Source of the DNA: a virus
Lineage: Duplodnaviria > Caudoviricetes
Length of the DNA: 43,158 nt
Direction: 5' to 3' (one strand)
IMG/VR virus record: IMGVR_UViG_3300011336_000447
Span: 1 to 43,158 of that record
Part shown: one piece after another, positions 1 through 43,158 of the stretch
Numbering within the stretch: the stretch's first letter is position 1
How the letters are laid out: each line of letters opens with the position of its first letter
Position numbers and translations under genes: made by a program
The notes under the pieces: model-generated
What the model saw: the letters and a program-made list of their open reading frames with translations, nothing else
Database searches by the model: none
Told to the model about the DNA's origin: nothing

Positions 1-127
1 ACTGATTGCACCACATGTTAAACAAGATAAGCATAGGTTTTTTAGATATGTCATTTACGCCCCCAAAATGTATGATACGACAATTCATTTTCACGAATGA
101 AGTATGTTTTGACTTCTTGATTGGATA
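1..127. repeat. Terminal direct repeat, copy 1 (circular assembly overlap)
   Basis: Identical to 43032-43158; 127 nt equals a common assembler k-mer size. Confidence 0.95.
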
Positions 128-749
128 GATTAATGCGTCCAAGATAAGCAAGATTTGAGCTTGTCTTGTGCCATTGACATTTAGAGATACTTTCACGGCA
201 GTAAAATTGCTGTCCATAATCGTATTGCTCTAGCGATGGATTGCCCCCTAAAACTTGAAATGCAAGCTCTAGGGAATGTTTAAATATTGGTGATGTTGTA
301 TCTTTATTACCACCAATTTTCGGAACCCACGAAAACATATAAACGCCGTTTGAATGTTTATAATATACGGTCTCCTCTATTGTCCGCTTGTCTTGCTTGG
401 CAAGATTGAGGGTTGTAAACATAATTGTTACTTCCTCTCTTGCGTCGCAACGGTCAACTTTTTGCTCTTTAGCAGACGGACATTCATAGCGTCCATTAAG
501 TGCTAAAGCGATAACATTATTAATGCCATATTTATTAATGGCATTAAGGACGTACTGGTCACGCGGTGATAGTTTTTTGCTTTTAACTTCGGATTGCAAG
601 CGGTCTATTTCAGATTGCAATTCTTTTATTTCTGTTGTGTTTTTTGATACGCTAGGCATTGAATTTTTACCCCAGTGATAACCAAAATAACCGCAACCTA
701 TAATTGATGACGCAATGCAGGTCAATGTAAACATTGTTTTTATTTTCAT
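51..749 (-). CDS. Membrane-anchored SleB-like cell wall hydrolase (Hydrolase_2), divergent
   Basis: N-terminal hydrophobic segment and coiled coil; LALNGRYE, TTLNL, TIEETVY and MFSW resemble the SleB motifs LAxNIYxE, VxLNR, TIcgVVY and QFSW. Confidence 0.7.
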   Translation of the reverse strand: MKIKTMFTLTCIASSIIGCGYFGYHWGKNSMPSVSKNTTEIKELQSEIDRLQSEVKSKKLSPRDQYVLNAINKYGINNVIALALNGRYECPSAKEQKVDRCDAREEVTIMFTTLNLAKQDKRTIEETVYYKHSNGVYMFSWVPKIGGNKDTTSPIFKHSLELAFQVLGGNPSLEQYDYGQQFYCRESISKCQWHKTSSNLAYLGRINLSNQEVKTYFIRENELSYHTFWGRK

Positions 750-937
750 TTTGTATCTCCGTTTGCTTCTGTAAAAACTTTATCCATAAATCGACTTGCG
801 TCTGATATTGGGTCAATCATGTTTGTATCAAAATAAGCTACCTTGCCGTCTTCTGTATCGTGCCAAGCAGGATATAAAAAATCATTGGTAACGTATGATT
901 TTGAGCTTCTAAATATATTCATAACTGCCATAATCAA
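746..937 (-). CDS. Hypothetical protein
   Basis: ATGA-coupled to neighbours in the operon. Confidence 0.6.
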   Translation of the reverse strand: MIMAVMNIFRSSKSYVTNDFLYPAWHDTEDGKVAYFDTNMIDPISDASRFMDKVFTEANGDTK

Positions 938-1254
938 TACCCCTCCATAGATTTTAAGATTTTTTGTTTATCTGCTTCATTATCAGATAAAAGTTTTGCA
1001 AAATAATCAGACTTTGCCTTTTCCCAAAGTTCTTTAGTAGGGTAGAATTTTCTTTCACAATGAGATGTCCCATATTCATTTGTGAACATAGATTTATATT
1101 CTACTTTGTGAGTTTTTTTACATACTCTATTTGTTTTATCAAAGTAAAAATAATTATCATCTTCGCTTTCCATAGAACAAGCCATAAATCCTCTTCCGTA
1201 AATGTTAGAGTCTAAGCTATTTAAAACGGTACTAAAAAAATATAATTGCTTCAT
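934..1254 (-). CDS. Hypothetical protein
   Basis: ATGA-coupled, GGAG RBS. Confidence 0.65.
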   Translation of the reverse strand: MKQLYFFSTVLNSLDSNIYGRGFMACSMESEDDNYFYFDKTNRVCKKTHKVEYKSMFTNEYGTSHCERKFYPTKELWEKAKSDYFAKLLSDNEADKQKILKSMEGY

Positions 1255-1436
1255 TTATAATCTCCATTTAATAAATTTAAAGCAACATCACGGTCAACGA
1301 TTGTGACTGTGGTTTGCTGTGAGTCATATTCTGCACGTGCGATAATGTCAGCAACGACATCACGCTGTGGTGTCCGTAACCCTTGTGGATCTTTGGCACA
1401 GGCGGTTAGCATGAATAATAATGTTAAGTATTTCAT
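1251..1436 (-). CDS. Small lipoprotein
   Basis: MKYLTLLFMLTAC signal peptide with lipobox LTAC; AATTGGAGA RBS. Confidence 0.7.
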   Translation of the reverse strand: MKYLTLLFMLTACAKDPQGLRTPQRDVVADIIARAEYDSQQTTVTIVDRDVALNLLNGDYK

Positions 1437-1492
1437 ATTATCTCCAATTTGTTAATGTTTGAAAGGGTGGGGACAATTTGTCCCCTGCCTAG

Positions 1493-1756
1493 TTAAAGTT
1501 TACCAATAGTTTTAAGGATTGAGTAAAGTTCGTGTGCTAATGCAAAGTCATAATCAGTCAGCGCATCTTTAATCATAGAAATTAATAATCCACGATTATT
1601 TGTCATAACAATCTTTGTTTTTTCATTGATTTCTTGACCAGATAAAAGAACTAAATTGTTTTTTAGTCCAGTTAATTTAACCGTTTCAATGTGTGTTAGA
1701 TTGTAAGTATTAAGTGTTCTTTGGATTTTATCCGTTGTTAATATTGTCTTAATCAT
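1493..1756 (-). CDS. Hypothetical protein, first gene of leftward accessory operon
   Basis: AATTGGAGAG RBS, downstream of intergenic promoter region. Confidence 0.7.
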   Translation of the reverse strand: MIKTILTTDKIQRTLNTYNLTHIETVKLTGLKNNLVLLSGQEINEKTKIVMTNNRGLLISMIKDALTDYDFALAHELYSILKTIGKL

Positions 1757-1818
1757 TTTATTCTCTCCAATTTTACCTTGGCATCATTGCCTCGATAAAA
1801 TAAGAATACCAAAAAGAA

Positions 1819-1834
1819 GTTAAGGAATAGTTAA
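1819..1834 (-). promoter_or_regulatory. CtrA-box-like site at the -35 position of a leftward promoter
   Basis: Minus strand reads TTAA-CTATTCC-TTAAC (TTAA-N7-TTAAC consensus), followed by TGG-TATTCT. Confidence 0.45.
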
Positions 1835-1854
1835 TATTATTTTTATTATTTTTA

Positions 1855-1883
1855 TTGACAATATTATTTTTATGTTTTATATT
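1855..1883 (+). promoter_or_regulatory. Sigma70-type promoter
   Basis: TTGACA-17 nt-TATATT. Confidence 0.65.
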
Positions 1884-1922
1884 CCTGTTATCGCAATTAA
1901 GCGATATATAAGGGTAACAAAA

Positions 1923-2132
1923 ATGGAATCACCGCTATTACAACAATTTCTAAATATCATTTCTAGTTTTTCACAATCAGAAACTAAAAAAGAAAACAAG
2001 GTATTCGATGCTTTGATAGGTAAGCCAGTCTTAACAAGACACAACCTTGAGGGGGTGGATTTTGGATATTTTGACTCATACAATGATGTTGGATTTGTTT
2101 TAAAAGATAACGGCGACGGTAACAGCAAATGA
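1923..2132 (+). CDS. Hypothetical protein (start MESPLL)
   Basis: ATG after AAGGG, downstream of the promoter; coupled to the RHH gene. Confidence 0.55.
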   Translation: MESPLLQQFLNIISSFSQSETKKENKVFDALIGKPVLTRHNLEGVDFGYFDSYNDVGFVLKDNGDGNSK

Positions 2133-2272
2133 AAAAAATATCGCTTGATATACCTGATGATGATTATAATAAATTGAAAGATTTAAAGAAAAATCATCAT
2201 ATTAACATATCGTCTTTTGTATCTGAGGCTATAAAAGAAAAGCTAGGCAGAGAAAAACCACTTGCAAAATAA
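2129..2272 (+). CDS. Ribbon-helix-helix (CopG/Arc-like) DNA-binding protein, 47 aa, not in ORF track
   Basis: MKKISLDIPDDDYNKLKDLKKNHHINISSFVSEAIKEKL: alternating beta strand followed by two helices. Confidence 0.75.
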   Translation: MKKISLDIPDDDYNKLKDLKKNHHINISSFVSEAIKEKLGREKPLAK

Positions 2273-2294
2273 ATTACAAGTGGCATAATTAATC

Positions 2295-2425
2295 TGTAGG
2301 CGTTATACGATTTAATCCCCCTATGCAGTACAACTCTTAGGGGGTTATTTATAACGCATTAATCGAAGTGTATTTTCTTTCAAAACAAAACCCCTTACAT
2401 GGTTGTGCCATTGAGGGGTTTTATC
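2295..2425 (+). ncRNA. Candidate small RNA
   Basis: TTGCAA-16-CATAAT promoter with TG; long hairpin 2300-2357; terminator 2387-2422; no ORF. Confidence 0.35.
2387..2422. terminator. Bidirectional intrinsic terminator
   Basis: AAAACCCC...GGGGTTTT stem between convergent units. Confidence 0.7.
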
Positions 2426-2429
2426 TTAT

Positions 2430-2723
2430 TTAAGCAATAACCCAATCATCAGCTAAAACATCGGTTTGTGATGCAAGCCAAGGCTCAACGGTATCTTGTG
2501 CGGTTTTCATAGCAATATATGCTTGATACGGCACTAAATCATTGGGGAATACCCCTGCCATTGTATTGAGCGTATTGTTTGAAGCTGGATATTTGTTTTC
2601 AGGAACATAATATAGAAACATTCCTTTGCCATTCCAGCCAGAACGAGCAACCTTATGTCCTGCTTTTAAATGGCGTATAGCAAAACCAAAATCAAATTGC
2701 CTTACCTGTATTCCGTCAGTCAT
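2430..2723 (-). CDS. DUF2829 / Tad2-family anti-defence nucleotide sponge
   Basis: FGFAIRHLKAGHKVARSGWNGKGMFL and PWLASQTDVLADDW are hallmark DUF2829 motifs; strong AAGGAGAGG RBS. Confidence 0.85.
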   Translation of the reverse strand: MTDGIQVRQFDFGFAIRHLKAGHKVARSGWNGKGMFLYYVPENKYPASNNTLNTMAGVFPNDLVPYQAYIAMKTAQDTVEPWLASQTDVLADDWVIA

Positions 2724-2740
2724 AACCTCTCCTTAAATTA

Positions 2741-2787
2741 AAAAAGACCCCTCGATTTGAGCATATTCAGAGGCTTGAGGGGTTCTT
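2741..2787 (-). terminator. Terminator-like hairpin directly upstream of the DUF2829 RBS
   Basis: ACCCCTC...GAGGGGT followed by CTTTTTT on the minus strand. Confidence 0.55.
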
Positions 2788-2798
2788 AATTTATTCTA

Positions 2799-3497
2799 TC
2801 ATGCTTTATTGAGGTTACGCAATACATTTGTTATTGCGATTTCAATATCACCATTACGAGAATGACGTTCATTGTTATCACATTTATCACGCAAGCGGTT
2901 ATTCTCAATGGTTAAAGCAAGTTCGCGAGTCTGCGCTGATTGCTTTAAATCCAATTCACGAATACTAGCAGATTGTGTCAATAGCGATTTTTGAGTTTCA
3001 CAACAACATTCTGCTATTTGACGTGCTAACTCACTGGTATTTTTACAAGCGTCAAGTTTTACATCACCAAAGCCACGGATTAATTCCTCGCGTGTTTTTG
3101 CTTCTGATTTTTCATTCTCTAAAGATAAATGAGCAATTTGTTTGCTTAAATCATTATTCACTTGCAATAACTGATAACGATTTTGTGCAACTTCTTGACG
3201 TACATCACTAAACCCAGTTGACGTAAAGAATTTATTGTCACCAATTTCTTTAGATAAATCATGCTGTGTATTTAACACGTCACGAGATACATTGGTAACG
3301 TCGTGTGCAAGTCTTGATTGTCCATCGGTAATTAATGCCCCAATAGAATCAAGATTTGTGCGGACATCGTTTTCACTATCATAGATAGATTTTACGATTT
3401 CACGTTGTCCAGCGAGTAAGTCATTATTATTATCTTGATTATTATATCCATGTCCATTGTTTAAATGGCACGGTGCGTCCGATTGTATCGTTAGCAT
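2799..3497 (-). CDS. Coiled-coil protein with AECCCE motif, function unknown (start likely MLTIQ)
   Basis: Heptad-rich sequence; LARQIAECCCETQ; GGAC RBS-like sequence and an upstream TACAAT. Confidence 0.75.
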   Translation of the reverse strand: MLTIQSDAPCHLNNGHGYNNQDNNNDLLAGQREIVKSIYDSENDVRTNLDSIGALITDGQSRLAHDVTNVSRDVLNTQHDLSKEIGDNKFFTSTGFSDVRQEVAQNRYQLLQVNNDLSKQIAHLSLENEKSEAKTREELIRGFGDVKLDACKNTSELARQIAECCCETQKSLLTQSASIRELDLKQSAQTRELALTIENNRLRDKCDNNERHSRNGDIEIAITNVLRNLNKA

Positions 3498-3569
3498 GAT
3501 TTTTATGTCCAAGCCTCGTGATTGAGGCATTACCATTGTACTCTCATTTTAGGTATTTAGATATGTTAT

Positions 3570-3776
3570 TTACTCGTTCTCTCGTATTAATTTTCTTAAA
3601 TTTTTACATTCTTCTCTTGTTAAAAATAATGTGATTTCTTTTGTGTGTGGTGATATTTGATTAATATAAATATTACCGCCAATGTCAAGTTTAATACCGC
3701 CTGCCTTTGAGCCTGTATTAACGTTCTCATTGTTTTCACGTTCAATGTATATAAATTCACCAGATTGTAATTTCAT
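3570..3776 (-). CDS. Hypothetical protein
   Basis: ATGA-coupled to the holin candidate. Confidence 0.55.
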   Translation of the reverse strand: MKLQSGEFIYIERENNENVNTGSKAGGIKLDIGGNIYINQISPHTKEITLFLTREECKNLRKLIRENE

Positions 3777-4120
3777 TTCTTGATCCTGCGAATGATTCTA
3801 TCTTTAATGGCAAACATGACATCTTTCATAAAATCATCGAGAAAGAACCGTAAAGGCGTATTGCCTACGAAACCCAATACGATACATACAAATGTGGTTA
3901 TAAACACACTACTGCCATTTAGTTCAAATAGCTTTTTTGTTGCATCAACTAATAAAACACTAACTATGATATAAGCGACTAATTGCCTTAAATTCCATTT
4001 ATCATAATCAAGGAATATACGCATCAAAACGCCCGTATAGAAATAATAATGCGTTTGGACATATTCAAAAACAACAACAATAAATTCATAAAGTGTGGGG
4101 GGTATAGGGTGTTCATTCAA
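3773..4120 (-). CDS. Holin candidate (2-3 TM); start uncertain (TTG 4120 or ATG 4024)
   Basis: Hydrophobic helices, basic C-terminus RIIRRIKK, adjacent to the endolysin. Confidence 0.55.
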   Translation of the reverse strand: MNEHPIPPTLYEFIVVVFEYVQTHYYFYTGVLMRIFLDYDKWNLRQLVAYIIVSVLLVDATKKLFELNGSSVFITTFVCIVLGFVGNTPLRFFLDDFMKDVMFAIKDRIIRRIKK

Positions 4121-4124
4121 AACA

Positions 4125-4505
4125 TCAATCTTTCTTATGTGGCAACTGAAAATGCACGCCGTCTTTAAAGGTTTTCCAATCACCGCCCCATTCAATGGCA
4201 ATGCCTAATTCTTTACTCGCTTGCTTCATAGCCTTTGCAATGGTTTCATAATGTTTCCAGTCCCAATTAACCACGCCATCAATTAAAGCCCCCAAATCGA
4301 CTGCATCGCCTGTAATATGCCTACTATTCATAGTTTGAGATTTACCAGCCTTAACAAGCATTGATTGACGTTCTAGAGTACGCAAGCCCTCGAGGACTCT
4401 AAAATCTATTGGTGATATTTCCAAAGCACGCTTAACAACATTGATTAATTTAATGTCAACACCAACGAGTTTATTTAATGATTTTTGCGATAATTTAAAT
4501 GTCAT
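4125..4505 (-). CDS. Endolysin, M15 family L-Ala-D-Glu peptidase
   Basis: EGLRT, SRHITGDAVD and WGGDW..FKDGVHFQL zinc peptidase motifs. Confidence 0.92.
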   Translation of the reverse strand: MTFKLSQKSLNKLVGVDIKLINVVKRALEISPIDFRVLEGLRTLERQSMLVKAGKSQTMNSRHITGDAVDLGALIDGVVNWDWKHYETIAKAMKQASKELGIAIEWGGDWKTFKDGVHFQLPHKKD

Positions 4506-4729
4506 TTCCCTGCCTCATAAATTTCTGTTAATGTTACTGCGCGATTGCATTCACTGCAAAAGCAACAAAAATTACTACCTATTTTCCAAGTTCTATTGCC
4601 GCATGAGCCACATAAAAAAACCTTAATATCGTTATCATCGTTTGCGTTAACCCGCAAAGCACGTTGTGTTTGTTTCACCTTAACAACGGACTCATGAAAT
4701 ATACCATAATCGATATTGGTTTTCATCAT
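4502..4729 (-). CDS. Zinc-ribbon protein
   Basis: CGSC...CSEC; coupled on both sides. Confidence 0.55.
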   Translation of the reverse strand: MMKTNIDYGIFHESVVKVKQTQRALRVNANDDNDIKVFLCGSCGNRTWKIGSNFCCFCSECNRAVTLTEIYEAGK

Positions 4730-4899
4730 TTCTGCTTCGCTTTCTCATTAACAAATGCCAAGAACTCAATAATAGCATATAATTTGCGTATTATGCCATC
4801 ATCGTTGGGGGTGTTCGTACTTGCGGTAATTACCGACGCAATCGTTATGATTGATGTACCGACTGTAATAATGGTATCGAGATTTAGATATTCTAGCAT
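4726..4899 (-). CDS. Small membrane protein, holin-like, 57 aa, not in ORF track
   Basis: MLEYLNLDTIITVGTSIITIASVITASTNTPNDDGIIRKLYAIIEFLAFVNEKAKQK; AAGGA RBS; TM segment plus TPxDD motif. Confidence 0.7.
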   Translation of the reverse strand: MLEYLNLDTIITVGTSIITIASVITASTNTPNDDGIIRKLYAIIEFLAFVNEKAKQK

Positions 4900-4908
4900 G
4901 ATGTTTCC

Positions 4909-5949
4909 TTATGTTATTGACAGCAATGCATTCTTCCATACCGAAGCAAGTAAAGCATGCCCAGCTTGTGTTAAATGCACAGTATCCGTATAATAAGTTG
5001 TGTCGCTTACATTGCCAGTTGTTACATTAAATTGCGGTATATCGTCTTCAAAGTCAGCAATAACATCAATTCCAATACTTGCATAACTTGCCCTAACAAT
5101 AGTGTTAAATTCGCTTATCCTTGTATTTAGAGGCGTTCCGACTCCTCTTTTTATTGTAGTGCAGAAAATAATCTTTGCGTCTGGAAAATCAGCAGTTATC
5201 GCATTTAATCTTGTCGTTACTCTTGTCCATAAATTAGATGCTGTCACGGTAGCATCATAAGCCAAGTCATTCGTCCCTAGCCATATACTTATAATGTTAT
5301 TTGCCCCACCTCCATTTAATGGTAAAGTTTTTACTCTTTGGTTATACGCTAATGACAATCTAAGAGGGTATGTGTCTTGACTTTCACCTGTATCTACTGC
5401 GTTATCAAAGTTAGAACCACCTAGTGCTATATTCATAAGTTTATAATTTTTTGACACAAGCTCTCTATCGTCTGTGCCTGATATTTCTACTAAAGTTTCC
5501 CCACTAATTGAATTTATCGCCTGTGCAGCATAGATTAATTCTTTATTAGCACTTGGTAATCCTAAAGCGTCGGTTATACTATCCCCAATAAGAATTATTG
5601 TTTTAAATTTTGCAAGAGGCTGAAATTGTTCAAGCGTGCTTCCTAGGGCAAAACCAGTTGGGGCTGTTGATACAACACTTGCTAATTCAGAAGCTGTTAA
5701 ATAACTTGATATCGCACTGTAAAATACGTCTGGAACACGAATATAAGTGATTGAACCTGTAGCAACACCAATTTGTGCAAGGTATTGCGTATAATTTGCT
5801 GGTAAATTTAATTGAGTAGCGATATACCGCAAGCATAAAGTTTCTTTTGTCACTTCCGCAGTGTCACCATTATTTAAAATAGAAACACCACCATAAGCAC
5901 TTCTTAAATTTGTATCCGCAATAAAATATTTATATGTTTCGGTTGCCAT
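4909..5949 (-). CDS. SGNH/GDSL esterase, probable tail-associated protein
   Basis: Blocks IGDSIT, ALGG, LGTND and DTVH. Confidence 0.85.
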   Translation of the reverse strand: MATETYKYFIADTNLRSAYGGVSILNNGDTAEVTKETLCLRYIATQLNLPANYTQYLAQIGVATGSITYIRVPDVFYSAISSYLTASELASVVSTAPTGFALGSTLEQFQPLAKFKTIILIGDSITDALGLPSANKELIYAAQAINSISGETLVEISGTDDRELVSKNYKLMNIALGGSNFDNAVDTGESQDTYPLRLSLAYNQRVKTLPLNGGGANNIISIWLGTNDLAYDATVTASNLWTRVTTRLNAITADFPDAKIIFCTTIKRGVGTPLNTRISEFNTIVRASYASIGIDVIADFEDDIPQFNVTTGNVSDTTYYTDTVHLTQAGHALLASVWKNALLSIT

Positions 5950-6737
5950 TATGGTTTAATTCCCACTAAATAAGATGATATTGACGAACGAATCCCTGCA
6001 CTTGGAACACCATTATAAAATATCATTTGCTGTGTTTCACCATCTAATGATTGCGTTCCTGTGCCTACTAAAGTATTACCAATAACAAAACCAATAGGGT
6101 TACTTGCTGGAAATGTTGTATTATGTGCAGGGGTTGCTGTGCTTGTTAATGTTTGTAATGTGCCATTTAACCAACAACTCATTACGGCAGTACCGCCTGA
6201 TATATTGACTTGAACCTCAACCGTGTACCACGCCCCCAATGTCAAAGCAGGTGATAACCCTAAAGATGTTTGCGTCCCACCATCATTTGCATTTATTCTA
6301 ACACGCACCAATCTTGAACCTGTAACGTCAAGTTCTCCCCTTAATGCGTTCGTTCCGCTAGCACCACCAATAGATAAAACCCTAAGTGTTGCTGTTGTAG
6401 GTTTTAAATTAAATGCACAATACCAGCCACTCGTTGCATTACAAATTCCAGTTCTATCAATTAATTCCATTTTTCTTGTGGTTAATTGATTAAAATCAAT
6501 TCCATTTGTTTTTATTAATGGTTGCCTTACCTTATTCGCTTGGTCTAAACTTTTATATACATTTCCTGTTATTGCTTCATAGACATAAGCCATTGTATCA
6601 TCACCAAGCGTATCAACTAAATTATTCGTCTGTGTGCTTCGGAAATCCCACCAATAAGTATTGCTATCATAATCAAAAGGCGGAGGCGTAGTTCCCCCAC
6701 TTGAGCCACGACCATAATAATATATAAAACTGCTCAT
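5949..6737 (-). CDS. Tail fibre/receptor-binding protein, concanavalin A/LamG-like
   Basis: Beta-rich, Gly/Thr-rich; LTLGAWYTVEV..WLNG..IGN..LDG pattern; position after the ejection genes. Confidence 0.65.
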   Translation of the reverse strand: MSSFIYYYGRGSSGGTTPPPFDYDSNTYWWDFRSTQTNNLVDTLGDDTMAYVYEAITGNVYKSLDQANKVRQPLIKTNGIDFNQLTTRKMELIDRTGICNATSGWYCAFNLKPTTATLRVLSIGGASGTNALRGELDVTGSRLVRVRINANDGGTQTSLGLSPALTLGAWYTVEVQVNISGGTAVMSCWLNGTLQTLTSTATPAHNTTFPASNPIGFVIGNTLVGTGTQSLDGETQQMIFYNGVPSAGIRSSISSYLVGIKP

Positions 6738-9223
6738 TATGATACTTTCTTTTGTAAAATTCTGTAAACTTCTGCTATTGTACGCGGTTTTTGTTCATTG
6801 TAAAATATTTCTTTGTTATAGCGTGCTTCTTTCGGGAATATATTTTTAGCAATGCCATTAGGGTTTTTTTCTAGTATCTTAATAAACTTAACACCTTGTC
6901 CAGCACCCATAAAATGAAGTGCATACGCTTCGGTATCATTGACATTGCGTCCTAATTGAGTATTAGCAATGCGTTTATTATCATTGGTTAATGCCAAAGC
7001 CATAGCAGTTTGTGCTTCACGGTCATTTCTATCATTTATAGAAACATTATATTGCTTGCCAAATTTATTAACAGCACGTTTCCAAGTATCGTCTGTAAAA
7101 CCAAAAAGCCCTTGTGCTGTTGAACCTTGAACACTTGATTTTGCGTTAATATTGCCAGACGATTCAGCATTGCTAAATTTATCCATAAGGGGGGATTCAT
7201 TACTTGCCTGTGGTTTATTCTGTAAACGGCGTTGTCTGATTTCATTAATTAAATCAATGTTATTACTTGTGGGTTTTGATGTTTGTCTTCTTGCTCTAAT
7301 TTCTTTGATTAAATCAACCTTGTTTTGTTGTTGTGCGTCTTGTTTATTAGTCATCGCATTCATAGCCTGCCCAGTCATGCGTGATGATTGCGAGGCTATA
7401 GTGTCAGCGTTATTGGATATTCCATTTAATGATTTATTAAGAAATCCATCACCTGATAAATGCTTTGCAACGTTACTGGGTGATTTATTAATGCTTTGTC
7501 CTAAGCGGTTTAAAGCACCACCGCCTGTTACAGTTAATAATGTTTTAGGACTAAATACGCTAGCCCCTGCAACACCTGCCGTAGCAGATTTTGCAAAAGT
7601 ATCAGAGCCACCAGCCTTAGGTAAAAATTGTTTTCCTATACGTGCTAAATCAACAAGTGCATCTTTCCCCACGTTTTGCTTTGACGCTGTTATATATTTA
7701 CTTGAAGCAACACGATTTAATAAATCAGTAGGGTTTATTTCGCCAGTAGTTGATTTTTCTAGTAACGGCTGTATTGTTTTAAAATTCTTGTATTCTTGAT
7801 TAGCTTCTTGTAATAATTTTTGTTTGTTTTTAGGTAAGCTTTTATTTAAAATATCGTGAACAAAATCAGCCGTTTCTGCGATGGTGTTTTTTGCATCTCC
7901 TTGTGATTTTGATGCTATATCTAATAAATCACGACGCAATCCATTTATCTTTATGGCGGATACCGCTTTAAAATCGACACCGTCTAACCCTTGATTAAAA
8001 TCATCAATAACAGATTTTAGTACATTATCAATTTTTTTAAACTGCAATGGTGATACATTATCTTTTACATAATTTACTTGTTGCTGTAGTTGACTAACAT
8101 CATCTTGAAAAACATTTATTTTAGTATTTTTCAAAACTTTATCATATTTTGCACTGTTTAATTGCGAAAATTTGTTAATTGATTCGGGGGTTGTATCTGT
8201 TATTCCATTGCCGAGTGTTTTAGCAAGTGCCGTGTTCCATTGTGTTTTTTGTGTTGCTTCTTGTGCATCAACACCGCTAAACGGTATGTCTTGGCTTATT
8301 TTTTGAACCGTTTTTCTAAATCTAGTAGGTTTTATTTGGTCAACCCTTAATTTAATTCCGAACTCTTTTGCACGTTTTGCAAGGGGTATAATATCATCGG
8401 CAACCTTAGATGTAAGAACACTTGCACCCTTGCCTAAACCACCCAAAGTAGTACCCACCGCCGTATCAATCGCTTTTCTTTCTGCAAAAGATGATAAATC
8501 ACCACTGTTTTTATCTGTAGTCACATAAGGCGTTAATCCTGCACCTATAGCGGACGATTTAACAAGGTTTCCTGCCCCTGCAATTTTTGACTTAATACCG
8601 CTTTTCAATACTTGCTTCACGCCTTGTTTTGCACCACCAATAAGTCCAGCACCAGTAACAATGCCAGCACCACCACGCAATAAAGCAGGCGTTAAACCTG
8701 TACCATAATTCTTTTGAAAATCTGTTTCTTGTCCTTGTGCTACCTTGTCAAATTTACCAGTATAATCTAATTTATTTTCTAAATCAGGATTATATCCTAC
8801 CTTGCTTGCTAAATAATCCGCACCTTTGCCTAGTGCTTTCAATCCATAAGCCCCTAATTGAGGAGCACTAGTAGCCATATCAGACATAGCCATGTCAACA
8901 TACCCTAATGGATTATAAGGGCTGTAATCACGATAAGGAGAGGATTCCCCTTGTGTTGCCCCGCTTGTTTTAAAGTTTTCAAGTTCTTTTTTTTGTGCGT
9001 CGGTAAAATCTTGTAATTGATATTCTTTACCATTCATAACAGCAGTGTTGCCTTGAATGGGCTGTGCTTGCAATGGTTTTTCTTGTTGCATCGGTTGCGG
9101 TTGTTGCTCAATATTACCGCCTTGCATTTCTTTAATCTTTTTAGCTAAGAATATAGATGCTTGCGTGTCACCTGCTTTGTGCGAGCCAATTAATGCGTTT
9201 TTAAGCTGTTCTATTGTTGCCAT
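6737..9223 (-). CDS. Large ejection/internal virion protein with C-terminal lytic transglycosylase
   Basis: AESSGNINAKS, AQGLFGFTDDTW and YALHFMGAG lysozyme-like motifs. Confidence 0.8.
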   Translation of the reverse strand: MATIEQLKNALIGSHKAGDTQASIFLAKKIKEMQGGNIEQQPQPMQQEKPLQAQPIQGNTAVMNGKEYQLQDFTDAQKKELENFKTSGATQGESSPYRDYSPYNPLGYVDMAMSDMATSAPQLGAYGLKALGKGADYLASKVGYNPDLENKLDYTGKFDKVAQGQETDFQKNYGTGLTPALLRGGAGIVTGAGLIGGAKQGVKQVLKSGIKSKIAGAGNLVKSSAIGAGLTPYVTTDKNSGDLSSFAERKAIDTAVGTTLGGLGKGASVLTSKVADDIIPLAKRAKEFGIKLRVDQIKPTRFRKTVQKISQDIPFSGVDAQEATQKTQWNTALAKTLGNGITDTTPESINKFSQLNSAKYDKVLKNTKINVFQDDVSQLQQQVNYVKDNVSPLQFKKIDNVLKSVIDDFNQGLDGVDFKAVSAIKINGLRRDLLDIASKSQGDAKNTIAETADFVHDILNKSLPKNKQKLLQEANQEYKNFKTIQPLLEKSTTGEINPTDLLNRVASSKYITASKQNVGKDALVDLARIGKQFLPKAGGSDTFAKSATAGVAGASVFSPKTLLTVTGGGALNRLGQSINKSPSNVAKHLSGDGFLNKSLNGISNNADTIASQSSRMTGQAMNAMTNKQDAQQQNKVDLIKEIRARRQTSKPTSNNIDLINEIRQRRLQNKPQASNESPLMDKFSNAESSGNINAKSSVQGSTAQGLFGFTDDTWKRAVNKFGKQYNVSINDRNDREAQTAMALALTNDNKRIANTQLGRNVNDTEAYALHFMGAGQGVKFIKILEKNPNGIAKNIFPKEARYNKEIFYNEQKPRTIAEVYRILQKKVS

Positions 9224-10593
9224 TACATATTACCGTATTTATTTACAAGGTCATCTACATTAAAGTCTTGATTGCTTTGTTGTGGTTGTTGCGTGGTTTG
9301 TGGCTTGTAAGCGTCAGGGCTTTTGTTACTTTGTTTAAGTATGTCATCTAAAGATTTTTCCTGTTCTAAAATAAGGTCATCGTTTATCTTTATAAGATAA
9401 GCTAATCTTTCTTTGACAAGTTCAGTATCATTTAAATTGTTTAATATCGCTTTTCCTGCACGGTCAGCATCATCTTTTGCTTGCACGCCTTTTTGTAATA
9501 ATAATTTATTATTTGTTAATTCTGCGACATAAGATACTAAATTATTATATTCACGTGATTCAGGTGTTGAATTACCGAGTTTATTAGCGATTTCAGATGT
9601 CATATTTTTAAACATTCCTAAATTTAAAGTTCCGTCTTTAATTTTATCATGCAAATCAATACCCTTAACAACTAATTGAGTTGTAGTATTAATGCCGTCT
9701 TTGGTTTCTTTGATTAATTTTATCACGGGGGCAGGCAATGGGGCATTTTGGCTTACTTTTAATTCAGTATCAATCTTTCCTTTATTTTCAATATCTTGTT
9801 TAGCTTGTTCATTTTTCATTCCCTGCCCTGCAAAGGCATTATCTTTACCGCTTTGTGTGCCGTAACCAGTGCTGAATGCCTTATCTTGAACCGATGGAAC
9901 ATAACCCTCTATATTGCCAATAGTGCCGTTTGCGTCTTTAAATTCTTGCCCCTTATCAAATATTTTAGCAGACAAAGCGATTGCGTTTGCTGTTGGTAAA
10001 TCACCTGCATCAAGTGCTTTTCTTATAGCATTAGATACTTGTAGGGGTGCAGGAGAACCACCATAAGAACGTGCATCTCTAGCCTGTTGTAATGTCGTAT
10101 TTCTGATTTCAATCAGTCTATCCTCTGCTTCAGGACTATATTCTTGGGGGTCTGTTTCATCATGAATCCCTGCTTGTGTCGCATTTCTTTTGAATTGCTC
10201 ATAGTAAATCTGTTTTTGCATAGGGTCATCGGTTGATTCTAGCTTATTAGCAATGTCTGTAATTAGTTGTGATTCTAATTTTTGCTTATTAACACCTTGA
10301 GTAATTTCATTCGATTTTAAAGTGCTTTGCGTGTTTAAATTGTTGTTATACCCTGCCGTAGCGTTAGGGCTAACACGACTAATTAAACCTGCTTCATACT
10401 GATTTAAATCACGCCCCTCTGATTGTGCTTGCCGTATCATGTCCTCTACTTTGGAACGTGCAATAGCATCTCTTGACTGATTAAGCATTTCTAAACCGCC
10501 TAAATCAGCATATTTACTGTCTAATACTGGATTGAAACCGCCTGCTTGTATGGGTTGTAAATTAGCCATGAAATTATTTAAAATACCACTCAT
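9223..10593 (-). CDS. Ejection (DNA transfer) protein
   Basis: Helical, Q/A-rich; lies between the gp7-like and large ejection genes; start likely MSGIL. Confidence 0.6.
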   Translation of the reverse strand: MSGILNNFMANLQPIQAGGFNPVLDSKYADLGGLEMLNQSRDAIARSKVEDMIRQAQSEGRDLNQYEAGLISRVSPNATAGYNNNLNTQSTLKSNEITQGVNKQKLESQLITDIANKLESTDDPMQKQIYYEQFKRNATQAGIHDETDPQEYSPEAEDRLIEIRNTTLQQARDARSYGGSPAPLQVSNAIRKALDAGDLPTANAIALSAKIFDKGQEFKDANGTIGNIEGYVPSVQDKAFSTGYGTQSGKDNAFAGQGMKNEQAKQDIENKGKIDTELKVSQNAPLPAPVIKLIKETKDGINTTTQLVVKGIDLHDKIKDGTLNLGMFKNMTSEIANKLGNSTPESREYNNLVSYVAELTNNKLLLQKGVQAKDDADRAGKAILNNLNDTELVKERLAYLIKINDDLILEQEKSLDDILKQSNKSPDAYKPQTTQQPQQSNQDFNVDDLVNKYGNM

Positions 10594-12167
10594 TAAAACC
10601 AACTCCCAATGCTACTTAACCAACTAGAACCACTATTTGAATTATTGCCTTGATTTAACCACCCACTACTCCCGAAGTCATTAGAAGTGCCACCACCAGA
10701 ACCACCTAATATGTTTTTAAATAAATCACCAATACCACCGCCAGTGCTACCGCCACTTTGTCCACCACCTAAGATGTTACCTAAAAGATTTCCTCCAGTA
10801 GTGACTAGGCTTGATACAGGTTTAATATTTGATGTTTGCTTGTATTGCTCTTGTGCAATCTTACCTAAAATATCATTTAACACACCTTGGTTTTGCATAC
10901 CAATATTAGCTTGGTTTTGATTTTTACCCATAATGATATTCGCTAAATCGTTGTAGCGATTATCTATAGCACCTGTACCTTGTTCATAGCCAAACTTAAT
11001 TAAATCGTTATTTGCGTTTGTACTATTGCTTAAATTAGTCAATGCTTGTTGATTATACGTTCCTGTATTTTGATTGATAGCATTTGTGTATTGATTTTGA
11101 TTTTGCCCTAACGCATTGTATCTATTTTGTGCATTAGCCATTAATCCTTGATTGTAATTATTCGTATTGTTATTGACATTATTAAAATAATCACCTGTGC
11201 TTTGATTATTTGCTGTTGTGTAGTTTTGTTGTGCAGTTGATAGGGCGTTAGCTCTATTTGCACTTGTATTTCCTAATGCTGTACCGTAATTTTGACGCAA
11301 GTTACCTTGTGAATTGGTTGCATTTAATCCTTGTGCTGATTGCCCTGCCAATTGATTAACATAGCTGTCATAGCCTTGTTGTGCCATGTCTTGGCCATAT
11401 TTCATAGCCTCTTTAATTGCACCGCCACCCAATAAAGCACCCCGAGCAGAAGCAGACCTATCAAGTGCATTCAGGCCCTCTTTATATCGAAAGTCATATC
11501 CGGGTGTTTTAACATAATCCGCAACACGTGTACTAGGATCACCAGTTAAAAATCTATTTAATAACCCCTGTGCATTACTACCGCCTTGTGTATATGGATT
11601 ATACGCATTTATAGCAGGATTCATTTGACTTGATAAATCATTGCGTGAAGCGTCATAACCCTGCTGTGTAATATTATTTTGGGTATTAAAATTGTTTTTA
11701 TTGTTTGAATTAATTTTATTGTATTCTGTTTCGTATCTTGATTCTAAATTATTGGCGTTTGACTGCAATAAATTATTTAAAGTACCGTAAGATTGATTTG
11801 ATAAATTATTTTGCGTATTTAAATTATTGGTTAATTGTTTATTTTGCGTATTTAAATTATTTGCATTAATTTGACTTGATTTATCATATTGATTATTGCT
11901 TTGTTGGTTTAACGCACCTGTGGTTTGTCCAGTCATACGCATTAAATCATCATATTTATTCTTGCTATAGCCTGATGTTGCGTCATAGGCATTATTCATT
12001 AAGCCTATAGCGTTATTGCTTGCTTGCGTATTTTGTGCCATAGCGTCACGGTAACGCTGAATAATATCATCGTAGGCTTTTTTATTCTGAAAATAGTCAT
12101 AAGCAGATATACCAAGATTAGATATATCACTTGCTAAACTAGGGGCAGGAGGTGTTTCATTAGCCAT
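10593..12167 (-). CDS. DNA transfer protein, P22 gp7-like, N/Q-rich
   Basis: TPGYDFRYKEGLNALDRSASARGALLGGGAIK motif. Confidence 0.75.
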   Translation of the reverse strand: MANETPPAPSLASDISNLGISAYDYFQNKKAYDDIIQRYRDAMAQNTQASNNAIGLMNNAYDATSGYSKNKYDDLMRMTGQTTGALNQQSNNQYDKSSQINANNLNTQNKQLTNNLNTQNNLSNQSYGTLNNLLQSNANNLESRYETEYNKINSNNKNNFNTQNNITQQGYDASRNDLSSQMNPAINAYNPYTQGGSNAQGLLNRFLTGDPSTRVADYVKTPGYDFRYKEGLNALDRSASARGALLGGGAIKEAMKYGQDMAQQGYDSYVNQLAGQSAQGLNATNSQGNLRQNYGTALGNTSANRANALSTAQQNYTTANNQSTGDYFNNVNNNTNNYNQGLMANAQNRYNALGQNQNQYTNAINQNTGTYNQQALTNLSNSTNANNDLIKFGYEQGTGAIDNRYNDLANIIMGKNQNQANIGMQNQGVLNDILGKIAQEQYKQTSNIKPVSSLVTTGGNLLGNILGGGQSGGSTGGGIGDLFKNILGGSGGGTSNDFGSSGWLNQGNNSNSGSSWLSSIGSWF

Positions 12168-12696
12168 TCATGCCACCGTGTTTTGCTTTTAAATTATTAA
12201 GAAGCATATCTGTTAATTCCTTACGTGGTTTTGATGTAAGCGGAGATTGATTATTGAGTAATGCCATTTTTTGAATTGGTGTATCTTGCATGATATTAAC
12301 GTTCGGAGATTGCGGAGCGATAACAGTACCGCCTTGTGCTTGTTGTCCGCCACCGCCTAAGATATTACCTAATATACCACCGCTGCCTTGTCCGCCACCA
12401 AACATACTGCCAATATTGCCAGCACCATAAGCCATAGCACCGTTTAACCCCTGCTTTAATGCCCCATTAACATTGCCATTGGTAAGATTAACACCTGCCG
12501 AACCCATACTGCCCAATGGTAAGCCAGTTGTTGCCATACCTGCGACATTATAAACGTCAACAAGCCCACCGCCGTTAGGGTCAAAACCTAAAGCATCGTC
12601 CATAGTAGCGTTTGTTATATCTTTATACGCCTTAACATAAGTCTTTGGACTTGTAATTGGAGCTACAACACTTGCTATTTTCTTAAACCAACCCAT
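12160..12696 (-). CDS. Gly-rich virion/ejection protein
   Basis: MGWFKK start, Gly-rich amphipathic sequence, operon position. Confidence 0.55.
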   Translation of the reverse strand: MGWFKKIASVVAPITSPKTYVKAYKDITNATMDDALGFDPNGGGLVDVYNVAGMATTGLPLGSMGSAGVNLTNGNVNGALKQGLNGAMAYGAGNIGSMFGGGQGSGGILGNILGGGGQQAQGGTVIAPQSPNVNIMQDTPIQKMALLNNQSPLTSKPRKELTDMLLNNLKAKHGGMNG

Positions 12697-13097
12697 TAAC
12701 CTATCCTACGCCAGTTTGTACCGTCACTCATAATTGTAGCATAGCCATTGCTTGCTAAAACCAACGTTGCTGAACCGTCTATTGTTTCGGTTGAGAATCC
12801 GTCAATTGTTAAATTATTCGTGCCAATATTTTTGAATTTTATGTATCTCCCAAGGAGATTAACTGCTGTAGGCAAGTTTGCCGTAATTGCCCCTGATGTT
12901 GTATCAATCAAAAGCATTTCATAGTCTTTTGTAACAGTTACAGGACTGCTAGAAAATGTAGTCACAGTATAACTTGGATTATATATTTTATCAAACAATT
13001 TTTGCAAAAACAAAAACCAATAATTTGTGAAATACATTCGATTGTTTTTTAATTCAACAGCTTCAAATCCTATAATTGGGGGTGTATTATTCGTCAT
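12696..13097 (-). CDS. Tail-associated structural protein
   Basis: DTTSGAITANLPTA..TIDG..SDGTNW beta-domain typical of tail fibre modules. Confidence 0.6.
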   Translation of the reverse strand: MTNNTPPIIGFEAVELKNNRMYFTNYWFLFLQKLFDKIYNPSYTVTTFSSSPVTVTKDYEMLLIDTTSGAITANLPTAVNLLGRYIKFKNIGTNNLTIDGFSTETIDGSATLVLASNGYATIMSDGTNWRRIG

Positions 13098-14499
13098 CTT
13101 CGACCTCTAAGCGTATTTTGCAACTTGCAATACTGATAGAAACATCATTAGATACCTCAAATTTATAAATTCTTTTTCTTGAAATACCTAAATTTCTAAA
13201 TTCAATCTTGCGTCCGTATTGCGTATTTGTGCCGAGTGATAGACTTCTTTTTGTGCTATAGGTAAAACCACCGTCATCGGAATATGACATTTCTATTATT
13301 GGTGTAATATCTACCCCCGCCGTTCCTGTGGTTATGACAGGCTGTATCGCATGATGTATAACACGTTTGCCGTCACCTTGAATAACGGTTGTGGTAAATA
13401 CTCTCTCAATGTCATCGCCATCATCGGTGGTATTATCTTGATTGATAAAATAAACCTTGTTACCGATTGCACAAATTGTGTTCTTAGTGTTTTCCTCTAA
13501 GAACGCATTTTGAACAAATCGAGGTCTCCAGTATGTATAACCCTCGCTTGTTCTTTTATGCCATTCTAAGGTCTGTAAATTACAACATACTGTAAACCCT
13601 GCGTCCTCTACGGTAATACCATAAAACCATTGTCCATTTTCACGGAATGAAAACCCAATCGCATTAACAGCACTAATATTTTGAAATAATTTATCAATGC
13701 TTTCAGTTGATATTTTTGTAAAGCTATATCCACTTATTTTATAAACAAGACCGTTTCTTGATAAAAAATAAATCTCATTTAAAATTGCGACAGGCGTTAG
13801 ATCCGCACCGCACCCAAGCGTTGTGTTTGCCGTTCCCTTAATTGCTTCGAATGGGAATGTAGCGTTACCTGTATTTTGAAAAAACTCAATAGACCTTGTG
13901 CCAAAGACATACAATATACCAGCACATGATAAAACTGTTATGATATTATCTGATTTTTGTGTTGCACTTGCAAAATCTAAAGATGAAAACGTGCGACCGT
14001 CAAGCAATGCCGATATAAAGAACTGTTGTGTACCCCTTCTGCGAAATATAAAATAACCGTCCATATCGGTAAATGTTTTTGGATTATATGGTAAAGACGG
14101 ATTATATAACGTACCAGACTCAAGAACTCTATAAACTGAATCAACTTGGTATTTCCATGAAAGAAACGCTATTTGACCAACGGAATTGTCAAGAATATTA
14201 TAAACTTCCCCTGACGCTGTGGTAAAGGCATAATCTGCAACCAAAGTACCCGTTAAATCGTATTTTCTTATTTTCGTAGTGCCCACAACATAATAAAAGC
14301 TATTTATATGTGTTAACCCTCTAACCTCTTCCCCTGTATCTATAAGTAAATCTAAACCACCTCTTTGACGCAATGTATATTCGCTTTCCTCCCCATATTG
14401 GTTAGGAATAGAATACATATTTTGCAATAACTGATTATTAGGGTTTTTAGCACTGTTAACAGATACTTCTTTTGATAACGGTAAATTTATTTTTGGCAT
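13087..14499 (-). CDS. Tail nozzle / packaged DNA stabilisation protein (P22 gp10-like)
   Basis: DGYFI, LDFASA, SDDGG.T and FRNLG..R.R motifs; beta-propeller-like composition. Confidence 0.85.
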   Translation of the reverse strand: MPKINLPLSKEVSVNSAKNPNNQLLQNMYSIPNQYGEESEYTLRQRGGLDLLIDTGEEVRGLTHINSFYYVVGTTKIRKYDLTGTLVADYAFTTASGEVYNILDNSVGQIAFLSWKYQVDSVYRVLESGTLYNPSLPYNPKTFTDMDGYFIFRRRGTQQFFISALLDGRTFSSLDFASATQKSDNIITVLSCAGILYVFGTRSIEFFQNTGNATFPFEAIKGTANTTLGCGADLTPVAILNEIYFLSRNGLVYKISGYSFTKISTESIDKLFQNISAVNAIGFSFRENGQWFYGITVEDAGFTVCCNLQTLEWHKRTSEGYTYWRPRFVQNAFLEENTKNTICAIGNKVYFINQDNTTDDGDDIERVFTTTVIQGDGKRVIHHAIQPVITTGTAGVDITPIIEMSYSDDGGFTYSTKRSLSLGTNTQYGRKIEFRNLGISRKRIYKFEVSNDVSISIASCKIRLEVEDDE

Positions 14500-15443
14500 T
14501 ATTCAAACATTCCATTGCTAAACCCTACATTAATAGAGGCGTCCTCAAAATCATGCAATCGTTGCAATGAATACAATCTCTCAACTTCAACACCTAAGAT
14601 ACTTGATTTACTGTAAAAACCATTTTGCATAGCAAGTCTTTGAGCAAGACTATAAATGATAATATCATAAAATTCATTCGGAGATGGTATTGTATCAGTC
14701 GAACTGTCTAAATCATCAAAAGGTCTTTCAATGACAAGATTAATATATTGACTCTCATTTTCTGATTGCGGATATAAAAACAACCGCCCTTCGTCTATCT
14801 TGGGCTGATAATAAAATTGTGTTGGATTGCCTGCCATAGCTTTATAGGATAACGCTTGGTATTCATTCATAGACATCTTGCTAATGCCTATCTCTGAATT
14901 AGTGTCATATTGCACCGTAGCGTCTGAAATGCTTAAAGGTTTAGTAATGCGTGCTGTATATGAATACACCTTAGAATCAACGGTAAATGCACTTGTGAAC
15001 GCACTTGATACAGTTATCACATTGCCAACAACATTACTTACAGTACGCCACACAAACACATTGCTTGAATTTAATACCCCGATTGTATCAGATATTGCAA
15101 TTCCTGTACCGCTTGCAACCGTGAATGATGTATTTCCTGATGCAATAGCGACGCTTAATGTTGTTTTAACAAAATCACTTTTTAAAATAAACCTATCACC
15201 CGATTCGGATAGCGTATATTCTGATTGTCCAATCGTAGGAATTAAGACAGCACTCTCATAAGACCATAGACGCAAACCTCGCGACATAAGGTTTTTCATA
15301 ATGATATTTAATGATTGTGAAGCATTAGTAATTTCAGTTGATGATAATGTTTCGACAGGGTCTATGATAGACGCTAGCCTGTATGCTTCATAAATAATAT
15401 CATTACGGGTAAGGCTAAAATTAAAGTTATTCGAGACCGACAT
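14499..15443 (-). CDS. Head-tail adaptor (P22 gp4 / tail tubular A-like)
   Basis: DII.EAYRL..A...LN, GNPTQFYYQ..LFLYP and YSLA.RLA pattern. Confidence 0.7.
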   Translation of the reverse strand: MSVSNNFNFSLTRNDIIYEAYRLASIIDPVETLSSTEITNASQSLNIIMKNLMSRGLRLWSYESAVLIPTIGQSEYTLSESGDRFILKSDFVKTTLSVAIASGNTSFTVASGTGIAISDTIGVLNSSNVFVWRTVSNVVGNVITVSSAFTSAFTVDSKVYSYTARITKPLSISDATVQYDTNSEIGISKMSMNEYQALSYKAMAGNPTQFYYQPKIDEGRLFLYPQSENESQYINLVIERPFDDLDSSTDTIPSPNEFYDIIIYSLAQRLAMQNGFYSKSSILGVEVERLYSLQRLHDFEDASINVGFSNGMFE

Positions 15444-15645
15444 ATCCTGTTAAACTCACATCTTTTAAATTTCTTGGTCTTGGATTATCCACTGCTATTT
15501 TTTCACTCATGGCTTTAACCATTAATTCTTGTGGGTGTTGTTCATACCAGTATTTGTAATAAACACGCTTGCCGTCATAAGTCATACGTGTTTGCGATGC
15601 AAGTACCACTTGACCGCTAACATCGCATTGCACTTTATAATCCAT
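15427..15645 (-). CDS. Conserved virion-module hypothetical protein
   Basis: CDVSG...QHPQE...PRP motif in the structural operon. Confidence 0.6.
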   Translation of the reverse strand: MDYKVQCDVSGQVVLASQTRMTYDGKRVYYKYWYEQHPQELMVKAMSEKIAVDNPRPRNLKDVSLTGYVGLE

Positions 15646-15980
15646 TAAATATCTCTAACGATTAATTTTAAATCTCTGCTACCGCCTTCGGTACTTGCAG
15701 AAACAATTTTAACCCATTCACCGATTGCAGAAACATCATTAACATTTACTTGCATAATGCTATTAGCAACTACTGGAATTGATAATGCAGTACCAGCAGA
15801 AATATAATGTGCTTTATACGTTCCTGTCTGTGTCTTTGATGATGTCAATGTTACCGTTGCACCTGTCATTGTTGCAGGGAACTCAATACCTACAATATTA
15901 CCAGAGACAACACCTACCGCAGTAGATGTTGTTGCACCGTTGGCAATATTAACAGCAACACTTGCTGAACGATTCGCCAT
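15645..15980 (-). CDS. Small beta-rich structural protein
   Basis: Ala/Thr/Val-rich, coupled within the operon. Confidence 0.6.
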   Translation of the reverse strand: MANRSASVAVNIANGATTSTAVGVVSGNIVGIEFPATMTGATVTLTSSKTQTGTYKAHYISAGTALSIPVVANSIMQVNVNDVSAIGEWVKIVSASTEGGSRDLKLIVRDI

Positions 15981-16678
15981 TAGAACTCTCCGAACGCTTG
16001 AATGTAGTTAAGTGTCATAACACGAGAAACAGCAGAAGCATTTTGAACACCATAAGAAAGTGTCAAATTTGCTGTTGGTAAGTTAGTCAATGTTGTTTGT
16101 GTTGCGGTTTTAACACCGTTAACATAAACCTCAACTTTTGTACCGCCATCATAAAAGAACCCAATCTCAATGAACGTATCATCGGCAATGGTTGCAACAC
16201 TTGATAATGTTGTCAATGTGCTACTATTGGCTAAAATAAGATTTACTGCCCCTGCACCACTTGGCTTTAAAAAGTAAACACCATCAGAAACAGCAAGAGG
16301 CGTAGTATCTGTTTTTTGCAATCCAAACACAAGAGACGCATTGTTTGAGTTGTTTACTTTTAAGCGTGTCTTAAAAACAAGTTTTTTACCTGCTTCAAAA
16401 ACAAACGGCTCAATCGTTGCCGAGTTGCCACCCTTCCACTGCAGAAATGTATTTTCAGAGTTAGTTGCACTGTTAGTCAGTGTCAATAAACCGCCCTTGC
16501 CCGATACAATAGAAACAGCCCCAGTACCAGTAACAGTATAATTCCCCGAGGCATATTCATTGCCCCATTGGCTAATACCATAATATTTTGTTTGGTCTAA
16601 GTTGGGAAAGTCGTTATAGACTCCCCCTGAACCTGCCCTAACATTCGTCAATCCACTTGGGAAATGTGTTATTGCCAT
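15980..16678 (-). CDS. Structural protein with ConA-like beta-sandwich (head fibre/decoration); start MAITHF
   Basis: AGGAG RBS before ATG 16678; GFFYDG..VYVNG motif. Confidence 0.65.
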   Translation of the reverse strand: MAITHFPSGLTNVRAGSGGVYNDFPNLDQTKYYGISQWGNEYASGNYTVTGTGAVSIVSGKGGLLTLTNSATNSENTFLQWKGGNSATIEPFVFEAGKKLVFKTRLKVNNSNNASLVFGLQKTDTTPLAVSDGVYFLKPSGAGAVNLILANSSTLTTLSSVATIADDTFIEIGFFYDGGTKVEVYVNGVKTATQTTLTNLPTANLTLSYGVQNASAVSRVMTLNYIQAFGEF

Positions 16679-16682
16679 TAAA

Positions 16683-17600
16683 TTAAGCTCCTGCTGAACC
16701 GTAAACACAACGCCAGTCATGGTATGCAAAAGCATAAGACTCATAACCCATTGTATAATCCACTTTTGTAGAGAAGTCATAATCGTTGTCTAATTCCAAA
16801 GGATTAGCAACGAAATGAACAAGACCCTCTCCCATATTGAAATCATTGAGAACGAACCATGCGTCCTCGTCTGTCAAATATGGTGATGTAATAATCTCAA
16901 GAGGATATTTTGAACCAACGGCGTTTAAATCATTATCCGCAGTACCAACACGCAAAGACGAATTGATAATACGTTCTGCCTCTGCCCAGTTACTCGAATG
17001 AACAAGTAATTTTTTAGGTTTTAGCATGATTTGTTTACCGTTAGTATCCTTAGCTTTGAGAATATCAGTGATAACTTGCTCAATGCCTGCCTCTGATAAA
17101 TCACTATTACCACTTGATATAAGATTGCCTTGAACCGAACCAGTAGCGGACGGGTGACTTGCTGTAATCATAGCAACAGCATCTCCGTCTGTACGTGTAG
17201 CGGTAAACGCATTATTAAAGATTTGATGTCCCAAAATTTCTTTGGTTTCACGAAATGAATCGCCTAAGCGAATTGCACGCTGTGTTGTGACTTTCTTATC
17301 TTGTCCATATTGCTTTTCTTCTTTGGTAACACCAAAGCCTAAAGCAACAGCATACATATATGTTTTGACTGTATAGCCTTGTTTCTCTGAAGCAATCGGC
17401 GTTGCACCGCCTTCAGGTTTTACTTGTGCCAAGCCAAAAGACGAAGCAGAAACAACTTCTTCATATTTGTACTTTGCAGTCATTTTATCAAACAACTGTG
17501 GACAAATCTCTTTGTTGCGGTTGTAACCCATTTCAAGCCAAGCACGAATACCTGGTTTTTGATTTTTGGGAAAATTACCCGTTGTAATAATGTTAACCAT
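16683..17600 (-). CDS. Major capsid protein (HK97 fold, Mu gpT-like family)
   Basis: 305 aa; FGLAQVKPEG, PKKLLV, PYLTDEDAWF and DWRCVYGS.GA; position after the scaffold. Confidence 0.88.
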   Translation of the reverse strand: MVNIITTGNFPKNQKPGIRAWLEMGYNRNKEICPQLFDKMTAKYKYEEVVSASSFGLAQVKPEGGATPIASEKQGYTVKTYMYAVALGFGVTKEEKQYGQDKKVTTQRAIRLGDSFRETKEILGHQIFNNAFTATRTDGDAVAMITASHPSATGSVQGNLISSGNSDLSEAGIEQVITDILKAKDTNGKQIMLKPKKLLVHSSNWAEAERIINSSLRVGTADNDLNAVGSKYPLEIITSPYLTDEDAWFVLNDFNMGEGLVHFVANPLELDNDYDFSTKVDYTMGYESYAFAYHDWRCVYGSAGA

Positions 17601-17602
17601 TG

Positions 17603-18169
17603 TTAGATTCCTGTCAAGTTGTTAGATGAATGTAAATTGAATGCTACAAGGTACTTAGCATACGCACCGACTTCATTGTCAGGGGCTTGCAAGAAACCAA
17701 CAATACGAAGTTGTTTTGTCGCACCAGTACCGATTGATGTTGTACTGATTTGAGCACCTGAATTACCGTAAATAGTTTCACCGGCAACAGTAAATGTAAA
17801 GTCAGCATTATTACCAACATCACCAGTAGCAGGAGTCGCACTTGCATCGCCTTGAATAGCGTAAATTGTATCAGGGTGTGCAGATACAAAAACATATCTT
17901 TCAGTTGACGCAACACGATAAACAGTTGAGCTATCTGTAACAGCTTCAACACTTGTAACAACGCCGATAGCGTAGTTTGTAGCACCTGCCGTAGCACGGA
18001 TAACGTCAGGAACGCCTTTTGCGTCAGATGTTCCTGCAAAAATAACAGGATCACCAACAAATACCGCAGTACTGTCAGATGATGGAATACGATAGCGAAC
18101 CGTAGGAATAATTGAACTCCCACGATTGAATAAAGGCACAAAACCTTTAGGTGTATTTGAATTAGGCAT
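17603..18169 (-). CDS. Capsid decoration/cement-like protein
   Basis: P.GF.P, FVGDPV and LRIVG motifs; directly upstream of the major capsid gene. Confidence 0.65.
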   Translation of the reverse strand: MPNSNTPKGFVPLFNRGSSIIPTVRYRIPSSDSTAVFVGDPVIFAGTSDAKGVPDVIRATAGATNYAIGVVTSVEAVTDSSTVYRVASTERYVFVSAHPDTIYAIQGDASATPATGDVGNNADFTFTVAGETIYGNSGAQISTTSIGTGATKQLRIVGFLQAPDNEVGAYAKYLVAFNLHSSNNLTGI

Positions 18170-18749
18170 AATTTCCTATATCTATATTTTGATGATTTCG
18201 TTTTATCTCTGCCCTGCCTTCCATTTCATTTGCATTACTACGCAATGAGTCAGCATAGACTTGAGATGATGATTGATTTTTTGCTGCTAAACGCTTTTCA
18301 CGATGTTCTCGAACGCACATCATAGCTACTAAAACGCCTTCACCTGTCTGTTTTTCTAATACAACGTGTTGCATATCAAGGAGGAGGTCGTCTTTTGTTA
18401 TTTTGACATAGCCAAGTTCTTTTTTCTTTTCTAAATTGGAATAATCCAACCCCAAAGAATTACGCTTAACTAAAACCCAACGATAATCAGCTATATTATC
18501 AGGGTCATTTACTGCTTTTTTTAATACATCTAGTGTACTTTTATTCATGGTATCATAGATAGGGGCTTGATTCAAGAATTTTCTTAATTGTTCAATGCCA
18601 CCACTTACGGTTTCAGTTTCACTTGGTAAAACTGTGTCAGCCTGTCCAATTTGAAAGTCATCATTCTTTATCGCCCTAGCTGTTGCAGGGTGTAATTCAC
18701 TCATTTTTTTAGCAATTTGTTGTTTTGCTTTATCTGATACTGTAACCAT
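18162..18749 (-). CDS. Head-module hypothetical protein
   Basis: YRWV..GY pattern; lies between scaffold and capsid genes. Confidence 0.6.
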   Translation of the reverse strand: MVTVSDKAKQQIAKKMSELHPATARAIKNDDFQIGQADTVLPSETETVSGGIEQLRKFLNQAPIYDTMNKSTLDVLKKAVNDPDNIADYRWVLVKRNSLGLDYSNLEKKKELGYVKITKDDLLLDMQHVVLEKQTGEGVLVAMMCVREHREKRLAAKNQSSSQVYADSLRSNANEMEGRAEIKRNHQNIDIGNYA

Positions 18750-18750
18750 A

Positions 18751-19704
18751 TTAGCCTCTTAATTCCTGAATTGTTGTTTTTGTAAATCTGTCTAATTGCT
18801 CTTTAGTAGCCTTAGGGAAGTATTCTTTAAAATCTTTAAGTTGAGAATTTAACGCAGACCGCTGTTCAGTCGTTAAGCCGTCTGATTGTCTTTGAGAACT
18901 AACACCACTTAAAACATCACCACGAGGCGGATTTACCGCTGTTTTAACTGTCTTAATCTTATCTGGATATCGCAACTCTAAATCCTCTTTTGCACCGTTT
19001 AAAGCGTCTATTATATCAACGCCAGCATCAAGATAACCCTGTAAAATACTATCGTATCTTACTTTCATAACCTTATCATTTTCATACCAAGGATTCGCAT
19101 CGACGAATTGCTTAACGGTATTAACAACTTGTACGCTATGTTGTGGTTGTGCTTCAAACTGTTTTTCTTGTTGTTCATATTGTGCAAGTTTTTGTTTGAC
19201 AATCTCTTCTTGCTCAACTTTATCATTAAAGGTTTCTTTATCTGATAAATCAAAAGCCTCTTCTTTTTCACGTTCCAGTTTACGCAAAATACCTTTAAGG
19301 TTATTACGCTCTTGTTCCCGTGCTGTCTTGACTTGCTGTACGCTTAATTCTTTAATCGTTGCAATTTCTTTTTGCATCGATTCCATTACGTCCTTAGTTT
19401 TAACAACATAATTATTAGCGTTTTTAAGCCATTCCTTAGCGGTCTTCTTACCGCTTGGATTCCACCCTATCTCTTTTGCTAACTTCTCGACATCTTGATT
19501 AGCCATTGAATCAATATAAGAATTGTTAGGCTTAGGGCTTGGGGCTTCTTGTGCCGTTTCTGTATCGGTATCGGTATCAATGTCATCATGGGCATCATCA
19601 GCAGTATCAACATCAGGTGTATCAATGACATCATCAGGGATATCGACATCATTGGTTTCAGGCGTTTCAGGGGGCATTGAAAAAAAACTTGTTTCCGTAC
19701 TCAT
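18751..19704 (-). CDS. Scaffolding protein
   Basis: Acidic N-terminus, coiled coil, GWNP and NPWY motifs. Confidence 0.7.
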   Translation of the reverse strand: MSTETSFFSMPPETPETNDVDIPDDVIDTPDVDTADDAHDDIDTDTDTETAQEAPSPKPNNSYIDSMANQDVEKLAKEIGWNPSGKKTAKEWLKNANNYVVKTKDVMESMQKEIATIKELSVQQVKTAREQERNNLKGILRKLEREKEEAFDLSDKETFNDKVEQEEIVKQKLAQYEQQEKQFEAQPQHSVQVVNTVKQFVDANPWYENDKVMKVRYDSILQGYLDAGVDIIDALNGAKEDLELRYPDKIKTVKTAVNPPRGDVLSGVSSQRQSDGLTTEQRSALNSQLKDFKEYFPKATKEQLDRFTKTTIQELRG

Positions 19705-19705
19705 A

Positions 19706-20038
19706 TTACGCTCCTACCACTGCTAAAACATCGCTATCTTTAATTAAGCGATAATGATTTCCGTTATCATCTTGATATAAAAACCCACTATGTAAATTGG
19801 TTATTACATTATCACCAACCTTAGGGGCTGTATCTGCGTGGTCAAGAAACGACAACACGCCAATTTTAACAATCTTACCGCTACCGCCTTTGAGAAAATC
19901 TTTCTCGCTAACTTTTGACGGTATAATTAAACCGCCTTGAGTAACTTTATCTTCGTGTTTATCCACTTGAATTAACACACGGTTAAATGTTACCGCAACA
20001 TTATCAATATTGCCTATGTTCACTAATTCTGTTGTCAA
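19706..20038 (-). CDS. groES: GroES/Cpn10-like co-chaperonin
   Basis: NRVLI, mobile loop TQGGLIIP, KVGDNV and YRLIKDSDVLAV. Confidence 0.88.
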   Translation of the reverse strand: MTTELVNIGNIDNVAVTFNRVLIQVDKHEDKVTQGGLIIPSKVSEKDFLKGGSGKIVKIGVLSFLDHADTAPKVGDNVITNLHSGFLYQDDNGNHYRLIKDSDVLAVVGA

Positions 20039-20039
20039 T

Positions 20040-20360
20040 TTATGCTCCTATTGACTGGTTGCTTGCTTGTAGTATCTTATGGATTGCTTCAATCTCAGCA
20101 ATCATATTGTCAAAATCAAACAATGCGTCTGATATTTGACGAATATTCTTTAAAATATCTCTTTCTAACTGTGGATTATATGTTTTAGCCAAGTCATCAT
20201 TATCACCTGCTAAAACGATATAAGCCGTGCGGACAATACTATCAGCCTTGAGGCGTAGATATTCCTGTAGGAATATTCCCTCGTTCGTCCGCATTAACCC
20301 CTTGAGGGATTCCTCCGTCACCGTTAAGTTGTTGAGGGTTATTGTCCGCTTGCTGTCCAT
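20040..20360 (-). CDS. Hypothetical protein
   Basis: GGGAG RBS inside the portal 3' end. Confidence 0.6.
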   Translation of the reverse strand: MDSKRTITLNNLTVTEESLKGLMRTNEGIFLQEYLRLKADSIVRTAYIVLAGDNDDLAKTYNPQLERDILKNIRQISDALFDFDNMIAEIEAIHKILQASNQSIGA

Positions 20361-22326
20361 TTACTGCTCCCATATCAGGTGTATTGCGTAGGTTTATCTC
20401 TTGTAATTGTCTATCTAAGTCAGCGTTCTCAATGTCTGATATTGCTTTAATTCGGTCAATCTCTAATGTATCTTGTTTTATCTCGTTATCTAGCAACGCT
20501 TTAAGAGTATCAATTTGATTTTTGTTATCTGCTATTGCTTTTTGAAGTTCTAATTGTGCCTTGCCAAGTTCTAATTGTCCCATCATTAACGGATCAGGCT
20601 GTGCTTGCTGTGCTTCTGGTGGGTCTGTCAAATAATAATCAGGGTTATCAATACCCATTAATCGCAATACTTCTTTTTGTGTACGCTTGGCATCATAAAA
20701 GGGGTTTTGCATCTTTGACTCAAAGAATTGCACTTGTGCCATTTGTCTAGCATTACCAATCGAATCAATGTCTTTGTTTGGTATAAATACTATCTCTTTG
20801 TTATCAAATATCGACTGGTTAATTTGTATGCCTGTTAATTCTGCATATCTCTGTGTATTAAAATACTTCTTGTTTGCTTCGACAAGTGCATTAACTTCTG
20901 ATTTAAACGCCGTAAAGAAACGCTTAAGAACTGCCCGAAGCTTCTTAGTGCTTTCCTCTGCCATAATCATTGCTGTAGTTGGGGCTGTATTTGCAGTAAA
21001 GTTTTCACTGTTCATCTGATTCAGGTTTGCCAATGATGATGATTTACTATCGAGTAATTGCATCATAGCAATAAGCGTTTGACTTGGCTCTGGGTTAGGC
21101 ATAGGCATAAACGAATCACGGATTGATTGTCCTGTCGCTCTAATACCTTTCCACTCGCCCGCACTAAAATTAAATACACGGTCTTTGGTATTAATATCAG
21201 CACTAAACACACCACCACCTAAAGCGGACTTTGCCCCTGCATCAATGGTTAAATTAAGGATTGACGATAAAGCATTTTGAGACATCTCTAATATTGAACC
21301 AAAGCCTTTGCCCCAAAAATCATTACTCGGCAAGAATGAATATTTACAATAACGAGGCTTTGCTTTGATAATGATTGCTTTGTTATTTTCACCACGAACA
21401 ATCTTATCAAAGTTTTTTTCCAATCTTAATAAACACGAATCATCTTTACAAACCCAAGCGATATATGGTTCAGGATAGCCGTCACCGTCTAAATCTAATC
21501 GCAAACACATTTCTATGATTGAGTATTCGTCTTCGTCGTCATCGTCAGGCTTTTCCTCTGCATCATCGTCAATAAAATACTTTGACTGATATAAAGGCTC
21601 AATATCGTCTTTACAATATACCGCACATTCTGACAACCTCTTTGCACCGTCAATCGTCTTTGCACCCTTATTAACAACAAAATCAGTAGCTTTAATGACT
21701 TTATGCACGGGTATATTTTCAATCGGACAATGCGAATACTTGCGAATAACAGTGCCTTGGACGCACAATAGCTTTGCTAATTCTTGTGTTTCCTCCACCC
21801 AATCAGGCATATCTTCGGTTAACTGATAATTGAGGATTTTAACTGCATCTTCTGAATCCATTAATGCTTTGTGGTTTTTAATGCGTGCTTCTTTTATTGC
21901 ATTAATTACAATAGGCTTGGCATCTTGTCCCTCTGGTATCTGTCCATTAACCGCAAGCATGACAGCCATATCTTCTTGGCTTGGCACGTCCTTTGCATTT
22001 TTAGACCGCACAGGCTCATCAAGAGGGAACTCATTAATAAACGTTGTTAAAAACTCATTACTTGCGTCCGTTAATAGCATGTAATGCAGGCGAGATCCTC
22101 CATTTATGCGTGCTGTCCGTAAGTAATCCTCATCATTATCACATACGCCAAGATAACGCTTCATTTTTTCATGTGCTGTATTACAATCCATTTTATCTTG
22201 GTCATAAAATTCAACAATACCCGTTGCAATAGCGGTTTTATCTATATCAGATAACACCGTAACAAGGTTTTCTGTATTGTCTATTTGTGTAGGTTTTAAT
22301 AGTTTTTGTATTTTAATATCCGACAT
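20242..22326 (-). CDS. Portal protein
   Basis: 694 aa directly after terL; DLDGDGYPEPYI, FWGKGFG and EPSQTL motifs. Confidence 0.85.
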   Translation of the reverse strand: MSDIKIQKLLKPTQIDNTENLVTVLSDIDKTAIATGIVEFYDQDKMDCNTAHEKMKRYLGVCDNDEDYLRTARINGGSRLHYMLLTDASNEFLTTFINEFPLDEPVRSKNAKDVPSQEDMAVMLAVNGQIPEGQDAKPIVINAIKEARIKNHKALMDSEDAVKILNYQLTEDMPDWVEETQELAKLLCVQGTVIRKYSHCPIENIPVHKVIKATDFVVNKGAKTIDGAKRLSECAVYCKDDIEPLYQSKYFIDDDAEEKPDDDDEDEYSIIEMCLRLDLDGDGYPEPYIAWVCKDDSCLLRLEKNFDKIVRGENNKAIIIKAKPRYCKYSFLPSNDFWGKGFGSILEMSQNALSSILNLTIDAGAKSALGGGVFSADINTKDRVFNFSAGEWKGIRATGQSIRDSFMPMPNPEPSQTLIAMMQLLDSKSSSLANLNQMNSENFTANTAPTTAMIMAEESTKKLRAVLKRFFTAFKSEVNALVEANKKYFNTQRYAELTGIQINQSIFDNKEIVFIPNKDIDSIGNARQMAQVQFFESKMQNPFYDAKRTQKEVLRLMGIDNPDYYLTDPPEAQQAQPDPLMMGQLELGKAQLELQKAIADNKNQIDTLKALLDNEIKQDTLEIDRIKAISDIENADLDRQLQEINLRNTPDMGAVNGQQADNNPQQLNGDGGIPQGVNADERGNIPTGISTPQG

Positions 22327-23578
22327 TTACAGCCCCTCGCCAGTCATCGTATTCATAATCGTCATAATTATCATTTTTAAATATTTTACGCAACGCTTCT
22401 GTCGCATACCGCAAAGAGTCTATTAAGTGATTGTTTTTATCCTCTAAAATCGGCAACACCTCGTTAGTCTGTCTATTAACTTTATAACTGTACGTTGCCA
22501 ATTCTTCGATAACGTGCTTGCATCTGGGGTGTACGATAATATCATAGGATTGTAACCATGCTATACCCTCCTCGACACTGCCCTTACCCTTTGACGCCTT
22601 CATAAGCTTGGGGAATCCATTATTGTTTAAATGCGATATAGTTTCAGGTCGTGCCGAATCAGCGTACATAATCCATCGGTTAGCCTCGGGAATTGCCATA
22701 AATAAATCAGGTATATCAACAATCTCACAACCTATTTTATATGCCTCATAGTCAATATAAAGCGTCTTGCAATTGATATAGCACCGCACTGCACAAGTTG
22801 GGTCAATCGCATAACCCCAATCAGCACCAAGCCTAAACATAGCTTGTTTGTCTGTCTCAAACTCTTTGATTGTCCAATTATTAAACACCCTTGTGTTGGC
22901 ATTGTAATCATGCTCTCCAAGCCATATATGCCCATAACGTCCTGCTTGCGTCTTTAGGCAGTGCAACCGTTCTATTTCCGCCTCCTTGCTAAAAAAGGGG
23001 TTTTTATAATAGTTTACATGATGCACTTGAGTGTTATTGTTAGCGTGTTGTATATAATCCACATCGACAGCATCGGTTGTGTGTCTGCGATTCATCAAAA
23101 AAATCAATCTTGATCCGTCTTTACGGATAGTAGGCTTAAGCGTATCAAGCACAGACCGTGATATATCCTGTGCCTCGTCTATTAAACATATATCGTATGA
23201 TTGCAAGCCCTTGATGTTGCCCTCATTGCGGTCAAAACCCATAAAATCAATTTGCGAACCATTAATAGCCTTAATCTCTGTATCCATTATCTTAAAAAAC
23301 GAATTAAGTTGTAACTCTTTGATTGCCTCGACAAATACTTGTTTAATTGATTTATTAATTGCACTCATAAATTGACGACCGCATATCAGGCGTAAGGGTT
23401 TTTGCGTCAACAATAGCGTTATATCTCTAACGGCTGTTGTTGTTTTCCCACTCGACCTGCCTCCATGCACAACAGTATTGCGTATCGGTCTGTAAAAAAT
23501 AGACCCATAATCAGGACATACAGCCCATGCAGGACGTTGATAATGGACTACATTATTTGTCATCTTTTGATTCGACAT
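22313..23578 (-). CDS. terL: Terminase large subunit (PBSX/Terminase_3 family)
   Basis: Walker A GGRSSGKT, Walker B LIDEAQ, DWGY..DP and NHLIDSLRY. Confidence 0.95.
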   Translation of the reverse strand: MSNQKMTNNVVHYQRPAWAVCPDYGSIFYRPIRNTVVHGGRSSGKTTTAVRDITLLLTQKPLRLICGRQFMSAINKSIKQVFVEAIKELQLNSFFKIMDTEIKAINGSQIDFMGFDRNEGNIKGLQSYDICLIDEAQDISRSVLDTLKPTIRKDGSRLIFLMNRRHTTDAVDVDYIQHANNNTQVHHVNYYKNPFFSKEAEIERLHCLKTQAGRYGHIWLGEHDYNANTRVFNNWTIKEFETDKQAMFRLGADWGYAIDPTCAVRCYINCKTLYIDYEAYKIGCEIVDIPDLFMAIPEANRWIMYADSARPETISHLNNNGFPKLMKASKGKGSVEEGIAWLQSYDIIVHPRCKHVIEELATYSYKVNRQTNEVLPILEDKNNHLIDSLRYATEALRKIFKNDNYDDYEYDDWRGAVNVGY

Positions 23579-24029
23579 TATGAATTATTATTTTTGGTAA
23601 ATTTAAAAAATTAATGTCTGTTTTATTATCAAACGCCTTAATATTAATATGCTTACCGATTAATTCGAGTGCTTTCAAAGAACCTGTAGAATCAAATTTA
23701 TAAAGATATTCACCGTTTTCATTTTTTAAAGGCACTCGTTCTTTGCCTTGAAATTCAGTTAATAACTCTTTTTCTTCCATGCACCGATTGTGTACTTTTA
23801 TTGCTTGCGATAAAACCCATTCAGCGTTTATTTCTAGTTTTTGTTCTCGTTCAGCTTTGAGTTTTGATAGATATTCTTGTATAGCAGGTTTTAGCAGGTT
23901 TTCTTGAGCAATGACTCTTGCTGTATCCTCGCTATACCCTGCACGGATTGCAGCTTGCGTGCCATTCAAATCAATAAGGTATTCTTTACAAAATAACTCT
24001 TGCTTATCTGTAAGTTTTTTTACTGTCAT
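23553..24029 (-). CDS. terS: Terminase small subunit (start likely MTVKK)
   Basis: LTDKQELFCKEYLIDLNGTQAAIRAGYS and ALELIGKH. Confidence 0.93.
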   Translation of the reverse strand: MTVKKLTDKQELFCKEYLIDLNGTQAAIRAGYSEDTARVIAQENLLKPAIQEYLSKLKAEREQKLEINAEWVLSQAIKVHNRCMEEKELLTEFQGKERVPLKNENGEYLYKFDSTGSLKALELIGKHINIKAFDNKTDINFLNLPKIIIHNVESKDDK

Positions 24030-24035
24030 ATATAA

Positions 24036-24064
24036 AAAATACCACATACAAAAAATAAATGCAA
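24036..24064 (-). promoter_or_regulatory. Promoter for the terS/structural operon, probably leaderless
   Basis: TTGCAT-17-TATTTT with TG; ATG lies 7 nt after the -10; no SD sequence. Confidence 0.5.
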
Positions 24065-24092
24065 TTAATTTAAAAAATATGCAAAATAGGTG

Positions 24093-24121
24093 TTGACTTT
24101 ACTCTTAAATAAGAGTATAAC
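24093..24121 (+). promoter_or_regulatory. Sigma70 promoter with palindromic operator
   Basis: TTGACT-17-TATAAC; TACTCTTA-AA-TAAGAGTA at 24100-24117. Confidence 0.75.
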
Positions 24122-24164
24122 TATAAACAGGACGCAATCAAGCGGACAAATTGGAGAGACTGAG

Positions 24165-24371
24165 ATGACAAACACAACAATCACAACAGGCGATTTTGAA
24201 ATAACCCATAACGGTTATGATTTTAAAATATCAAAAATAAGCTCTTATTTTGTTTTTGGGACAACTTTTGCCAATTTTAAAAACCTGCTAAAAAATCCAA
24301 CAATCAAAGGCGAGCGAGCCAACGATATTCGCAGAGTGAAAACCGTTTTAAAAAATGCGGGATTGATTTAA
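24165..24371 (+). CDS. Hypothetical protein (start MTNTT)
   Basis: AATTGGAGAG RBS. Confidence 0.65.
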   Translation: MTNTTITTGDFEITHNGYDFKISKISSYFVFGTTFANFKNLLKNPTIKGERANDIRRVKTVLKNAGLI

Positions 24372-24429
24372 TGATCCCCCAACAACAGACAGGTAACCCC
24401 TGCCACAATTTAACACAAGGATAAATAAG

Positions 24430-24690
24430 ATGTATGAGTTAAATGAGTTAATTGCCTTCCGCAAAAAAAAACAACAAAACCAACCATTAACACCAAAAAT
24501 GTTAAATATTTTTTGTAAAAAATTACAGATTCAAGAAAAATTTAAGAAAAAAAACAATGTTAGAGGTCGATATTATTTAGAGCAGTCTATTTTTATAGAC
24601 AACCATAAAAGTTTAAATTTAGTTAAGATAAAATTTAACGAAATTGAATATTACACTGATTTTGATTTTTTTGTAAAAGTTAAAATATGA
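24430..24690 (+). CDS. Hypothetical basic protein
   Basis: AAGGA RBS, coupled to the HTH gene. Confidence 0.55.
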   Translation: MYELNELIAFRKKKQQNQPLTPKMLNIFCKKLQIQEKFKKKNNVRGRYYLEQSIFIDNHKSLNLVKIKFNEIEYYTDFDFFVKVKI

Positions 24691-24881
24691 CCCCCCAATC
24701 TCAAATCCAAGCCCTAGAGTCCTTAGGGATAACACGGTATCGCATCGCTTGCGATACTGGTATCAGTCAAGACCAGTTAAGACGCTGGTTACGTGGAGAT
24801 AAGCCATTTAAAAGCAACAGCAATGTAAGCGTTTTAAATGAATATTATGAAAAGTTAATGAAGGGAATTAACGATGTTTAA
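24687..24881 (+). CDS. Cro/XRE-like HTH regulator
   Basis: GITRYRIACDTGISQDQLRRWLRG. Confidence 0.8.
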   Translation: MTPQSQIQALESLGITRYRIACDTGISQDQLRRWLRGDKPFKSNSNVSVLNEYYEKLMKGINDV

Positions 24882-24886
24882 AATTT

Positions 24887-24915
24887 AGGGTGGTATTTTT
24901 ACCGCCCTTTTTTAT
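24887..24915 (+). terminator. Intrinsic terminator
   Basis: AGGGTGGT...ACCGCCCT followed by a T run. Confidence 0.75.
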
Positions 24916-24920
24916 TGCTG

Positions 24921-24978
24921 TAAAAAAAAGAAAACCCCAAGCGTACACTATTTAAGCGAAGAGGCTGGGGGACTATTG
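24921..24978 (-). ncRNA. Candidate sRNA of about 55-60 nt
   Basis: TTGACA-17-CATATT promoter (25012-24984) followed by CCCCAG...TTGGGG hairpin and U-tract; no ORF. Confidence 0.4.
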
Positions 24979-25017
24979 CATTTAATATGCCAAACATTTT
25001 AAAAAATGTCAACCCCC

Positions 25018-25032
25018 TTAACCTTATTTTAA
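25018..25032. promoter_or_regulatory. CtrA-box-like site
   Basis: TTAA-CCTTATT-TTAA, intergenic, next to the -35 of the leftward promoter. Confidence 0.35.
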
Positions 25033-25078
25033 TCAATCCATGATATATTTGTATCATAGTAAATGTAAGGAGTTAGTT

Positions 25079-25294
25079 ATGTATAAATTCATTATTAAAT
25101 TTGACGGTATTTTCAATAAAATCTTAATTGCAAGCATATTAATTTTCATAGGTTTTGTTTTGGGTGGGTGTAGTCCACGCCAGCATATGCAACCCGATTT
25201 AAGCGATTCTGTGCCAAGTAATGCACGATTGCAATACGAGGCTATGCAAAAGTTTAAAGTCCAGCACAAGGCGTTTTATGAGGGTTTGCGTTGA
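25079..25294 (+). CDS. Small lipoprotein candidate
   Basis: AAGGAG RBS; hydrophobic segment ending in the lipobox-like LGGC. Confidence 0.6.
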   Translation: MYKFIIKFDGIFNKILIASILIFIGFVLGGCSPRQHMQPDLSDSVPSNARLQYEAMQKFKVQHKAFYEGLR

Positions 25295-25420
25295 TTGTGG
25301 TTAATTCCATTTTGGAAAATACCACTGACCGAAATCAATGTCGGTTACCTTGCGTTAATTTTACCGTGGTCGGAATCCCGACATCGATGTAAACCCTATT
25401 TTTTTGCAGTTTTTACCCAT

Positions 25421-25815
25421 CTGTCACGACCGACTCGTGACACTTAGCCCCTAACTCGTGACACCACTCGTGACACCTACCATGGAATAACCCTTTGATT
25501 TATAAGGGTTTTTTTTACCTGTCACGAGTGTCACGACCGACTCGTGACACCACTCGTGACACTTAAGCCCTTGATTTATAAAGGATTTTATCTTATAATA
25601 ATAAAATAATAATAAAATAATAAATAAATAGATATAGATAGATAGAGAGAGGTATTTATAATTTTGTATCTATATCTATCTATCTAAATGACTCGTGACA
25701 CTCGTGACACTCGTGACACCATATAACAAACCTTTGATTTATAAAGGATTTTATATAAAAATACCTGTCACGAGCTACTCGTAACAGGTCGTGACACTCG
25801 TGACACCTGTCACGG
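25421..25815. other. Putative replication origin: CGTGACA iterons, IHF sites, AT-rich core
   Basis: About 15 copies of CGTGACA in both orientations, three WATCAA-N4-TTR matches, AT-rich stretch 25590-25690; immediately downstream of the primase-helicase gene. Confidence 0.85.
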
Positions 25816-25816
25816 A

Positions 25817-28345
25817 TTATGACTTGCTGTCATGTTTAAATTTTAAAACATAATATCTTTTTCCTAAAAATCTCATGTGAATCATGCTCTCCGCGTCTCT
25901 ATGCCGTTTCAAGGTTTCAACAAATCCTCCTGACCATGAGGAATCTTTAAGCCACTTTCTGATATGGGTATTATTTTCGATGCCAAAATAATCCTGTTGG
26001 CAATAAATGCCGTACTTAGATAGCGTTAAAATAGCCTCGTCACGGCTTATCGCTATATCGTTGGCATTACCACCAATGACTGATAACAAGTATCCTACGG
26101 TGTGATTTTTACGTCCCGATGCACCTTCATAATTAACGTGCTGTTGCATGATGTGTTCAAACAATAAATCTGATTCGTTTTTTTCAACCTCTGATGATTC
26201 TGTAAAAATGTTTTGATATTGAATAAGATAGTTTTTGATTTCTAAATCTGTTGCGATGCGTCCATTAACTGCTGTCCATGAACAAGCAAGCAATGTGCCT
26301 ATCTGGTCTCCATTGCGTGCATTACCGCCATACAGAGTAGCAACAACTGGACTAAAATTATCAATATTTTTTAATATTATTTGTGTGTTTTGTATAATCC
26401 AAATAAAAAAACTATCGCATAATTCGTCTGTTAGAATTTGCCAAGCTAATTTTAATTTGCCATATCGTATTTTATCATTATCTTTAATTACCTCAATCAA
26501 AGTAACCCTTGATATATCTGCTTTATTTTTAAGTGCTGGCTGTATTGCGGTAAAATAAAAACACGAGCGGACTTTAAAATTAGTAACTGTACCACCTGCA
26601 CTACCCTTGTAAATCATACCTCGCTTTGATGATGATGATGATGTTCTTGCAAGTTCTAAAACCGATTCAATTTTTGATGCTGATGCTTGAGAATTAGATT
26701 CTGCCTCTTCATAAATCACTGATAAAGCGTCTGATGCAAGTGCCTGCCTGATGCCAGCTTCTGTCGTCCCTAATTCTGGATACATACCACGATTGGCAAC
26801 GATTGGAGAGATTATATTATTCTGTATTTCAGATTTACCACTCCCCGATTCACCTGCTACCCAAACATGCGGTCTCCATTTTAATACTCCGCATATTTGA
26901 GATGCAATAGACCACCCAAATAATAACTCACGGTCAAAATCTGAATTTTTAAGATTTAAATGATTAAATATCGCACGGATTTGCTTGTTTTCTGCGATTG
27001 TAGAGGGGTTTTCTGATTTTAGGTCAAATGGTTTACCTGTTATATAAAAGTTCTTAGATTTGTAATTTTGCATATTTTCACGCTTGCCATTCTCAAAAAA
27101 AGAATCGCCCGCATTAACGATAGTATTATCACCCTCTCGCCACACGCCACGCCCCCTGATGCGTTCCATGTCAAAAAACGGCTTTGTATATGCTTCTTGG
27201 ATAATATCATCGCACGCCTGTAACATGTCGGGGCGTTTCCCTGCTTCATAGGCATAATTTGCGTCCCAGTATGATTTTGGTGCGATGCGGTAAAGGTTTT
27301 TTTCTGACATCTCAGATGTTGTCATGTCAATAATCCGATTACATGAATACACAAGAAAATATATTTTATCATTGTCCGAACCGATAATCTGAAACGGCTT
27401 TACAGGCGGTAACACCTCTGATGATGCAATAGCAGGGAATATAAACGCATTAACGTCACCACCGTCACAATGAAAATCATTAAAATCATATCCACTGCGT
27501 TCATTGCGTGGTGCTGTGATGACTTCGAGTCCTGTGTCTCTAAATGATTTGTAGCGTTTATTAATTAGTTCCTGTGATTTAATGTTAGTGCTATGGTCAT
27601 TATCCGCACAAATAATGATGCGTGAAGCTGTGTATTTCTTTTTTATGAGTTCTGATACTGCCACAAGATTTGATGCGTCCATTGCACAAATAACGGTGTT
27701 TCCTGTCGATGCGTGTAGGGTTGCACCTGTGGAGTAACCCTCGCACAATAAAATAACATCATCATTACCATTAATGCGATAAAAACAACCTTGCTTCCGT
27801 CCTGATGCGTCTTCGGTTGGTTTAAAATAACGCTTTTCAAAATTACCGTCGCTGTTTTTGTATATTTTCTGCCAATTCCACACCTTGCCGTCTATATCTG
27901 ACAAAGGTATGTATAAAATGTTTTTAAAAATCTTAACATTATGGTATAATGCTACTGACTTGGCGGTCAAATAATCGTGGGTATCGCTATCGGATTCTCT
28001 CGTAACGAGTTCTGATGCTTTACCCGCAACAAATTCATGTTGTTGTTGCAATAGTTCGGATTGTTCTTTTTGTTTTTGTTTGATTGCGTCCGAGATTTCT
28101 TTTTTCTGCAATGGTGACAATTCTTTATAATTTTTACTTGTGAATGTTTGCGTAAAACCAGCCCTCCAGCAACCGAACGCCCCAAATAAAACATCGTTGT
28201 CAAGATTAAAACTGTACCACCCTGACTTGTCTTTTTTGTTGCGTGCGTGCGTGCTAAACCTGACAAGCTTACCAATCTGTATGGTATTTACGGTTAATCT
28301 GTATGATTGCATTGCTGTAATTGCTTCTTGTATATAATCACTCAT
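25817..28345 (-). CDS. Toprim primase fused to P-loop helicase (P4 alpha/TraC-like)
   Basis: LLCEGYSTGATL, IICADND and DFND; Walker A GESGSGKS. Confidence 0.88.
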   Translation of the reverse strand: MSDYIQEAITAMQSYRLTVNTIQIGKLVRFSTHARNKKDKSGWYSFNLDNDVLFGAFGCWRAGFTQTFTSKNYKELSPLQKKEISDAIKQKQKEQSELLQQQHEFVAGKASELVTRESDSDTHDYLTAKSVALYHNVKIFKNILYIPLSDIDGKVWNWQKIYKNSDGNFEKRYFKPTEDASGRKQGCFYRINGNDDVILLCEGYSTGATLHASTGNTVICAMDASNLVAVSELIKKKYTASRIIICADNDHSTNIKSQELINKRYKSFRDTGLEVITAPRNERSGYDFNDFHCDGGDVNAFIFPAIASSEVLPPVKPFQIIGSDNDKIYFLVYSCNRIIDMTTSEMSEKNLYRIAPKSYWDANYAYEAGKRPDMLQACDDIIQEAYTKPFFDMERIRGRGVWREGDNTIVNAGDSFFENGKRENMQNYKSKNFYITGKPFDLKSENPSTIAENKQIRAIFNHLNLKNSDFDRELLFGWSIASQICGVLKWRPHVWVAGESGSGKSEIQNNIISPIVANRGMYPELGTTEAGIRQALASDALSVIYEEAESNSQASASKIESVLELARTSSSSSKRGMIYKGSAGGTVTNFKVRSCFYFTAIQPALKNKADISRVTLIEVIKDNDKIRYGKLKLAWQILTDELCDSFFIWIIQNTQIILKNIDNFSPVVATLYGGNARNGDQIGTLLACSWTAVNGRIATDLEIKNYLIQYQNIFTESSEVEKNESDLLFEHIMQQHVNYEGASGRKNHTVGYLLSVIGGNANDIAISRDEAILTLSKYGIYCQQDYFGIENNTHIRKWLKDSSWSGGFVETLKRHRDAESMIHMRFLGKRYYVLKFKHDSKS

Positions 28346-28667
28346 ATTTATCCCCTTTGAATATTTTTGCTATTCCACCTGATTTATTAACTAAATCAAT
28401 GAATTTTTTTTGTTCTGTTGTTGCCTTGCCGTCCGATGCCTTAACCTCGATTGCTGTAAAAATAGCAACCGAACGCCCTATCATATCCTCTGTTATGGTT
28501 TTTACTGTCCAGCCGATAAAATCACTTGTGCCAGTTCCCATGCCGTATTTAACTATCGCACCGTCTGATTTTTTATAAGACCCGTTATTATTTCTAAAAA
28601 TAGTTTCAGAATGGTTAAGGTTTAATTTTAAATTAACCGTTGCTTGTTTTTCAGATATTTTTACCAT
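28338..28667 (-). CDS. VRR-NUC domain nuclease
   Basis: FRNNNG, GTSDFIG, AIEVK and EQKKFI..V...GG. Confidence 0.85.
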   Translation of the reverse strand: MVKISEKQATVNLKLNLNHSETIFRNNNGSYKKSDGAIVKYGMGTGTSDFIGWTVKTITEDMIGRSVAIFTAIEVKASDGKATTEQKKFIDLVNKSGGIAKIFKGDKYE

Positions 28668-30097
28668 TTATTTCCTCGTGATTTTTGTTTTTCTTGTCTT
28701 GCTCTCATTGTGCCGACTGCCCAGCCGTGCGGATTAGAATAGCCACGAGATACACCCAAAGCAATTAATTCTTGCAATGATTGTGCTTGTGCTTGTTCTT
28801 TCTTTTTTTGAAATTTTATCTGCGTCTGTATGTGTTCATAATGCTCAATGGATACTGATACAAGCTCCCCTGCAATAACAACTTGTTTGCGTTTTTCTGT
28901 AAATTCTATATCCCAGCCACAACGCTCACAAATACGTTCTTTGGTTAAAAAATGATGTTTACAATTATCGCACTGGGTGATTCGTTCGGTAATTTCTACT
29001 TCACGCTTGCGTTTTTTAACTCCATCAAGAGACCACTCACGGTCTTCACAAGGCAAGCCGTGAATTGCCACGTTACCCACAAAATCAAGAATAGTGCAAT
29101 GTGTTTTACCCTCGCACGCACGCAAGCCACGCCCCATTTTTTGTAGATAACTAACGATTGATTTTGTTTTTGTCATGTCGATAATTCCATTTACAACTGG
29201 TATATCTGTACCTTCTGAAATAACACTACATGATGTTAAGCCGTGTATTTCGCCACTGCCTAGGCTATCTATTGCTTTTTTGCGTGCGGCAGGAGTCATT
29301 TTACCGTCAATAGACATAAAATTATAACCTGCTTCACGGAATTTTTGTGCTGCAATCTCTGCCATTTCAACTGTTGGATAAAATCCTATTGTAGGCTGAT
29401 TGTGTAAATATTTACGATATTCTGCGACTTCGCACCCTACAACCGATTTAAGACGTTCTGCCATTTCTTTGGGGTCATAATCACCATTATTAGCAACCCT
29501 AACATCTAATAAATCCACTGCAAGAGGTTGAGAAAATATCTGATACGGCGATAAATAACCTTTCTTAATGAGTTCTTTCATTGATGCACCGTGCTTATCG
29601 CCACAAACCATATGAGAGAATATTTTATCCAATCCTGTACCGTCTGTACGTGTTGGGGTTGCTGACATACCTAAGATGCGAGCGTTAGGGAATCTTGAAA
29701 AAATATATTGCCACTGCGACGCAATAGAGTGATGCCCCTCGTCTGCTATAATTAAATCAAATGTTGGCAGGGGGGCATTGTTTTTAATCCGTGATACGAG
29801 TGTTTGCACTGATGCCACCATAGCAAGTTCATTACCCATTTTGACATTAGGAATAATTAATGAATGTTTAACGCCCATTGATAAATATGCCCGAGAAAAC
29901 TGGTCAAATATTTCTCTTCGATGCACTAAAGCAAGGACACGGCGGTTATTTTGTGTCATTTTATGCGTGATGTATGATGCGATTGCTGTTTTGCCACCGC
30001 CAGTGCATAGCTGAGCCATTACTGATTTGTGTTTTTGCTCGAAGGCTTCACGAATACCACCAACTAAAGACTCTTGATGTTCACGTAATATTATCAT
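28661..30097 (-). CDS. SF2 DExH helicase with C-terminal Zn finger
   Basis: TGGGKT, DEGHH, SATP, EGTDIP, QKMGRGLR and CDNC/CERC. Confidence 0.92.
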   Translation of the reverse strand: MIILREHQESLVGGIREAFEQKHKSVMAQLCTGGGKTAIASYITHKMTQNNRRVLALVHRREIFDQFSRAYLSMGVKHSLIIPNVKMGNELAMVASVQTLVSRIKNNAPLPTFDLIIADEGHHSIASQWQYIFSRFPNARILGMSATPTRTDGTGLDKIFSHMVCGDKHGASMKELIKKGYLSPYQIFSQPLAVDLLDVRVANNGDYDPKEMAERLKSVVGCEVAEYRKYLHNQPTIGFYPTVEMAEIAAQKFREAGYNFMSIDGKMTPAARKKAIDSLGSGEIHGLTSCSVISEGTDIPVVNGIIDMTKTKSIVSYLQKMGRGLRACEGKTHCTILDFVGNVAIHGLPCEDREWSLDGVKKRKREVEITERITQCDNCKHHFLTKERICERCGWDIEFTEKRKQVVIAGELVSVSIEHYEHIQTQIKFQKKKEQAQAQSLQELIALGVSRGYSNPHGWAVGTMRARQEKQKSRGNKW

Positions 30098-30282
30098 ACT
30101 TCCCCCTTATTTTTGTTAATAAAATCAATCATTGCGTTAAGTGTTTTTAAAGTTGGATTATCGCTCTTTTGTCTTAAAAAATCGTAAACTTGACGGTATG
30201 TAATGCCAACTTCTTTCGCCACAAGGCAGGGCGGGTATCTTTTTAATTTTTTTCTGATTAAATCTATATCTATTTTTTCCAT
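30094..30282 (-). CDS. Cro/XRE-like HTH regulator
   Basis: VAKEVGITYRQVYDF...NPTLKTL. Confidence 0.8.
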   Translation of the reverse strand: MEKIDIDLIRKKLKRYPPCLVAKEVGITYRQVYDFLRQKSDNPTLKTLNAMIDFINKNKGEV

Positions 30283-30316
30283 ATTAACCTTTTATAAATA
30301 ATTTTAAATTATGGTG

Positions 30317-30350
30317 TTGACATTATGAGATAAATCTCATATATTGTCAA
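30317..30350. promoter_or_regulatory. Overlapping divergent promoters sharing one palindromic operator
   Basis: Plus strand TTGACA-17-TATATT; minus strand TTGACA-17-CATAAT; TATGAGAT-AA-ATCTCATA at 30324-30341. Confidence 0.85.
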
Positions 30351-30372
30351 TACTAAAATACAAGGGGAATAA

Positions 30373-31209
30373 ATGAGACCGAAAGATTATGCACTTAATG
30401 ATTCGCTGTCACCAAGCGAAATTAAATACCTGATAACTGGAACGCCTTATGCGTTTCATTATCATAAATACGAAAATAAAGACGATACCGTGCGTTCTGA
30501 TGCGTTGGTTGTTGGTTCATATTTGCATTGTAAATGGTTAGAGCCTGAAAAGCTTACAAGCCGTTATTATGTTGCTGAATATAAATCTAAGGCAACCAAG
30601 GAAGGCAAAATCCTTACTGAATATCACCAGTCAGAATATGAACGCCTTGCGATTAATAACCCTGATTTAATTTATATTGAAGACAGATTAACAATTCCAA
30701 GCGATGATATTTACGAATCATTAAAAAATCACGATGTTATAAAAACAATTCTATCACAAAATAAAATTGTTGAAACACCGATACAAGATATTTTATCGCC
30801 TGTGGATAATGCAAAATTAAAGTGTATTCCTGATGTGGTGTTGCCTGATAACGGCATTGTGATTGATTTTAAACACATAATAGATATATCTCCTGATAAA
30901 TTTAGCCGTGATGTTTTAAATTATAATTACCACGTCCAAGCATGGATTAATCTGTATTGCGTCGCACATACACTTGATTGTGATATGTCTGATTTACGTT
31001 TTGAATTTTTGTGTATATCAAAAGACGCACCTTACGAGGTTGCACGCTATGAATTAGCAAAAGAATTTATGATTGATGCTGAAAGTAAAATACTTAAAGC
31101 ATTGAATAAATATGTTGAAGCCAAGGAGATAGGCTTTAATTCCTACCCACACACTGTGCAATTATTGCACGCACCAGCATGGATAGCAAAAGGAGATAAC
31201 AATGAGTAA
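30373..31209 (+). CDS. RecE/exonuclease VIII-like PD-(D/E)XK nuclease (DUF3799)
   Basis: GSYLH..LEP, KCIPD, IDFK and YHVQA. Confidence 0.85.
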   Translation: MRPKDYALNDSLSPSEIKYLITGTPYAFHYHKYENKDDTVRSDALVVGSYLHCKWLEPEKLTSRYYVAEYKSKATKEGKILTEYHQSEYERLAINNPDLIYIEDRLTIPSDDIYESLKNHDVIKTILSQNKIVETPIQDILSPVDNAKLKCIPDVVLPDNGIVIDFKHIIDISPDKFSRDVLNYNYHVQAWINLYCVAHTLDCDMSDLRFEFLCISKDAPYEVARYELAKEFMIDAESKILKALNKYVEAKEIGFNSYPHTVQLLHAPAWIAKGDNNE

Positions 31210-32098
31210 TGAAATAGCAAAACAAGCACCAATAAGCCCAGCAAAGGCTATGAAAACATTTTTAGAAACTAACGCAGTCGGAATTTTAAAAGGTCTATCG
31301 CAAGATGTAAACCCTGAGAAATTTATGGCGACGGTTTATAATTTGTTATTGGTTAATCCTAAAATTGCACAATGCGATAAAATGACAGTTTTAAACGCTG
31401 TTAATCGCTCGGCACAGCTTGGATTAAGTCCTGACCCTATGATAGGGGAGGCGTATTTTATACCTCGTGACCGCAAAGAAAAACAAGGCAATCAATGGGT
31501 TTCGGTAGGCACAACTTGTGATTTTCAAATCGGTTACAAAGGTTTAATTAAAATTGCTTATGCAAGTAAATTTATTAAATTAATGCAATGCTACACGGTT
31601 TATGACAATGACCATTTAATTATGGAAGCAGGATTAAAGCCTGATTATCGTGTTTCTCGTGGTACTAGCAGAGGGGAAATTGAGGGGTTTCTTTGTATGG
31701 TAAAACTTGAAAACGACGAATGGGATTTTGAATATATGTCTATTGCTGATGTGAATCGTATTCGTGATAAATCAGATGCTTATAAGGCAAGTTCAAAATA
31801 CAATAACGATTCCCCTTGGACTTCATCTTATGAAGAAATGGGTAAAAAAACAGTCGTGAAGCGGTTATTTAAGCGGTTACCGAAGTTAGATGATTATGAT
31901 GTTACGGTCGAATATAGCAATGTAACACCACAAGAAGCACCACAGCAAACACCAAAATTCAAACCTCTTGAAATTAAAAAACAAGAGCCACAACAAGAAA
32001 TTATCGAACATACAGAATTAAACAATGATGATTTTATAAGTTTTGATGATGATACTGATACAGAAAACAACATTATCCAAGGAGATTTAAATGTCTAG
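31202..32098 (+). CDS. recT: RecT-family recombinase
   Basis: LGLSP..GEAYFIP, QIGYKGLI and PW...EEMGKKTV.KRL.K.LP. Confidence 0.92.
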   Translation: MSNEIAKQAPISPAKAMKTFLETNAVGILKGLSQDVNPEKFMATVYNLLLVNPKIAQCDKMTVLNAVNRSAQLGLSPDPMIGEAYFIPRDRKEKQGNQWVSVGTTCDFQIGYKGLIKIAYASKFIKLMQCYTVYDNDHLIMEAGLKPDYRVSRGTSRGEIEGFLCMVKLENDEWDFEYMSIADVNRIRDKSDAYKASSKYNNDSPWTSSYEEMGKKTVVKRLFKRLPKLDDYDVTVEYSNVTPQEAPQQTPKFKPLEIKKQEPQQEIIEHTELNNDDFISFDDDTDTENNIIQGDLNV

Positions 32099-32516
32099 TT
32101 TAAACAAAGTAACACTAATCGGCAGGGTCGGCAAAGACCCTGAAATTAACACAAGTAAAGCAGGTAAAAAACTTGCTTCATTCTCTCTTGCAACGTCCGA
32201 GTCTTGGAAAGACAAACAAGGGCAGAAACAAGAAAAAACCGAATGGCATAATGTGGTTATTTACAATGAAAACCTTGCTAAAATCATTGAAAGCTATGTC
32301 CGCAAGGGCAGTCAAATCTATATCGAGGGGCAGTTGCAAACTCGTAAATGGCAGGATAAAGAGAGTAAAGACCGCTATACCACAGAGGTAGTTTTGCAGG
32401 ATTTCAGAGGGCAGATTATTTTGTTAGATGGTAAATCTAGTAATGTCCCAGTAGCACAATCAAGTAATACGAATGTGTATGGCATTGATGACGATTCAAG
32501 CGAAATCCCGTTCTGA
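32091..32516 (+). CDS. ssb: Single-stranded DNA-binding protein
   Basis: LNKVTLIGRVGKDPE, TEWHNVV and acidic tail DDDSSEIPF. Confidence 0.95.
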   Translation: MSSLNKVTLIGRVGKDPEINTSKAGKKLASFSLATSESWKDKQGQKQEKTEWHNVVIYNENLAKIIESYVRKGSQIYIEGQLQTRKWQDKESKDRYTTEVVLQDFRGQIILLDGKSSNVPVAQSSNTNVYGIDDDSSEIPF

Positions 32517-32555
32517 TATTAACCACCGCCACGGCGGTAAAACAAGGAGAATAAA

Positions 32556-32708
32556 ATGACATTAGAACAGCATGAACAAATATTACAAGCACAATTCAAT
32601 GATTTTGATTTTTACGGTCAATCTGTAAAGAAAATCATTATTAATGATGACTGCAATATTGAAATGAAACATATACCATTAAAGGAGTTTAGAAATGACA
32701 AACAATAA
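32556..32708 (+). CDS. Hypothetical protein, 50 aa, not in ORF track
   Basis: AAGGAG RBS; MTLEQHEQIL...NDKQ. Confidence 0.6.
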   Translation: MTLEQHEQILQAQFNDFDFYGQSVKKIIINDDCNIEMKHIPLKEFRNDKQ

Positions 32709-33282
32709 ATTTTGGTTAGTGTGGAATGAAGCAGGTAACGCACCTAAAAAACCACAAGATACACAAGAAAAAGCGATTACAGAGGCGAAACGATTATCTG
32801 CTATGTATCCACAGCACGCTTATATTGTGTTAAAGGCAACGCATCATTTTAAAGCTGATGTAAATATTATCGAAACATCTTTTGAAGCAACACCCGAGGA
32901 ATCCTTAGCATTTGAAGCAAGGTTTAAAGCTGGTGATAGGGTTAATCATTGGGATAGAGATGTTGGTATATTTGTGCAAATTTGTGAAAAATCCCATAAA
33001 AGATGCGTGGTAAATTTTCCTTGTGATGGCGAACAAATTGTAAATATAGATGACTTAACACTTGTTGATAATAAAGTTGACAATAAAGGTGGTTTAAATA
33101 TAACCGATTTTGACAAGCGATGCACGCCAAAGCATAAATTCAAAGTTGGCGATAGGGTTTTACTAGATAATTATTTCGAGTGCATTGTCGATGATTGTAT
33201 TGACAATGAAACGTTTTGCAAGTTAAGTTTTATGGGTGGTGGTTATGCCATAGTAAATAAAATTAGAGTGACTAAGAAATAA
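32695..33282 (+). CDS. Phage hypothetical protein with two SH3/KOW-like repeats
   Basis: FWLVWN..EAKRL N-domain; FKAGDRV and FKVGDRV repeats. Confidence 0.7.
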   Translation: MTNNKFWLVWNEAGNAPKKPQDTQEKAITEAKRLSAMYPQHAYIVLKATHHFKADVNIIETSFEATPEESLAFEARFKAGDRVNHWDRDVGIFVQICEKSHKRCVVNFPCDGEQIVNIDDLTLVDNKVDNKGGLNITDFDKRCTPKHKFKVGDRVLLDNYFECIVDDCIDNETFCKLSFMGGGYAIVNKIRVTKK

Positions 33283-33311
33283 AAAAAAGGGGCGATAAGC
33301 CACTTAGTTAT

Positions 33312-33539
33312 TTATCCTATTAAAATAGCATCAACTGGAGTATCATCCTCTTCAGGTTCATCATGATTACCATAATACCATGATGTATTTTTATTAAGGG
33401 CTATTTTTATTGCTGATATTTGTGATAAATCAACATCTGAATATCCACCTTCATATCCCCTTAAAATAAGTCTTATATCACCGTCAAATTCTTTCAGCTT
33501 CTCAATCAGTTCTCGCACTGTGGTTTTTGTTTCAGTCAT
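33312..33539 (-). CDS. Conserved phage hypothetical protein
   Basis: TVRELIEKLKEFD...GYEGG pattern. Confidence 0.65.
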   Translation of the reverse strand: MTETKTTVRELIEKLKEFDGDIRLILRGYEGGYSDVDLSQISAIKIALNKNTSWYYGNHDEPEEDDTPVDAILIG

Positions 33540-34048
33540 TATCTTACCTCTCTATTTTTGCTGGTTGCTTCTATTAATTCGTCCACAGTGTACATTGACA
33601 CGACAGAACGGTTATTATCACTTGGAATAGCAGAACGCCCTAACCGATAATAATAAGCCTCTACGTCTTTAAATTCTTGTGCTACTTCTGCGAACGCTTG
33701 GATAACATCGTAGCGTTGTGTAAACCAAAACATTTGCCAACCGTTTTTTTTGTAATTATTAATTACAAAATCGATTTCTTTTTTTAGTTCGCTATAATGC
33801 ACTTCTTGCATAAAATTATTTCTTACCAATGCTTTGCCTCCAGAACATTTACGGACTAAAATTTCTTTTAACCCATAATAGCCGTTTTCAATTTTACCTG
33901 AAAATAAATTGAAATTTCCTAGATTTTCTATTGTTAGATTTTCTATTACTTTGTAAATGTTATTTTCTTTATAAGCCATATTGTCATGATATATTATATC
34001 GCTAGAGTAATTTACGTTCTCTATTTTTATGATGTGTTTTTGCATCAT
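33539..34048 (-). CDS. Degenerate C-terminal portion of an ABC/AAA_21-type ATPase
   Basis: VHYSEL, QMFWFTQRYDVIQAF, YYRLGRS and C-terminal EVR parallel LHYS.L, QVF.TTHS.ECI.AF, Y.RL.R and EVR; no Walker A. Confidence 0.55.
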   Translation of the reverse strand: MMQKHIIKIENVNYSSDIIYHDNMAYKENNIYKVIENLTIENLGNFNLFSGKIENGYYGLKEILVRKCSGGKALVRNNFMQEVHYSELKKEIDFVINNYKKNGWQMFWFTQRYDVIQAFAEVAQEFKDVEAYYYRLGRSAIPSDNNRSVVSMYTVDELIEATSKNREVR

Positions 34049-34275
34049 TCCCCCCTTAAATCTATAACGTGATTATTGACAGCCCTATCGCTTTTTTCTT
34101 TAACGATAAAATGATATAATCCATGCAACGTATTGTAATCGGGCGTTTGTATTTTACCTGCCAATAAGCGAGATATAACAGCAGCATCAACACCTGATTT
34201 TTCAGATATATAAGTTTGCTTATAACCCCTCAATCCTGTTTTAATAAATTCAATTAATTGTTCTATTGTTAGCAA
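34045..34275 (-). CDS. XRE HTH regulator
   Basis: ISEKSGVDAAVISRLLAGKIQTPDYNTL. Confidence 0.8.
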   Translation of the reverse strand: MLTIEQLIEFIKTGLRGYKQTYISEKSGVDAAVISRLLAGKIQTPDYNTLHGLYHFIVKEKSDRAVNNHVIDLRGE

Positions 34276-34382
34276 TTTCTTAACTCCTTTATGTGATAAT
34301 AATTACAGTAACACAAATTATTTTATTTTACAACAAATAAATGATGTGTTATTGTGCTTCTGTAAACAACAAGGAGAATGAA

Positions 34383-34547
34383 ATGGATAAACCAAAAAAA
34401 GTAATTGATGCTGATGCGTTGATAAAAGAATTACAAAGCATAAAGGGTAATTTAAATTTTTGCAATGATGCTGGTCGTTATTGGCTGGATATTGCGATTG
34501 AGACAATCGACGAACTAGCAACCCCTAAAAAAGATGGTGATTTATGA
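34383..34547 (+). CDS. Small IDADA-motif phage protein
   Basis: AAGGAG RBS; VIDADALIKEL...IDELATP. Confidence 0.6.
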   Translation: MDKPKKVIDADALIKELQSIKGNLNFCNDAGRYWLDIAIETIDELATPKKDGDL

Positions 34548-34661
34548 GAAAAAACCTACACCGCCAACAAATCCTATCATTAATTGATAGTGGTTATTTT
34601 TTGCCTACCCTATGTGTGGTTGGTATTATGTTTGCATTAATATATCAAATTGGAGCGTGAA

Positions 34662-34991
34662 ATGATTGTAAAAAACATAGAAATTGAAATGGACTTAACG
34701 ATACTCGGAGAGTCAAAACCTTATTTTGTAAAGGCTGATGCTGATATTGAATTTGAATTTGATGCTGATTGCGAGCCTTATATTTCGACACTTGAAGTAA
34801 CCGAAGCAATCGTTATTGACCGTTATAATGATTCTTGGCAATTCAAAATAGTTCCTGATAAAGACAATTCTCTTTATAGTGATTTGTTAAAATTTATTGA
34901 GCAAGCTATTGAAGAAAAAAACGGTGAAGAATTTATTGACGATTTTTTGCAAGAAGAAGAAAACCAATTTAAAGGAGGACAAAATGATTGA
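34662..34991 (+). CDS. Highly acidic hypothetical protein
   Basis: GGAG RBS; very D/E-rich. Confidence 0.65.
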   Translation: MIVKNIEIEMDLTILGESKPYFVKADADIEFEFDADCEPYISTLEVTEAIVIDRYNDSWQFKIVPDKDNSLYSDLLKFIEQAIEEKNGEEFIDDFLQEEENQFKGGQND

Positions 34992-35247
34992 AGAATTTAA
35001 AAATCAATATAGTTGTGGTTTTAGCCCTGACAAATCTAGCGTTAATAACGAGATAGAAGATATTTTGCATAAAATTTCACAAATATTAGGCTTTGAAATT
35101 ATGCACTACACGCAAAGCAAAGGAGAAATGGAGTGTAGAAAAGATAATTGCTCATATAAAGACGTAGAGAGAGAAATAAATTTATTAATAAATTCATTAA
35201 AATTTAAGGAAAAATTATGCCAAAACAATGGAGGACAATATGAATAA
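34984..35247 (+). CDS. Hypothetical protein
   Basis: AGGAGG RBS before MIEEF. Confidence 0.6.
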   Translation: MIEEFKNQYSCGFSPDKSSVNNEIEDILHKISQILGFEIMHYTQSKGEMECRKDNCSYKDVEREINLLINSLKFKEKLCQNNGGQYE

Positions 35248-35671
35248 AAGAATGATTGACGCTGATGCGATAGAAAATTATATATTAGATAATCACACAC
35301 CTCATTATAGCAAAGACGAAAAAGGAAAATATATATTTGTTGGTAAAATTTTAATAAATTTATCTGATATTAGAGGAAAAATAAACGAACTTGCAACGCC
35401 TGCGCCTGAACCACAGGAAAGCATTTTTGATGCTGATGGGTGGTGTGATAATTTTAATTTAGCACCTGACAACACTGACATACTTTTTCACGTTGATACT
35501 AAAGTTAATCTGGGTAAAAAGATAAAAAATTATGATGGCGGAATTAGGTACTTATTATATTCTTTGAATGGATTATCTGACGTAACTATGTATATGACAG
35601 AAAAAACAGGGCTTACTTTTAAATTTAAAAAATGGCGACCACTGCCAACCCTACCAAAGGATAAACCATGA
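35240..35671 (+). CDS. IDADA-motif protein with DUF551-like C-terminus
   Basis: MIDADAI, INELATP and KWRPLPTLP. Confidence 0.65.
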   Translation: MNKRMIDADAIENYILDNHTPHYSKDEKGKYIFVGKILINLSDIRGKINELATPAPEPQESIFDADGWCDNFNLAPDNTDILFHVDTKVNLGKKIKNYDGGIRYLLYSLNGLSDVTMYMTEKTGLTFKFKKWRPLPTLPKDKP

Positions 35672-35990
35672 CATTACTATTACTATTAACCGCCTTTGAC
35701 GGATTGCTTTTGCAATTCGTTGTATTGCTAATTTTATCTATTGGGGGAATTGATGATTAGTATCACAATAGGCTTGTTATTATTTTTATTAACAGCGTAT
35801 TTATTTTTAAAAATAATGATACCGCTTGCAAATTGGTTTGATGACAAGGAGGATTAAGTGACTATTGAAATAGACAAATACGATGATTTAACCACACATG
35901 AAGCCCTTGAATTATTAGAAATAAAAAAATCTCTTGATGATTTGACGGAATTTTTGAAAGGGTTTAAGCAAAGAACAAAAGGAGGATTAA

Positions 35991-36434
35991 ATGATTAATT
36001 GGATAGAAGCAACGCATGAAAATATTGAAAAGCATTTTATACTTTACATGGATAACAATGAAATAGAAAGTGATATTTACGAATACGAAGGACTATTTTT
36101 TTATGACAAAACACTGTCTGGTGGTTGTGTAAAAATGCAATTTGATTTTAATCGCTCTAGCGATAGTCCTTTTATAAAAAAATATGTATTTTTATCTCCG
36201 AATGCCGTGCTTACACACAATGAAAAAAGTGCTTATTTAAAAATAAAGGGTGGGTTCAACCCAGAAAAAAATAGATTAACAAATCTTGAAATTGTGGATT
36301 ATTATGATTGCGATGTTAAGATAATAGCTTTTGTAAAAAGAGAGGAATACGAGGATTATTTGCAAAAATTATCAAATAATTTTTGGGGGCAAGAAATAAA
36401 AGACATTCAATTTGTTGTTCCAAAAAAGGAATAG
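35991..36434 (+). CDS. Hypothetical protein
   Basis: AGGAGG RBS. Confidence 0.65.
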   Translation: MINWIEATHENIEKHFILYMDNNEIESDIYEYEGLFFYDKTLSGGCVKMQFDFNRSSDSPFIKKYVFLSPNAVLTHNEKSAYLKIKGGFNPEKNRLTNLEIVDYYDCDVKIIAFVKREEYEDYLQKLSNNFWGQEIKDIQFVVPKKE

Positions 36435-36437
36435 GAT

Positions 36438-36656
36438 TAAAGTCAACCCCTGTCAATAACTGACAGGGGTTAATTCTTGGAGCAATTCCAAACGACAAGC
36501 GGTGCACCGCAAGTGTAATGTCTTGACCCTAGTGGCACTAGAACTAAGACGGCTGATAATGCCTAGGACACTATCGGAAACGCAATATACTCTTTAGGTA
36601 TATGCAAATCATCATTAAAGCTTTTGAATGAATCAAAAGCAGTAATAACGCTTCAG
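36438..36656 (-). ncRNA. Candidate structured ncRNA of about 220 nt, seven hairpins
   Basis: TGG-TATAAT upstream (36663-36668); stems with G-U pairs on the minus strand; 11-bp terminal stem 36445-36471; no convincing ORF. Confidence 0.6.
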
Positions 36657-36696
36657 AACTTTATTATACCATATTTCCCGATTGGGTAAAATGGTT

Positions 36697-36852
36697 TCAA
36701 AATATTAATTTTGCTATTTGAAACGCAATAGCCATAACAGTTGATACCCCACAAACGAAGCCTGCACCAATAAGCATTGAATAATAAAGCACGTCAAGAA
36801 CGCTTACTTTTGTCACTACAAAGCAAAATCCTTTTTCTTTATCGTCAATCAT
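36697..36852 (-). CDS. Small membrane protein, 51 aa
   Basis: GGAGG RBS; hydrophobic C-terminal half. Confidence 0.55.
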   Translation of the reverse strand: MIDDKEKGFCFVVTKVSVLDVLYYSMLIGAGFVCGVSTVMAIAFQIAKLIF

Positions 36853-36985
36853 TATCTATCCTCCAATGAATTCATTATTTTATCAATTATTTTATTTTCA
36901 AATAAAACAAAATAAACAGCATAAAAACACAAAAATAAGCCACATGCTATAAGAGATATTGTAAAAAAAACCCATAAATAAAATA

Positions 36986-37147
36986 TCATTCTCTATCCTT
37001 TTCAATTTCATTCACTGGTTCACCGCAAAAATAACTAGTCCAAATCCGTTTTCTGAATTCTGGGGTTAAATTATCAGGTAATTTACAACCACAATTACCC
37101 ACGCAATCAGGCGATGTACAGTAGGTTTTGTCAAAATTTATTGTCAT
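36986..37147 (-). CDS. Small Cys-rich protein, 53 aa
   Basis: MTINFDKTYCTSPDCVGNCGCK...FCGE; ATGA-coupled to the DUF262 gene. Confidence 0.6.
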   Translation of the reverse strand: MTINFDKTYCTSPDCVGNCGCKLPDNLTPEFRKRIWTSYFCGEPVNEIEKDRE

Positions 37148-37614
37148 GCTCTCTCCCCCTCCTTATGTGCTGTACCACTAAAATTCATTAGATTATAATA
37201 GTTTTTAAGATATTCTATGTCGTCACTTTGTGTGACATATTGAGCGAATGAAGACACATTAAAACGACCGTGTAAATCCTTAACTTCTGAATATAATTTA
37301 CCATATACAGAAAATTTATCGTTAATATATTCATTGATTGCATTGATGCGTTGCTGCCCATCAATTAAAATATTATCTAATTCTTTATTTTTAGAATTTT
37401 CATTAATCGTAAATGTGCCAATAGGTATGCCGACCCACAAAGACTCAATTAGTTTTATTTTTTGTTCTTGCGTCCACACTAAAGGGCGTTGAAAATAGGG
37501 TATTTTATAACCCAATATCGTATTTGGTAAATGTCCGTACTCTCTATTATTATGAAATAAAGATGACAACTGAACATTATAATGCTGTCCGAGATTAATT
37601 TTTGGTGGTATCAT
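37144..37614 (-). CDS. Stand-alone DUF262 (ParB/Srx-fold, GmrS/SspE N-domain-like) protein
   Basis: IPYFQRPLVW, LIESL..GIPIG and LIDGQQR. Confidence 0.88.
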   Translation of the reverse strand: MIPPKINLGQHYNVQLSSLFHNNREYGHLPNTILGYKIPYFQRPLVWTQEQKIKLIESLWVGIPIGTFTINENSKNKELDNILIDGQQRINAINEYINDKFSVYGKLYSEVKDLHGRFNVSSFAQYVTQSDDIEYLKNYYNLMNFSGTAHKEGERA

Positions 37615-37765
37615 TCTTATTCTCCAATTCATTTTTCAATGCGTACAACTCAATTTGTGTATGAATTAATTGTTGCCTTAGAAACGCTATATGCTGTTCT
37701 GCATTTTCCATAAACTTTGTTACCTTAGTAACGAATTTATCAAATTCACTGCCTAGTGGTGTCAT
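37595..37765 (-). CDS. Small coiled-coil protein, 56 aa
   Basis: GAGGG RBS; MTPLGSEFDKF... Confidence 0.5.
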   Translation of the reverse strand: MTPLGSEFDKFVTKVTKFMENAEQHIAFLRQQLIHTQIELYALKNELENKNDTTKN

Positions 37766-37946
37766 TTAACCCTCTCATTTCAATAATTGATATTTCATGT
37801 CCTAACGATGCCATAACTTCCTGCAACAATTCAAATCGTGGCGGTGGTACATAATTTAATTGAGACCAGCGTTTCACAGTTTCAATTTTAATGCCCATAC
37901 GATTAGCAATAAAAGTAGGGTGTTTTAAATAATAATTCCATTTCAT
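37746..37946 (-). CDS. Cro-like HTH regulator
   Basis: IANRMGIKIETVKRW...VPPPR; AAGGA RBS. Confidence 0.7.
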   Translation of the reverse strand: MKWNYYLKHPTFIANRMGIKIETVKRWSQLNYVPPPRFELLQEVMASLGHEISIIEMRGLNDTTRQ

Positions 37947-38067
37947 ATAAAATCCTTTCATAGCACGTTATAGCACGTTTAAAATAAAAAGTATATAAAA
38001 AATATATTTTTATTGCATTTTAAACTGATTCATGGTATTGGTGGGTTAATAAAATTGGAGAGAGTGA

Positions 38068-38256
38068 ATGGAATTAAAAGAAAAACTGTTAAGCGAGTTG
38101 AGAATTAAAAAAGAAAAAGCTGTAAGCGATATTAATGAAATTTATAAAAATAAAAAAGAGCTTCATAGAAGCGTTTTGTCTAAAATGGATTTAGCTGATT
38201 GCCAAGGTCAAGTAAGGGTCATAGATGAAATTATTTCTTTTTTGGAGGCGTTATGA
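38068..38256 (+). CDS. Small helical protein (paralogue of the next gene)
   Basis: AATTGGAGAG RBS; LKEKLLSEL...IISFLEAL. Confidence 0.65.
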   Translation: MELKEKLLSELRIKKEKAVSDINEIYKNKKELHRSVLSKMDLADCQGQVRVIDEIISFLEAL

Positions 38257-38435
38257 AAGAAACAATCCTAAAGGAACTCAATAGCCGTAAACTTGGTATT
38301 GAGCGTGAAATCCAGTGGCATAAACAATCATGTGAGTGTGAATATACCCCAACAAAATATCTAATTGATTTGTCAAATATGAGTGGCAAGCTACAGGAAC
38401 TAAAAGACATAATTTTCTACGTGGAGGGGTTATGA
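38253..38435 (+). CDS. Small helical protein
   Basis: MKETILKEL...IIFYVEGL; coupled. Confidence 0.65.
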   Translation: MKETILKELNSRKLGIEREIQWHKQSCECEYTPTKYLIDLSNMSGKLQELKDIIFYVEGL

Positions 38436-38932
38436 AAAAAATATTAGACTGTATTTTCCTTTTTATTCTTGCAATGGCATTAATTGGCGGATTTAATTTT
38501 ACTATATTGGCATCAGGGTTACCAATTAGTTTATTGTCATCAAAGATTGTGTCTTGCATCATTGTTGGTTGGACTGTTTATTATACTATACGGAGGACTA
38601 AATGAATAACGACAGATTGAGAATGATTGAAATACAGGACATTTCACGCCTTAATAATCCAGCACAATATAAACGTGTTGAAAATTGGGATAAGCCCAAC
38701 AGAACAGCATTTTATGCCGTTATCGGTTTTTTATTATGTGCAATCGTGGCGGTGGTTGTATGATAGATAATTTATTTAAAATAATGGTTATTGTAAATTT
38801 ATATATTTTAACTCCTTTATTTATTTGGGGATTTTATAATGCGTATCCATTTTTTGATGATTTAGGCATATCCCAAAATGTGGTTGGTGTGTTTGGTTAT
38901 TATGTATGTTTGCATAATGTAAGGGGGATTAA

Positions 38933-39244
38933 ATGAAGCACAATTTACATGATAAAAATGAAACAATTAGAAAAATGATTAACAGCGGTGCAATGTATAA
39001 AGAAATTGCATATAAATTAAACGTAAATAAATATAGCTTAGAATCACATATACATGCTTATTTTGATGTCGTTAGAGTTGCAACATATAAAGCCAAAGTG
39101 CGAACATCGCAGATAAAAAAAGAACACCAAGATGAAATCTTGGCAATGATTAAAGACGGAATTACTTGTGGCGTTATTGCCAAGACATTTAATGTCACTT
39201 ACTCGGCAATTTACACATTTAAAAAGAATATGGGTAAAGTATGA
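38933..39244 (+). CDS. Tandem-HTH protein
   Basis: GAMYKEIAYKLNV and GITCGVIAKTFNV. Confidence 0.75.
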   Translation: MKHNLHDKNETIRKMINSGAMYKEIAYKLNVNKYSLESHIHAYFDVVRVATYKAKVRTSQIKKEHQDEILAMIKDGITCGVIAKTFNVTYSAIYTFKKNMGKV

Positions 39245-39570
39245 AACACAATATGCATAAACACAATGCAGAAATCAAAGAAATGCTTGAGCAGGGCATG
39301 CTTTACAAAACAATAGCATACACATTAAATGTCAATCCATTTGTTTTGAGAACGCATTTAAAAACGTGGTTTACCATTGAGAAAACAATAAAAGTTTCAT
39401 ATAAAGAAAAACTTTTATCAAAAAATGCAAGCCTACAAGAGAATGAAGCAGATATTATGGGATCATACCGCAATGGAAATTCTGTAAGAAGCATTGCTGA
39501 TAAATATGGCGTTCCTTACAATCCTACATTTCAATTTATAGCCTATCGCAATCGGAGGCATAATGCGTAA
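39241..39570 (+). CDS. Tandem-HTH protein, paralogue of the preceding gene
   Basis: MKHN start; GMLYKTIAYTLNV and GNSVRSIADKYGV. Confidence 0.75.
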   Translation: MKHNMHKHNAEIKEMLEQGMLYKTIAYTLNVNPFVLRTHLKTWFTIEKTIKVSYKEKLLSKNASLQENEADIMGSYRNGNSVRSIADKYGVPYNPTFQFIAYRNRRHNA

Positions 39571-39934
39571 TGAAATACTTAAAGATAATCGTAAAGCAAT
39601 AAAGAATATGTTAATTGCTAATATGAGTAGTCGTTTCATAGCTAATTATTATGGCGTAAGCGTACAGATGTTATCAGGGTTTGTGTATCATCATTTAAAA
39701 GATATACGCCCTTTTGCTAAACCTAAAAACCAACCAAAGAAAGAAGCTTACAAGTCTATACTGATTGAATTTGAAGCAGAGCAATGTAAATTTTTAAAAG
39801 GCGATAGGCCATATATTCAATGCGAACACGATAGGATTATTGAAAGTCCTTATTGTAGGGAACATCATAATATATGTTATCTTAAAAGCACTAATAATAT
39901 TAAAGTCTTGGACAAGAACTGGGGGCAGAAATGA
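39563..39934 (+). CDS. GcrA-like transcription factor
   Basis: N-terminal HTH (MSSRFIANYYGVS); C-terminal CKFLKGD..C....SPYCREHHNICY matches the GcrA CRWP.GD..FC....PYC..H...AY motif. Confidence 0.7.
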   Translation: MRNEILKDNRKAIKNMLIANMSSRFIANYYGVSVQMLSGFVYHHLKDIRPFAKPKNQPKKEAYKSILIEFEAEQCKFLKGDRPYIQCEHDRIIESPYCREHHNICYLKSTNNIKVLDKNWGQK

Positions 39935-40125
39935 CAACAACAGGACAAAGATTAATTGCAAGTGCGAAAGAAGCGTTAGCATTTGCAAGGGGTGAAGTTA
40001 ATGATTATGTGCTTCATTACAAAATTAATAACGATTTAACAATGGATTTAAAAGTTGAAGTTATTGATAAAGCTAGTGATAGAGTTTCAGGCTTACCAGT
40101 GCATGATATGGAGTCGTTAGCATGA
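39931..40125 (+). CDS. Small protein with HigA/XRE antitoxin-like N-terminal helix, no HTH
   Basis: GQRLIASAKEALAFARGE. Confidence 0.55.
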   Translation: MTTTGQRLIASAKEALAFARGEVNDYVLHYKINNDLTMDLKVEVIDKASDRVSGLPVHDMESLA

Positions 40126-40346
40126 AACTCTATTGTCATTACACAGACGAAGTAAAATTAAATAGCAAGATAGTATCATTTTATTCAGACGGTAGCGGAG
40201 CGAGTGTGTTTAGCCGTGATGCTATGGGTAGCGTGTTAAATGCAGAGGGGGAATACCTAAGCACTGATTATTTTTTAGATGCTGGATATTGCTTTTTTGC
40301 GTATTTACCAAAAACATTTAAAATATGGCATGAGCAGAATGTATAA
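40122..40346 (+). CDS. Hypothetical protein
   Basis: GGAG RBS, coupled. Confidence 0.6.
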
Positions 40347-40992
40347 AAGAAAAGAAGTCATAGGGAATTGCACGCTTTATTTGGGTGACAATCGTGATGT
40401 CATGTCCGTTATTGATTTGTCGGTGGTTGGTTCGTGCGTGACAGACCCTCCGTTCGGATTAGGTAAAAAATGTTTAGGCGGTAGAATAAATAGCAATAGA
40501 CTAATAGTTGGTATGGTAAGAACTGAAATACAAAAAATAGAACAATGGGACGCATCTACTCCGTGCATAAAATTTATTTTAAATTTAAACGTCCCAACCA
40601 TAATATGGGGGGGTAATTATTTTGATTTACCTCCAACACGATGTTTTTATGTTTGGGATAAAAAACAACCCTTTAATTTTTCTTTTGCAATGGCAGAATA
40701 TGCGTGGACGAATTTTGACAAAAATGCAAAGATTTTTAGATTACACCCTGTAGGATTAGCAAAAGAACACCCAACACAAAAACCAATTCAATTAATAAAA
40801 TGGTGTATTGACCAGTTACCTAAGGATTGCACAGGAACGATATTTGACCCTTTCATGGGTTCAGGTACAACAGGTGTTGCTTGTGCAAAAATAGGGCGTT
40901 CTTTTATTGGCATTGAACTTGACGAGGATTATTTTAATATCGCTTGCAAGCGTGTTGAAGACGCATACAGACAAGGCGATTTATTCCTATGA
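40330..40992 (+). CDS. Orphan DNA N4-C/N6-A methyltransferase, beta class (start 40330 or 40339)
   Basis: TDPPFG, HPTQKP and [10 protein letters not shown]. Confidence 0.92.
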
Positions 40993-41228
40993 TTTACACT
41001 GTTACCTATTACCGCAAAGACAAGAAAATCACTGAAACAAAAGCAGTGAAAGCCGATACTATGAAACTAGCAGTGCAAAGGTTGCTTGATACGGCAAAAC
41101 ACCACGGTACAGAAATATCAAGTCTTACAATTAAAATAGACGGTACAGGAACAAATATTGCGGTATGCGATAAATGCCAAGCAATACAAGGGGTTAAAAA
41201 TTATATGTGTAAGGAGTGCAGAAAATGA
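40989..41228 (+). CDS. Zn-finger hypothetical protein
   Basis: CDKC...CKEC. Confidence 0.6.
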
Positions 41229-41434
41229 AAAAACAAACAAGCAAAAGAAAACAAAAGATAAAATGGTTTAATGGTAGATTTGATAGATTTGTCACGGATA
41301 TTGTTAAATCTGATAAACCTTTAATTCCTTTTTGTTTTAGAAATATGCCAAAAGTTTACGGAGCATGCGGAGATGGAATGCCAATGCGTACCGTTTCACA
41401 ATTACAATTCAATGATTGCGATGATGATGCTTAA
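41225..41434 (+). CDS. Hypothetical protein
   Basis: AAGGAG RBS, coupled. Confidence 0.5.
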   Translation: MKKQTSKRKQKIKWFNGRFDRFVTDIVKSDKPLIPFCFRNMPKVYGACGDGMPMRTVSQLQFNDCDDDA

Positions 41435-41828
41435 ATACATACCTCTCTTATTTCTTACCGCCTGTAGTACGAACGTATCGCAATACGATAACCGCACAGT
41501 TATTGATTATCACGGTGGTGGCACTGTTTACGAGGTAATGGACGATATTAAACATTACCAGAAACCAATATACGTTAATGGTTTATGTGCTTCATCATGC
41601 ACATACGTATTTCATTTCAAAGATACTTGCGTTTCGGACGATGCGTTATTGTTGTTTCACGCCCCACGCAATACAGATAAATCAATTAATCCATATTGGT
41701 TTAAGATAATGTCTAATTGGTATCCACAGGCACTAAAGCAATGGTTTGATACTGTGGCAATAGACGGACAAGACCATACGTTTACTGGACGGCAATTTAA
41801 AAATATGTTTGGGGTTGGTATATGCTAA
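41427..41828 (+). CDS. Lipoprotein with ClpP/crotonase-like domain
   Basis: Lipobox LTAC; HGGG, GLCASSCT and LLFHAP resemble the ClpP-type Ser/His arrangement. Confidence 0.65.
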   Translation: MLKYIPLLFLTACSTNVSQYDNRTVIDYHGGGTVYEVMDDIKHYQKPIYVNGLCASSCTYVFHFKDTCVSDDALLLFHAPRNTDKSINPYWFKIMSNWYPQALKQWFDTVAIDGQDHTFTGRQFKNMFGVGIC

Positions 41829-41915
41829 CTTTGATTTTAACATCTATACTAGGAACTATATTTTTATATTTTTTAGTTTTTTATATGATTGAAACAATAA
41901 AAAAAGAGGATAAAA

Positions 41916-42209
41916 ATGAATAAAATACCATATATCGGCTTTGGTGATACTGCTTATATTGACCAGTCAACGGCAGAAAGAATACCCACACATGAAGCTA
42001 TGAGACAAGAAATCAATGAGATGCGAGGCGTTTTGTTTGATTATAAACATGAGATAGAATTGTACAAAGAAACTGTGGATTTGCAACGCAAAGCTATCAA
42101 TATGAGCAAAGAATATATCGAAGCATTAGAACATGAAAGACGTGTTTATAATATTGCTATCGGTATATTTTGCATTTTAGCAGGTTTAAAACTTTTAGGA
42201 ATTATCTAA
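41916..42209 (+). CDS. Coiled-coil protein with C-terminal TM anchor
   Basis: GAGGA RBS; hydrophobic tail. Confidence 0.65.
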   Translation: MNKIPYIGFGDTAYIDQSTAERIPTHEAMRQEINEMRGVLFDYKHEIELYKETVDLQRKAINMSKEYIEALEHERRVYNIAIGIFCILAGLKLLGII

Positions 42210-42259
42210 GCCCCACAAGGGCTTTTTTAATATTAACAACAAACTTTTTGAGGGGCTTT

Positions 42260-42499
42260 ATGAATGATGATGATTTTTTATCTGATGACGAATTATTTAA
42301 TATGTACTTGCAAGCATTGCAATCGCAATTACTAGATATTGACATGGCAATTAAACATAAAAATAAGATTATTCCTTTATTAAGAATAATTGAATCATCT
42401 ATCGAAAATAGTTTTCAATATAAAATAGCCAATAAAAAAATTGCTATTTTAACACTAAAAAAACCTAGCTTTTGGAAGCAAGTATTTAATTTAAATTAA
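42260..42499 (+). CDS. Hypothetical protein (start MNDDD)
   Basis: GAGGGG RBS. Confidence 0.55.
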   Translation: MNDDDFLSDDELFNMYLQALQSQLLDIDMAIKHKNKIIPLLRIIESSIENSFQYKIANKKIAILTLKKPSFWKQVFNLN

Positions 42500-42523
42500 C
42501 CAAACTTTTTGAGGGAGAAGTTT

Positions 42524-42706
42524 ATGTTAAGGCTGATACTATTATTAATTGTTTTTGCAACCATCGACGATGCAATAGCAAAACCAGAATTTAAAGGACG
42601 GACAACCATAAAAGGATTGCCCAGAAATGTCATGAGAGTCCATACAAAATATACTGCAATAAAATCAACGAAACCACGCCCCAAACTTAAGGTTGACAAT
42701 GATTAA
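42524..42706 (+). CDS. Small secreted basic protein
   Basis: GGGAG RBS; signal-like MLRLILLLIVFATIDDAIA. Confidence 0.5.
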   Translation: MLRLILLLIVFATIDDAIAKPEFKGRTTIKGLPRNVMRVHTKYTAIKSTKPRPKLKVDND

Positions 42707-42792
42707 TAATCTGTTAATATTTGATTATGAAGTCATTAAGTTTACCTTGTCTTGATTCATTTCATATTCTCCTATTGTTACCTTATAAAATT

Positions 42793-42825
42793 ACCCCCTA
42801 GTACTCCAATTCTAGGGGGTCTTTT
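42793..42825. terminator. Bidirectional terminator
   Basis: ACCCCCTAG...CTAGGGGGT between convergent operons. Confidence 0.75.
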
Positions 42826-42826
42826 A

Positions 42827-42898
42827 TTAATATACAGGCTGTCCAGTCTGTATATCGTATGTCACACCTGTAATAGGTGATGTTACTGTACCAGTCAT
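42827..42898 (-). CDS. Microprotein, 23 aa
   Basis: MTGTVTSPITGVTYDIQTGQPVY; ATGA-coupled. Confidence 0.45.
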   Translation of the reverse strand: MTGTVTSPITGVTYDIQTGQPVY

Positions 42899-42975
42899 GC
42901 TATTGCAACTCCATAAACTGTCATTGCAATCATTCCAATAATCATTGTGTAGTAAGATATTTTAACGTAAATCAT
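42895..42975 (-). CDS. Hydrophobic microprotein, 26 aa
   Basis: MIYVKISYYTMIIGMIAMTVYGVAIA; ATGA-coupled, AAGGA RBS. Confidence 0.5.
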   Translation of the reverse strand: MIYVKISYYTMIIGMIAMTVYGVAIA

Positions 42976-43085
42976 GCTGTTAGTCCTTTAATAATTGTTA
43001 ATAATTCATTGTGGTAAACCGTTACAGATGCACTGATTGCACCACATGTTAAACAAGATAAGCATAGGTTTTTTAGATATGTCAT
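42972..43085 (-). CDS. Microprotein, 37 aa, continuing the SleB operon across the circular junction
   Basis: MTYLKNLCLSCLTCGAISASVTVYHNELLTIIKGLTA; ATG overlaps the SleB stop codon. Confidence 0.5.
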   Translation of the reverse strand: MTYLKNLCLSCLTCGAISASVTVYHNELLTIIKGLTA

Positions 43086-43158
43086 TTACGCCCCCAAAAT
43101 GTATGATACGACAATTCATTTTCACGAATGAAGTATGTTTTGACTTCTTGATTGGATA
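43032..43158. repeat. Terminal direct repeat, copy 2
   Basis: Identical to 1-127. Confidence 0.95.

Follow-up and report, generated by a model that had tools for sequence, protein, structure and literature searches.

ABC ATPases coupled to TOPRIM-like effectors (PARIS, AbiL, Gabija, OLD and others) form a large class of phage-defence systems. In PARIS, the effector AriB docks via its N-terminal helices on the heads of the ATPase AriA, and inserts in AriA build the hexamer (PMC11464382); the trigger-pocket residues R212, R213, R345 and R346 are located in the stretch that separates Walker A K39 from Walker B E393, and the hydrolysis-dead E393Q variant no longer binds the trigger Ocr while AriB stays bound (PMC10802264). 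Payne et al. suggested that trigger specificity is placed in two inserts. AbiL of Lactococcus, a complete two-gene abortive infection system, consists of the ATPase AbiLi and the TOPRIM-like AbiLii (PMC13064643), and TOPRIM_OLD toxins are neutralized by AAA ATPases in toxicity assays (PMC10440598). PDC-M38, in which the ABC ATPase PDC-M38A is paired with the DUF3226 protein PDC-M38B, belongs to the PDC systems, which are predicted candidates (10.1101/2024.01.29.577857). On the phage side, orphan antitoxin-like genes are a proven counter-defence (PMC11825919), and in those directed at DarTG (AdfN, and the mimic Gp145 of ICP1) the phage retains only the protective half (PMC11825919, PMC13728456). 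The counter-defence described for PARIS is a resistant viral tRNA and not a protein decoy (PMC11464382, PMC13728456), and in the literature covered PARIS is overcome through such a tRNA or through escape from the trigger, with no decoy derived from its sensor; the available portion of a 2026 counter-defence review gives tRNA-based escape as the only counter to PARIS and Septu (PMC13728456). In our full-text literature search, which covered openly accessible papers, neither DUF3226 nor PDC-M38 was mentioned by name and no truncated copy of such an ATPase was described for a phage, and the available parts of PMC13064643, PMC12065111, PMC12881386 and PMC13700489 contain no such copy.

The DNA analysed here (the window) is a complete phage genome of 43,158 bp with direct terminal repeats at its ends, which encodes terminase, portal, capsid, primase, RecE/RecT-like and endolysin genes (PHROGs) and in which neither a tyrosine integrase nor a tRNA was found. 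Amid its replication and recombination genes, on the minus strand, lies the intact 169-codon frame that the first-pass annotation had quoted (33539..34048), which profiles, alignment and models identify as an internally deleted, catalytically degenerate derivative of a PDC-M38A/AbiLi-type ABC ATPase and which we call a mini ATPase. Upstream of it stands a Cro/CI-like helix-turn-helix (HTH) gene of 76 codons (34045..34275, minus strand), identified by profile searches with a clear PHROGs match (E 2.4e-7) and an HTH_3 match below the Pfam cut-off (E 0.001), and downstream a 75-codon ORF taken from the ORF list and profile searches, to which no function is assigned (33312..33539, minus strand). 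The stop of the HTH gene overlaps the start of the mini-ATPase gene (ATGA), in agreement with the proposed coupling to an XRE regulator, but this coupling is limited to related phages (L001) and is absent at L003, L107, L112, L114 and L121. The mini-ATPase stop in turn overlaps the start of the 75-codon ORF (TAATG), a gene similar to which sits two genes downstream in L001. This ORF is not DUF3226, and PF11536 (DUF3226) has no match anywhere in the complete genome, in keeping with the first-pass reading. Three short minus-strand genes of the window (30094-30282, 34045-34275 and 37746-37961) each head a leftward block opposite a rightward one; the one at 34045-34275 is HTH by profile and the other two are HTH-like by eye only. 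A promoter scan gave 12 sites against 7.9 +/- 3.1 expected, and an SSB search for the phage host pointed to mixed hosts. The window also carries a stand-alone GmrSD_N/DUF262 gene of 162 codons (37144-37632, minus strand; best PADLOC match Menshen NsnA, E 1.9e-19), which is present in G002 too and could be a second defence-protein fragment retained by the phage.

Alignment to full-length relatives indicates what was lost. Residues ~5-64 of the mini correspond to the N-terminus of the ATPase and residues ~70-169 to the stretch from Walker B to the C-terminus, hence the protein is not the C-terminal half that the first-pass annotation took it for: the loss is internal. Against a parent profile of 381 positions built from 119 parents, the missing span covers positions ~45-279, that is ~235 residues or the middle 60%, including both inserts, the Q-loop strand and the signature motif. 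The same two-piece match (~1-55 plus ~273-381) was obtained for 32 of 33 minis, the exception being P0057, in which only the C-terminal piece matched. The N-terminal strands and the P-loop remnant occupy residues 34-57 (33878..33949), within which FNLFSGKIENGY aligns with parental VNLIVGKNNSGK; a degenerate P-loop (G51-Y57) is thus present, with the Walker A Lys changed to Tyr57, where Walker A had been called missing. A short linker at residues ~65-72 (33833..33856), the limits of which are approximate, stands in place of the ~235 parent residues and is followed by the degenerate Walker B/D-loop at residues 73-84 (33797..33832), which ends in an invariant His84 (23/23 members of the window clade). 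Residues 105-112 (33713..33736) form the H-loop strand, in which the parental His-Ser is Gln-Arg in 23/23 clade members, and residues 131-169 (33542..33658) form a conserved C-terminal module (YYYRLGRS ... EVR) that we regard as a candidate binding surface. All of these features lie on the minus strand.

The active-site replacements read earlier at the Walker B/D-loop and H-loop hold up in this alignment, whose motif identities were cross-checked against ABC transporter sequences. The Walker A Lys is present in 0/23 window-clade members (Tyr in 19, Gln in 3 and Leu in 1) versus 119/119 parents, the Walker B Glu in 3/23 versus 119/119 (the window protein has NN for DE), and the H-loop His in 0/23 (Gln in all) versus 119/119. 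The window mini is predicted from these residues neither to bind nor to hydrolyse ATP. Lacking the defining features of ABC ATPases (the Walker A GxxxxGK[S/T], the Walker B DE/D-loop, the H-loop His, the Q-loop strand and the signature motif) and an adjacent DUF3226/TOPRIM effector gene, it belongs neither to the ABC ATPases as an enzyme nor to PDC-M38 as a system.

Its homology to such ATPases is beyond chance. The best PADLOC match is PDC-M38A (PDLC04611; E 6.5e-13, spanning profile positions 293-383 only), followed by AbiLi (E 1.4e-5); both profiles are matched by 22/22 aligned clade members, with PDLC04611 the best profile for all 22. Pfam, NCBIfam, PHROGs and a PDB sequence search gave no match for the window protein. 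Structure searches agree with PADLOC on the AAA_15/AAA_21 origin proposed at first reading: each of the 10 ESM Atlas matches listed belongs to an AAA_15/AAA_21 cluster (TM 0.67-0.69 for nine), and the best 50 VIA matches are ABC-superfamily ATPase domains (Z 10.8-9.7, rmsd ~3, 122-139 residues aligned), with the ABC nucleotide-binding core fold recovered over residues ~3-169. The model built from an alignment including 24 full-length relatives has a pLDDT of 91.7, an alignment that favours the parent fold, and the model built from the 22 minis alone has a pLDDT of 72 and still finds ABC domains at the top of its list (best Z 9.1); in both models the match to ABC nucleotide-binding domains runs from the first strand through the end. 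Foldseek with a first, weaker model returned nothing at E 0.001. AriA is absent among the fold matches listed and gave no alignment with the C-terminal part of the mini, and AriA D401/E404 are placed at Ser86/Lys89 of the mini by residue counting only. Several short viral proteins resemble the mini in fold or features, namely BFVD A0A3G8F5P3, A0A8S5NJK7, A0A8S5N321, A0A289ZTZ1, A0A172JI18 and A0A4D6DXA8 and two viral ESM Atlas clusters of 166 and 160 residues (Atlas scores under 0.9); these BFVD and Atlas proteins (131-191 residues) may be additional collapsed ATPases or may come from split Rad50-like genes.

The mini is maintained by selection. Together with 22 homologues of 148-163 residues (45-60% identity, frames open) it forms a clade of 23 members, bearing out the expectation of same-length homologues in other phages, and dN/dS is 0.26 against L001 and 0.39 against L003. 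An ABC match and conserved short homologues, the sequence-level points whose absence (for the homologues, together with missing binding or rescue) the first-pass annotation had named as refuting it, are thus both in hand. The strongest selection in the gene falls on the P-loop segment (residues 34-57; pN 0.09-0.16, pS 0.90-0.96), and residues 58-104 evolve fast (dN/dS 0.49 and 1.03 against L001 and L003). Mean identity at the Walker B/D-loop is 0.26 within the clade versus 0.82 among parents, whereas it is 0.87 versus 0.58 for the H-loop strand and helix and 0.94 versus 0.50 for residues 131-140, C-terminal figures that are possibly inflated by word-based search and recombination; the helix that follows the D-loop belongs to the less conserved stretches of the clade (0.36). 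Constraint has shifted away from the active site and onto the C-terminal part. The clade retains the GRS loop and the terminal EVR of the parent subfamily and has fixed residues that the parents lack (F49, N55, Q111, R112, Y132 and Y133), of which Asn55, Gln111 and Arg112, present in 23/23 members, line the former nucleotide site. That the gene moves between phages follows from L003, another phage in which it has other neighbours and lacks an upstream HTH gene. An identical copy (L006:7001-7510) is present in a bacterial MAG, on a contig of 43,086 bp that is probably the same phage binned with the bacterium, and no DUF3226 was found in that MAG.

The closest full-length relatives are ATPases of 340-410 residues that end in RxGRS...EVR, namely PDC-M38A with PDC-M38B downstream. 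A DUF3226-type gene lies directly downstream in 69 of the 70 distinct full-length ATPases with enough downstream DNA, as judged with a partner profile built from 40 of the same 70-locus partners, and the partner's identity was checked with Pfam DUF3226 (6/6 tested) and PDC-M38B (3/3); the DUF3226 partnership first ascribed to the parent family is thereby confirmed. Directly upstream of parent pairs stand what we take to be an MnmA-like tRNA thiouridylase (L053, L055 and L057) and, presumably, a large BREX PglX-like methyltransferase (L028, L040, L059 and L083). Over its first 50 positions the partner has a weak match to AriB 17-67 (E 0.002), the region that sits on AriA (PMC11464382), and from this weak match and its fold the DUF3226 protein is presumably toxic. 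By analogy with PARIS and with the neutralized TOPRIM_OLD toxins (PMC10440598), we infer that the parent ATPase acts as the antitoxin of the pair. Two plasmid loci (L004:1603-3447 and L005:857-3381) have an ATPase gene that is either split or disrupted by IS1, together with a DUF3226 gene annotated as intact. Since DUF3226 is retained there although its ATPase is broken, the effector may lack toxicity when no ATPase accompanies it, as reported for AriB.

The reduction is not confined to the window clade. Our viral scans yielded 26 distinct contigs, of which 14 carry a full-length ATPase, 10 a mini (140-186 residues) and two an intermediate form. The partner gene is present in 14/14 contigs with the full-length ATPase and in 0/10 mini-carrying contigs, as in the complete window phage; nine of the mini records were searched whole and L109 as a locus (5,952 of 6,186 bases), the mini-carrying records are mostly incomplete (16-80%; complete only G000 and G009), and near-copies reduce the ten contigs to about five phage lineages. 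The minis of L107, L114 and L121 have kept all three motifs (Walker A, Walker B and H-loop), and the Walker B Glu is gone in L109/L110 (where it is Gly), L112/L113, P0031 and P0067. Since other minis retain these motifs, the deletion is the feature that minis have in common and catalytic loss is secondary; the first-pass annotation had the lost residues right in the window protein, but catalytic death does not define the family. The low-GC phages L114 and L121 carry motif-intact minis in their early regions, as a tandem pair 55% identical to each other (L114:3796-4356 and 4583-5140) and as one gene close behind an ssb-like gene (L121:1229-1720), and no DUF3226 was found in either record. At L107:4998-5429 a mini of 143 residues adjoins a peptidoglycan-binding/M15 peptidase gene amid the baseplate genes of a P2-like phage, likewise at L109 and L110 (dN/dS 0.08-0.13 among the three), and minis of 140 residues lie within the head-tail gene block of a high-GC phage (L112:4854-5276, and L113).

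Intermediate deletions are found in an orphan ATPase of 294 residues (L134:4001-4885) and in one of 238 residues (L106:4989-5705, also L132), behind which lies a gene (L106:5698-6180) whose first 40 residues are DUF3226-like and whose remainder is unrelated, so that sizes run from 380 through 294, 238 and 185 to 143 residues. In a cellular control of 301 genomes from one phylum, 17/17 matched genes were full length (336-476-residue frames) at a strict E-value that very degenerate minis could escape. In a tree of 71 rows (6 of the 23 clade members, seven other minis and the 58 parents left after thinning at 72% identity), P0057, P0031 and P0067 join the window clade (91/91), and L107, L112 and L114 sit with other parents behind a branch of 93/97. 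Repeated origin of minis is suggested by this tree; a single clade of all minis is not rejected by the AU test (p-AU 0.121), although the best tree splits them. Minis were sought without success in a first metagenome scan (20 pattern matches, 0 relatives), in viral scans with P0012, P0067 and P0031 as queries (0 relatives) and in a cultured-phage collection with four queries. The one Streptococcus prophage match inspected was rejected as a mini, since it lies in a 573-aa gene.

Set beside the described systems, the mini shares with PDC-M38 its best profile match, the GRS loop and the terminal EVR, but it lacks ~235 internal residues, has its catalytic residues replaced, stands without a partner gene and is encoded by a phage. 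It is a partner-less core, whereas AbiL, whose AbiLi profile is matched by all 22 aligned clade members and whose ATPase plus TOPRIM layout is that of its parent, is a complete system. With AriA, whose head holds a TOPRIM effector and does so even in the trigger-blind E393Q variant, it shares the ABC ATPase head, but the inserts behind the hexamer and trigger pocket are retained in AriA. Like the orphan antitoxins of DarTG, it is a phage-encoded homologue of a presumed protective half, without the toxin and maintained by selection; AdfN, however, works as an active enzyme and undoes the modification made by the toxin, whereas the mini appears to be a sensor-antitoxin cut to its non-sensing core.

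Our leading reading, with a probability of roughly 0.45, is that the mini acts as a counter-defence decoy, a trigger-blind antitoxin that would hold the DUF3226 TOPRIM-like effector of the host inactive. By analogy with PARIS, the deleted inserts would be the trigger sensor and the oligomer scaffold and the retained head the effector dock; the head of the mini would bind the DUF3226 effector from the predicted two-gene defence system of the host, and a head unable to sense or hydrolyse would never let the effector go. Its position in a leftward transcript headed by the Cro-like gene suggests that it would be produced early. Some observations speak against a decoy: the PARIS effector docks between two ATPase heads and the mini lacks the interface-closing signature motif, and the helix with the contacts equivalent to AriA D401/E404 (by residue counting) is variable in the clade (0.36). 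A 1:1 complex prediction of mini residues 28-169 with the DUF3226 protein of L022 scored 0.00 twice and, its controls not being folded, weighs neither for nor against binding. The broader proposition, that unrelated phages repeatedly captured the sensor ATPases of ATPase-TOPRIM pairs and excised their trigger-sensing inserts, giving a general and undescribed class of trigger-blind decoys of 140-190 residues against PARIS- and AbiL-like immunity, with catalytic decay following the deletion, is a tentative one that falls somewhat short of even odds.

An unlikely but serious competitor keeps the same target and changes the binding partner. The mini would pair head-to-head with the host's full-length ATPase, presenting a P-loop face without signature motif or sensor, and the mixed complex could not sense, hydrolyse or mature the effector. 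In ABC dimers the nucleotide site faces the partner head, and such a poison subunit would suit a P-loop segment that is under the strongest selection despite its lost Lys, the fixed Asn55, Gln111 and Arg112 at that site, and the minis in which Walker A/B and the H-loop are kept. AriB binds across two heads, the mini lacks the signature motif, and AriB activation requires AriA (PMC13728456, PMC11464382); the plasmid DUF3226 behind a broken ATPase fits a poison subunit at least as well as a decoy. The most conserved part of the mini, however, is the C-terminal module beyond the H-loop, which is not known to face a second head, and a poison subunit must outcompete a pre-assembled host complex. 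Counter-defence against the ATPase-DUF3226 system in either form, decoy or poison subunit, is on balance probable.

No more likely than the poison subunit is a co-opted fold, in which the target of the collapsed ATPase would be a nucleotide or some unrelated protein of host or phage, with no link to the DUF3226 system. Identity between the window clade and its closest parents is only ~30%, with the clade-fixed residues listed above, and other phages carry short ABC-like folds; yet the subfamily-specific GRS loop and terminal EVR are retained, the same deletion recurs in minis near different parent subfamilies, and no partner was found wherever the deletion is present. That the mini serves phage-side defence or exclusion, by activating or re-wiring the host effector against competing phages or by pairing with a phage gene such as DUF262, seems quite improbable. 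The 14 viral contigs with full ATPase-DUF3226 pairs, the stand-alone DUF262 gene of the window and G002, and the L107-type minis amid structural genes of a P2-like phage are in its favour, but DUF262 occurs in only one of the five other mini-carrying records searched, the window phage has no tyrosine integrase and the mini has no attached effector domain. The broken ATPase copies on plasmids and the intermediate deletions in phages (294 and 238 residues) could recall a decaying relic or an assembly artefact, a notion largely refuted by 22 open-frame homologues, dN/dS well below 1, a confident fold and the identical copy in a second assembly, and one to which we give hardly any credence.

We therefore regard the minis as a real and conserved phage family, apparently undescribed, of sensor-less defence-ATPase cores, with well-supported anatomy and a putative function. 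More minis are likely hidden among hypothetical genes, because Pfam, NCBIfam and PHROGs miss degenerate members, and the family offers a simple search recipe, namely to look in phage genomes for short defence ATPases that stand without a partner. A core-only ATPase of natural origin would reveal which parts of these proteins hold the effector and which sense the trigger, and the mini would also indirectly indicate that the PDC-M38/DUF3226 pair is a real defence system.
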